A stretch of DNA of 64,000 nucleotides from Dictyostelium fasciculatum (Eukaryota): contig NW_004457713.1 of assembly GCF_000203815.1 (NCBI RefSeq), positions 9,358-73,357 on the forward strand. Reading direction: 5' to 3'. Shown here piece by piece: positions 1 through 64,000 of the stretch (its first letter is position 1; every line of letters starts with the position of its first letter). The position numbers and the translations under genes are program-made. A model generated the notes under the pieces. The model did not search any database, was not told where the DNA came from, and saw only the letters and a list, made by a program, of their open reading frames with translations.

Positions 1-1
1 C

Positions 2-1201
2 ATTGTTGACATGATGATATGTCAAATATTGGATAGCAAGGATGCCCAATTACATGGCGCCCTCTATAGTTGGTTAATCGAAAACAACTCAAAGGCAAAG
101 TTGTTTGAAATCAAATCACCATTTATTACAGATTATCTCTATGACAATGATATGGACATGTGTTGGAGATATCTAGCAAAAATGAACGATTTTACAACTG
201 CTTCTAAAATCCTTCTTCAATTGGCTGAAAAGTAAAAAAATCAAAACAACAAATATAATTATTAATTATTAAAAATATTAACATTTTTTTTATTTATTTA
301 GCTCAAAAGATTTAAATACAAAATTAACTTGTTATAATAATTGTAAATTATTAATGAGTAAATCACCAAATAGCCAAGAGTACCAATACGCCCTAAACAA
401 AACTGTTATTTGTAACATCCAAAAGAAGATTATCAAACAACTTGAACAAGCAAAAGCAAATCTTCAATCCAACTCTGAAGATGATAAATCAATCATTCAA
501 GAATATATAGTATCAATTGAACAACTCAATACAAATCTTTATGATATGACAACAGTAAGAAAAAAAAAAAAAAAACAAAAACAAAATCATAAAATCACAT
601 ATTTATATTTCTCTCTCTCTATTAGTTATTTAGTGATTATGCAAGAAAATATTTACTTCATGAAGAAATGTTATATTTGGTTCATATTGGACAACACGAC
701 GATGAGAACTTTGTAAAGTTATTATGGGAAATCATTCTAGGCAAGTGTACCGAACAACAACAACAACGACTAGAGCAAATACAAGATTGCCTAAAAACCA
801 AAATCATTGGTATTGGATATGATTTATACCCAAATGAATCAACATTTCCTCTCTATTGGATCATCCAAATGGCAGAAACTATTATCATTGACCTCTTGAA
901 AGAAACTAAAAATGATAGTATAACTTTAGTAGAATTATTAAAGCCAATATTGGGATGGCTATCAAACTCTCTCCAATCTCAACTCAATGTAGATAATCTG
1001 GTGTTGCTAGAGATTTACAAGAGTCTTTGTGATATTCAAGAGAATGGTAGTTTTGCACAAAAATATTATATGCACAGTTGGACATTTTTGGCTGAACATG
1101 TGATCGCGATGAAAGGAAACAACCACTCTTCACTTTTAACAACAAATCATATGACGTCAATTGAGCAAACACTCAATCAATATAGAAAAAAATTGCAATA
1201 A
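2..1201 (+). CDS. hypothetical protein, C-terminal portion (the gene starts upstream of the window)
   Basis: Frame is open from the window edge. Three exons at 2..231, 302..554 and 626..1201 are joined by AT-rich GT..AG introns (donors at 232 and 555, acceptors at 300-301 and 624-625) with matching phases. Stop TAA lies at 1199-1201. No family recognised. Confidence 0.5.
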
Positions 1202-1429
1202 AAAATAATAATAATAATAATGTTCCCACACAACACACTCTTTCTCTTCTCTCTCTGCCCCCAAAAAGAGAGGGTTGTGTGTGTTAATATAAAAGTTTAT
1301 AATTTAATTTAATTTGTTTTTCATTGCCCCACACATTGTAGCTGTACTGATGATGAGTTCTGAGAGTACAGTACTACTGTTATCAGTTCAACTTTTATCA
1401 TATATTTATATAACTACTAAATATACAAT

Positions 1430-1557
1430 ATGATGGAAGATAATAAATTTTCTAGTCCCCAACAATCAGGGATGAGAAAGTCTAGTGCAACTGCCTTTCC
1501 TCATCACAATAAGTTACAATTATCCAGAGAGGATTCCATTCCAAAGTAAATATTAAT

Positions 1558-1599
<42 letters not shown>

Positions 1600-4500
1600 C
1601 CTCTGATCCCAATTTTAAAATTTATTTCTTTTTCTTTATCTTTAGGATTATTATCCCAGAACATCATAAAAAAGAATTTAAAGAACAAACAACAACTCGT
1701 ACTACTGCCTCTGCTGGTGATGATGAACAACAAAAAAAGATTGATGAAGAAGATGAAAAGAAGAGAGCAATCTTGTGGGCATGTCTAGCAGCATACATTC
1801 CAGATGACAAGACAACTCTTCAAAGAGAATTTGTAAAGCACATAGAGTACACTCTTGCTCAGACTAGAAACGAGAATTCAGAGTTTTCATCCTTTCAATC
1901 GTTGGCCTACTGCACAAGAGATAGATTGATCGAACGATGGAAAGACACTAGATTATTCTTTCAACAACAACAAGTAAAGCAAGTAAACTATCTCTCTCTT
2001 GAATTTTTACTTGGCAGATCTCTACAAAACTCTCTACTCTCTCTTGGATTGGTAGGAAAATATGCTGATGCTCTCATGGAACTTGGAATTGAAATGGAAG
2101 ATTTATATGAAGAGGTAAAAAATAATCTATAGATCAAACTATTTTTTATTTTTTTAAAAGTTCCCTTTACCAACTTTTTTTTTTCATTCTATAGGAAAGA
2201 GATGCAGGATTGGGTAATGGTGGTCTTGGACGTTTGGCTGCATGCTTTATGGATTCCCTGGCTACTATGAATTACCCAGCTCAAGGATATGGTATAAGAT
2301 ACAATTATGGAATGTATGTAAACATATTTAAAAGTCTAGACAAAGCCCAGTTAACCGAAATCTAAATGAAATATTTTATTTATTTTGATTTAGGTTTTAT
2401 CAAAAAATTATTGAAGGACAACAAGTTGAATTACCAGATTATTGGTTAAATTATGGATCACCTTGGCAAGTAGAACGTTTGGACTTGTCATATACGGTTG
2501 GATTCTATGGTACCGTCAAGGAATCATCTTCTGATCCCAAGTCTAAAGCGATGGAGTGGGAACCTAGTGAAAGTGTTATGGCCATTGCCTATGACCATCC
2601 AGTCCCAGGTTACAACACGTTCAACACCATCAACATTCGTCTATGGAGTTCAAAGCCATCTGATGAATTTGATCTTGCAAGCTTCAATCAAGGAAACTAT
2701 CTTGGTTCAATTGAAGACAAGGTCCGTTCAGAGAATATTACCAATGTTCTTTATCCCAATGACAATACCATGCAAGGAAAGGAACTTAGACTTAAACAAC
2801 AATACTTTTTCGTCAGTGCCACCCTTCAAGATATCATCAATCAATTCAAAGGAACCAAACTCCCATTTAAAGAATTTCCATCGTTCCACGCCATTCAATT
2901 AAACGACACTCATCCAACACTAGGTATCCCAGAACTAATGAGACTTTTAATTGATGTCGAGAAACTTTCATGGGATGAAGCTTGGGATATCACCACTAGA
3001 ACCTTTTCCTACACCAATCACACTGTTCTTCCAGAGGCACTCGAAAGATGGAGCGTACCACTTGTCCAATATCTCATTCCAAGACACATTCGTATCATCT
3101 TTGATATCAATGACCAATTCATGAAACTTGTTGAAAAGAAATGGCCTGGTGATAATGAAAAGAAGAGAATCTTATCCATTATTGATGAATCTGATGTTAA
3201 ACATGTAAAAAAAAAACAAAACAAAACAAAACAAACAAAAAAAAAAGCAAATCTTATTATTTTTATTTTATTTTTATTTTTAGATAAGAATGGCACATTT
3301 AGCAATTGTTGGATCACATATGATTAATGGTGTAGCAAAATTGCATACTGAATTAATTAAAAAGGAGGTTTTCCCATTCTTTTATGAACTATGGCCAGAC
3401 AAGTTTGTAAATATGACCAATGGTGTCACTCCAAGAAGATGGATCTATCAGTGCAATCCACACTTGTCATCTCTCATTACCAAGAAGCTCAATACCAATA
3501 GATGGGTTGTCAATCTTGATATTATAGGTGAATTGAAAAAGTTTGCAGATGATTCTGTGTTTCAAAAGGAATGGATGGCTATCAAGAGAGCCAACAAGGT
3601 AAGAATGGCCGAGTATATCGAAAAGAGATGTGGTATTCGAGTCTCTGCCGATGCAATGTTTGATACCCAGGTCAAGAGATTCCATGAATACAAACGTCAA
3701 CTATTAAACATCCTAGGTGTTATCAATAGATATCTTGACATCAAAGAAGGACAAAAGCTCACTCCAAGAGTTATCATCTTTGCTGGAAAAGCTGCCCCTG
3801 GTTATTACATGGCCAAAAAGATTATTAAATTAATTAATAATGTAGCCAATGTAGTAAACAACGATCCCATAGTTGGTGATAGATTAAAGATTGTATTCAT
3901 TCCAAATTATTGTGTTTCAAATGCTGAAATGTATGAAAACAAAAAAAAAAAAATAGAGATAAATTACCTTTATATATTTATTCTTTTTCCTAACCTTCTT
4001 TTTTTTTTTTTTTTCCTTCTAGTATTATCCCAAGTTCTGATTTATCACAACACATTTCAACAGCAGGTACAGAGGCCTCTGGTACCAGTAATATGAAATT
4101 CTCAATGAACGGATCAATGATTATTGGAACATTGGATGGAGCAAATATTGAAATCAAAGAAGCGATTGGAGAAGAAAATATGTTTATATTTGGTGCCACT
4201 GCTGACAAGGTTGATTCCATTAGAAAGTCAATCCATCAAGGTACTCACACTCCAGACAAGAGATGGGTTAGAGTTATTACCGCCATTGAAGAAGGTCTCT
4301 TTGGTCAAGTCGAAGAATTCCAGTCAATCTTAGATTCAATTACAAATGGTGTAGATCACTATATCTTATCCTATGATTTTACTTCTTGTATGTAAAAATT
4401 TAATATAATCATTTATAAAAGTGTATATTAACAATTAAATATTTATTTTTATTTATTTTTTAGACATGGATCTTCAAAATAAAATTGACAAGTGCTATGA

Positions 4501-4933
4501 AAATACTAGCCAATGGGCCAAGATGTCAATTCTTGCATCCGCTGGTTGTGGTATTTTCTCAAGTGACAGAACCATCAAACAATACTCTGATGTCATTTGG
4601 AAATTGGATGCCTGTAGAAGAAAAGGTCCTATTGAAATAACAAATCAAGAGGCAACATCATTCTTGACCTCAACAAGTGTTGGTGGTAGTTCGGGAAGCT
4701 TTAACAACTCTACTCTTGTAGGTGGTGCTCCTGGATCTTTGGGAAACACAGAGGTTAATCAAATTTCAATTGAAAGACTCTCTCCCTTGACTGTCATTAA
4801 ACAACCTCAATCAGGTGGTGGTAATGTAGGAAGTATCACTGGAACTAGTCCACTTGTTGTCATCAACAAAAATGATGCAAAGAATGCTCCAAAACCTGCC
4901 ATGACTACTCATGGTTTTGATGTTAAAAAATAA
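1430..4933 (+). CDS. glpD: glycogen phosphorylase (alpha-glucan phosphorylase), about 998 aa with N- and C-terminal extensions
   Basis: Seven exons: 1430..1545, 1646..2114, 2195..2313, 2394..3204, 3284..3930, 4023..4387, 4464..4933. All junctions are GT..AG and phase-consistent. Hallmark motifs are present: [26 protein letters not shown], and the PLP site [11 protein letters not shown]. The computed length matches the longer Dictyostelium isoform (gp2), so the symbol is tentative and glpV is not excluded. Confidence 0.9.
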
Positions 4934-5128
4934 TAATTCAAACAAAAAAAAACAAACCCCAACCCAAATCATATCAATAGTAATCTTCTTTTTATTAATA
5001 ATAATAATAATAATAGTAATCATCTTTCAAATCATAAATCAATATAAATAAAATAAAAAATAAAAAAAAACGAATGTATTACTGCACTCAAAAAACTACC
5101 TTCTTTTTAGAATCATCACAAAAGAAAT

Positions 5129-5174
5129 ATGAGTGATCACGACGAAAAGAAAAGAAAGAATGTAGATTCTGAAT

Positions 5175-5205
<31 letters not shown>

Positions 5206-5551
5206 CAAACAAGTAGATAGTAAAGAAAAGAAGAGATCAAAATCATCAAAAGGTACTAGTACGATCGATCTTACTATTCCAAAATGCCCTCTTTGCGAAA
5301 ATGAAAACACAACACTCTATTCAACCTCTTTCAAGAAGCATTTCTATTCATGTTCACAATGTACATTGGTATTTGTACATCCAAACTATCATGTAACTCA
5401 AGACAAGGAAAAATATAGATATGTGATGCACAACAACAGTCCAAACGATCAAAGATATTGTGACTTTTTGACTCCCGCTGTACTCAATATCGTTGATTTG
5501 TACAATATTCCAAGATTAGAAAAACATAATAATAATAAGGAAAATAATGAA

Positions 5552-5606
<55 letters not shown>

Positions 5607-6187
5607 TTGTCAACTCTACAACAACAATTGAAACCTCAACAATTTCTAACAACAACAACAACACATCTTCTTCCTCTTCATCTGACACTAGTAGTAATTT
5701 ATTAGGATTAGATTATGGATGTGGTCCTGGTGCAGCTTTGTATTTACTTTTCCAACAGTATAATATTAAAGTTGAAAACTATGACCCATACTTTCTACCC
5801 AATTCATCAGTACAATCAGTTATCGATTTGTTGGACAAGAAGCCACAAGAAAATAGTAGTCCTACTACTACTGAAAGTAAATTTGATTTTTTAACATGTA
5901 CAGAGGCAATAGAACACTTTAGAACACCAAAAGATGATCTAGAGATCATTTTTTCAAAGAATATGGTAAAGGATGGTGGATGGGTATTGTTTATGACACA
6001 GTTGCTTACAAATGACTCAATGTTTTCCAATTGGTTTTACCCTCGCGATGTAACCCATGTTTGTTTCTATAGACCATCTACATTTGAATGGATCGGAAAA
6101 AAGTATAATTGTAAAATAACAACAGTTCATGTATCACAAAATATTGCAATCTTTAAGGTTAACCATAGCAATGAACCCACTATATAA
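5129..6187 (+). CDS. class I SAM-dependent methyltransferase with N-terminal CxxC...CxxC zinc-ribbon and a poly-N insertion
   Basis: Single 352-aa ORF. Motif I-like LDYGCGPGAALY is present, with a CPLC...CSQC pair upstream. An (AAT)n run encodes poly-Asn in the middle. Confidence 0.65.
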
Positions 6188-6324
6188 TATTATATTTCCC
6201 TCCAAAAAAATAAAAAAAATAAAAAAAATATATAAAAGTCACACATTTTTACATCACCAGATGATAACATTTTTTTATTCTATTATTATTTGCAATCAAA
6301 TATTTATCTCTTTATATATATATA

Positions 6325-6331
6325 ATGAACA

Positions 6332-6395
<64 letters not shown>

Positions 6396-6582
6396 CTCTT
6401 TAGACTCTACACAACAACAGATTGATAAAATCTATAAAATGACAGTTGAAGAATATTTAGAACAACAATTCCAAGATCAAGTAGATCAAATCAACCACAC
6501 TGTAGAACAACAAACTAAAAACATGTTGCAAGAGGCAAACAATACCAAAAAAGATTTAAAACATATATCTACTCAACAATAG
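6325..6582 (+). CDS. small hypothetical protein (85 aa) with N-terminal poly-Ser from a (TCA)n run
   Basis: ATG at 6325 is followed by 20 TCA codons and then a Q/E-rich helical-looking tail. It could be a real micro-gene or could be noise. Confidence 0.25.
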
Positions 6583-6681
6583 CTGCATTTCTTTTGTTTT
6601 TTTTTTTTTTTTCTATTTTCTTTTTTTCAACATATAACTTCACACATAGACCTCCATTTTGTCTATCTTTTCAACCGTCTC

Positions 6682-7698
6682 ATGATGAACAAATTTCAAA
6701 AATTAACAAATGCATTCAAAAACTATTATGGTGAAGATGCAATAAAACGATTGTTACTAAACTCTAACAACAGCAACAAACCGATTATATTGATTGGTGG
6801 ACATCAGTTGACAGGTAAAAGTACAATGGCAAAGAAAATATCTCAACACTTTCAAGATGGTTGTTTCTATTCGGTTGGGTCAATGTTTAGAGATTTGGCA
6901 ACTTCATTAAATATATCGGTAGCTGAACAAAGTAGATTGCTCAGAGAAATTGAAGAATACCATAAACAACCAAACAACAATAACTCTATTCTGAGTGGTC
7001 AGCGGATAAAGAACAATCCACTATTTAATATAAAGGTTGATTTGGAATTGGATTATAGGACATGCCAAATAATTCAAGGTGTAGAATCAACAACACCTAC
7101 TACTACTCCTCATTCAAAATATAGCGTCATTGAAGGAAGACAACCTGCCTTGCTAGGATGTTTTATTCAATCATTAACCAACAACAACAACAACAACAAT
7201 GATGCTAATCATAACAATCAAATGATAAAGGTCTATGTAAAATGTAGTGCAAGAGAAAAAGCTTTAAGATATTTGGAGAGAGAGGTAGGAAAAGGAGCAT
7301 CTATTTTGGCAGACTCTGTATTGCCCAAGGAAAAGGATCTAGAAAGAGATGATCATTTTTCTTCCACCAATCTTTCAACTATAGCAAATACTATATCAAA
7401 ATTACCTCTTGAAAATATAGACAAAATAATATCTGGTTTTATTGAAAACCAAGATAGAGATCAAAATGATAGAAAGAGATATATGTAAGTTAAAAAAAAA
7501 TTAAAAATATATATATATATATAAATTGAGCTAATAAAATTTCTTTTTCACTCTAGGGATATTTATGGTTTGGATTATGAAGATAAGGATTACTATGATC
7601 TAGTTATTGATACTACTGGTGATACTTCAGAAAATAATTTAAAAAAAGCATTGGATTTTATCAATCATTTAAAAATTAAAGATTTAATAAAAAAATAG
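6682..7698 (+). CDS. cytidylate-kinase-like P-loop NTPase
   Basis: Two exons at 6682..7484 and 7557..7698, with a GTAAGT donor at 7485 and an acceptor at 7555-7556. A Walker A motif (GGHQLTGKST) is followed by GSMFRD. The C-terminal YDLVIDTTG is typical of cytidylate kinase family ends. Confidence 0.55.
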
Positions 7699-7867
7699 CT
7701 TTGTCCTTTTTTGTTCATCGGAAAAAAAAAAAAACAAAAATCTTTTTTTTTTTTTTTTTTTAATTTTTTTAAAACTTTCAACACGAACTTGCTGATCAAT
7801 CAGCTCATTCAAATTCAATCTTTAATCAGCAGCACCTATATATCGTAGATTGTTTATATAATCAAAA

Positions 7868-9642
7868 ATGTTGTGCAGAAGATTATTAAAGACAAACAAC
7901 ATTATCAAAAATGTTGCTTCATTAAAGTACACACCAACAACAACAACTTCAACAAATGTCGTAAGAAATTTATCAAGATCTTTCTCGACTGCCAGTACCA
8001 CAACTACAGTTCAACCAATTGATCACTCTTCCCAAATGGATGTATGTAGCAAAACCGTTTAAGCAACCAACAAACCAACTTGTTCAAATCAAACCTTATT
8101 AATAACCTTTACTATTTCTCATTTGTACAAAAGAGAATTCTTGGTAGAATTCAAGAAGAGACAAACAGAGCATTTGAAGGAGGAGGTGAAAAGAGAAATA
8201 ATGCACAACACTCAAAAGGAAAGTTATTGGCAAGAGAGAGAATCGATTTATTATTAGATGCCGATTCGTTTAGAGAGTATGACATGTTGGTCACTCATCG
8301 TTGTCAAGATTTTGCTGTTGAAAAGATTCCAGGTGATGGTGTCATCACTGGACACGGTACTATCAATGGTAAATTAGTATTTGTCTTTTCACAAGATTTC
8401 ACAGTCAATGGTGGAAGTTTGTCAGAAGCTCATGCTGAAAAGATCTGCAAGATTATGGACAAGGCCATGAAGGTTGGTGCACCAGTTATTGGTTTGAACG
8501 ATTCTGGAGGTGCTCGTATTCAAGAAGGTATTGCCAGTTTGGCAGGTTATGCAGAGGTGTTCCAACGTAATGTTATGGCCTCTGGTGTCATTCCACAAAT
8601 CTCTGTCATCATGGGTCCATGTGCTGGTGGTGCTGTCTATTCACCAGCCATCACTGACTTTACTTTTATGGTAAAGGATACCTCATACCTCTTTGTAACT
8701 GGTCCAGATGTCGTAAAATCTGTCACCAAGCAAGATATTACTCAAGAAGAGTTGGGTGGTGCAAAGACACATACTACCAAGTCTGGTGTAGCTCATCTTG
8801 CCTTTGAAAACGATATCGATGCTCTCAAAAAGGTTCGCGAGTTGGTTACCATGTTGCCACAATCCAACTACTCTGCACCAGCTCAATCTGAATGCTTTGA
8901 CGACCCAACTCGTGAGGATGAAGTCCTTGACAAGATCGTTCCAGAGGATCCAAACAAGCCATACGACATGATGGAAGTCATTGAAAGAGTCGTCGATGAA
9001 GGCCGTTTCTTTGAGATCCAACCAAACTATGCCAAAAATATCATTATCGGTTTTGCTGCCATGGAAGGTAGAACCGTTGGTATCGTTGCCAATCAACCAA
9101 AGGAACTCGCTGGTTGTCTTGATATCGATGCCTCTGTAAAGGCTGCCAGATTCGTACGTTTCTGTGACTGCTTCAACATTCCACTCATCACATTTGTTGA
9201 TGTTCCAGGTTTCCTCCCAGGTACCGACCAAGAACACGGTGGTATCATTCGTCATGGTGCCAAGTTGCTCTATGCCTATGCAGAGGCTACCGTTCCAAAG
9301 ATTGCTGTCATCACAAGAAAGGCTTATGGTGGTGCCTATGATGTCATGTCATCCAAGCACTTGCGTGGTGACACCAATTACAGTTGGCCAAGTGGTCAAG
9401 TCGCTGTCATGGGATCAAAGGGTGCTGTTGAAATCATCTTCCGTGGAAAGGGTGACATTGCTGAACAAGAACAAATCTATAACGACAAGTTTGCCAATCC
9501 ATTGCCAGCTGCCAGACGTGGTTTCATCGATTCAATCATCGTACCAAGAGAAACTAGAAAGATCATCTGCGAGGATTTGCAAGTATTGAAAGATAAGAAA
9601 TTGGAAAATCCAAAAAAGAAACATGGTAACATTCCACTTTAA
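7868..9642 (+). CDS. pccB: propionyl-CoA carboxylase beta chain (carboxyltransferase), mitochondrial
   Basis: Two exons at 7868..8041 and 8134..9642, with a GTATGT donor at 8042. Exon 1 encodes an S/T/R-rich mitochondrial presequence. Exon 2 is nearly collinear with human PCCB (e.g. [44 protein letters not shown]). Confidence 0.9.
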
Positions 9643-9736
9643 AAAAAAACATATCAACAAAATAAAAACATAAAGAAGGATATGTTTTATAAATTTATTT
9701 AGAGATTTATATACAAAGAGAGAGGTTGGTTTATTT

Positions 9737-11994
9737 TTACATTCTATTGTTGTTGTTGTTGTTGTTGGGTTCAGGAGAATTGGAAATTTTAGCAATAAAT
9801 TGAAAGGATGATTTTGGGTTGAATGAAAGACATGGTTGATCGTAAATGGTAGAGGGGAGTCTCAAGTCTACAACAACATTTTTTAGGGATTTGCAATTGG
9901 AAAGAGTCTTGGTTGCACACCACTCGGCGATGGCACTACGAACCATATCCTCTTCAAGACGGATTCCACACTCTAATGATTCCAGTGATTGGCAATGTCT
10001 GAGATATTCTAGACATTCTTCGTTTACGCCAAGGCTGTTGGATGTATCGAGTTGTTGGAGTGAAGACATTTTGGCGATTGAAAGAAATATTTGCTCGTTG
10101 AGAATCCAACCTCCGCCACGCGAGCCGCCAATGCACAACTGGGTTAGCTCTTGGCAATTTGGGAGCTGTGCAAAGGATTTGGGTGGAATCTCAATCCATT
10201 TGCTTGTAGAGTTGATGAGTGATAGTTTTTGAAGTGAAGGACAACCAGAGCCAATGTGTCCAAGACCACGTCCGATTGATTCACTTCCTTCCATTTGTGT
10301 GCAACAAATAGACAAAACACGTAAAAGAGGTAGATTGGAAAAGGCCCTCCAACAAGAGCTGTCCAAATTAAATGAACTTAGAAATAGAATCTCTAAATGG
10401 ACCAAACGAGATAGTGTCATTTCAAAGAAACTACAATCTCCTTCTTTGTGGTATTCCAAATCAAAACTTAGATCCAAATCCAATTCACAAAGTGATTCCC
10501 AACATTGTGTTAAATTTGATATCTCTCTAATTAAAATTGATGATTGAGTGGTAATGGGTTGATTTGTTTGTTCGTTTTGTTGAGTTTGTTGTTGTTGTGG
10601 TTGAATTTGTTGTTGTTGTTGATTTTGAGTTTGTTGTTGTTGAGTTTGTTCATTAGAAGTGATGGTAGCAGTAGCAAATTCCAATTTCTTTAATTTTTTA
10701 CATCTTTCCAAAAAATTTAAATATTTGCCATTGTTTTGGTCATGTTGTTCATCAACATCCCACTCTGCAATTGACAGCCAATTCAGATTTTCTAGAAATG
10801 GCAGTCTGCAAATGGTTTGTTCAGTGGCAACACCAAGTCTTAGTGTACGTAATCTTTTGCACGTGGTTAGGCTGTGAATTAACTCTGAGTCTCTGTCAAT
10901 GCCGCTGACATCAAGAGAAGTTAAGGTTGCAATGTGACCCAGTTTTGTAAATGCTTCGACGGCTACGTTGGCAAAGCCACCAAGCTCGACATTTACTAAT
11001 TTGGTTTTTGTGAGAGAGTCTATTGTTCTTGATGTCAAATGATTCGAGTGAAGGACAATACGCTTGAGTTGGGGAAGTGAAAGGCAAATGGATTCAATGT
11101 GAGAGTCGTGAAGGTTCGGGCAATAGTAGAATTGAAGATCGGTCACTTGCCTGCAGTGGTTTATGATGGTGTGCAGACTGCTAGAGTTGAAATAGATGGA
11201 ATGGGAACAACGTATCTTTTTTAAATATTCGCTGTGTTTGTAAATCTTTCTATTAATTATATCCAAGCTCGTTCCATTTCTATTGTCAATCAATAATTCA
11301 TTGGTAGAGATAAAACTAAATCTATTCCATTCTCTGCTGACTAGAGACGTAACCATCAAGTCGGTGGATTTTAAAAAACAAAATATACTAATGATAAGCT
11401 CGAATGGTAAATCCATGAATCTAAAAAAAAAAAAAGAAAAAGAAAATATTAGTTTATAGACAAAAAATAATTGATCAACATTACATACTTTAGTTTTCTC
11501 TTTGAATTTCTCTTTTTTCTCAAAGATGAATCATTTGACGAGGAGGAGGAGGAGGTGGAGGAGGAGGAAGAAGAAGAGGTAGAAGTAGGAGATGTTGTTG
11601 GTTGAGTAAAAGAAGAAGAAGAAGAAGTTGACTTTAACTTTTGAGCGTTTCTATGATATCCTGTATCACTATCATAGTAATTATTATCTGGATTGGTCCA
11701 AGTATCATTATTATTATCATCCTCCCAAGTTGATCTGATGGCTTGTCTTTTATTTGGATAATTGTGCCCTGCAGATGATGATGATGATGATGATCCTACA
11801 TTGTTCTCGCTGTTTGAGCTAAATACATGGTTTGTTGGCGATGAGGAGGAAGAAGATGAAGTGATATTAGACGAGGAGGAGGAGTTATCATCGTCTTCCT
11901 TTGACCACCAAAATTTTCTTTTAAAAGCCATAAAAGGTATTGTTGTAAGAGCATTCCTTAGAAATTCAAAGGTTGCATCAAAACCATGTATCAT
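9737..11994 (-). CDS. F-box / leucine-rich-repeat protein with Ser-rich N-terminal extension
   Basis: Two exons on the minus strand at 11489..11994 (S-rich) and 9737..11420 (F-box MDLPFELIISIFCFL plus LRRs plus a poly-Q/N tail). A 68-nt intron spans 11421..11488, with a GTATGT donor and a T-tract...TAG acceptor, and it is phase-consistent. This joins two ORFs that appear separate on the track. Confidence 0.7.
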
Positions 11995-12506
11995 TGAAAA
12001 TATTTTTACAAACTCTATATAATTACAGTTTGAGAAGGCTTGGAGAAGCTATGAAGCAGTTGATAGGTAGATGGGTTGGTGAGGAGGGGGAGGAATGAAA
12101 AGGGTGGGGGTTAGTAAAAATGATATACAGATTGATTGATATTATTAGTGTTTACCTTTCCCAAGTTCTCTTCGTCCATTCTTTTTTGTTGTTGTTGTTG
12201 TTGTGTACAGTTTATCTGCTTACTCTTTTAACAAAACTAAAAAAGTAGAGTACTGTCTCTACTGGGGGCTTCAAAGATTTTTTGTTTTTTTTTTTTTTTT
12301 TTCTTGTTATTCGATTTGACACATGCCTTCAACTTGTCATGGTGTTAAAGGATCATTGTGAAACAATAATCATGTTGTGGGTACAAGAACGGATAATGAT
12401 TCAACAATGAAAGGATGATCAATATTTACAAAATGATAAATAGGATGGACTGATAGAGTCTTTTAAAAAGCTCTGTACTTTATATTAATTCAATTGTTGT
12501 GTGGAA

Positions 12507-12620
12507 ATGGAGGAATACATAGACTATAACAATTTACTCTCACATCCCCTTGTTTTAAATGACAATGAATCCATTATTCATAATCAATTCACACAATTTC
12601 TAAACATTTTAAATTTTAAC

Positions 12621-12668
<48 letters not shown>

Positions 12669-13713
12669 CATAATGAAACGAGTAATGGTTGCAATACCAA
12701 TTTCAATAATGGTTCAACAACAGCTCCTATTTCCTCTCCTCTTTCATCATCATCAGATGATTCATTTACTTTTTCTTCATTTCCTCATATTAATGGTCAA
12801 TCTAAATACCACAACTTGCCAGTAGATTATGATATTGGATCTTTTATTTCTTGTCAAAAGTTGGACAAGATAAGCAATTCACTATTCACACAACCACTAC
12901 AACTATTGACTAGTTACTATAATAGAGAAATTCAATCACTACAACAACAATATTCACAACGTATCTCCAATCTTGATATAATTTTAACTCAAATTTCAAA
13001 AGTATTAGACTCTTTTTAAAAAGAGATAGAAAATCTATCATAATTATCATTGACCATTATCATTATTATTAACATTATTAACACTATTATTATATTATTA
13101 TTATTATTTTATTTTTATTTCCTAGTTGAGACCAATAAGTGATAATGAAAAGAGAGTAAAATATTTACAAATGGAATCATACTTTAATCTCATGAAATGT
13201 TTTCAAAAGAGTAATTGCTGTGAAATCATATTATCTCTCCAAAAGAATGTAATCGCCAGTAGTTGCAGACACCGAAGAAAACTATCAAAAGTCCAAGAGA
13301 AACAGCTCAAAGATTGGTATTTATGTCATCAAATGGTTCCATATCCAGATGAAGAAGAAAAATCCGTCTTGGCATCACAAACTAATATTTCAAGATCACA
13401 GTTGGACAATTGGTTTGGTAATCGAAGAATGAGAGACAAGGCAAAAAAAGATTCAACAGTTAAAAATAATAATACTATTATCAACAACAATGACAACGAC
13501 AACAACAACAACAACAATGAAAATAGCGATGAAGATGATGGTAGAGGTGACCAACTATGTTTCTTATCAACAATACTGACATTGTCTAAATCTACAACCC
13601 CAACATCAATGTTTGACGAGGAATTTGAACAAGATGAGGAATATTTTGACTTTGAAGAAGAAGAAGAAGAAGAAAGGGAGTGTAATGATTATAAACTCGA
13701 TGATCAAGAATAA
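12507..13713 (+). CDS. TALE-class homeobox protein
   Basis: Two exons at 12507..13001 and 13126..13713, with a GT donor at 13002 and an acceptor at 13124-13125. The homeodomain has a three-residue loop insertion (LKDWYLCHQMVPYPDEEEK...NWFGNRRMRDK), the PYP signature of TALE proteins. The real ATG is at 12507; the track shows a GTG start. Confidence 0.65.
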
Positions 13714-13769
13714 AATAATAATGTTTTGATGTTTTATAAATGTATTATTAATATTTATATATTGGCCTC

Positions 13770-13772
<3 letters not shown>

Positions 13773-13836
<64 letters not shown>
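13773..13836. repeat. (ATT)n microsatellite, about 21 units
   Basis: Lies in the 3' UTR region shared by the convergent homeobox and ndufv2 genes. Confidence 0.9.
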
Positions 13837-13837
<1 letters not shown>

Positions 13838-13851
13838 TAAACCAATAAAAC

Positions 13852-14949
13852 TTAAAGATCCTCTCTGCAAATGGGACCAGTTGGTGCCTCTAAAAGAGTA
13901 GTCTTTCCTTGTGGACCTTCAGCAGCCTTTCTGTGATTTTGTGGACCAACCTTTGTTGGTTCACTCTTTTCAATTTGTGTCAAAAGATTTTTCATAGTCT
14001 CTGGTGTGAGATCTTCGTAATAGTCATCGTTAATACAGATCATTGGTGCATTTACACATGCTCCAAGACATTCAACTTCTACAAGTGTAAACTTTTCGTC
14101 TTTGGTGGTTTCTATTAAAAACAAAGAATAAATAAGCATATAGGGATCTCTATATATAATCTATTTTTTTTTGTTGTTGTTGATACTAACCACCAACATT
14201 GATATTTAAATGATGTTTGCAAGCATTAAGGATATCGGTTGAACCTCTGAGCATGCATGGAGTAGTTGTACAGACTTGAACAAAATTCTTTCCAATCTTT
14301 GTTCTATTAAACATGGTGTAAAATGAAGCAACTTCATAGGCTACCATTGGTGCAACACCAATAATCTCTGCAACCTTGTCCATAGCTTTTAATGAAATCC
14401 AACCACCATTTTGTCTTTGTGCAAGATCAAGTAAAGGGATCATGGCTGATTGTCTATACTTTGGTGGATACTTTGAAATGATAGTATCTACCTTTTTCAT
14501 GTTCTCTTCTGTGAAATCAAATGGTGTATGATCATTATTATCATCTGTATCGATATGCTAAAAATGGATAGATGGATAGATAATAGATAGATAGATAGAT
14601 GTGATCAGTGACCGGTGATCAATACATGTGCAAAGATCTAGATGTTCTAAACAATGCAGTCACATATCTTTTTAAAGTTACATACTCTACTCAATGCATC
14701 TGATCTTAAAATTGCAGATGACTGGAATGATCTTTTACCTGTAGCAATGATCAATGATTGCTGAAAAGTAGGAAGATATATATTTTATAAAGGTGTGAGT
14801 AAAGTTTGTTAGTATAAAATGATCATCATTTTTAATTTATTTACAGACTCTCTTTCTCTCCTCTCCTCTCTCTCTCTCTCTCTCTCTACTATAATATGTA
14901 CCTTTGATAAAGCATTAATAGATCTTTTCAAAAGGGTGGCAGATTGCAT
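13852..14949 (-). CDS. ndufv2: NADH dehydrogenase (ubiquinone) flavoprotein 2, 24-kDa subunit, mitochondrial
   Basis: Four minus-strand exons: 14902..14949 ([16 protein letters not shown]), 14686..14760, 14191..14557 and 13852..14111. All junctions are GT..AG and phase-consistent. The total is 249 aa, the same length as human NDUFV2. The model is collinear with human ([12 protein letters not shown]..., [25 protein letters not shown]). Confidence 0.85.
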
Positions 14950-15364
14950 GTTTGTTGGCTCTGATGCTGATCAGTACTACTACTGTACATGCACCCGTCT
15001 TTTTCTCATGGTGATCATGTCTCATGCCAACGTTACAAGACACTCTAAAAAAAATTTGAAAAAAAATTAATTTTTTGTCTTTCAAAGGCTGCAGATGATG
15101 AACTTTCGTTTTTGGGTAATCACATTTGTCGTTGCAACAGAGCACTCTTCTTGCTTTTTACAATCAATCAATCACTATAACAACACAACCAACAACAACA
15201 ACAACAGTCGTCAATTGTTTGTCATCATACATACACTTGTGTTTGTGTTATACTATTATTTTATAGAGAGAGAGAGAGATAGAGAAAGAGAGATTTGTTA
15301 AACAAAGAGTTTTCTAGAATCGATTTGGTAAAGATTTGTTGGTATAAAAAAAACTCTATATAGA

Positions 15365-18300
15365 ATGGTAAAAGCAAAGAGTTTTTATTCAAAGTTCAAA
15401 AAGGAGGTATTGATGGGTATCCGTGAGATACCCGAAGGATTCAAAGCAATGATTGAAGAAGGTGCCATTGCTCCACATCCACCAAGACCTCAAGGAAGAT
15501 TGGCTAGTTTACATTCACCTGTAGACCTCTTTGCTAGAGAGTTTGCAAGAAAGTATCCAAACGTTGGTTATCTAGAATTGGATGAACCAGATGATGGTGA
15601 AAAGTACAAGCCAATTGACGAGTCATCATTGTCAATCAAAGAACAAAGACGTCGTGCCAAACAAGAAAAACCATATGACAGTGGTATCGCTGACGATGAC
15701 ACTCTTCATGACAACGAGTTGGACCTCGAACTCAGTCAAGATGCATTCAACTATGCAAAATTCAAATTGACTGCAATGAAGAAGGGTCTATCTGATCAAC
15801 AGGCAACTCTCCAAGCCACTCGTGATGTATTTAACTTGTTGGAACAAAGAGAGATTGAACTCAATCTTATTAGAGAGCAGGCAAATCAAATTGGTGTTCC
15901 TTCTTTTGATCCAATGAAACATCTTCAACATTTAGAAACTCTTCACGATGAAGTTAGTTCTCGTCATCAAGAATATCTTTTAACTGAACAAAGGTAAATA
16001 CAAAGAAAAGAAATGAAAAAAACAAATTGAAAAGAAAAGCAATGATAGTAACTTTTTTTTTTTTTTTTTTTTTTTAAAAAAAAGAGAACAACTTGAAGAA
16101 GCTCTAAAATATAGAAAATATTATGGTGATACATCAGCTCTTCCATTTGAATTAATTGAAGGGTTTTCACCATATGAATTACATCAATTTATTTCTGAAC
16201 ATCCAGAATATAAAGGTATATTATTTAAAATTATATATTTATATATTTATTGATTTCTAACTTTTTCATTTCTTTTTTAGAATTCTTTTATAAACCATTT
16301 TTACCACCTGGTTCAATGGTAGAGTCTCCAGATACCATGGAAAGTGCAAAGGCAGCAGTGGTAGATGAAAATAATCTTGACAATATTGAAACTGGTGAGG
16401 AACTTGACCACAAGCCACAAAAACAATCACAATCAATTGGAGCATCCAAACAACAAAAGCAACAAGATGGAGCATTGGTCAATTTGACAGAAAATGGAGT
16501 TTCCATTCAAGAGTTGCTTGGTGGTCAAGATTTCAATGGTCAAGCCGATTTCAAGGGAACCTCAAAAGAAGATATCCAACAATTGCTAGAAAAGTATCAA
16601 AAGATCCAAAACCACATCCAAAGAGCCAACTCTCTTCAAGAATCACTTGACATTGAATCATTGGATCCAAGAGTCAGTGACAAGGTCCAATTAAGATATT
16701 TGGGTGATTGTATTCTCTCGATTGAAATCTTTATCGACTATTTGAAACTCCGTTCTCCAGAGTTTATCGATCACATCAACAAACAAGCCGGTCACAACAT
16801 TCTCAAAAACTTGATCGAGTGTTCTAGAATGATCAAAAACTATGCACTTGTGCTCAAGACCCAACTTCTCTCCTACCGTGTTCTCGGCTACGAATACACT
16901 GAACCATCTGACGAAGTATTAAACGCCATTGATGACGACCAAGATACTCCACAAGATGGTGAAGAGAGAACCATGAGTCTTGGACAAATCACAGCCGATG
17001 TAGAAAGAGAGGTCGACATTTTCGACTTGGAGAATGCAGGCAACGACGTTGACCAATTGGGAAGTCATTTAGACTCGATGGACTATCGTTTCAAAAACAT
17101 TCTAGACTATGCAAAAGACCTCAATCAAGACGATTTTGTTAACGCCATTGACGACGAAATCCACGACGACGAAGAAGAACTCAGAGAATCAATGGCCGAA
17201 GAAGAGTTTGAGGAAGATGAAAATGAAGATGACGAAGATGATGAAGACGATGACAATGAAGAAGACAACGAGGAAGATGACCAAGAAGAAGGAGGATTCG
17301 ATAACTCATTGGCAACAAATGAAGATGCAGAGACCGAGTTGGGCTACCGCTTTTCAGACTACAACTTGGATATTGGAAGAGATGCCAGAAAGTTCATGTC
17401 TGAAGAAGAAGAGAAACTCTTCTTTGACAACTACCAAAACCAAAAGAGAGGAAAATCATTGGCTGGTAACGGTCCACTCGATTTCAAGACTCAAGATCCA
17501 CTAGATTTTATTTTCTCGAGCAATGAAACCAATCAAAAAGAAGCCAACCAATCCACTGCCAACTCGGCTCCATGGGCGTCGGTAAACAAGGAAGAGTTTA
17601 TCTCTTCTGTTTTCAGAGACAACAGACAACTCTTTGCAGAGTTGCATGTCGGAGAGGATGGTAAAATCGCCTCATCTTCTACCAACACTGACCTTTTGTT
17701 CAATGGTAAAATGTCTGACAAGTTGTGGCGCCAAGATGCCAACATTGAATACCCAGTCGTTTGTTCTTTGGCCACAGTCGATCACCTTGGAAGCAAGATC
17801 TCACCAGAGCTAGCCAAATACTTTAATGCTACCCCAGCTCAAGTAGAGCAACCCCAAACCAACTCGACAAGTCTCCAAGCAAATTTCTATGACTCGGATC
17901 TCTCCAACCTCGAAACCATTAAAAACCTTTCTCGTTTCCAAGATGTTCCCTCTATCGAGCACAAGGAAGTCATCAACCCACAATCTTTTGAAAAATCATT
18001 CAAGACTACCATGGCCACTGCCAAAAATGACATCTATGTTGACTCTATCGACTATGTCCAAACAAACGCTGCTTTTGAAGAACCAGCAGAGATAGTCGTT
18101 GATGAGGCCACACAACAAAAGTATGAAACCCTCAAGGCTAGATTGAACAAGATCAACGAATCTGTCAAGCAAATTTCTTCTGCCTTTTACGAAAAGGATA
18201 ATGCCGACGTCAAGCAAATCATCGCCAAAAAGAATGAAATTCTCCAAGGTAAAAGCCTTCAAGACCTTGTTGCAATGGACCAACCACAATTTGATCAACT

Positions 18301-18900
18301 CCAATCCCAGATCACTTTGCTCGAAGAGAAACTAAAACAAACCACTGCCCTCTCGGTTCTCAAGGACAAGTTGGCTCAAAGAAAATCAAGAGACTATAGA
18401 AAGCAAAAGAGACTTGCCATCAAGACTGTCGACCAATTGCTTGTACAACAGACTAGACTTGAAAGAAAATTAGATCTCCTCGTGGAAGAGAATCCATCGC
18501 TTGTCACTCTTCAAGAAAAGGAAACCGTTCTCGCCATCCAACAAGAATATGATACTGTCCAATCCAAGCACACCCAAGACCAACTATCCCATCACCATGC
18601 TCTTCCATTGTCCCAACAATTTATCAATTCATTCTGGCATGATCTCTCCCCAAGTGAAAAGAAAAGATCTTGGTTCAATTCAAACAACAACAAAAACAAC
18701 AAAAGTCTGTTGTTTCTTCACCACTCCAATTGGACCAAACATTGGTAGATTCCATATCCAACAAAGGTAACAACAACAACAACAACAATAGTAATATTAT
18801 TTTGACACCACAAGAGGAAAAACAATTCAAAGCAAATATTGAGACCAACTATGATGATGTAGACTATGGACAAGTTCAATTAAAATCAACTGATCTTTAA
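15365..18900 (+). CDS. large acidic / coiled-coil hypothetical protein (about 1150 aa)
   Basis: Exons at 15365..15993, 16085..16215 and 16281..18748 are phase-consistent, with GTAAAT and GTATAT donors. The ORF then stops at 18748, while a protein-like frame continues to 18900 in a shifted frame; see the finding. The protein contains a D/E-rich block and a long C-terminal coiled coil. Family not recognised. Confidence 0.5.
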
Positions 18901-19134
18901 AATATAAATAAATAAATAAAATCAAACAGTAAAGAATGAATAAATAATGAAATAAAATTTGTTTAAAAATATAAAAAGTAAAGAATGATTATTCTTTCTT
19001 TGTGTTTATTTTATTGGGAAAAGTCTGGTTTTTTTAAAGCAGGTAAATATATCTGGAGTGCATTGCAACTTTTTTGGGGGGGGGGGGGGTTTTTAGGTTT
19101 CTGTATTTTTTTTTGTTTTGTTTCTATCTATCTA

Positions 19135-20717
19135 TTACCAACCAAAAAAGTTTTTGTCATTGTTGTTGGATTCTTGTTTGTTTGTTGAAAAAGCTTCATC
19201 ATTGTCTGACACTTCGGAATCTGATGAGCCGTCGTGGCTGTGATGATCGCCGTGACTACTGCTGCTACTATGGACATCTGATGATGAATCAATAAATTGA
19301 ATCGATTCGTCAGAGTATTCGTCCGACGAAGTAGATGGTGAAGATGAAACTGATACAAAAGATCTTGATGTTAAACGATTATTTACAATATCTTCATCAA
19401 CTTGTTGATCATCATCGTCATCTGATAAATCCTTTTCAAATGGTTGTTTGTTGTCAAAGTCGCACTCGGGTGTGTGTTGATTCGACAACAGAGGCAATTG
19501 ATTATTTTCAGAAAGTTGTTGAGCCAACTTTAATACCCGATTTCTGTCTCTTGAAATTTGTTCAACCTGCCTTTCGTCAATGACACGGGACAAAAGGGTT
19601 GGGTAAATGATAGAAGGATACTTGTCATTTACAAAATCGGTTGATACAATCTTTACCAGAGCATTGGTGAATACGCCACGTATAAAGGATATGTTAAATG
19701 AGTTTTTGCCAACATCGTTGTTACGATCGTGTGGGTCAATGAGGGTTAGGTAGATCCCCAACTGGGGTTCTTTTTGGTAATAATATCCATTGTGCTCCAA
19801 GCTGATTGCGTGTTGGGTGTATTGAAATGATCTGCCATAAAGTTCTAAAAACTCGATTACCATTGCGCCATAATCAGTGTCATCACCAGCGTGTTTAAAA
19901 TGTGCTCTTGAGTGTGCCCTTCTTGGGTTAATAACCCTCTCTTGATAGGGAACATATCGAAGCTGGACATAACTGGCAACCATCAATGCCAAAGCATAGG
20001 AACCTATACCGCCAGTGTAAGTTTCGTTGAGTTTGTTTTGGAAAAGGAAAAACTTTAACAATAATAATAATAATTTCATTGACTTGTATTTCTAATAAAA
20101 AAAAAAAAAAAAAAAAAAAAAGGTTAAAAGAGATGTTCTTTTTGTAATTGTTTTTTTTTCCCCCATACCTTTAAAAAAGATTTGACGATAGTTGTATTTT
20201 CAATACCATTTGGAGTATCAAAACAAATATCAACATTGTACCAAGTGTCTCTGTGTACAAGTTTAATGATGGGTACTTTAGCGCCAGCAATAAGTCTCAT
20301 GTTGGTGTAGGTGGTGTGGTGTTTTCGATTTAATATATTATAAAATTCACGGATTGGGTCATAAATAAAGGAGGATTTGTTGGCGCTGGTGTTATTTGGG
20401 CGGTCGTTAATACCTGATATCTGAATATCGATATCACTTGAAGGTATACATAAATCGGTTGAAAATGATCCAAAAATATGGATCTGTTTAAAAAAAAAAT
20501 TAAAATTAAAATTAATATTTGTTTTGTATCTTTTTTTTTTTTTTGTTCTTGATATAATTACCTCTGCATGTGGCCAACTTTCTCTGATGATGGATTCAAC
20601 ATCGTGTACTATTTTTTGTCGCAATCTGTTTTCAAGCGGGTTTGGAGCCAACCAGTCGTAAAACATTACAATCTCTTTTTCCAATTCCAACTTTGAAAGC
20701 TCTTCTGCATTGTACAA
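19135..20717 (-). CDS. non-canonical poly(A) polymerase (Trf4/PAPD5/Cid1-like nucleotidyltransferase)
   Basis: Minus-strand exons at 20562..20717, 20169..20483 and 19135..20052, with GTAATT and GTATGG donors and phase-consistent junctions. The NTase motif GSFSTDLCIPSSDIDI and PAP-associated region LNETYTGGIGSYALALMV are present. The 5' end is unresolved: the frame stays open upstream to about 20960 without an ATG. Confidence 0.7.
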
Positions 20718-21042
20718 TCCTTGTAGCCACAGTGGTGGAATAATCGATTTGGATTTATAATTTCGACCATTAAATGTTGATTCTCCACCGTTTGATTTGC
20801 GATGAGTAACGATGTTGTTATTATTATTATTGTTGTTGTTGGTGTTGTTGTTGTGATGGTGTTGATTTGTTTGGCTATTTTGAATTTGTACAGGTGCTGA
20901 GGATAATGGAATAAATTCGGATGCTTGATTTGATTTTTCTATTTTAAATGCAATAAATATATATTAGAGTTGAGAGAGAGAGAGAGAGAGATATATAATG
21001 AATTTGTATTTAAATTTTCTTTACCTTTGTTATTTTGTTCTT

Positions 21043-21603
21043 CTATAAATAAAGGTCCCTTTGTTTCTTTTTTACTGGAAGATTGTTGTTTGTTGAGTTT
21101 TGGGTGTTATTAGTGTTTTTTTGGTCGACGGGTTGGGTATTTATATCTATATTTTCTTTGTTACTAATGTTGCTATTAATACTGTTTGTTGTTGTTGTTA
21201 GGTGAAGATCCTCTAAATTTTTATATTCTTTTTGTGTATTCTTTTCATTGTTTGATTTTTCTGCGAGATTGTTCAAACTCTTGGTTGGTGGTGATGAAGA
21301 TGGAGTCCCATTGTTCTTGTGTGATTTTTTCTTTTTTAACTTTACATTGCCATTATTGTTGTTGTTGTTGTTGTTTTGTTTTAGCGACTTTTGATCAGAA
21401 GCAGTTGTATCACTTGAAGGTGATGATGAAGAAGAAACAGTGACAGAAGAAGAGGAAGAGGAAGAGGAGGAGTTATTGGATGTACTCAAAGATTTGACTT
21501 GTTGTTGTTGTTGTTCTTGTTGTTGTTGTTGAAGAATTGGTGATTGATGTGGAGGTGATGAAGATGGAGAAGCAGATCTTGGTGATTTTTTTCTCTTTAA
21601 CAT
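21043..21603 (-). CDS. low-complexity S/N/Q-rich ORF (186 aa), possibly a separate gene or a 5' part of the downstream nucleotidyltransferase gene
   Basis: Long ORF of typical Dictyostelium low-complexity coding type. No domain recognised. No clean splice into the gene at 19135..20717 was found. Confidence 0.3.
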   Translation of the reverse strand: MLKRKKSPRSASPSSSPPHQSPILQQQQQEQQQQQVKSLSTSNNSSSSSSSSSVTVSSSSSPSSDTTASDQKSLKQNNNNNNNNGNVKLKKKKSHKNNGTPSSSPPTKSLNNLAEKSNNEKNTQKEYKNLEDLHLTTTTNSINSNISNKENIDINTQPVDQKNTNNTQNSTNNNLPVKKKQRDLYL

Positions 21604-22510
21604 TCTCTGATAGACTGTCTTGTTCCTCTTGTTTCACGTTGTTGTTGTTGTAATGTGAATATTTACAACTACAATCTTTATGCTCCTTCTTCTTTTGTTA
21701 AAGTTTGTTGTTGTTGTTGTTGAATGGTGGTTTTCGATTCGAGTAGTTTTTTTGATTCTGTGATTGTTGCGTTCTGATAAAGAAGATGAATAAAGTAAAA
21801 TGTGTTAGTAACAATGGTTGTTTTCAAAGAAACGAAGCATTCCCTTATTTTTTTTAATTTTTTTTTTAATTTTTTTGAAACAATAATACAAGAAATAATA
21901 TACTAACAATATTAAAACAAAATGAAATGTGTAAAATGAGGAATGAAAAAGGTTTGGTGAATGTCTCTCTCTCTCTCTCTATCTGAAAAAATAACCTCGC
22001 TTTAATTGTGTGTGTGTGTGTGTTTGTCAGATCGTTTTGTCATTCTGTGTCGTGTATCTTGAAACAATCGTTTAACACCTCCTCCTTGCTCGCTCGTCTC
22101 TTTTTGTTTTTGTCATTAACACCTCTCTCTCTCTCTCTTTCTCTCTGTTGGCCCATCTATACATAGGCAGTTCGCATTAATAATGGGTTGTCAAATAGTA
22201 GTGTGATATGAGATTCGAGTCGTATGACCGCTGATTGATTGTTTTCTCTATTGTTGTTCTATCTATCCTATAGTTTCAAGTTGAATATTCTTTTTGGTTT
22301 TATCGTCTTACTGATCTTTGGGTTGTGTGAGTATAGTATATTTTCTTGTGTTGGTATTATAATGTTGTAATCACCTCAAATGTGTTCTCTGTTCAAGAAT
22401 GCTGAAAAAAAAAATTAAAATAATTGTTTTTTTTTTTTTTTGTTTTTGGAAGTTCGGTAACCATTGTGTGGGTGCCACAAAAACACTGCTCTAAAAACAA
22501 GTTTATTGTA

Positions 22511-22689
22511 TTATTCATGAAAGTAAGGATAGACTTCATAGTCATTGTATAATAATCTTCCTTCTTTATCATAGTGAAAGATTCTATAACATTCTTCGCA
22601 AAAAAAATATGGTGTTTCATCGACCAGTTTGTCGCCAACAGTAACAAATCTTATTATTTTTAAATAATTAATATTATAAGTTCTATAAT

Positions 22690-22727
<38 letters not shown>

Positions 22728-23979
22728 TATATGAGAGTTACATACTTTGCAGGATAAATTTCACAAACCTTGCACTTTTTTCTTCTCAACTTTGCATGAT
22801 AGGTTTCGATTGGATAGTCTGATCTTTTGAAACTATCTTTGGCATTGATCAATCTCATCTGTTTGAATACCAAAATATGTTCACAATTTCCTTGATTGCA
22901 ATAGAGATACTTCTCTCCTATAGATATATCCATTTCATTAAAACAATAAAGAGACATGTCTCTTTCGAGGAATGAACCACCAGAGGTGTCTCCTTTTTTT
23001 AATATCCATTCATTTATGGTACTAAAAGAAAGAAAGAAACAAAGAAAGAAAGAAATTTTAATTTAAAATCATTCATCACTTGTTGTGTTTATCTATAGTT
23101 TAACTATACTTACTTGCTATAGGGTATATTTTCTGGTTCACGTAAATCATTATAAAAGACATTGTTGATAAAGAAAAAACAAGATTTTCTTTTCCATCCA
23201 TCCAAAATATTATCTCTCTATTGAAATAAGTATTAGTAAATGAATGAATGAACGATATATTCGATATATATGATAGAGAGGAAGGAGCATACCATGCAAT
23301 ATATTTTGTCACGCAAATCCGTCAACTTTTGAGAGCCAATGACCAAAAACTCTTGGATTTTACTCGATTTCTGAGGATGATATAATACAACCGAGAGTAT
23401 AATCTCATTGCTTGATAATGGTTCGGGGTAATTGATATCTAAATGCATATTATTTGATATACTATCAAATGATATAATTGGTAGTTCTACACCTAAAGTG
23501 TTTGTATGAAATGGTATTTGCGTAGAGTTGGTAGTAGTTGTAGTTGTAGTTGTATTATTATTATTATTATTATTATTTTGATTATTTTGATTATTTTGAT
23601 TATTATTATTTGACATTAAACAAGGTGATAATAACAAAGGAGATTCATTAGATAGTGTACAGTCAAAGTTATTTGTAGGAGGAGATGAAGAGTTGGTGAG
23701 GGGAGATGTTGTAAAGAATAGTGAAGATTTGATTTCATTTTCTACAATTTGATAATGTGTCTTTGGTTTTATATCATTGACTGATATGTTTGGAGAGAGC
23801 AACTCTAATGTTGGATCTATTGATTCTTGAAGTATAGCATTAAAATAATCGTTCTGAAAGTTGGCTACATTAATCACTGCACTCTTTATATTATTGTTAA
23901 AAGATAGTGCTGGTAATGTTGTTGTTTCTTCATTGTCACTATCATCTTGTTGTTGTTGTTGTCGTTGTTGTTGTTGCAT
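22511..23979 (-). CDS. snRNA-activating protein complex subunit 3 (SNAPC3/SNAP50) homolog
   Basis: Minus-strand exons at 23293..23979, 23114..23217, 22746..23021 and 22511..22649, all GT..AG and phase-consistent. The C-terminus aligns with human SNAP50 (QEFLVIGSQKLTDLRDKI, YLYCNQGNCEHILV, CKVCEIYPAKFVTVGDKLVDETPYFFCEECYRIFHY). Confidence 0.75.
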
Positions 23980-24101
23980 AAAAGAATGATTTTCTTAACG
24001 ATTAAACACTCAAATGTTTGTTTGATTATTTGTTTTTTAAAAAAGTTATAATTTTCGATTTTTTTTATTTATTTTATTATTTAATTTATATATTATATTT
24101 T

Positions 24102-25782
24102 TCAAAGAGATGATTGTTGTTGTTGTTGTTGATAATATCTAATTAATTTATCATCTATTTTATCCAAATAATAGGAACCTTTACTTATAAATTTGATAGA
24201 GTCAATTGGATTGTAGATAGTGCCTTGACTGATTTGCTTCTTGCAACTCTCCTCTCTCATTTCCATTGCTTTTTCAAATTCCTCTGGTGTTTGTTTGATT
24301 CTTTGTTGTAGTCTTTCGTTTATATTACATTTTTCGACAATAGATGATGTTGTCTTGCCGCTATCATTATTATTATTATTATTATTATTATAATTACCAA
24401 CAAATGAAAATAGTGTTGAAGCCAATCCGGATCCATAAGAAAATACCAAAACACGTTTACCATTGAGATTTTGTACATTGGTCAAGAGTGAAAGAATAGA
24501 AGCATATACTGAACCACTGTAACAATTACCCAATTCCTTTGCCAATGTAGTGCTGGGTAGAACTTTGGCTTTATATTCATTTTCCGATGCCTTGAGCGAG
24601 GCAGTGTCCAATTTTGGGTTACCATAAGACTCGTTTGTCAAACCAATGCCATCAAATTCGGCAAAGAATGATCGATAACAACTTTTCACTCTTTCCTCTG
24701 GCGATCCAGATAATATATAGTCTAGATATGCCATACGTCCTAGTGACTTTTGTACCAAACGATTATAGGGAGAGTGGAATACACAATAGTCTGCACTCTC
24801 CAATGAAAAGGGCGCACAACCTACATATTTTGATTCAAATGAGCGTTTGTAGAGACTATAACAACGATCTAGTGCTCTGAGATAACATTCTATAGATAGT
24901 TTCCCGTCAACATAGGGATATTCTGATTTGAGATCGGGTTTATAGAAATCATAAGCATTTTCCATGTGTACTCCTCTTAATCCACACTCCATAACCAAAG
25001 GTGCATTTGGTCCTATGAGCATCGCCACAACACCACATCCTCCTGTTGGTCTAGCATTGCCTTTGGCATAGACAGCTATATCACCAGTTATGACTATTGC
25101 ATTTCTACCGTCCCAATAACTACTCTCCATCCATTGAACACTATTAAACATTGCACTAGTTCCTCCATAACATGCATTGTAAGTATCAACACCTAAAAAT
25201 AACGATTATTTTCACTTTAGTGTTAGTACTACTACTAAAGCTAATAAATGGTTTACTTACCCTCTACATTAAAATTTCCAGATTCTTGAAAGAGAGACAT
25301 TAAAGCAGTTTTAATTGATTTGCTCTTGTCAATGATAGTCTCTGTACCAACTTCAAGTCTTCCAATAGAGTTATAGTCGATATTATATTTTTCCATTAGT
25401 TGTTTGAGTGCATTCATGCACATTGACACTATATCTTCTCGATCTCCACAATATGACATATTGGTTTGTCCTAATCCTTTGGTATATTTTCCTTCCGATA
25501 CTCCATCATACAACTCTTTTGGTGATCATAAAAAATGAAAGAGAAATGAAAAAGGAGTAAGAAGAAGAAGATGAACGATTTGAAGTAGTAAATGAGAAAT
25601 AAGATGTCAATAAGCTGAAAGGACAACAATGATATCATTGTCTTGTGTTGTTGTTGTTGTTGTTGTTGGTGGTGTTTAATCATTGTCATACCTAAATCTT
25701 GTTGACTAACAAAGGTCGATGGAAAATAGATGTCCATGGCCAAGATACCAATGTTTCTAGTTGTTGTTGCAGACATCATCAT
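24102..25782 (-). CDS. hgsA: hydroxymethylglutaryl-CoA synthase
   Basis: Minus-strand exons at 25692..25782, 25261..25515 and 24102..25192. It is collinear with HMGCS ([55 protein letters not shown]). Which of the two Dictyostelium paralogs this is cannot be told. Confidence 0.9.
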
Positions 25783-26551
25783 ATGTTATATATATATTGC
25801 TAAAAGACAATAGTAATAATGTGTTGGTTAGTTATTATATAAATATATATATTTAAATAATGAATATTCGAATACAAAACATGTAAACATAACATTAATG
25901 TTCAAGCTACCAAAAAATTTTAAGATTTTTTTTAATTATCTTTTAAAAGGATTCTATCTATATTAAATTGCACTTTGTCACAAAGAGATCATGACTAAAC
26001 AACAACAACAACAACAACAACACAATAATAATAACAACTACCAACAACACAATAATAATAATAACAACAAACAACAACGATAGTGGTAGTTTTTATTTTG
26101 TAAGGAGAAAAGAGGTAAAAGATTCCTATCCAACCTCAACAACAAAGAATAAAAGCTCAAATTCCATCTCTTCCAACATGTTACTAAAAACAAAACATAC
26201 ACACACACACCAACACACGCTCATTTGGGTGGCAATACATGTATATTGGACAAACGACGATTAATCATGATATTTTCGATGATATAAACAAAATGATATA
26301 TATATTGATCATCATCATCATCATCATAATCATCATCATCATCATCACCGGGGATGTAGTTTATTATTATTAATTTAATGTGGTTTCCAATTATGTCTAT
26401 TGATTTCTCTTTTTCTTGTTGACTGATATTTTTTTCACAAGAATAGTAATAATAATAAAAAATAAATAAATAATAATAATATTTAATAATAATAGAAAAA
26501 AAATCTAGTTTGGTGGATATATAAAACCTTTTAATATTTTCGATCAATAAT

Positions 26552-27805
26552 ATGACGATATTATTAAATAATGAAACCAATTTAATTTCAACAACAACAA
26601 CAACAACAGGACACTCTGTAAACGATATTCATGGGGCATATTGTGCTTCAAATGCAGAGTGTTCATATCCCAACGGAGAATGTGTTGCTAATAGTTGTTA
26701 TTGTAATCAATATATAGGAGGTAAAAACTGTTCCATTCCTTTTAGCGATGTTTTAGGAAAGAGGTACCAAGTATTTCAACTATTTTTTCTAGTCACCATT
26801 ATATTGGTTACACTTTTCACAATTTTCCAGACATACAAATCATTTAAAGTGTGGAAAATCAACAAAGTAGCCTATAAATTAAAAGCAGTAAACCATTTAT
26901 TTGTATTATTTTTTTGTTTCTGTATGTATAGAAAATAAATAAAAAAAAAAGATTGTTGGTTGGTTGGTTGGTTGGTTTATAATAATTTAAATTTATTTAC
27001 TATAGGGAGAATATTATATTTTGCAGCAGACCCATGGGGTTCTTCTGGTGCCTATCCAGATGCATTTCGTCAATTTTTGTATGGATTTCCAATTTATATA
27101 CTTTTCACAGCATACGAGTTATTATTGATCTACTGGGCAGGTACATTTCATAATGTACAGTCGGTAGATAGTGGTTCATTTTTTGTAAAGAAAACTAAAC
27201 CTGCCTTTATCACTACCAATTCTGTGTGGTTTGCATTTGAAGTGATAAGAGTTGTGCTGGCAGCAATACGATCCTATTCCTTTGTGAGCATTCTCACCGT
27301 TGTATATAATATCTATGTATTTATCTCGTGTCTTGCCATAATGTGTGGATTCATCATCTATGGTGCTTTAATCTATAAAAGAATACAAGGTTTACCTACA
27401 CACAAAGAAAAAAAGAAAAGCTACCTTAAGAAAAGTATGTACTACTATTTTTTTGAACAAAAGACAAAAACCAAACTGCCGCCTAACAACATTTCATCAT
27501 CATCGTCATGACAGTTATTGATAACTACAATATTCCTATCTGGTAGTATTTTATGTGTAATGATACCATCGATTATTTTCTATTTCTTAAAGTTTTTTGA
27601 TGACCCTCTTGAAGCGCTCTTGGCAGAAAGCATCATACATGCCATCGAAATTATTCTAATAGTAGAGTTGTTAATCGTAATGAAACCTAAAGAATCATAC
27701 AATCACAGTCACCATCAACAACAACAACAACAAACAAAATCACCCTCATCCCCAATTGTCTCAAACAATGGAGCCTCTGTGGGTGTCGATTCACCAAAAT
27801 CATAA
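26552..27805 (+). CDS. seven-transmembrane protein with N-terminal EGF-like Cys-rich ectodomain (possibly THH1/TOM1-like)
   Basis: Exon 1 at 26552..26921 has a GTATGT donor. Exon 2 starts at 27006. The frame then hits an in-frame TGA at 27509-27511, after which the same frame continues with two more TM helices to 27805. The junction is unresolved: either a weak GTACTA...TAG intron at 27439..27546 or a sequence error. Family assignment is low confidence. Confidence 0.5.
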
Positions 27806-27912
27806 ATAATAAAATTGTTTTCATGAACATTCATTGTCACACAATTTTGAGAATTCTTTATTGATTAATAGTTATCAGTTTGTTTAATATTTAAATATAC
27901 ATACAGAAAAGG

Positions 27913-28900
27913 ATGACAGGTTCAAGAAAATTCTTTGTTGGAGGAAACTTTAAATGTGTATGATCATTTGTTCAACAACAAGAACAACCCCCCCCTAATG
28001 AATTCAAAAAACTAACTTTGATCTCTTTACTCTTCTTCTTCTTCTTCTTCTTCTTACATCCTTTAATAGAATGGAAATAAAAGTTCATTGCAAACATTGA
28101 TTGAATCAATTATTAAATCTACATTACCTGCCTCTGAGATTGTTGGTAAGTTAATTAATGACTTGCATGTCAGACAGCTCAACCTCTTATCCCTCTTCTT
28201 CTCCCAACTAATCCCCTCTTCTCTATTTTATTGTTTATTTGTAGATATTGTTGTTTCACCACCATCAATCTATTTGGAATATGTTAATCAACTTGTTGGA
28301 CAAAGAGTTCAAGTAGCCGCTCAAAATTGTTACTCTGAGACCAAGGGTGCTTATACTGGAGAGATTTCAGCCGAGATGATCGTAGACATTGGTCTCAAGT
28401 GGGTGATCCTAGGTCACTCTGAAAGAAGAAACTTGTTCAAGGAAAGCAACCAACTCATTGCCAAAAAGACACAACATGCTCTCTCTCAAGGTCTTTCTGT
28501 CATCTTTTGTATTGGTGAACTCTTGGAACAAAGAGAAACCAACAAGACCGAACAGGTATTGGACGAACAACTTGGTTTCCTCCTCAATGGTGTCGTTTCA
28601 GATTGGTCAAAGGTAGTTATTGCCTATGAACCAGTTTGGGCCATTGGCACTGGAAAGACTGCTTCACCACAACAAGCTCAAGATGCCCATGCTTTTATCA
28701 GAAAATGGTTATCGGAAAAGGTCAGCAAAGAAGTTGCCAATGCTACCAGAATTCTCTATGGTGGTTCTGTCACTGCAACCAATAGTGCTGAACTTTCAAA
28801 ACAACTAGATGTTGATGGGTTCCTTGTTGGTGGTGCTTCCCTCGTAGCTAGTGATTTTGTTACCATTATTAATACTGCCAATCCAAAATCTTATCTTTAA
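27913..28900 (+). CDS. tpiA: triose-phosphate isomerase
   Basis: Exons at 27913..27957 ([15 protein letters not shown]), 28070..28145 and 28245..28900, all GT..AG and phase-consistent. Motifs present: [14 protein letters not shown] and GGASL. Confidence 0.85.
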
Positions 28901-29077
28901 AAAAAAAATAGAAAGAAGAAATAATAAATGACAATTAAACAGTGCATGTCATAATTGAATTGTTTAATAAAATGTAATGTACTGTGTGTATTGTTGAATA
29001 AATAGAATAACAATTGTCCTCTGGCTGGTATATAAAAACAAATGAGCCGACAACAGAGAGAGAGAGAGAGATAGAGA

Positions 29078-30142
29078 TTAATGCAAAACTGTAGCTCCAC
29101 CGAAACCAAAACCTATAAAATTTTGGTTAATATCACTGTAGTTCTTTTTAATTGTAATTCCTATCATTATACTAACCTTTGACACCATATTTAGATTCGT
29201 AGCATCGTGGACAAAAGATTAAACCATTCTTCTCACTGTATGATCCACTGACCAATGATTTCTTGCAAAAAAAACATGAAAAACAACTAAATGATAAAAA
29301 ATAAATATATAAATACCTTTTTCCTCAAAATTCTTCAAATCAAATAGTTCTTCTTCTTCTTCTTCTTCTTCTTTTTCATTTTCTTCTTAATCTTCTTGTT
29401 TGATTCTTCTTTCTTGACCTTACGTTCTATGCCAATCTCTTCCATTAAAGACCTTTGATTCATTTGCATAAGCACGCTTTCCACATCTTGGACAGTTGGT
29501 TGGGAAAAGTTCAATCGCCTCCTCAAATACCGGTTGTGTAAATGTTTGGACCGGTTGTTGTTCTACGACTGTAGTTTCATTCTTTGGTTGCACATCAAAA
29601 GAGTCTGTTGCATTTCCATGACCATATCCTTTCTTTAATTAAGGGTTGTAATTAGAAATTTAATTGTGTGATTGTCATTGTGATGTGATGTGATGTGATG
29701 TGATGTGATGTGATGTGATGTGATGTGATGTGATGTGATGTGATGTGATGTGATGTGATGTGATGTGATGTGATGTGATGTGATCTTAACAAGTATACTC
29801 TAGAGAATACATACAAGACGGAACAATCTGTCATAATCAGTCTTGCAATAAATCTTTCCACCAGATTCTGAAAACTATAAACCACAAATAGAGAGATTTT
29901 TTGGGGACCCAAACCAAGAGAGAGAGAGATAGAGAAAGAAAACATGTTAGATTTGTGAAAAGATAGATTCTCTACTGAAAAGGTAGAGAAAGAGAGTGGT
30001 AACACTATACATTTGACTTGTCCAAAAGCTTGTTGCAATGAGTACACTTGAAGCAAAGAGATTTATGATAATATTTTCCTTCAGCTAGTACCCATTCTGC
30101 TTGATAGACTGTTTTGTTACATGTAGCACAAATTTGGGACAT
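29078..30142 (-). CDS. limC: cysteine-rich protein with two LIM domains (CRP-like), 181 aa
   Basis: Five minus-strand exons at 30011..30142, 29815..29874, 29424..29632, 29177..29286 and 29078..29112. LIM1 is split across exons 1-2 (CATCNKTVYQAE...YHKSLCFKCTHCNKLL...IYCKTDY). LIM2 is split across exons 3-4 (CPRCGKRAYANE...WHRTCFSCFFCKK...FCPRCY). The GFGFGG tail is CRP-like. The length and the two-LIM layout suggest limC, but this is tentative. Confidence 0.75.
29678..29784. repeat. (TGATG)n pentanucleotide microsatellite, about 21 units
   Basis: Perfect tgatg tandem array read directly. It lies inside intron 2 (29633..29814) of the LIM gene. Confidence 0.95.
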
Positions 30143-31136
30143 TCTTCTTTTGTTGATTTGTTGTTTGATAGAAATAAAATAATTGAACCAACAAGCTTGT
30201 TCTCTCTCTTGGTTTGGGTCCCCAAAAAATTAAAATAAATAAAAATCAACGCCCCTCCTTTCTTTGAATTCTTGGATGGATGTATTGGTTCATTCAATGC
30301 TGGACATGATCATTTATGATGTATATTTAAGTATTATTTCAAAACATGTTGGGGCCAGATCACCCAATAATGATTATTATTGTCACAAATTTACCTCCCA
30401 ATCTAGATTGTCAGATGATGATTAAATGATGATCTACTATTATTATTATTATTATTATTATTATTATGAATAATACCAATTTGTAAATTTATTTCTCCAT
30501 TTCATGTTCTACTCCACGTATATACAAAACATTATTACATCTTATTAAAACTTCACCAAGCGTATCAATCATTGTACCATCTATCCACTCTTCTGTAGCT
30601 GCCAATTGTAAATTCATATAGTTATCTACTGATGCTAAAATACCTCTATATTCCATACCTCCCCATTTTAATCTGACTGCTACCTTTTTACCTTTGAGTT
30701 CATATAAAAATGGTTTGGGTGATAATGATTCTACTTTGTTCTGTTTGTCGAATCATTTACAAGTCGTTCGTTGTTTTAATATTATTATGGTGTTGTTTGT
30801 GGGGGGCAAGAGAGAAAGATATATAGAGAGATAGAGAGAAAGATAAAAAAGATATAGATTAGTTATTTGTTCATCGTCTATAACATCTATCTACTATAGT
30901 AGTAAAGTGACTTCTTACCATTGTCTATGAAATATCTATATGTATATATGTATATGTTCTCTTTTCTACTAAATATTTAGACTGAAAGAGTATAATCGAT
31001 TGATAATACTAGTACTAGTATAGTTAGTTATAGTATGCACTTTTTTTTGGGTGAACAATGAATCGATCAGGCGCACAATAAAAATGATGAACACAAATAT
31101 GAAAATTCAACAAAAGCGATTTATTTTAAATTTAAA

Positions 31137-32932
31137 TTATAAAGAGAAGTGATCAACTATTTTATCATTTCCAAGCCAATTATAAAATCTTTGTTTCTTT
31201 AATTCATTAAAATACTTTTGGTACATTACATTTCCTATTTTATATGATCGGTAATTATTTTGATTATTATTATTATTATTATTATTATTATTTTGATTAT
31301 TATTATTATTATTAATATCTTTTTTATCGATTTGAAAATAAGAGTTAAACAAAGAAGATATTTTAGTAAATGATAATAACATTTGGTATTTTGACAATGA
31401 AGATCTTTGAGAAGGTTGATCAAAATTTTTGGCGCAAGTTCCCATCTTTTTGCCTGAACCAGATAGGGTTACTTCTAGAGTTGATGGATAACTATAGTTA
31501 ATTGCTAAACAAGATTGGTTTGATATTGTTAGATAATGGTCGACCAAATATTGTTCCATTTTAATGATTATACGTACACAATCCAGAAGGAATAGCAATA
31601 TTTCCATTTCTTTGTTGTTTTTTACTTGTATTTCCAGTGCCTAGTACAATTTGTTCCATGATTTGTTTAGAGTGCTGAAATTGATTATTTGTGGCCAAGT
31701 ATTGACATTTTTCATTGACTTTAAAATAATCACTTGGTGGATGCAGAGATATATTTACTCGATCGAATAGGGCCCTGGTCAAGCTAGGCTGGTTGTATAA
31801 ATCTCCAACAATGATTGAATCCAAATAAATTGGTGACACAAACAAAGACAATAGAGATCCTTGAATGCCAACAATATTCCACTTGGCAATCTTGTCAGAA
31901 CACGACATACTCTGTGTTTTCTCACCTCGACCTGGTTTAATTCTTAGTGATCCAGCTTGGTGGTAATCTATACCTTGTTCCTTTTTATCTTGAGGTTCAC
32001 CCGCTACAGTTTTAGCACCTGTCCTCTGTATATCAAAACTTGTTACAGTATGTTTAATTTTCTTTTTCTCTCTCTTTTCCTCTTCTTGTATTTCTTCTTG
32101 TATTTCTTCTTGTATTTCTTCTTGAATTTCTTCTTTATTGTTTGAAATTGGAAATATCGAACAATCACCACCTATATGCACAATAAAATATTATTAGTTG
32201 ATGGTGGTAAGTTGGATTCTAAAATCATTTATAATTTTGATACATACAAGGAGTTTGATTTATATACAAATGTAGTGATATATTATCTTTTAATTTAAAT
32301 CTGAAAGGATATTTTCCAGTGTCTTTTTCCTCCCCTTCTTCTTTTTCTTCTTCATTTTTCAAGTGTGAAGGTATCAAATCCAATAATATGGATGAATAGG
32401 TTGCAGGTGATGTTAAAATACACTCCAATTCATTATATAACATTCTTTGAAATGACCTTTTGCATATTATTTCAGCATGAGAATCATTGACAGTGTCACC
32501 ATTCTTACCGATTGCACTTGGACCAAGACATCTATTTCCAGTACCCATTGACAGTATATGAGAGATTGTATAACCACCACATGAAGAGAGATCAACACTA
32601 CTGCTGCTGCTGCTTGTTTGTTTATTATTATCCTCCTTTTCTTCGTTCAATACCATAACCAATGCAGCCATTACTGTCCATTCTCTATCTTGAGGCTTTC
32701 CTTTTTTTGGTAAATTCTTTTCAAAATGATGATGACATGCTTGTGATATCTTGTCTGCAAACTCTGCATCATCTTTCCACCTTGATTGTTTAATAGTAGT
32801 AGTAGCAATAGATCTACTACTACTTCTACTACTTTGGTGGTTCATTATGACCTTTTTACTTTCCTCATCGTCGACAACATTATTGTTGTTGTTGTTGTTG
32901 TTGTTGTTGCTTAAAAGAGGAGATGCCATCAA
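31137..32932 (-). CDS. tRNA-specific adenosine deaminase 1 (ADAT1/Tad1, ADAR-type A_deamin domain)
   Basis: Minus-strand exons at 32248..32932, 31578..32171 and 31137..31504, with GTATGT and GTACGT donors. Deaminase motifs: HAEIICKRSF, LHLYINQTPCGDCSIF (the TPC|GD pair is split by an intron), KPGRGEKTQSMSCSDKIAKWNIVGIQG. Confidence 0.8.
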
Positions 32933-33289
32933 TACGCAAGAGTAAAAAGGTCATAATGAACCATGCACCAAATTCAATGCAACGGTACGAGAGAAAAAAA
33001 AAGTTTGTGTTGAATTTTTTTGTTTGAATGATTCTCTTTGTCCCAAACCAATAGATTTAATAACCGACCCAAACATAATTACGAATACATATATATTAAA
33101 TTATTTATTCATTATTGTATAATACTGCGCACAAACAAACAATCACCAAATAGATAGATAGATAGATAGATAGTCAATAGATTTACATCATCACCATCAT
33201 CATCGTCATCATAATCATTCATTAACATATCATTAACAACATATATATATATCTAAACAAAACACACCTCAATACACTCTCTTTTACAA

Positions 33290-34258
33290 ATGAAGTTAAC
33301 AACTACGATATTTATAATAGTTGTTGCTTTAGCGCTATTTAGTGACACTGTATCACCACAGGGTATATCTCATTATAGTCAAAGTGGTGGAGGTAAGCCA
33401 GGTCAAGTATCAAACTATATCAACGAAATCAATGTTGGTGGTGCTCTGAGCAGCACAGGAAAGAGTCGTTATGACTGGAGTTGGTGTAGACTATGGATAT
33501 ATGATGCAGTGTCACAGTACAAAGCATATGCTGACTTTCATCCACGTGTCGATGAATTCACTTCTCTAAGAATCGAAAATTGTATGTTATAACAACAACA
33601 ACAACAACAAACAAACAAACAACAACAATATAATTTCTAACCATACTTTTTTTCTTTTTCTTTTATTGTAGCAAATACATCTATCATTTTTAACCAAAAT
33701 GTAACTATTTGGTTGGATTTCCCAGGAACTAAAAATGTAACAACCTTTATTTACGATAGAGTTACTTGTGATAATACTTCGGCAGCTAATCCAGAAGGTT
33801 GCAAAGTAGATCCTCCACCAGAGTTTATACTCACAGAAAAGAATTATACTGTCACCCAAAACTTGACTCTCCCACCAAAGCGTGTCTACGATCCAGACAA
33901 TAATGCAATTGTAAACTACTTTACCGCCATTGTACAGCTAGACAATGGAAATATTATCGATGCTGCATGGGATGGTGATAGAGACACTGGTATTTGCAAT
34001 GATTGTGAAAAGTGTATCGATGGTCAATGTGCAGTCTCGCCAAACACAATGAAATGTGATGAAACAGGATGTAATCTCAAGATTTTCCTTGCTTGGGCTG
34101 GTGTGGACAAACAAAAGAAACCATGCATTAGTATAAGCAAGATTCCATCTGCCTTTAGAAAGTACAGTTTCACTCCAATCTCACAACTCGGAATGGGTCT
34201 TGTTGGAGACTTTTTGGAAAGAGTCATAGGAAATACAAACAATCCAAATACTGCCTAA
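33290..34258 (+). CDS. secreted Cys-rich hypothetical protein (signal peptide)
   Basis: Exons at 33290..33581 and 33672..34258, with a GTATGT donor at 33582. There is a hydrophobic N-terminal signal, many Cys residues and N-glycosylation sequons. No family recognised. Confidence 0.5.
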
Positions 34259-34539
34259 ACTCATCATCATATGATTTCTCTCTCTTTCTTCTTTTTAAAA
34301 CAAAAACAAACAAATTCACTTGTTAAAATAAATAAATCAACTCAAATCCGCCATGTTAACATTATCTGTGTTTGTATTTTAACAAATAAGTTTTAATGAT
34401 GATGGTTAAATTTTTTATTTACAATTATTATTTTTTTGGGTAAAAAAAAAAAAAAAAGACAGAGTCTTTTTAATTGTTTTCCATCTTTTCTTTTTTTTTG
34501 GATTAAAAAAGTTTTGATGGAACTTTTTTTGTTATTTTT

Positions 34540-34718
34540 TTACTTTGATTTCTTCTTGGGAGCAGATGTCTTTTTGGTGGCAGACTTTGTAGTTGACTTT
34601 TTCTTGGCAGCAGCTTTGGGAGTCTTCTTTACAGTGGTTTCTTTCTACAAAAGATCAAATCATTATATATAGTTGGTTAGTTTGTTGTTTTGAAATTGAT
34701 TCAATTTAATAAATCGAG

Positions 34719-34753
<35 letters not shown>

Positions 34754-35038
34754 TTTGCCTTTGTAGCTTTCTTTTTAATGGTGGAAAGTTGTTCTAAAAA
34801 AAAATAATTAAATAATTAAATAAATTGAGAATCGATTGGGTTAGCGCACTCCTCTACACCATATTAATAGATATATATAAAAATAAAATTTTGTTTGGGA
34901 CGTACCAGTTTGAGAGAAACGTTTGGGTGGAGTAATTTTTCTCGTAGAAGTAGAAGTTGGAGGTAGAACTTGAGTTGGAGGACGTCTTGTAGCGGGTTTC
35001 TTCTTGGTTACTGATTTTGTTTCTGCTTCTGTTGACAT
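34540..35038 (-). CDS. small lysine/threonine-rich basic protein (H1/HMG-like tail), about 93 aa
   Basis: Minus-strand exons at 34906..35038, 34753..34793 and 34540..34644, with a GTACGT donor and phase-consistent junctions. Composition is K/T/P/A-rich (KKKSTTKSATKKTSAPKKKSK). No globular domain is evident. Confidence 0.45.
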
Positions 35039-35601
35039 GGCTGATGTTCTTCTAGGGGTCTACTATTAATCTATTTAAATTTATGTACTGTTTGGATGAG
35101 TTGGTAGCTAAAACTACAGTTGTTAAGTGACGTTGAATATAAATTACAGTGAAGCTAATTTCTTGAAGCGATAATTGGTAATTGTTTTAATTTTTTTATT
35201 AGAATATAGTCAACAGGTTATAATTCATTGTTATCAATTTCTTGTTGATTTTAAAGCATACCTAAAGAATTTATTTATTTAGTTGTCTCTCTTTTCTAAA
35301 ATTGTTGTGATCGAATGACTACAAAATAATTCCTATGGCAATAATATTTTGTTCAAAAAAAAAAAACAAAAATCGAAAATTTTTTTTGAATTTAACCCCC
35401 AATCAACGGCTAAAAAGTGGGAACCCTCTCTCTCCAACCCAACAATGAGCACTAGTAGTATATGTATGCATACTAGAGTATATGTATAGAATAGCATGGT
35501 CACCGCCGCGTGTTGGTGTAATCAATATACAAAAAAAAAAATTGATTTTTTGAAAAAATTATTTATTATTATTATTTAAATAGTTGGCTGATGTGCTGGT
35601 A

Positions 35602-35805
35602 TTATTTTAGTTGATCAAAAATTTTTCTTTTATCTGTTACTAAGTGTTGAGATGCATCAATGTGATCGTCTTGGTAGAATACAGATTTTCTTTCATTGTT
35701 GTTGTTGGATGATGACGACAATGAAGAGGGCATTAACGAAGATGTTGATGACGAGAGAGATGGTTGTTGTATAATAATATTATCAGATGAACTTGAAAGT
35801 GAATC

Positions 35806-35853
<48 letters not shown>

Positions 35854-38800
35854 GACTAGTACAGAGTTATGTTGTTGGTGGTTTAATGGTGTCATTGATG
35901 GTGACGACATTGGTGATGAGGTTGGTGACATTTTATTGGGTATCGATGACATTCTTTTAAGTATGGGTGCTGCCTTTGCATGTGGAATCGTTGGCGATGA
36001 TGATCCACTACCACTACTAATTGAAGAAGTTCTACTTGTTGTTGTTGTTGCTGTCAATCCCTTTTCGATTGGGATCCCTGGGGAAATTGGGACACTTTCA
36101 ATCGAACTACTACTGGCACTATTGGTTATAGTTGCGGTAGTGGGTGACAGAGTACTGTGAATAACTGGTGCCGAGAGTGGACGGAAACCAGAACCACCAC
36201 CAGGTGAGTTTGTAATACTACTACTACTAGAGAGTTCAACAGATTTTCCTCCTTGTTGTCTTTGAATTAAAATCGGTGAAGAACATCTATTCTTTTCATC
36301 TGTTGTTTTTTGTTGTTGAATGATTTGTTGTTGTTGCTTTAAATCATCCATTGATTGAATAAGAGGTTGTAGTTTTTGAGCGACTACGGTTGATATTACA
36401 TTTTGTAATTCTCTGTTGATGTGAGAAAAGATACTATTTTCAAGTTGTTTAAAGTCATTCTTTATGTCTTGAACGAGTTTGCTATTTTGTGTATCGATAT
36501 ACGAGAGTAACTTGTTTTCCATTCCATTAATAACCTCACTAAACTCTGCACGAGTAAATGTATTTTGGTTTACCAGAGGAGTAGGAAGAGCAGGTAATGG
36601 TTTTTGTGGTGGAAGTGATGATTTCTTGTGGAGAGGTTTCTTTTTCTTTTTTACAACCATTGTTCCAGTTGATGAATATTCTTCATCGTCGTCATCATTG
36701 TTTTCGTCGTCGTCATCATCATCATCATCATCATCATCTTCCTCTTCTTCTTCTTGTTCTGCGTCATCATCGATTGATTGATTTTTATGACCATGGAATA
36801 CAGTTGTACTAAAGGCATCTATTTCTTCTTCTTCATCATCGTCATCGAGATTTTGAAGGGCAGCAGCTCTTTCATCATCCTCTTCTTGGAAATCTCTACA
36901 AGTTTCATACATTCCTTTAAATACCATTGTACCCCGAGTAGCAGTACCAAGTTGATACTGCTGTTTGTTATCACCACCATTGGAATCTACTGTATAGGAT
37001 GTTGATACACTTTCATAATCATTTACTTCTCTATCTGGTTGCATTGGTTGATGATGTTGATGTTGATGATGATTATTATTATTATCATTGTTGTTGTTCT
37101 TTTGATTCTTTTTAATTTCATCATATTTCTTTTTTTTAATTCTAAAAACTTGGTTGATGAGGTCAGCCAATACTTCAGGACCTCTAGTCTTTTTCAAGAA
37201 TGGATGGTTAAGTAGTTCCTTTGGTGATGGTCTCTTTTGAGGATTCTTGATGAGACATTTTGCTAGGAAATCATTCATTAGAGGTGACCATTTCTTTGGT
37301 TCGTTAAATGTTGGAGGTGGCCAAATGGGTACCATTTTCATAGCTCTCATTGGGTTCATATCCATGTGAGGTGGTAGTCCATCTGCCATTTCAATAATAG
37401 TGATACCCAATGACCATATATCTGCTTTGTAATCATAGGATTTCTTTAAAATAACTTCTGGTGCCATCCATAATGGTGTACCAATCATTTCCTTTGATTG
37501 ATCAAATGCTCCATTTAATTTTTCACTTACTCCAAAGTCTTTAAAAAAAAAAAAAAAAAAAAGAGTTAATTGATAAATAATATGAATGATGATAATTTGA
37601 ATGACATACCAGCAATTTTAACTTCAGAACTTTCAGAAAGTAAAATATTAGCAGCCTTTACATCACGATGAATAATATTTTGACTATGTAGATAAATGAG
37701 TCCTTTTAGGGTATTCTTAACGACAAAGGCAATTTGTGATTCATTTAAAGTCTTTTCAGTAGATTCTATAATGTCTCTAATTGATCCAGATGAACAAAAA
37801 TCCATTAAAATCTTTTAAAAAAAAAAATAATCGTTGTAAATATTTTTGAACGACATTATATACTTATTATTTGATTGTTTTGTTATGTAATTACATACCC
37901 AAATTTTATCATGATTTTGAAGTGAACCAAAATAGGAAACAACATTTGGACTTTTACAATTCTTTAGGATATTAATTTCATTTTGAAGTGATTGACTCTC
38001 TGATTCTTTCATTTCGATTACTTTGATTGCCAATGTAAATCCAAGATCTTTGTGTGTACCCTTGTACACTGAACCATAGGCACCGTCACCCAATTTTTCA
38101 TCCAACACAAAATCATTGTGACCTGTCCACTTTAGATCAAAGTCTACATGCATCTTGTGAATTACATTGTAAGGTGTTGATATTTCTGTGCTTGGATCAA
38201 ACTTTTGTGACTTTGATCTCTTGTGGTGTGATTTGCTACTACTGCTGCTGCCTGACAATGATGCAGTTCCTCGGTGGAATATTTCTACAGGATTTAAAAG
38301 TTGTGCTGTCTTTTTAAATAGACTCTTTCCTCCACTACCACTTGTATTATGTTGTGATTCCGTCGTTGTATTATCATCTTGTCCTAAAATGGTTGCTGCT
38401 TTGTTTTTCTTTTTAGATGATGATGATGATGATTTCTTGTTATTGTCTACACTGTTGTTTATTTGTTCTGATGAAGATGGTGATATGATAGCAATGGGTG
38501 AAAGAGGAATATGATTAAAAAGATTGGTGGTAGATGTAGAGGCACTGCTGACAGCACTAATATTAGTAGTACTACCAGCACTGTTGTTACTACTACGACT
38601 ACGATCACTATTGATGGTTTGTGTTGGTGATAGTGATCCAGCAGAATCATCAGATTTTATAGATGTGTTGCTATATTGTCGAGTGAGTGGATTCACTTGC
38701 AATGGTGATGTTGTTATGGTATTGTATTGATTACCATTGCTGCTACTATGTTGTTGTTGTTGTTGTTGTTGGTGGTGTTGGTGGTGTTGTGAAAATGTGG

Positions 38801-39194
38801 TGGCACTAGACAATGATGTTGAACTATCAGATCTTGTTGAATCTGTTACTCTTTGGTGTGTGCTACTACTACTACTACTACTACTATTGCTGTTGGGTGG
38901 TTGTGGAAAGCAATTTAATTCGTCTGACAACTCTGTCGATGAACTTTGTTGTAGTTGTTGTTGATGCATTGATTGCAAGTCTAACACTGTAGATTGGTCA
39001 TGCAACTCTGATATAAGTATGTTGGGTGTTGGAGCACTAGATGACAGTTGTCCAAAATTGAATTCCTCCCCTTTGTTGTTGTTTTGATTATTAGAATTCT
39101 TTTGCTGAAGTGCCAAGCCGTTGTTGTTGTTGTTGTGTTGTAAGAGATTAGTAGTAGAGGGTGATTTTAATACTTTTTGTAAAAAGTTTGACAT
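35602..39194 (-). CDS. STE20-family (MST/GCK-like) serine/threonine protein kinase with long S/Q/N-rich flanks, about 1140 aa
   Basis: Minus-strand exons at 37899..39194, 37610..37811 and 35602..37538, with GTATGT donors. The kinase core runs LGDGAYGSVYKG...HRDVKAANILL...DFGVS...GTPLWMAPEV...DIWSLGITIIEM and is most similar to MST/Hippo-type kinases. The start is assigned to the MSNFLQKV Met at 39194. The track ORF begins further upstream in probable 5' UTR. Confidence 0.8.
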
Positions 39195-39558
39195 TTGAGC
39201 TTTTTGTAATACAAAGTACCCAGAAGATATTAATATCTTATATTTCTCTTCTCTCTCTCTGTTTGAACAAAAAAAATCAAACCAATCAATTTTATCACGC
39301 GGATGTTGTGTTCGAACACAAAAGCATGCTGGCGGCCAATTACAAACAAAAAAAATAATCCCTTTCAATGAAATCCGGCAAAGATTTTTAACATTGGCAA
39401 CAATCGATTGTTTATTTATTTACACCACTCATAATCACACCAGATTTGATAACTATATAGTTCGTTATCACTCATGGTGTCATCAGATTTGGTTTATCTT
39501 TAAATCATAATAATAATAATAATAATAATTGTTGCTGTTATTTGTTGTTGTTGTTGTT

Positions 39559-41046
39559 TTACAATTCTCTCTTGTAAATCTTTGAGAGTAACTTGAGGAA
39601 AACTTCTTGTGGCATGATTCTGACGTTCTTGATCTTCTTGATGAGGTATTGGTAGGACTCGTCTTCGTATTTACGGAAGATCTTTTGAATGTCAATGTCT
39701 GCGTAGATCTTTTTGACAATGGATACATCTTCTTTGCTGTCACGACCATAGTGCTTCTTGAGAGCATCGATTTGAGCTGGAGTGCCATGGAGAATGGCTT
39801 GACAGATCAACCAACAACACTTGTTCTCTTCAATGTCACGACCAATCTTACCAATCACTGATGGATCACCATAACAGTCCAAGTAATCGTCTTGAATTTG
39901 AAAGTATTCACCCATTGGCAAGAGAATATCTTGAGCAGTATCAAAGGCAGGCTTGCTGGTGATACCGGCCATCAACATTGCCAATGCAACTGGGAGATAG
40001 AATGAATAGTATGATGTCTTGTATTTGACGATACGGTTGTAAGTGTCCAATTGGAAGAGTGAAAAGTCACCACGGTTTGGTTGAGTGGTGAGATCAAGAA
40101 GTTGTCCAAGTTCGGTTTGGTAGGTAACTTCGTGGAAGAGGTCCATAACATCGGCATAGTAGGCTTCATTTCTGAAATACTTTTTGATTAAAATATAGAT
40201 ACAAGATTCGAGAATAAATGAATCATTGATTGCAATATTACCAACTAAAGCATTTTGATCCTTTGAAATTGGCTAAAAACAAAAAGAAGAAATATAAATA
40301 AATAAATAATAAATATTAATAAATAATAAATATTTACATTATTGGTTCTGTACCAACATGGAGCACCTCTTCTGGTAATTGATTGATCCATAATATCATC
40401 AGAAACTAAAAAGAAAGCTTGCAACTATATAGTAGTAGTATTAAAAAAACCAACAACAACAACAAATTGAAAGGATTAGTATTTTAAATTTCAATTTGTT
40501 ATGCTTGTTGTTGTTGTTGTTGTTGTTGTTGAACTTACCCATTCAATACACCAACCCAAAACGTTTGCCTTAAACACCTCACTTCTAGTGAGTTGACGAC
40601 CTTCAACCAATAGTTGAAGTGAGTGAATAACGGTCAAACCACGATTCATCTTTCCACCGGCTACATTCTTTTCAATGTTCATACTGATCCAATGTCTTGC
40701 TGGCTCTGGAATGTCCATCGATGGAAGATCTTTGAGGATTTCATTCTTCAGAATTGGAAAGATCTCTACAAAGTCTTGTACCTCTTCTTTACCCTTCTTG
40801 TTGTTACCTGATGTATTATTGCTTTCAACTATAGATAGATAGGTATATATATATATATATATATATAAATATGTAAATAGTAGTGATACAAGTGATACAA
40901 GTAGTATTAGACATCTTTTGTTGTGTGTCATTATCGTCGTTACGACAAAAATATAAGAAACTAGACAATAATAACATACGTTGGGACATATTGGCAGTGA
41001 GGTGATCAGATATGACAGAGACACGTGATAGAGTTGAAGGATTCAT
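39559..41046 (-). CDS. fps: farnesyl diphosphate synthase
   Basis: Minus-strand exons at 40980..41046, 40539..40828, 40338..40424 and 39559..40272, all phase-consistent, giving 385 aa. FARM motif [13 protein letters not shown] and second motif [12 protein letters not shown] are present. It is collinear with human FDPS. Confidence 0.9.
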
Positions 41047-41459
41047 TATCTCTTTCTATTTCGTTGTTTATACGTATAATAAAAATGTTGGTCTGATGGT
41101 GGTGATGATGAGGAGAAACGATTAAAAAATCTGATGATCGCTTTTTTTTTTTTTTTTTTAATTTTTTGTACAAAAAAAAACAAAAAGTCTTTTAAATATA
41201 AAATATATAAAATTCCTTTCAGTCCAGGTAGTAATTAAAGGATCTTGCTTTTAATTCACTGGCTGCAAGGAATATTGGCTCTCACTCTTTGCATACTTTT
41301 TATAGGGTGCTAATCGGAAAGCGGTGGTGGTTTGAGGAGGGGTTGATGTTTTTTTTTTTTTTTTTTTTTTGTTTTATTTTAAATGTTTGATGGTTTTGTG
41401 TTTAAAAAAGGTTCAACAATTATATATTAATTACTAAAGTCAGATAATAATAATAATAT

Positions 41460-41499
<40 letters not shown>

Positions 41500-41500
41500 G
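41047..41500. promoter_or_regulatory. 454-bp divergent intergenic region between fps (minus) and canA (plus) start codons; candidate bidirectional promoter
   Basis: Head-to-head ATGs sit at 41046 and 41501. The spacer is AT-rich with long oligo(dT)/(dA) tracts. Confidence 0.4.
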
Positions 41501-43583
41501 ATGAGTAGTACTACAACTGCTACATCTGCTGAAAACAGCAACACCTCTACTACTTCTACTACCACTACAACTTCATCAACAAATGACAATACCTCCTCTT
41601 CCTCTACTACCACAACAGCTGCTGCAACACCAACACCAACAGAAGTTTCAGCTTCACCAAAACCAGCAAAGTTGGCATGGACCAAATCAATGACAGATTT
41701 AAAGAAACTATCTACTACAGAGAGAGTTGTCACTAGTGTCAAATATCCAAGATCAGAACCTTTGACTCGTGATCAGTTGTTCAATTTGGACAAGACTATC
41801 AATCTTGTTAAACTACAAGAACACTTTTTCAACGAAGGTAGATTACAACATGAGCATGTCATTGAAATTGTTAAAATGGCTGCTGAAGTATTGGAAAGAG
41901 AACCAACTCTTTTGTGTGTTGAAGCTCCAATCACAGGTATGCACTATATCAGTAATACTATTAGGTTAGTGGTGTCTAATTTCTAATCATTTGAATTATC
42001 ATATCCTCTTTTTTAGTTTGTGGAGATATTCATGGCCAATTCTATGATTTGGTTAAACTTTTTGAAAATGATATTGGTGGAAATCCGGCCAACAACAGTT
42101 ATCTGTTCCTTGGTGACTATGTAGATAGAGGTTATTTCTCAATGGAGGTTATTCTTTATCTCTATGCATGCAAGATTAACTATCCATCTACTTTCTTCCT
42201 TCTTAGAGGTAATCATGAATGTAGACATTTAACTGATTATTTTACTTTTAAAGAAGAATGTAAGTTTCGACAAATATATATATATAGTAGTCGTTTAAAT
42301 TACTAGAGATTTTGATATTTATAGATATATATTATCTTTAGGTTTACATAAATATAGTGAAGAGATATATGACTTTATTACAGAATCATTTAATGCACTC
42401 CCATTGGCCGCCTTGTTGAATGGTAAATTCTTGTGTATACATGGAGGTCTATCACCTGATATTAAAACTGTAGGTAACACTTAACAAAACAAAACAAAAC
42501 AAAAACAAAACATCATCAAACCCATAGTTTTATTAATATATTTTTATCTCTATTTATATTTATATTTAGCTTGATGACATTGCAAATATTGATAGATTTA
42601 GAGAACCACCATCATCAGGACCAATGTGTGATTTATTATGGGCAGATCCAATGGAAGAATTCACACCAGATATTAAAGAGCACTATCTTCCCAATGATGT
42701 CAGAGGATGTTCATACAATTATAGTTACAATGCAGTTTGTCACTTTTTACAACAAAACAAATTACTCTCTGTCATTAGAGCTCACGAAGCCCAAAATGCT
42801 GGTTATAGAATGTATCATCGTAATGCTGCCACTGGATTTCCATCAGTTATTACACTCTTTTCTGCTCCAAACTATTTGGATGCCTATAATAATAAGGGTG
42901 CTATTCTAAGGTAAAGAAAAAAAAAGAAAAAAAAATATTATCTTCCTTTACCAACTACAACTATATTTTTTAGATATGAAAATAATGAAATGAATATTAG
43001 ACAATTTACATGTTCACCTCATCCCTATTGGTTACCAAACTTTATGGATGTATTTACATGGTCGATGCCATTTGTTTCAGAAAAGGTGGCAGAGATGTTG
43101 TTGGTATTCCTCAATCTATGTGACGATGAGGAAGCAGAAAAGCAAGAAACCAAAGAGGTTGATTCAGAAGAGGAAAAGAGAAAGCAGATGCTTCGTGCCA
43201 AGGTTCGCTCTGTTTCAAAGATTATGAGAATGTTCTCAATCCTTCGTCAAGAGAGGGAAACGATCATGATGATCAAGAGTTTTACGCCATCTAGAAAGAT
43301 TCCACAAGGTCTATTGACAGAGGGCAAGGATGCACTCAAAAGAGCATTGGGCGACTTTGCCAAAGCCAGAAAGATGGACATGGTCAACGAAAAGAGACCA
43401 CCACTCATCGATCGAGTCAATAGTCGTGGTGAATTACTTCGAATGAATAGTCGAGGTGAATTGTTCCGTATCAACAGTAGAGGTGAATTATTTAGAAGTA
43501 ATTCATATGCTGATCTTAAACCAAATCATGGTCCTCAAGAAACTATTACCGTTACAGAGGTAATTGATAAAAAATCTCATTAA
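41501..43583 (+). CDS. canA: calcineurin A (Ser/Thr protein phosphatase 2B catalytic subunit) with S/T-rich N-terminal extension
   Basis: Exons at 41501..41936, 42017..42259, 42342..42469, 42570..42910 and 42974..43583. PPP motifs: GDIHGQ, GDYVDRG, LRGNHE. The calcineurin-specific C-terminus matches ([33 protein letters not shown], calmodulin-binding and autoinhibitory regions). Confidence 0.9.
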
Positions 43584-43959
43584 ACTTTAAAACATTTAAT
43601 GTTTTACTCTATCCATCCATCCGTCCGTCCATACGTCCATCTGTCCATCATCATCATCATCATCACAATTTACTCGTTAACAGCTTGTTATGTAAAAAAT
43701 CAAACAAATAAACAAACAAATTTAGACCAACCAATCCAAACCGCGCCTTCTTTACAACGTTATTCGTTTTTTTGGACAAAAAACAATTAAATTTAATTTT
43801 TTTAAAATTTTTAAAAAAACGACGAATCCCTTTTCCCCTTCTCTCTCCCCGCTCACTCGCTCCTCGCAGTTTGTGTTATTTTTTTTTACTTGTTTTGAAT
43901 AAAACTCTTTGAAGATCTTGTTTTGAAAACTAGTAGAGAAAGTACAATCTTAGAGAGAA

Positions 43960-45990
43960 ATGGAAGAATTAGTAATCACAGTTGATACTGCAGAGAATAG
44001 TTTTGGTTGGATTGGAAAAGAATTAAATGATAGTCATATCTACATTGATCAAACAACATCATCCAAATCAACTTCAGCAGCTGCAGAATACTCTTTATTT
44101 TCAACAACATCAATTAGAAATGTAGAGCCAGTCGGTCAAGGTTTTGAATTACTTTGGAAAAAGTTACAAAAGAAAGAAGACGACAATGGTATCTACAAAT
44201 TGGTTGAAACCAATCAAGATGAATCAAACTCTGGTAGCGAAGATGACATGGAAGAGAATGATGAACAATTCCAAGCTTTGAAACAAAAGTTCAAGTCAAA
44301 GGAATGGTTAAAGGATGCCGATCATTACGATATCATGGGTCTCTCACACTTGAGATGGCGTGCAACCGATCAAGACATCAAATTGGCATACAAGCGTATG
44401 ATCCTTATTTGTCATCCAGACAAGAATCCAGGTACCTCTGATGAAAGTTTCAAGGCATTGCAAAAGGCATACGATTTGTTGAGCGATCCAAAGAAACGTC
44501 GTGCCTTTGACTCCAAGGAACCATTCGATGACGATCTTCCAACTGAAAGAGCCGCCGCACAAGGTGATTTCTTCAAGGTATTTGGTCCAGTGTTTGAAAT
44601 GAACAGTCGTTGGTCAAGCGTTCAACCTGCACCAAAGTTGGGTGACATTGATACTCCCTATGACAAGGTTACCAAGTTTTATGACTTTTGGTATGCATTC
44701 AAGACATGGAGAGAGTTTACATTCGACGATGATCACGAACTCGATCAAGCAGAGTCGAGAGATGAACGTCGTTGGATGGAAGCACAAAACGAGAAAAAGA
44801 GATCAAAACTCAAAAAGGAAGAAGCTGCACGTATCTTGGAACTCGCCAACATGGCCTACAAGAAAGATCCACGTATCCTCAAAAAGTTAAAGGCCGAAGA
44901 AGATCAACGTGAACAAGCCAAACAAGCCAAAAAGGATGCCATCATTAAAAAGAGAGAAGAGGCTGAAGAGGCTGTAAGAAGAGAGAAACAACGTATCATT
45001 GACGAGGAGAGAAAGAAAAAGGAAGACGAAGAGGAACGTAAAAGAAAGAAAAGAGAAGAGGAAAGTAGAGTCACCACTGTCAAGGGTGATTTCAGAAACG
45101 TTTGTTATGCTCCTCTCTATGCCGTACCTGCACCACCATCCATCGAGGATGTAGAATTGGTATGCGCTGAATTCACTCTCGAAGAGTTGGAACAACTCAC
45201 CAAACAATTCCAATCAATGTCTGTCGAGTCGGAAAAGAAATCATTGTTTGTCGAACAAGTCTCATTTGCCAAGGGTCACAAGACCGATCGTGAAAAGAGG
45301 GCTTTGGATAGTAAGAAATCAAACAACGATGTCAATGAAAAGGAAAAGGTTTGGACCGAGGAAGAGTTGGCTCAATTGGCAAAGGCCATTCAAAAGTATC
45401 CACCAGGTCATTCAAATCGTTGGGAGATGGTTTCTGGTTTGATCCCAACTCGTACACTCAAGGAAGTTATCAACAAGGCCAAGGAAGCTCAACCAACCAA
45501 GGCATCTTTTGCCAAACCTGTCGTTCAACAAGTATCTGCCTATGATAAATTCAAATCAAAGGTTGGTGACAAAGTTATCAACTCTGAACTTTCAAAGAGA
45601 GTTGAACCTTTAGAATCGGTCATTGTCGAAACACCAGCTGCTGCTGCTGAAACACCAGCACCAGTCGCCACCACCGCCGCTGTAGCCACCACTACCACTA
45701 CCACTACGACACCAGCTGCTGCTGTTGCCACTCCAGTTGTTCCATCTGCTGCCGTTGCCAAAAAGCCAGCTGCTGCTGCTACTACTGCTGCCGCCGCTGC
45801 CTCAACCGAACCAGCTTGGTCACCAGAAGAACAAAAGCTTTTGGAAGAAGGTATGCAAAAGTTTGACAAGTCACTCGAAGATAGATGGGATCAAATCTCT
45901 GCCCATGTAAGCACAAAATCTAAAAAGGATTGTGTTAATCGTTACAAATATCTTGTTACTCTTTACAAATCTCAAGCCCAAGCTAAATAA
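43960..45990 (+). CDS. DnaJ homolog subfamily C member 2 (zuotin / MPP11-like): J domain plus two SANT/Myb domains
   Basis: Single 676-aa ORF. J-domain HPDK motif (YKRMILICHPDKNPG), a charged helical middle, and two SANT repeats (WTEEELAQLAKAIQKYP..., WSPEEQKLLEEGMQKF...). Confidence 0.85.
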   Translation: MEELVITVDTAENSFGWIGKELNDSHIYIDQTTSSKSTSAAAEYSLFSTTSIRNVEPVGQGFELLWKKLQKKEDDNGIYKLVETNQDESNSGSEDDMEENDEQFQALKQKFKSKEWLKDADHYDIMGLSHLRWRATDQDIKLAYKRMILICHPDKNPGTSDESFKALQKAYDLLSDPKKRRAFDSKEPFDDDLPTERAAAQGDFFKVFGPVFEMNSRWSSVQPAPKLGDIDTPYDKVTKFYDFWYAFKTWREFTFDDDHELDQAESRDERRWMEAQNEKKRSKLKKEEAARILELANMAYKKDPRILKKLKAEEDQREQAKQAKKDAIIKKREEAEEAVRREKQRIIDEERKKKEDEEERKRKKREEESRVTTVKGDFRNVCYAPLYAVPAPPSIEDVELVCAEFTLEELEQLTKQFQSMSVESEKKSLFVEQVSFAKGHKTDREKRALDSKKSNNDVNEKEKVWTEEELAQLAKAIQKYPPGHSNRWEMVSGLIPTRTLKEVINKAKEAQPTKASFAKPVVQQVSAYDKFKSKVGDKVINSELSKRVEPLESVIVETPAAAAETPAPVATTAAVATTTTTTTTPAAAVATPVVPSAAVAKKPAAAATTAAAAASTEPAWSPEEQKLLEEGMQKFDKSLEDRWDQISAHVSTKSKKDCVNRYKYLVTLYKSQAQAK

Positions 45991-46048
45991 AAGTAAAATT
46001 TAATTTAATTAAAAATACTATATTATAATTTATTTAAAAAATTTTAGT

Positions 46049-47054
46049 TTAATCCAACTCTGAAGATTTAACTCTTTTGGCAGGTCTTTTTCTTTGTTGT
46101 TGTTGTAGATTACGAAGATAATTCTTTTGATAACTATCCTTTTGAATTTGAGAAGACTTTTTATCAATGTAATTCAATACCTTGTCGTTTGACATGATAT
46201 CACCAATGGTACCTCTCTTTTTCTCCTTGCTAGTGAATCTATTAAAATAGTCTGTATGATTATCGACAAATGTACCAATTTCAAATAGTTTTGGTAGACT
46301 TTGTTTGTCTGAACTGCTAAAGTGTCCTTGTGATGGATCGGCAAATCTTTGAAGATTGATCAATTTTGCTTCACGTTTCATTTCCTTGGTTACACCTCCA
46401 ACTCCAAATCTTACTGTATTCTTTTTCTTATTTGTATTCTTATTGTCAACAAGAGCACCATGATCATTTCTTGTCATACCATTACTCTCTGTTGTTGGTA
46501 ATATATTTTTAGATTCATCAATCGATACTATCTTTTTTTTGATATTATTTAAAGATTCCTCTTCAATGTCTATAAATGTTTGTTTTGATGTCTTTTCTAA
46601 ATCCTTTCTTAATATATCTGTCTCTTTTGAACTAATAATAATAATAATAATAATAATAATGGTTAGCTATCACGTTTACATTATGAGAGAGATATATATT
46701 AAGGTACATTGTATTTTTCTTGACGAGTGTATCTATATTTGAAGCAGCAGACATTGCCAATGTCTCTAGTAATTCCAATTCATCTGTTTAACAAAAAAAC
46801 AAGTTGATTTAGTGTGACTTTAACAAGTTTTATAATATATTACTATCTTTTGATCAATAGTACTATATTAATAAAGTATTTACCATTTGTTATCTTTGAG
46901 TTATCGAAATTATTCTTCTTTTTCTTTGTTGTTGTTGTTGTTTTTTTTTGTTGTCTTTTGCTGATCTCGTTGTCGTTGTAGAAGTAGTATTATCAGTCAA
47001 TGAAATGACATCACTTCCATCTTCTAGATCAATTGTTCCTGTTCCTCTTGTCAT
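46049..47054 (-). CDS. hypothetical basic nuclear-type protein; the three-exon model has an apparent frameshift in exon 1
   Basis: Minus-strand exons at 46884..47054, 46708..46783 and 46049..46631, with GTAAAT and GTACCT donors and phase-consistent junctions. Exon 1 starts in one frame (MTRGTG...) and must switch by one base at an A9 run near 46945-46953 to reach the frame that splices onward. Confidence 0.4.
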
Positions 47055-47419
47055 CGTTCTTTACTTTACTTTTGTATGTATGTTAAGTAAGTAAGTACCT
47101 TTTTACAACAATATTGGTTTCGTTCGTTTTTTTCGCCTTGTTTTTTTTTTTTTTTTAATTAAAATAATAATAATATTTTTTTGCAATATTAAATTTCTTA
47201 AATTCTCATCAACTAGGAACGATTAATCCTAGTACTATTAGTATGAGAGAATGTACCAATGAGAGATGATCATTAAATTATTTTTTAAAAATATATACCT
47301 TTAATTTTAAATATGAAAACTATTTTTCTAGGAAATATTTTAATTGTCTTTCCCTTTCTGACAAAAACTTTATATCTTTTTCATTATTTTGTGTGTATTT
47401 ACTACTACAGATAGGTTAG

Positions 47420-50400
47420 ATGGAGATAATAGATCATGACCAAGACGATAGAATAATAGATGCCTATCAAGAATACATTCAAATAGTAGCAAGTAGAAGT
47501 CGAGGAGGAGGTTCATCTTCTCAATTGGATGACAATGCCAATGATCAGGACGATGTCAATAACAACAACAACAACATTCATGGTGGCGATAATCAAAACA
47601 AAGAAAGAGATCATTTACTCAAACTTGTTGATCAAGCTGGTGAAGAAGTAGTCATCAACTTTTACAGACAAAGAATTGAACAATCAAAGTTATTGGCACC
47701 ATACATGAAAGCAATATTGCTTTCATACACTCTTCTACCAAAGTACATCTTTTCAATTGAAAACTCTCCAAACAACAATCAAGAGGAAGATGAAATGATA
47801 GACGACGATGATGACGACGACAACGACTATGACGACGATCAAGACAACAAGAAAAAGAAAAAGAACAAGAACAAGAAAAAGAAAAAGAAGCCACCACAAA
47901 AATCATTACAATCCTATGAATCAGAGTATGAGAATATTCGAGCACACTTTATTATAGATTTTATCAAAGATATTAGTACTAGTCAGTACCCACTTGGAGA
48001 CGAATCAGATCTCACCGAATGTGTAGTGACTATGAATAGTGAGGCAAGTTTAAACTTATTTAATAACCATTACAACATTATTTGTTAACCTTTTTTTCCA
48101 TAGTGTGATGGTTTCAAGTCTAATCATGTTCAAGGAGTATTGACAGCTATTCAAACAACCTTTGATCAAAACAACAAAGCACAATTGTTAGAGTTGTATC
48201 CAAAATTCCTTTCACAAGCTGTTTACTTGCAAAGTTGTAGCAACAACAATGATAGTGATGAAATAGCAGGCTTTCAACACAATTCCATTATATCCATCAC
48301 AAAACCCACTTGGAAGAAACATCTTTTAGGTGGAATCATTCAAATGTTTAATGATATATCTCTTTCAAAATCAGACTTGACACATATTGTTGATAATACC
48401 ATAGAGTATGTAAAAGAAAAAAAAAAAAAAAAAAAACACACACGCACCAAAAACTAATATTAACTTACATCAATATTATTTTTATTTATTTAGATGTTTA
48501 AAAGGATTAAAACATACTGAATTACCAGAAGCAATTTATAAATTGACATTATTATCTTCACATGGACAAAAAGGATATATTCTTGGTAAAGTTGTTGATC
48601 TTTTGGAAGCTAAATCAAGATCCACCAATGAAAATGATATAGTTTGGTTATCCAATCAAGCTTTTATAGCATTTCAAGTAAACATTAGTGTCAAACAAGA
48701 TATGGGACTTGGCAAAGAATTTCTCAAACTCGATCATAGTTTGTCAAGATTTGATCTCATATTTTTACTCTCGATAGCTGCAATTCCAAGGTTTAAATCA
48801 CAAGTAATCGCAATTTTAAAATCACAATTATTAAAATATTTAAAAAGTAACTATATATAAAAAAAAAAAAAAAACCTATAATATCTTCTATATATCTTTT
48901 ATATATTAATAATATTTAATATTTATTTAATCTAGATCCAAAACATGATTTAAAACATATTATGAATTTAGCAAATAGAATTAAAGACTCTGAAGAATGG
49001 AATCAATTGGTTGAACCATTTTTGGCATTTGCAATTTGCTTGGTTGATACCAATGCAATGTTGATAACAGAACCTATTCGAAGAGCTAGAGAAATGGGAA
49101 GAGAGCTTTTGGAAATTTTATTTGGTAATCAATTGTCACAATCCACTATTATGGATGAAATTGTTGGAAGAATACAAACAAAATCAGATAATCTCCATCC
49201 TTGGTTCCTCTTGCTCACCAAATTGGCAACCAAGGAACAAGCATTTCTACAAAAATCCTTTTCAAAACTCAAAGACTCTCTGGATTATATCCAATACTAT
49301 TCTCCGAGCACAGTGCGTCAGCTCATCACTGCATTCAATCTTATATGTCGTGGTGAAGGAAATACTTCACTTCAAGATGGTATCATTATCACTCTTAAAA
49401 AATCAATGTTTAAAAAAGAACCAGAAGCCAGAGCTGCTGCCATTACCGGTTTCCTTCAAGTACTAAAAGATATCCCTCTTTCTACCCAACCAAAATTGGT
49501 CTATGATATTCTGGGTAATCTTAGAAGAGCTCTCAGTCAACAAGCATCTATTCGTTCCCTTTTATACAGTGGTCTCAAAGATTTGGTTAGATCAAAAAAA
49601 TATATTGGCAATTATATTTGTGAAATTTTACTTTTTCATGTATGTACAAAAAGAAAAAAAAAGAAAAGAAAAGAAAAGAAAAGAAACAAAATATATTTAT
49701 TTATTATTTTTTTTTTAAAAGTTTCAACAAATCTATCATCACAAAATTCAACCCGAATTTTTCAATTCATTTTCAAAAGCAGAACATGGAGGAAGAGTTT
49801 TATCTGAACCATTTGATCAACTTGTCAATTGTATTCAATTTTGTATTAGAAATACATCTAGACCCATCAATAATAATAATAATGGTGAACAAAACAACCC
49901 ATCAGCTTCAAATGTTTTGGACCAATTGACAAGAGAATTTGATGGGTTTGTAGAACAAATGTCGGCCATTACGATCAAATCCTTAACCTTATTGTCTCCT
50001 TTGGAAATTGGAATCGTTATTGGTGTATTGGAGGCTTTGATTGAATACCAAGCAACATCACAAACGCCTGTCGATAACAATATTATTAACAGACTTATAT
50101 TACAATGCCGAGATGCACAAGTCGCTCTCAACACTCAAAAAGAACAATCAAAAACCAAAACCTCACCAAAACAATCGTCCACAAAAACCAAAAAAAAAAG
50201 AAAAAGAGACCAAGAAGAAGAAGACGACGACGACGATGATGAAGAAGAAAACCAAGATGAAAGTGATGGTGGTGTTGTTGACAAGAGTGCACCCAAAAAA
50301 AAGGCCACTGACAAAAAATTACAAGTAAAAGAACAACCCCGTGAACCACTTTCAGCTTATTGCATCATTAGACTCTTTGAAGTGATTCATCCAATTTTGG

Positions 50401-52178
50401 AGAAATCTCTAATCAAAAAAAACCCTGCTGCATTGACCAAAATTTCAAAATTTTTAAACTTTGTTTATATTTCTGCAAATTCTAGATTAAAAAGGGTAAC
50501 ACTTAAAACAAAACAAAAGAATACAAAACAAAACAAAAACCAACCAAATATATTTTTTTTTTTTACTCCTATAGATGTTTGAAGAATTAAAGTCATTTAA
50601 AGAATTAAATATTGATGAATCCAAAGAGAGTCCTTTTAAAACTGGTCATCGAGAATGTTCAACCATATTTAAATACCTTTTAAATCATGTGAATAATTTG
50701 GAATGGCATTCCCTCGTAATCGATGATGATGGAGATAAAGACTTGTCAAAAAAACCTTCAATCCAAATGATGATCCTTCAACCAATGAAAATTATTGTAA
50801 TTATTTTAAAAAAAAAAAGATAGAATGTTCATATTATTAAATTTATTTTAATTTTCTACATTTTTTTTTTTTTTAGGTTGATTATTTTTGTTTTGAAACT
50901 GACTCTATTGAACCCATTCTTGGTTTATATGTAAACAAGACACCAACAAATGAAGAAAGACAGGTGACACAATTAATTGAACAAATTCTCTATCATCAAA
51001 AAATGTGTCTTGATTCAGAAATCCCTCATCAACGTTGGGATGAAACAGAGTTATTGTTAAACATTATTTGGGTGCTCACCAACAAACCATCCATAAAGAA
51101 ACAAACACTCACAGTCATGAAAGAGTTTGTTGCTAGACTTTACCAACAAAAAGTCAACTCGCCTGCTCTTGCTTCTGTCATCACAAAGTTGTGTTTGGAA
51201 AGCAATTCCTTTAAAGAAAATATTGTTATTGCTAGAGATATCAATATATTCTTGGAAACTCCTCAAAAACAAGAAGAAGAAGATGATGAAGAAGAAGAGA
51301 GTGACGACCAACAAAACAATATTATCAACATACGCACTCATGAGGCAGTTGAAACACAACTTTTGAAATTTACAAATGATGCAATCGATAGAGTTGATGA
51401 ACTTATCAACACGTTGAAAAAGGATGACAAGCAATTCACCAATGCCAACGAAAAGTCATGCAGTGAAATGAAAAGAATATTGGAACTTTTGGTTGAAACG
51501 AAATTAATCAACATGAAACCAGGCACAACAAGAGAAAAACACCTCAAAACTGTCAAGAAACTCTTTGTTGTCCTCTTTAAACACCAATCGGCAATGATCT
51601 CTAAAAAAATGAATCCTCCACGAGGAGAATCAGAGTTTAAGAAAATGGTACACCTTGCATCTCTCCTCTTTTCCGAGACTCTAAATGCAGCCAAACTCGA
51701 CCAAACACCTCAAAGCAACAACAAATCAAAAAAGGATTCTGGAAAACAATCTGCCTTTATTCTTAGAGAATCAAAGTTTATTCCAATTCTCACATTTAAT
51801 TTGGAAAAGTACGAGTCTGCCGTCATTAGATATGAACAGAAATTCAAGACATCAACTTTGGGTAAATACTTTAAAAAGACTGCTGTTAATAGCCTCAATT
51901 TTGCCGACAATGACGATGCATTTAAGAATGCATTATCGGATGAAGATGAACCAAAGAAAAAGAAACAACCAACCAAGAAATCTGGAGCAGTAAAGTCTCC
52001 AACCAACAAAAAACCTGCTGCACCAAAGCTTAGAAAATCATCACCAAAACCAAAACAAACACAAAAAAAACCTGCTAATTTTAGATCTCCAACTTCAAGA
52101 AAACCTTTTAATTCTAAATCAAATAATAATTATAATAGTGATGATGATGATGATGATGACAATGATGATGACAATTAA
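47420..52178 (+). CDS. FANCD2-like protein (Fanconi anaemia group D2 homolog), 1426 aa
   Basis: Seven exons: 47420..48043, 48104..48405, 48494..48846, 48936..49639, 49722..50495, 50575..50796, 50877..52178, all phase-consistent. The first intron has a GC donor (AG|GCAAGT at 48044). The length is close to the 1451-aa human FANCD2. There is N-terminal similarity (LLKLVDQAGEEV versus FVKLLKISGIIL), a ubiquitination-region-like LRRALSQQASIRSLLYSGL, and an acidic D-rich C-terminus. The identity rests on remembered human sequence and is moderate. Confidence 0.55.
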
Positions 52179-52283
52179 TAAAAATTAAATTATTAAGTTA
52201 TTACTTTAAAAAAAACAAAAAAAACCCTCCCATTCCACTCATTTGATCATGATCATCAATCACTATCAATAATCAATTTTAAA

Positions 52284-52958
52284 ATGAACAAATTAATAAT
52301 ATCGAAAAGTTTACTTTTTAACACTGTTTCTACAATCAAGAATACTCCACTACTACAACTACAATCAACTAGTAGTACTTTGGTCTCTTCAATATCATCA
52401 TCTTTGTCGTCATCATCGACATCATCATTTTCTACTACTAGTAGTTTTAGTAAAAATGATATTTTATCAAGAAGATCATCATTATTATTGCCATCAAACT
52501 CTTTTACTAGTTTGATGAGTGGAAGAATGATGATGATCAAGGTCAATGCAGATGAAGACGAAGATCAAGAAAACAAGAAACCTGTTCTCACCAAAGAGGA
52601 AAAGGAAAAGTTAAAATCACAGAAAAAAGAAGACAAAAAGGAAAGAGATCAAGTTAAAAAGGACAATAGACAAAAGATGATCGAACGGTCAAAGGCAATC
52701 AAAGAAAAGAACAAAGAAAAAGAAACCAAATCAAAAGAGAAATTGGATCAAATGAAAAAGGAAAATACAAGAGCACCACTCTCTTTTTTGCCATCGACTG
52801 ACAATAGTAGCACTCTTTATGACAAGGACGATGAAGATGACGATAAGTTTTCATACGAACAAGGTTCTGCCGATCATGATGGTGGATCAAAACAAAAGAA
52901 ACCAAAATTAAAACCAAATGTTAAAAAACCAAACAACAATAAGAACTTTCATAGATAG
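52284..52958 (+). CDS. hypothetical K/E-rich protein with S/T-rich presequence-like N-terminus (224 aa)
   Basis: Single ORF. No recognised domain. The ATG lies 106 bp downstream of the preceding gene's stop. Confidence 0.4.
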   Translation: MNKLIISKSLLFNTVSTIKNTPLLQLQSTSSTLVSSISSSLSSSSTSSFSTTSSFSKNDILSRRSSLLLPSNSFTSLMSGRMMMIKVNADEDEDQENKKPVLTKEEKEKLKSQKKEDKKERDQVKKDNRQKMIERSKAIKEKNKEKETKSKEKLDQMKKENTRAPLSFLPSTDNSSTLYDKDDEDDDKFSYEQGSADHDGGSKQKKPKLKPNVKKPNNNKNFHR

Positions 52959-52959
52959 A

Positions 52960-52993
<34 letters not shown>

Positions 52994-53528
52994 ATCCAAT
53001 CAACCATAAAATAAATATATTTATAATAATAAATTAAAGATGAATATTCATTATAATAATCTATTATTTTTATTATTATTATTATTTTGGGCAGAGTTGT
53101 GTGTTGTATTTTTAGGTTGGTTAACCAATAAATCGCATTTCAATTGATTTTGTGTAATTGTTCTGAGAGAGTTGTGTTTTCGAAACAGGATTGGTGTGGG
53201 TTTCAATTTTTTGTGTTACCATCTATCACAAGAAAACCAAATTGTGTGTGTTGGTTTCCTCCTTTTTTTTTTATAAAGATTGCTCGTGAATGTTTGTGTG
53301 TATCTGTGTGTGACTAGAGTTGTGTAATTCTCTTTAGGTATTTGGATAATAATAATAATAATAATAATATTTTTAATTTAATAAATAATTATTATTCCTA
53401 AAAAAGACGATTTCATTTTTTAAAAATTTTCAAAGATTCTGACAAAGAAGGTTTTTCCCTCGTAGTTAGTTTGCACCTTACCTCATAGACAGATAGATAG
53501 ATATATAAAACTATATAACTAAAATATA

Positions 53529-54292
53529 ATGCAATCTTTAAATGATCAATTAGAACAACTAATAATAGAAAATAATGATATAGAGAATCAACCACCAGAA
53601 CAACAAAATAAAGACACAAATAGTACTGCAGTAGGAACGACTACTACTACTAGTGCAAAAGAGATGAATCATATAATAAGACAAAAAAAGATACAACTAT
53701 TGTTAAAAAGAGAACCTACCAATGTATTGATTCTCGAGAATATAGATCAACAAACAGGTTTCAATGTACAAACATTGATAGAAGAATACCTCGAACAATC
53801 TTGTTTGACTCCGCTTGTGTTGGCTCGTTACATTTCAATACTCAATTCTCTCATATTTGTATTTGCACATAGAAACGATGCTCATCTATCAAAGTTATTA
53901 ATAGAAAGACAACCAATCATTAAAAAATCATTTAACTTGTATTTTGGAAAAGTATGTACAAACAAAAAGAAGAAAGAAAAGGTTATAGTTTTATTAATTC
54001 TTTTTTTTTTTTTTTTAATCTATAGGAATTGTCAGAATCAATCATTCGAAAACATCAACTATTACCACCTTTTGCAACAAGACAATTTTTAATATCACCT
54101 CCTCTTTCACCACCAGAGGAATGGGAAACACCTGGAGATGGACTCGAGGAGGGACCAGAAGATGGTATCGAAAATCATCCATCTTCTTTTTCTGGATTCG
54201 ATCCACAACAACTTAATAGTCGATTACAACTTGTTTATCAAGACCAAACAAACAATAACTTTCCATCTATTAGTGTTGAATTCTGTACATAA
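53529..54292 (+). CDS. rcnA: calcipressin / RCAN-family regulator of calcineurin
   Basis: Exons at 53529..53951 and 54026..54292, with a GTATGT donor at 53952. The calcipressin signature FLISPPLSPPEEW is present in exon 2, and the N-terminus is RRM-like. Confidence 0.8.
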
Positions 54293-54499
54293 ATAATAAT
54301 AATAATAATAATAAATCAATAATAATTGTAATAATAAATAATTAATAACTCTCTGAGCTCAAATCTCTGACCTGCCCCACTCTTCTCTCCTGTGTAATTT
54401 TAAAAATATTTTTGTTTTATTATCAAAGCACAACTCTTATGTCGTTTGATGGAAATATATTGATTGGTTATATACATGAATATTATATTATATATATAT

Positions 54500-56611
54500 C
54501 TATTTTTTAATAGTTGACACTCTAGAAATTCTTGTTGGTAATCTTAACATTGAACTACCAGTAGTGGTGGTGGTGGTGGAAGATGGAGCACTGGTTGTTG
54601 GATCAGATACTGGCTTACTTGAAGTGCTTGATGACAATGATGATGATGATGACGAAAGAGTACTTGGTGTGGCATTGGATCCCACTACTGGTTTTTTCAT
54701 GGATGAAGAGAGAGTACTTGATGTAAGAGTACTGGTTGGACGACTAGTCAATGTAGGTGGGAGCTTTGGTGGTAATCCGCTGGTAGTGGTCGTAGTGGCA
54801 GAGGCCAATCTACTCTTCATCTCTTTGAGATCGGCCAATTTCTTTTTCTTTTCCTCAAGATTAAAGGTACTAGCATTGCTGGTCAATGTGGTCTTTGGAA
54901 TCTATCATAGATAATAATAATTATTATTAGTATTAGCAAAAGAAAAGTTGGTAATATAAAAATATAGATTTTGTTCAACAATATTTACCTTGGGTACTTC
55001 GGTATTTTCTACAGCAGTCGTTGGGGCTGTTGATTGAGAATCGGTAATGGTTCTCTTTTTGAGTTCACTACTAGCAGTTGGCATTACCAATCTTGAAAGT
55101 GGCTTGCTATTTGATGATATGGTCGGCTTTGTCAAAGTACTAGTGGTAGCAGTAGTCTGAGGAGTGGTAGTAGTAGTGGTGGTGGTGGTAGCGGTAGTAG
55201 TGGCACATTTGGACTTTAAATTGGCAATTCTTGTCTTCCATAAATTGTCTACAGACGATGCAGTTGCAGCTGGCTTGGAGGTCTCTTGAGATTCCGATTC
55301 TTCAACAAGCACTTTGGGTGTTTCAACCAACAATTGTTCAACTGTTATTTCTTTAGGTTCCTCTTGTTTAATACGTTCTTCTTGTTCCAATTGGTCAAGT
55401 CTAATCTTTTCAGCTCTTTCTCTTTCCAAACGGTCTTGTTCCATACGTTCTTCTTGTTCCAATTGGTCAAGTCTAATCTTTTCTAATCTTTCTTGTTGTT
55501 CCATACGTTCTTGTTCTAATCTTTCTTGTTCAACTCTTTCTTGTTCCAATTGGTCAAGTCTAATCTTTTCTAATCTTTCTTGTTCCAATCTTTCTTGTTC
55601 CAATTGGTGGAGTCTAATCTTTTCCAATCTTTCTTGTTCCATTCTTTCTTGTTCCAATCTTTCTTGTTCAATTCTTCCTTGCTCCAAACGCTCTTGTTCA
55701 ATACGTTCTTGTTCCAATTGATAAACTCTAATCTTTTCCAATCTTTCTTGTTCCAATTGGTCGAGTCTAACCTTTTCTAATCTTTCTTGTTCCAATTGGT
55801 CAAGTCTAATCTTTTCCAATCTTTCTTGTTCCAATTGGTCAAGTCTAATCTTTTCTAATCTTTCTTGTTCCAAACGTTCTTGCTCCAATCTTTCTTGTTC
55901 AGCTCTTTCTTTTTCAATAAGTTCTTGTTGTCTTTGTTTTTCTTGAATCAATAATACTTTGAAAGATTTCTTTTGGGCAAACATTCTCCAAAGTGATTGA
56001 ATCTTTATGGCAGAGTTTTTGAGCTTGAGGAAATCAGATCTTTGACGATGTGCTCTAAAGGCAGACTGGATCGTGATGGCAGATGATTTCTTTTTAAGAT
56101 AGTTTAATCTGATGGCACGTGATCTAACAGCATTTGTGATAATGGTGGCAGCGTTATCGTTGATTTGATCGGTTTTGACAATTTGAGCTTGACTAGTATC
56201 TTTGAGGAATACTGTCTTTCTTCTCTTTCCCAATTTGTTTGATACTGCAATCTCTTCTTTGGTCACTACACCAAAGAATACTTCATTGTCTACAATATTA
56301 TTTTGTTGTTGTTTTTTAATAATGTTATTATTATTTTGATTATTGATATTATTAATATTGTTGTTATCTCTAAGTATGTTGATATTAAGTTGTTTTTGAA
56401 CATATGATTTCATTGATTCCTTTGAAACCATGGTATTAGGTTCACTATTCTCTTTGTCTTGTTCTAAAAATTTAACTGTTTTACTTGTCATTTTTTTAGT
56501 TATCTCTTTTCTCTTCTCTTCTCTTCTCTTACTTTTTTGATTAAAGAAATAACACACCTCTCGACATAGCATAACATTATTATGTGATGAGACTTCATTT
56601 TTGTTTTTCAT
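54500..56611 (-). CDS. IQ-motif protein with a long [18 protein letters not shown] coiled-coil tandem repeat and an S/T-rich tail
   Basis: Minus-strand exons at 54989..56611 and 54500..54892, with a GTAAAT donor and phase 0. Two or three IQ motifs are present ([34 protein letters not shown]). The true start may be the MTSKTVKF Met at 56491. Confidence 0.6.
55310..55925. repeat. tandem 39/15-nt coding repeat array ([13 protein letters not shown] / ERLEQ units)
   Basis: Near-identical nucleotide units (cttgttccaattggtcaagtctaatcttttc...) repeat about 12 times in the sequence. Confidence 0.85.
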
Positions 56612-57698
56612 TCAACGGTAAAAAGCGCCAAAAAATATTTCAAATTTTTAAATTATTTAATTTTTCATGAACTTCAGAATCAATGGTTCTATTATTATTA
56701 TTATTGTTCATTTAAAAGTCATGTGATAGATTATAACAATAATAATGAATAATAATAATAACAACAATAACAACAATAATCTAGATACAAATAGTAATTC
56801 ATCTTTTTTACTTCAAATCAACAACAACAACAACAACAACAACCAAATTTACAATGCCCAAGATGTCATTTAACGCTAGTAGGATATCATTTAAACTTTA
56901 AAGAGAAATTATATTGTTGTACACAATGCAGTTTCCCCATTGATGATCAATGCATGCAAGACTATATATTTCAACAACAAAATAACAACAACAAAAAGGA
57001 AAAGAAATAATAATTTTAATAGTAATATTAATAGAATAATAATAAAACGCAAGCTCCTATGCACAACAACATTCATCGGTGCACACACTTTACAACAAAA
57101 TGTTTACAATGAAATTTAATTAAAGAAACTTCATTTGAAGTTTATCATAAGATTATTCTTTTGACCTTTGTTTTCCGATCAGGATTGACATGTCCGTGTT
57201 GTTTTGTACCATGGTCAGATTGGGGGTCACATGTCGCCCCTGACACCAAGATATCTTTATATTTTCTGTTTAATAGCACCCATACTCTCAACAAACAGGA
57301 GGTTTATGGGGTAGGGATCTATTGATAGGATATTTATTTATGAAATTTACGATAAAACAAGAAACCCCTATCAACAGAAAACGGAAAGGAAAAATGACAA
57401 CGGAGAAAAAAAAAATAAGATTGAGGGCTTTTCTGACAGTTGTTAAAAATCGATTCGGAAGTTGTAAAAAAAACGTCATCACCTGACGACCTGATACCCG
57501 CAGTGTCAAGAACCCCTACTTTTTTTTTCAACAAGATCTTTGTTGGTTTTTTAGTGATTTTTTTTAATTTTTTTTTAAAAACGAGGAAACGTAAACTGCT
57601 CTTTCCTCCTCCTACGGTGTCCACGATCGCTCTTTATAAAACAAAACTTGTCAACAACTCTTTCACAGTACAGTTATATATATATACAATAGATATAA

Positions 57699-59543
<1,845 letters not shown>

Positions 59544-60516
59544 ATTAATTAATAAATAATTAAATAATTGTCAAAATTAATGTACCTGTACCGATCTTGT
59601 TTTTTGTGGACAGATAATTAAAGTCAGCTATTTGTAGCCACATAAGAAAAAGATCAACTCACAACAGAAACAACTGCTTCGTCAAATATATTTGAATGGA
59701 TCATTACCTCTGAATCAATGCCTTGTCCTTTGTAAAACCAATTTATAATATTTGTTCTTTTTCGGGCTGTTGTGGATAAGGTATTTGTTTAGAGATGGTC
59801 GGGTACAAGAAAAATCTGTGGCAGATTAGGATACCTTTGGGATTTTGGTTTGGCCCATTTTTCTTTTTATTTTTTGAATTTTTTCAAAGCATCTCTATAC
59901 TCGAAATAAAGGTTTGGGTGATCAATTGCAAATTGGTTCTTCATCGTTCTATGTAAATAGAATGAATATACGAGTCACACAATATATTGCATGGTTACAA
60001 CAGACAGTAGATGCCCACTGGTGTGGCATTCTTTGGAGAAATATGATATGGATTAATAGTTTTTCAAGGGAATGATGCACTACCTTTTTTTTGCTTCATA
60101 TTATTCAAGTGATCAATGGATTGACTGATGGATAGATAACCAGTGTAAAAAAACAACATTTCAAATTTTGAACTATGATTCTATGGCAACATTCAAGTGG
60201 GAATCTCAAAATACCATATCTCCACACACTACAAATTAAATTGCAATAATAATCATCAAACCATCATCGGACCAGTCTCGTTTTGGTTTGTCTCGCAAAT
60301 TTCACCACACGTGTTTTATGGAAATATTAGATAAAAACCATTGGAACTGATGATGGTTGAACATCACTATCGTCAGATTAATCATCATCTTTTAGTCATA
60401 CAATCAAGTATACTTTAGGTTATCTATCTATTTATTTATCTATCCACTTTACTTTTACAAGGAAGAGAGAGAGACTATTGATATTTAGTTTAAGAGAACA
60501 TTTACACTTTTATAGG

Positions 60517-60743
60517 TTTATATAAATTCTGACTATCACATTCACATTGGGTACTACTTGTACCACAATCTTATCTTATTAATATACATTAGTGTACATT
60601 CAAAACCAACCTTTGCACTTATCTTTATCACTTGATAAAGAGAAAGAGAAGGGGAAAGAGAGAGATTATAGTAATATTTATATAAATTCTAGCTATCATA
60701 TTCACATTGGGTACTACTTGTACTTATCCTATTTCAACCTTTA

Positions 60744-60774
<31 letters not shown>

Positions 60775-60890
60775 ACATTATCTTTATCGCTGAATTGTAA
60801 CAATATTGAGAGAGAGGAAGAGAAAGAGAAAGAAAAGAAAGAGAGATTATGGTTATATAAAAATATATAATATATATTCACATTCACAAG
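60517..60890. repeat. tandem duplication, 2 x about 161 bp
   Basis: The unit tttatataaattctRRctatcaYattcacattgggtactacttgtac plus an AG-rich tail (gagaaagagaa...gagagattat) occurs at 60517 and again at 60678. It lies immediately upstream of the GC-rich ORF block. Confidence 0.8.
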
Positions 60891-61139
60891 TTGGCCAATA
60901 TATCAACTACAAGAGGTAATTATCAATCAAACAACAAATATCAAATATGATCAACGTCACTAACTTATTTTGTTCAGTACTTTCTTATACTGTTTAGGGC
61001 TTGTCATAGCTAAATTATATATTTTTTTTTCCAACAATGTAAATATTTATTTTATTTAAAAAGAGGTTTTTTTTATTTTTTTTATTAATTTTATTTTTAT
61101 TTTAGGGTTGGTTATTCAAAACAACATCCGGGAATTCTT

Positions 61140-62240
61140 TTGATTTACCGCATCCTTATCAGAAAATGGACTATCGGCGCCACCTGGGACAAATTAATAT
61201 CAAATTGCCCAGCCAGGCACCAAAGTAGCATGACTGCCAATGTCGACATTGCCAATTTCACAGAGGATGACAAGTTTATCAAAATTGGATATATTGGATC
61301 GACTGGCGGTCCTTTTGCCAGATTCAGGGCTCATGCCAGTCCAAATTCAGGTTGTCCCAAAGTATGCGCCGCGATCCAAACGGCCAGATCGTTTATTATT
61401 GAAGTTGTAGATTTTGGACCAAGAGGCCCCAAAGGGATGCTACTGGAGATCAAGCACATCAGAGAAACTGGAATCAGCCAGTCTCTGAATGCAACAACGT
61501 GGATGCCAGAGTTCAAGCCAAAGATGTTTTCGTTTGTATTTTCCGATCGTTCCAATGAAAAAATCCCCGCCCATGGATGTACTGAATATGTGTTGATTCG
61601 TTTTCTTGGCACCCGTATCAAATCTTGTTCATTCCCACAATTCCAAAATCAACTCAATTACCTTTACCAACACATAATGGAGTCATTCCTAAAAAAACAA
61701 TCAATATCATTCATGTTTTTCAGGAGCACAAAACATATAACACTGATAACATTACATCCACATTTCTTCCTCGAGATGTATGGACTTGGGAAAGCAGAGG
61801 AAATTGTGGTCAACATCCAACCTATTATCCAATTCTCTGTATTCAATACAAAGTTTGGTAATAACTCCTTCACAATGTTCCTTGGTCGAGATGGAAACTT
61901 TTATAGAGTGCCAAAGCCAAATATGTTTCACGCTCGTCCCAATATCACTTTGGATGGCCCACTCAGGGATTCAATCACAAACAACAATTTCATCGTGGTT
62001 AGAGGGACACCCGCCATGGAAGGTAGACCCAAGTTAGCAATAGAGTGCATCTTTAACAAGGTGACGTTTATGCCAAACCTCACCAAAGAGCAAACCATCT
62101 CTTATCTGAACCAACTCTCGTCAGAGGAAGTCAAAACAGACTCGTCTCTCCCTGGACTCCACAAGGTGCCACTCCGTTTAAACGGATTCACTTTCTGGAA
62201 AGATGTTTCTGGGTCCAAGACAATCAATTGTTGCCTATAA
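61140..62240 (+). CDS. ORF1 of a GC-rich, codon-atypical locus (366 aa), function unknown
   Basis: Continuous ATG-initiated ORF at roughly 45% GC with gcc/ggc/ccc/cgc codons rare elsewhere in the window. No recognised motif. Confidence 0.4.
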   Translation: MIYRILIRKWTIGATWDKLISNCPARHQSSMTANVDIANFTEDDKFIKIGYIGSTGGPFARFRAHASPNSGCPKVCAAIQTARSFIIEVVDFGPRGPKGMLLEIKHIRETGISQSLNATTWMPEFKPKMFSFVFSDRSNEKIPAHGCTEYVLIRFLGTRIKSCSFPQFQNQLNYLYQHIMESFLKKQSISFMFFRSTKHITLITLHPHFFLEMYGLGKAEEIVVNIQPIIQFSVFNTKFGNNSFTMFLGRDGNFYRVPKPNMFHARPNITLDGPLRDSITNNNFIVVRGTPAMEGRPKLAIECIFNKVTFMPNLTKEQTISYLNQLSSEEVKTDSSLPGLHKVPLRLNGFTFWKDVSGSKTINCCL

Positions 62241-63420
62241 AGTCAACACTAAGATCAAGTGACGATACTTTTAGAGTTTATATTGGAACAAATCTAGATG
62301 AACAAAACATTCTTTTTCGATCAAAGACTTATGACGACGATAAACTTCACCAATGTTCAAAAGAGTGCCCTCTCAATGGAATGCCAATCGATTCCACTTA
62401 TTCTCAAATCGGTCAATGTTTACTGTTACATTATTTCAAATTAGAAAACAAAGTGACCCGCTCCGAACCCATCACAAAGGTATCCAACGAGGACTGGACC
62501 AAATTCCTCCCTAAATATGCAGTTTGTATGGATTCATTTAAGCATCCCCACGACCACCAGAAAGCCAGTACCAAAGCCCCCACCGAGACCAACGGTTATA
62601 TAGACATTCGCAAGGCAAAGAACATTACTGGAGCTATCAAAACAATTACAGCCCACAACAAATTCGATCTCTCCTTGGATCCCGAAACCCAACAGTTATA
62701 CTCTCAATCAAATGTCAATATCTTATGGAAAAGATCAGAGGATACTGATGCTAAAAGATCAGATGTAGCATGCCAGGCAGCCATTTCTTATTCCAACCCG
62801 ATCATTCTATTGTTCCACGGGAAAACTCCACCAACTCTTGAGATCTTTAAGAAAAAGATCAAGTACTCTGAGCACTCGCTTGACTTTTTCAACAAACTCC
62901 AAGACACGCTTAAGATCACATATGATGATGCCATCAAGGTTAGAACCTTCCCCGAGGAATGGGGTACCCCCCTTGAATATGGCCTCGAAAGTCTCAACAT
63001 CCCTCGAGACAACCCAATATACCAAACCAAATTAGAGGTTAACCTCGATGACCTCGAGGAAGATGATCCAAATGACGCGTCTACCCAGAGATTAAAGGTA
63101 TTTCATGATGCATTCTTTGCCTTACAACCACAACAGCCCCAACAAGTACGATACGTTATCGAAAAGACAATGTCCAATCACAATCTTATTGATCCAAATC
63201 AAAATTGTAAGTTTATTCATTTTTTAAAACATTATTATTTGTGTTTTTATTAATTTGTCTAATCTATTTTTATAGTGATGATTGAGAATCTTCATTCAAA
63301 GTTTACCAATAATGGAGTCAACCAAGAAGAAATCAAGAAAAATCTTGCTAATAATATGGATCGTCTTGAGGCCCATATGCTCTCAGCAAATAGAAAACAA
63401 TGTTTAGTTGTGACAATCTA
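62057..63420 (+). CDS. ORF2 of the GC-rich locus in the -1 frame relative to ORF1, with one host-type intron
   Basis: The -1 frame is open from 62057. It overlaps ORF1 by 184 nt, contains no ATG before the overlap, and continues to 63206. A GTAAGT...TTATAG intron spans 63207..63275, and the last exon runs 63276..63420 to a TAG stop. Confidence 0.35.
62177..62183 (+). other. candidate -1 ribosomal frameshift slippery heptamer T_TTA_AAC
   Basis: X_XXY_YYZ is in exact phase with ORF1 (codons TTA and AAC), located 57 nt before the ORF1 stop, and the -1 frame here is ORF2. A possible 7-bp hairpin (62195..62212) lies 11 nt downstream. Confidence 0.3.
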
Positions 63421-63520
63421 GAATTGGGTTTGGACAAGCCACCAGTCGATCATACCAAAACCGTCGACCAACGCCTTGGTGACATATTTGTTGATGAAGA
63501 CGAAGAAATTGGAGTAGACA

Positions 63521-63620
63521 TGGATGATGGTAACTTAGAAAATGACTATGGTCAATATACAACATATAATAACAGTAATAGTATTAATAATAATCAGAAT
63601 AATACTACGAATATTAATAC

Positions 63621-63664
<44 letters not shown>

Positions 63665-64000
63665 GTAATAGTAATAATAATAATATGAGCAATAATAATT
63701 TTTACCAATACTTTGATTATAAAGAAGAAGAAATTAAATCCACCAAGGTGGTCCATAAAGATACCAAAAGACCTCGTCGTCAATCCAATACTGGTCAGCC
63801 CAAGAAAAAATCAAAACCCTCTTCTACTACCACCAACAAGAAACAAGAGGCATTTGGCACCAACAAGAAACAAAAGACCTCCTCCAAGATTGTCGATGTT
63901 TCAGATGAATATGACCAAGAGAATAATAGAAAAGAATACGATGATGATGATGATGATGATGATGAAGACATCTTTGGAGAAGATTATATTAATCAAGTCA
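63521..64000 (+). CDS. N-terminal part of an N/D-rich hypothetical protein running off the window end
   Basis: ATG at 63521 (MDDGNLENDYGQ...) and open to position 64000. Typical low-complexity host composition with a K-rich NLS-like stretch. Confidence 0.3.

Follow-up and report, generated by a model that had tools for sequence, protein, structure and literature searches.

The locus at positions 61140-63420 of a stretch of the Cavenderia (Dictyostelium) fasciculata genome, here called the window and analysed over its full 64,000 nucleotides, contains two long open reading frames that overlap in the 0 and -1 frames and share an in-phase U_UUA_AAC, as in gag-pol systems that use -1 frameshifting. 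The question is whether these frames are the two halves of a retroelement polyprotein joined by the ribosome, or one gene whose frame has been broken. The comparisons below support the second possibility: the locus is very probably a single gene, a diverged and frame-broken copy of a C. fasciculata GIY-YIG family, to the exclusion of a retroelement with ribosomal frameshifting.

The locus is annotated as the hypothetical protein DFA_02241. Direct reading gives the following organization, in which ORF3 was overlooked in the preliminary description.

61140-62240, forward strand: ORF1, open from 61089 to 62237 with a stop codon at 62238-62240.
From 62057, forward strand: ORF2, in the -1 frame of ORF1, with a TAG stop codon at 63419-63421.
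63207-63275, forward strand: AT-rich spliceosomal intron of 69 nt (GTAAGT...TTATAG) within ORF2.
63276-63421, forward strand: second exon in the ORF2 frame, ending as assembled at the TAG.
63400-64000, forward strand: ORF3, in a third frame that is again displaced by -1, with an ATG at 63400 and no stop codon before the window ends.

The overlap of ORF1 and ORF2 is 184 nt long and contains no ATG for ORF2, and removal of the intron keeps the ORF2 frame, all as previously described. An intron joining ORF1 to ORF2 was considered and rejected, as the overlap is 45% GC and has no AT-rich GT...AG segment. Elsewhere in the window, two overlaps between ORFs, at approximately 3284-3324 and 49719-49804, were inspected as possible sites of further frameshifts and are ordinary AT-rich intron or intergenic stretches.

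Few relatives of the locus exist. An exhaustive HMMER search of 1.84 billion representative proteins identified only DFA_04870 and DFA_04747, both from C. fasciculata. DFA_04870 (XP_004360591.1; a 'GIY-YIG domain-containing protein' in UniRef) is an uninterrupted protein of 833 aa, known here as an annotated protein model whose alignment has no gap at the ORF1/ORF2 junction. It aligns colinearly with ORF1, ORF2, the spliced exon and then briefly the third frame, with approximately 31% protein identity overall and about 230 invariant columns. The BLASTP comparisons that the preliminary description had proposed connect both frames to this protein (ORF1, E = 2e-46 and 30% identity; ORF2, E = 2e-28). 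The exhaustive phmmer search with ORF2 gave E = 1.9e-18 to P0002, and tblastn of DFA_04870 on the window aligned 61131-62213 in frame +3 and then 62186-63199. DFA_04870 and the locus have the same architecture and the same order of conserved blocks along their whole length, and common motifs include IGY[VI]GST..R..H, NY.Y..MESF, NIQPI, AIEC, H.C.K...CPL, KxFHxAF and an acidic tail; the tail of the locus differs in being longer, Asn-rich and basic. DFA_04747 is annotated as the C-terminal half only, and the protein products of the two other loci are identical at 381 of 382 residues.

A word-indexed protein search with the ORF1 and ORF2 concatenate returned the annotated self-protein alone and missed the paralogues at 30% identity. 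Pattern scans of viral, metagenome and prokaryote contigs with the family alignment, which are not very sensitive, found no relatives; the 64 kb contain no second copy of the gene; sequence and profile searches of the PDB gave no match; and the locus tags were not found in the paper text or the transcriptome-paper supplements searched. As far as searched, the family is small, multi-copy and restricted to C. fasciculata.

The alignment with DFA_04870 divides the locus as follows.

61107-62213, forward strand: N-terminal half of the gene in the ORF1 frame, homologous to DFA_04870 residues 33-394.
62210-62219, forward strand: first frame break, -1 (one missing base), best placed at the GGG run 62211-62213.
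62213-63206, forward strand: central and C-terminal part in the ORF2 frame, homologous to DFA_04870 residues ~395-717 and to DFA_04747.
63394-63400, forward strand: second frame break, -1, at the AAAA run 63394-63397.

The first break was located by a switch-point scan against DFA_04870 in which all possible points were scored in BLOSUM62 units. The maximum of 175 is reached at 62213, points within 62210-62219 score 172-175, and the heptamer TTTAAAC (62177-62183) as switch point gives 145, which is 30 units below the best. An independent codon-score scan agrees, placing the frame change at approximately 62205-62235. The ORF1 frame stays homologous for about 10 codons beyond the heptamer, and the best switch is some 30 nt downstream of it; the ORF1 residues that follow the heptamer, GFTFWKDVSG, align to GTTIWIDVSA of DFA_04870, whereas the reading in the ORF2 frame needs a 6-residue gap. 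The second switch is confined to 28 nt by the start of the open ORF3 frame at 63394 and the ORF2 stop at 63419, and the alignment crosses it (RKQ-MFSCDN versus KKQSIFELDN). As judged from these alignments, the colinearity with DFA_04870 and the positions of the breaks are well established.

The intron is real. Unspliced read-through would encounter a stop codon at 63251-63253, while the splice junction translates as ..NQN-L-MIENLH.. with the ORF2 frame kept, and the exon after 63275 still aligns with DFA_04870 (NLH, GV, HM and KQ matches). ORF3 encodes an acidic, Asn-rich segment followed by a basic tail, and its codon use is host-like (z = -1.1). It has no protein match in the database, not even an annotated self copy, and is weakly similar to the DFA_04870 tail (GVD and acidic runs). 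Some 6 residues align past the second break, and ORF3 probably supplies the C-terminal tail of the protein to which ORF1 and ORF2 belong.

At the 5' end the coding sequence extends further than had been recognized, and the first in-frame ATG lies downstream of 61131, where homology to DFA_04870 begins.

61089-61229, forward strand: open homologous coding sequence ahead of the first in-frame ATG at 61230, from direct reading and tblastn.

Direct reading of 61089-61229 found no in-frame start codon. The AG at 61104-61105, preceded by a T-rich tract, resembles a 3' splice site, and we considered an upstream ATG exon spliced to the AG at 61105; it was rejected by eye, the donor-like sites at 60916 and 60977 being in the wrong phase or without an ATG. 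A tblastn search with the DFA_04870 N-terminus detected nothing 5' of the locus. Unlike the intact paralogue, which is one ORF, the locus has disabling lesions, as an unprocessed, duplicated pseudogene would: the two -1 breaks and the lack of a start codon ahead of the homologous sequence.

The N-terminal part of ORF1 contains the only recognizable domain.

61278-61469, forward strand: GIY-YIG nuclease-like domain (IGYIGST-x6-R-x3-H ... LLE).

The sole Pfam match of this segment is PF01541, at 13.3 bits and E = 0.1, below threshold. Residues 91-149 of DFA_04870 match the same profile from its position 15 onwards at 33.5 bits, above the gathering score of 22.6 (E = 5.3e-8). The Y, G, S, R, H and E of the domain are invariant in the locus and DFA_04870, and the family has the Y-x-G-S-x6-R-x3-H spacing and the downstream Glu of the GIY-YIG superfamily (PF01541). 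The YIG Tyr, the Arg, the His and a Glu are common to both members, the Asn position is uncertain, and the first 'GIY' Tyr is missing in both, which read GMI and ANF. The GIY-YIG homology of the locus, which aligns with DFA_04870 across the domain, is established at the sequence level; the ancestral protein may have been a DNA nuclease.

The domain is N-terminal, as in the phage T4 homing endonuclease I-TevI and in virophage proteins, and a further conserved H-x-C-x5-C block is located downstream of it. Unlike known GIY-YIG proteins, the family has a remaining 650 residues that match nothing known. Among the domain databases run on the ORFs and DFA_04870 (Pfam, PHROGs, NCBIfam and PADLOC), the GIY-YIG match alone survived; weak matches to DUF7589, PhiKZ_VTX, PDC-S05, adenylate kinase and the WRN exonuclease structure 2e6l are not common to the family members and were set aside as chance. 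Single-sequence AlphaFold2 predictions gave a pLDDT of 32 for ORF1 and for ORF2.

These features can be accommodated by a simple history. The intact member DFA_04870 is a single protein in which an N-terminal GIY-YIG domain precedes approximately 650 residues without a recognizable fold and an acidic tail of low complexity. Each break would represent one base lost from a short homopolymer, GGG at 62211-62213 and AAAA at 63394-63397, and two such single-base breaks would explain why ORF1, ORF2 and ORF3 look like a staircase of -1 overlaps. On the assembled sequence, ribosomes would terminate at 62238, so that at most the GIY-YIG domain and the middle region could be made, and ORF2 and ORF3 would be untranslated. 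We prefer the reading that the breaks are real mutations and that the locus is a young pseudogene, and regard it as rather likely. The preliminary description had offered a decaying pseudogene as a fallback, which comes close to what the two frame breaks relative to a colinear DFA_04870 suggest. It had also envisaged a 1-nt indel separating ORF1 and ORF2 at a single-copy locus with orthologues in other dictyostelids; the colinear paralogue agrees in substance with the indel, but, as far as searched, the gene has more than one copy and no orthologues in other species.

The public gene model DFA_02241 is an artefact. It joins the frames through an implausible 'intron' of 20 nt, 41 of its residues are read in the wrong frame, and a 525-nt 'intron' deletes conserved coding sequence. 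A further 200 or so codons downstream, those of ORF3, are unannotated in NCBI.

The compositional contrast of the locus was overstated in the preliminary description, which put the window at 75-80% AT and the locus at about 45% GC; the measured values are 33.5% GC (66.5% AT) and 40.2% GC. About 6% of 2.3-kb segments in the 64-kb stretch equal or exceed the locus in GC content, and matching stretches are found at approximately 8 kb, 16 kb and 43.5 kb and in the neighbouring cysteine-protease gene at 57 kb. The atypical codon use is borne out. Measured against the synonymous usage of 29 other long ORFs in the window, ORF1 has the lowest fit (z = -4.0) and ORF2 the second lowest (z = -3.0), such that the synonymous codon use of the locus is the most atypical among the 32 ORFs of the window.

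An alternative to mutation is that the gene is intact, encoding one protein of approximately 1000 aa or more with a GIY-YIG domain, further unknown domains and a low-complexity tail, and that the published assembly has the wrong homopolymer length at both breaks. Each break equals one missing base and each is in a homopolymer, and the C. fasciculata genome was obtained from dideoxy and Roche 454 reads (PMC5282741); however, 454 miscalls would be expected in runs longer than 3-4 bases, and two errors within 1.2 kb are many for a finished, primer-walked assembly. Approximately 940 codons are free of stops but for the two shifts, as expected from an intact gene with two sequencing errors, and the intron is intact and frame-keeping. 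The missing start codon speaks against an intact gene, as does codon use little adapted to the host, and the annotation of DFA_04747 likewise covers just a C-terminal half, suggesting that members of the family decay. On balance we consider assembly error a possible but rather unlikely source of both breaks.

A separate issue, compatible with the locus being a broken paralogue, is the nature of the family itself. DFA_04870, DFA_04747 and the locus could encode the protein of an undescribed selfish element or of a virus- or Polinton-derived insertion, with the locus as a dead copy. GIY-YIG domains are characteristic of homing endonucleases, of Penelope-like elements and of genes from virophages and Polintons, no other organism searched has the family, and its three copies comprise two with near-identical products and a third at approximately 31% identity with broken frames and the most atypical codon use of the window. 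Three copies would also fit an ordinary small gene family, the intron and the Asn-rich tail are of host type, and the viral-contig scans were empty, though of limited sensitivity. Virophages and Polintons encode proteins with an N-terminal GIY-YIG domain plus a zinc ribbon (PMC3671162), and Polintons have been reported in D. fasciculatum (PMC3671162; PMC4642659). No transposase, reverse transcriptase (RT), capsid or polymerase gene is present nearby, however, and the next gene upstream encodes an ordinary cysteine protease. We regard such an origin as unlikely.

Searches for mobile-element features bear on the same issue. Dictyostelid retrotransposons are recognizable by RT together with integrase, a tyrosine recombinase or an AP endonuclease, and by long terminal or inverted terminal repeats. 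TRE and Skipper-2 elements also have a tRNA gene nearby. At the locus, Pfam found no retroelement or transposase domain, in keeping with the earlier remark that RT, integrase and DDE motifs are absent, and RT, integrase, protease and gag have no match in the three frames or in DFA_04870. Neither terminal inverted nor long terminal repeats flank the locus on its 5' side within the window, and the 64 kb contain no tRNA genes and no Rfam families. Penelope-like retroelements combine a GIY-YIG nuclease with a reverse transcriptase and can retain introns. The locus resembles them in having a GIY-YIG domain and an intron inside the coding sequence, but differs in that neither its ~940 residues nor the 833 of DFA_04870 match RT and in lacking flanking repeats. 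It is likewise unlike the described dictyostelid retrotransposon families DIRS, Skipper, DGLT-A and TRE5/TRE3 (PMC5006619) in having no retroelement domains, flanking repeats or nearby tRNA gene. That the three loci constitute an undescribed Cavenderia selfish element or viral relic with GIY-YIG as its nuclease is, in our estimation, more unlikely still. Such a relic would consist of one intact copy, a near-identical second and one old dead copy, and it would be a nuclear GIY-YIG element without reverse transcriptase, unlike both Penelope-like elements and organellar or phage homing endonuclease genes.

There remains programmed -1 ribosomal frameshifting at U_UUA_AAC (62177-62183), which would fuse ORF1 to ORF2 in gag-pol fashion and predicts a trans-frame peptide ..VPLRL/FKRIHFLERCFW.. 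joined at 62177-62183. The heptamer is canonical, is situated inside the 0/-1 overlap where ORF2 has no ATG of its own, and is read in ORF1 as CGT TTA AAC (62175-62183), which places it in phase; as previously described, 57 nt separate it from the end of the ORF1 stop codon. The other long ORFs of the window contain 0.0063 in-phase X_XXY_YYZ heptamers per codon, so that 0.38 are expected by chance in the 61-codon overlap, and two further ORFs, 47420-48085 and 49719-50579, carry the exact TTTAAAC in phase. The TTTAAAC at 62177-62183 is incidental; it is not the site of the frame change and is not beyond chance. In a folding test of nested secondary structure, 62184-62300 has a minimum free energy of -19.1 kcal/mol, where shuffled sequences average -20.4 (z = +0.42), and no stable structure of this kind is predicted that could act as the stimulator usual 5-9 nt downstream of a slippery site. 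Unlike gag-pol systems, the locus changes frame away from its heptamer and has an intact relative that needs no frameshift, and with no retroelement domain and a second -1 break without any slippery site, the frameshifting suggested in the preliminary description is extremely improbable.

A false lead is thereby removed, as the locus offers no evidence for programmed frameshifting or for a new dictyostelid retroelement. What is left is of mild interest: a small, species-limited GIY-YIG family with atypical codon use and two near-identical copies.

Upstream of the locus, no ORF of more than 92 aa is present between 59550 and 61140, and we note that this interval contains a repeated region.

60463-60880, unstranded: upstream non-coding region in which degenerate direct repeats, two to three in number, recur at intervals of approximately 160-190 nt.

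The repeats are GAGA-rich and continue with TATATAAATTCT..ATTCACATTGGGTACTACTTGTAC.

The locus at 61140-63421, probably together with the frame downstream of it, is a frameshifted paralogue, wrongly annotated, of a GIY-YIG-domain gene that is itself uncharacterised; the observation is real but ordinary. A protein search with ORF1 and ORF2 returned one match at 100% identity, the hypothetical protein DFA_02241 of Cavenderia (formerly Dictyostelium) fasciculata, and phmmer, run exhaustively over 1.84 billion representative proteins, added one further cluster (E 1.9e-18). It comprises DFA_04747 (382 aa) and DFA_04870 (833 aa; UniRef name GIY-YIG domain-containing protein), which lie on separate C. 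fasciculata contigs and are identical at 381 of 382 residues in the shared part. DFA_04870 is one continuous protein, of which residues 36-394 match the ORF1 frame (30% identity, E 2e-46) and residues 381-717 the ORF2 frame (27% identity, E 2e-28); tblastn of DFA_04870 on the window finds both segments again (61131-62213 and 62186-63199), with no further copy of the gene in the 64 kb. A repaired protein, joining conceptually the ORF1 frame, the ORF2 frame, the spliced exon and a third frame (ORF3), is colinear with DFA_04870 over its full length at 31% identity, is gapless over the overlap and continues past the intron junction. By this colinear alignment, ORF1 and ORF2 together make up a single gene, each being one half of it. 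The family is seen in C. fasciculata only, by the protein search and by phmmer, whose query, DFA_02241, carries only 55 residues of the N-terminal half. The single-sequence protein search missed paralogues at 30% identity, so its negatives are weak at such divergence; a search queried with a two-sequence family alignment gave 4219 candidates and no match, not even DFA_04870 or DFA_02241, both of which are in the database, and pattern scans of low sensitivity found no relatives in viral, metagenomic or prokaryotic contigs.

Direct reading bears out the layout in the preliminary description. The ORF1 frame is open at 61089-62237 with its stop at 62238-62240, and the ORF2 frame, -1 relative to it, is open from 62057, giving a 184-nt overlap that lacks an ATG; the slippery heptamer TTTAAAC at 62177-62183 is in phase, ORF1 reading CGT TTA AAC. 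The ORF2 intron runs from GTAAGT at 63207 to TTATAG ending at 63275 (69 nt, AT-rich), its excision preserves the ORF2 frame, and it is backed by homology too, since DFA_04870 has no counterpart of the 69 nt and matches the next exon in the frame expected from splicing. With the intron out, ORF2 ends at TAG 63419-63421. Absent from that description are the position of the first ATG of the ORF1 frame, at 61230 with none between it and the stop at 61086-61088, and ORF3, again a -1 shift, which opens at 63394 and leaves the window at 64000:

63400-64000, + strand: ORF3 from its ATG, at least 200 codons; codon use host-like; acidic, then Asn-rich, then basic (KRPRRQ..KKKSK), then acidic once more

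For ORF3, the databases searched list no annotated protein; it probably forms the C-terminal tail of this gene. The public model DFA_02241 (525 aa) maps to 61230-63421, taking its first 55 residues from ORF1, followed by a 20-nt GT..AG 'intron' (61395-61414) and 41 out-of-frame residues (61415-61537); it next omits conserved coding sequence (525 nt, 61538-62062) before taking up ORF2, with the real intron. Mapped back in this way, the model is an artefact across its first ~96 residues. A 20-codon ORF in the ORF2 frame (61166-61228, ATG GAC TAT ... TAG) lies just 5' of the annotated start and overlaps the homologous coding sequence of the ORF1 frame.

The heptamer had been read as a gag-pol-type -1 ribosomal frameshift site, which the position of the first frame break contradicts. 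When all possible ORF1-to-ORF2 chimeras are aligned to DFA_04870, the score climbs steadily and peaks at 175 for a switch at 62213 (172-175 over 62210-62219), against 145 at the heptamer, and DFA_04870 itself is intact with no frameshift. ORF1-frame residues past the heptamer (GFTFWKDVSG) match GTTIWIDVSA in DFA_04870, whereas the same bases in the ORF2 frame need a six-residue gap. An independent codon-score scan, trained on both ORFs outside the overlap, has the ORF1 frame leading to ~62205 and ORF2 only from ~62235. Together the two scans place the first break at or beside the GGG run at 62211-62213, ~30 nt 3' of the heptamer, where it would act as one missing base. The second break is confined to 28 nt (63394-63421) that include an AAAA run (63394-63397), and the alignment with DFA_04870 spans it (RKQ-MFSCDN against KKQSIFELDN) with few residues in support. 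The in-phase slippery heptamer is a coincidence. In this AT-rich genome, in-phase heptamers of the X_XXY_YYZ type are common (~0.38 expected per 61 codons), two unrelated ORFs of the window also have TTTAAAC in phase, and the 117 nt 3' of the heptamer fold no better than shuffles (z = +0.42, pseudoknots being outside the calculation).

We consider it reasonably likely that the locus is a young pseudogene rather than an assembly error; of the fallback readings offered earlier, a decaying pseudogene comes close, given the frame breaks and the missing start codon, and the main reading as a retroelement is not supported, its domains and terminal repeats not having been found. That the gene is intact and both breaks are miscalls is a somewhat unlikely scenario: each break resembles one base lost from a homopolymer run, the genome was sequenced with Roche 454 as well as dideoxy reads (PMC5282741), and ~940 codons are free of in-frame stops, but two errors within 1.2 kb would be many for a finished assembly, and at 3-4 bases the runs are short for miscalls by 454. 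Moreover, the homologous sequence has no start codon, a search for an upstream exon found none, and another family member is annotated merely as the C-terminal half. The sole point meriting follow-up is the three-member family across the whole genome.

The motif FIKIGYIGSTGGPFARFRAH raised the suspicion of a GIY-YIG/T5orf172-type domain before any profile scan. GIY-YIG (PF01541) is the sole Pfam match to the first 110 residues, below threshold (E 0.1), and the aligned domain in DFA_04870 scores 33.5 bits against a gathering score of 22.6 (E 5.3e-8). Both proteins share the invariant YIG Tyr, the Gly-Ser, Arg and His of Y-x-G-S-x6-R-x3-H and a downstream Glu, and the YIG Tyr, Gly-Ser and Arg/His align with I-TevI. 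The first 'GIY' Tyr is missing from both, so that nuclease competence is plausible only. The other ~650 residues have no match in Pfam, PDB, PHROGs, NCBIfam or PADLOC, and single-sequence structure models were useless (pLDDT 32). Downstream of the domain lie:

62340-62375 and 62520-62550: H-x-C-x-K-x3-C-P-L and Y-x2-C-x3-F-x3-H blocks, Cys/His invariant between the locus and DFA_04870

Speculatively, these may form a putative zinc-binding module; I-TevI and virophage GIY-YIG proteins carry one downstream of GIY-YIG, and the counterpart here is drawn from sequence pattern.

A selfish or virus-derived origin of the family is quite improbable. Two near-identical copies plus one old broken copy, atypical codon use, a nuclease domain of the sort usual in homing endonucleases and in virophage and Polinton genes, and the Polintons reported in C. 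fasciculata (PMC3671162, PMC4642659) are compatible with it, but both the intron of the gene and its Asn-rich tail are of host type, no terminal repeats flank it in the window, and its 5' neighbour is an ordinary protease:

57705-59540: papain-family cysteine protease (Inhibitor_I29 + Peptidase_C1), upstream of the locus

The intron, the tail, the lack of terminal repeats and the neighbour would suit a small family of ordinary, lineage-specific genes just as well. Codon usage is atypical as first described, ORF1 being the poorest fit (z = -4.0) and ORF2 the next (z = -3.0) when each of the 32 long ORFs in the window is scored against the synonymous preferences of the others, with ORF3 inside the host range (z = -1.1). 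The compositional contrast was overstated: in place of ~45% GC within 75-80% AT, the locus measures 40.2% GC and the window 33.5%, and ~6% of 2.3-kb windows, clustered near 8, 16, 43.5 and 57 kb, are at least as GC-rich. The locus is not a DIRS, Skipper-1, Skipper-2, TRE5-like or TRE3-like retroelement, since all these C. fasciculata families carry domains (PMC5006619) that were not found here: as the motif reading had indicated for RT, integrase and DDE, neither DFA_04870 nor any of the frames gave a match to a gag, protease, reverse transcriptase, integrase, recombinase or transposase domain. No Rfam family matches, and the 64-kb window holds no tRNA gene.

Among other features, a 1.6-kb ORF-free stretch 5' of the gene contains two to three degenerate direct repeats (60463-60880, ~160-190 nt spacing), including a 47-nt block 94% identical between 60517-60563 and 60677-60723, with GAGA-rich stretches and a (TTA)11 run nearby. 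The cysteine protease has a ~190-residue Ser/Gly/Ala-rich repeat within its catalytic domain, and its region, at 50-56% GC, is the most GC-rich in the window's last 10 kb (54000-64000). Further upstream is:

54908-56611, - strand: long ORF with an IQ calmodulin-binding motif; part of its coding sequence is a highly repetitive array

The array (55379-55944) has 39-nt and 15-nt periodicities and is presumably a coiled-coil repeat. A perfect pentanucleotide microsatellite (TGTGA/GATGT, ~25 units) lies at 29659-29800.
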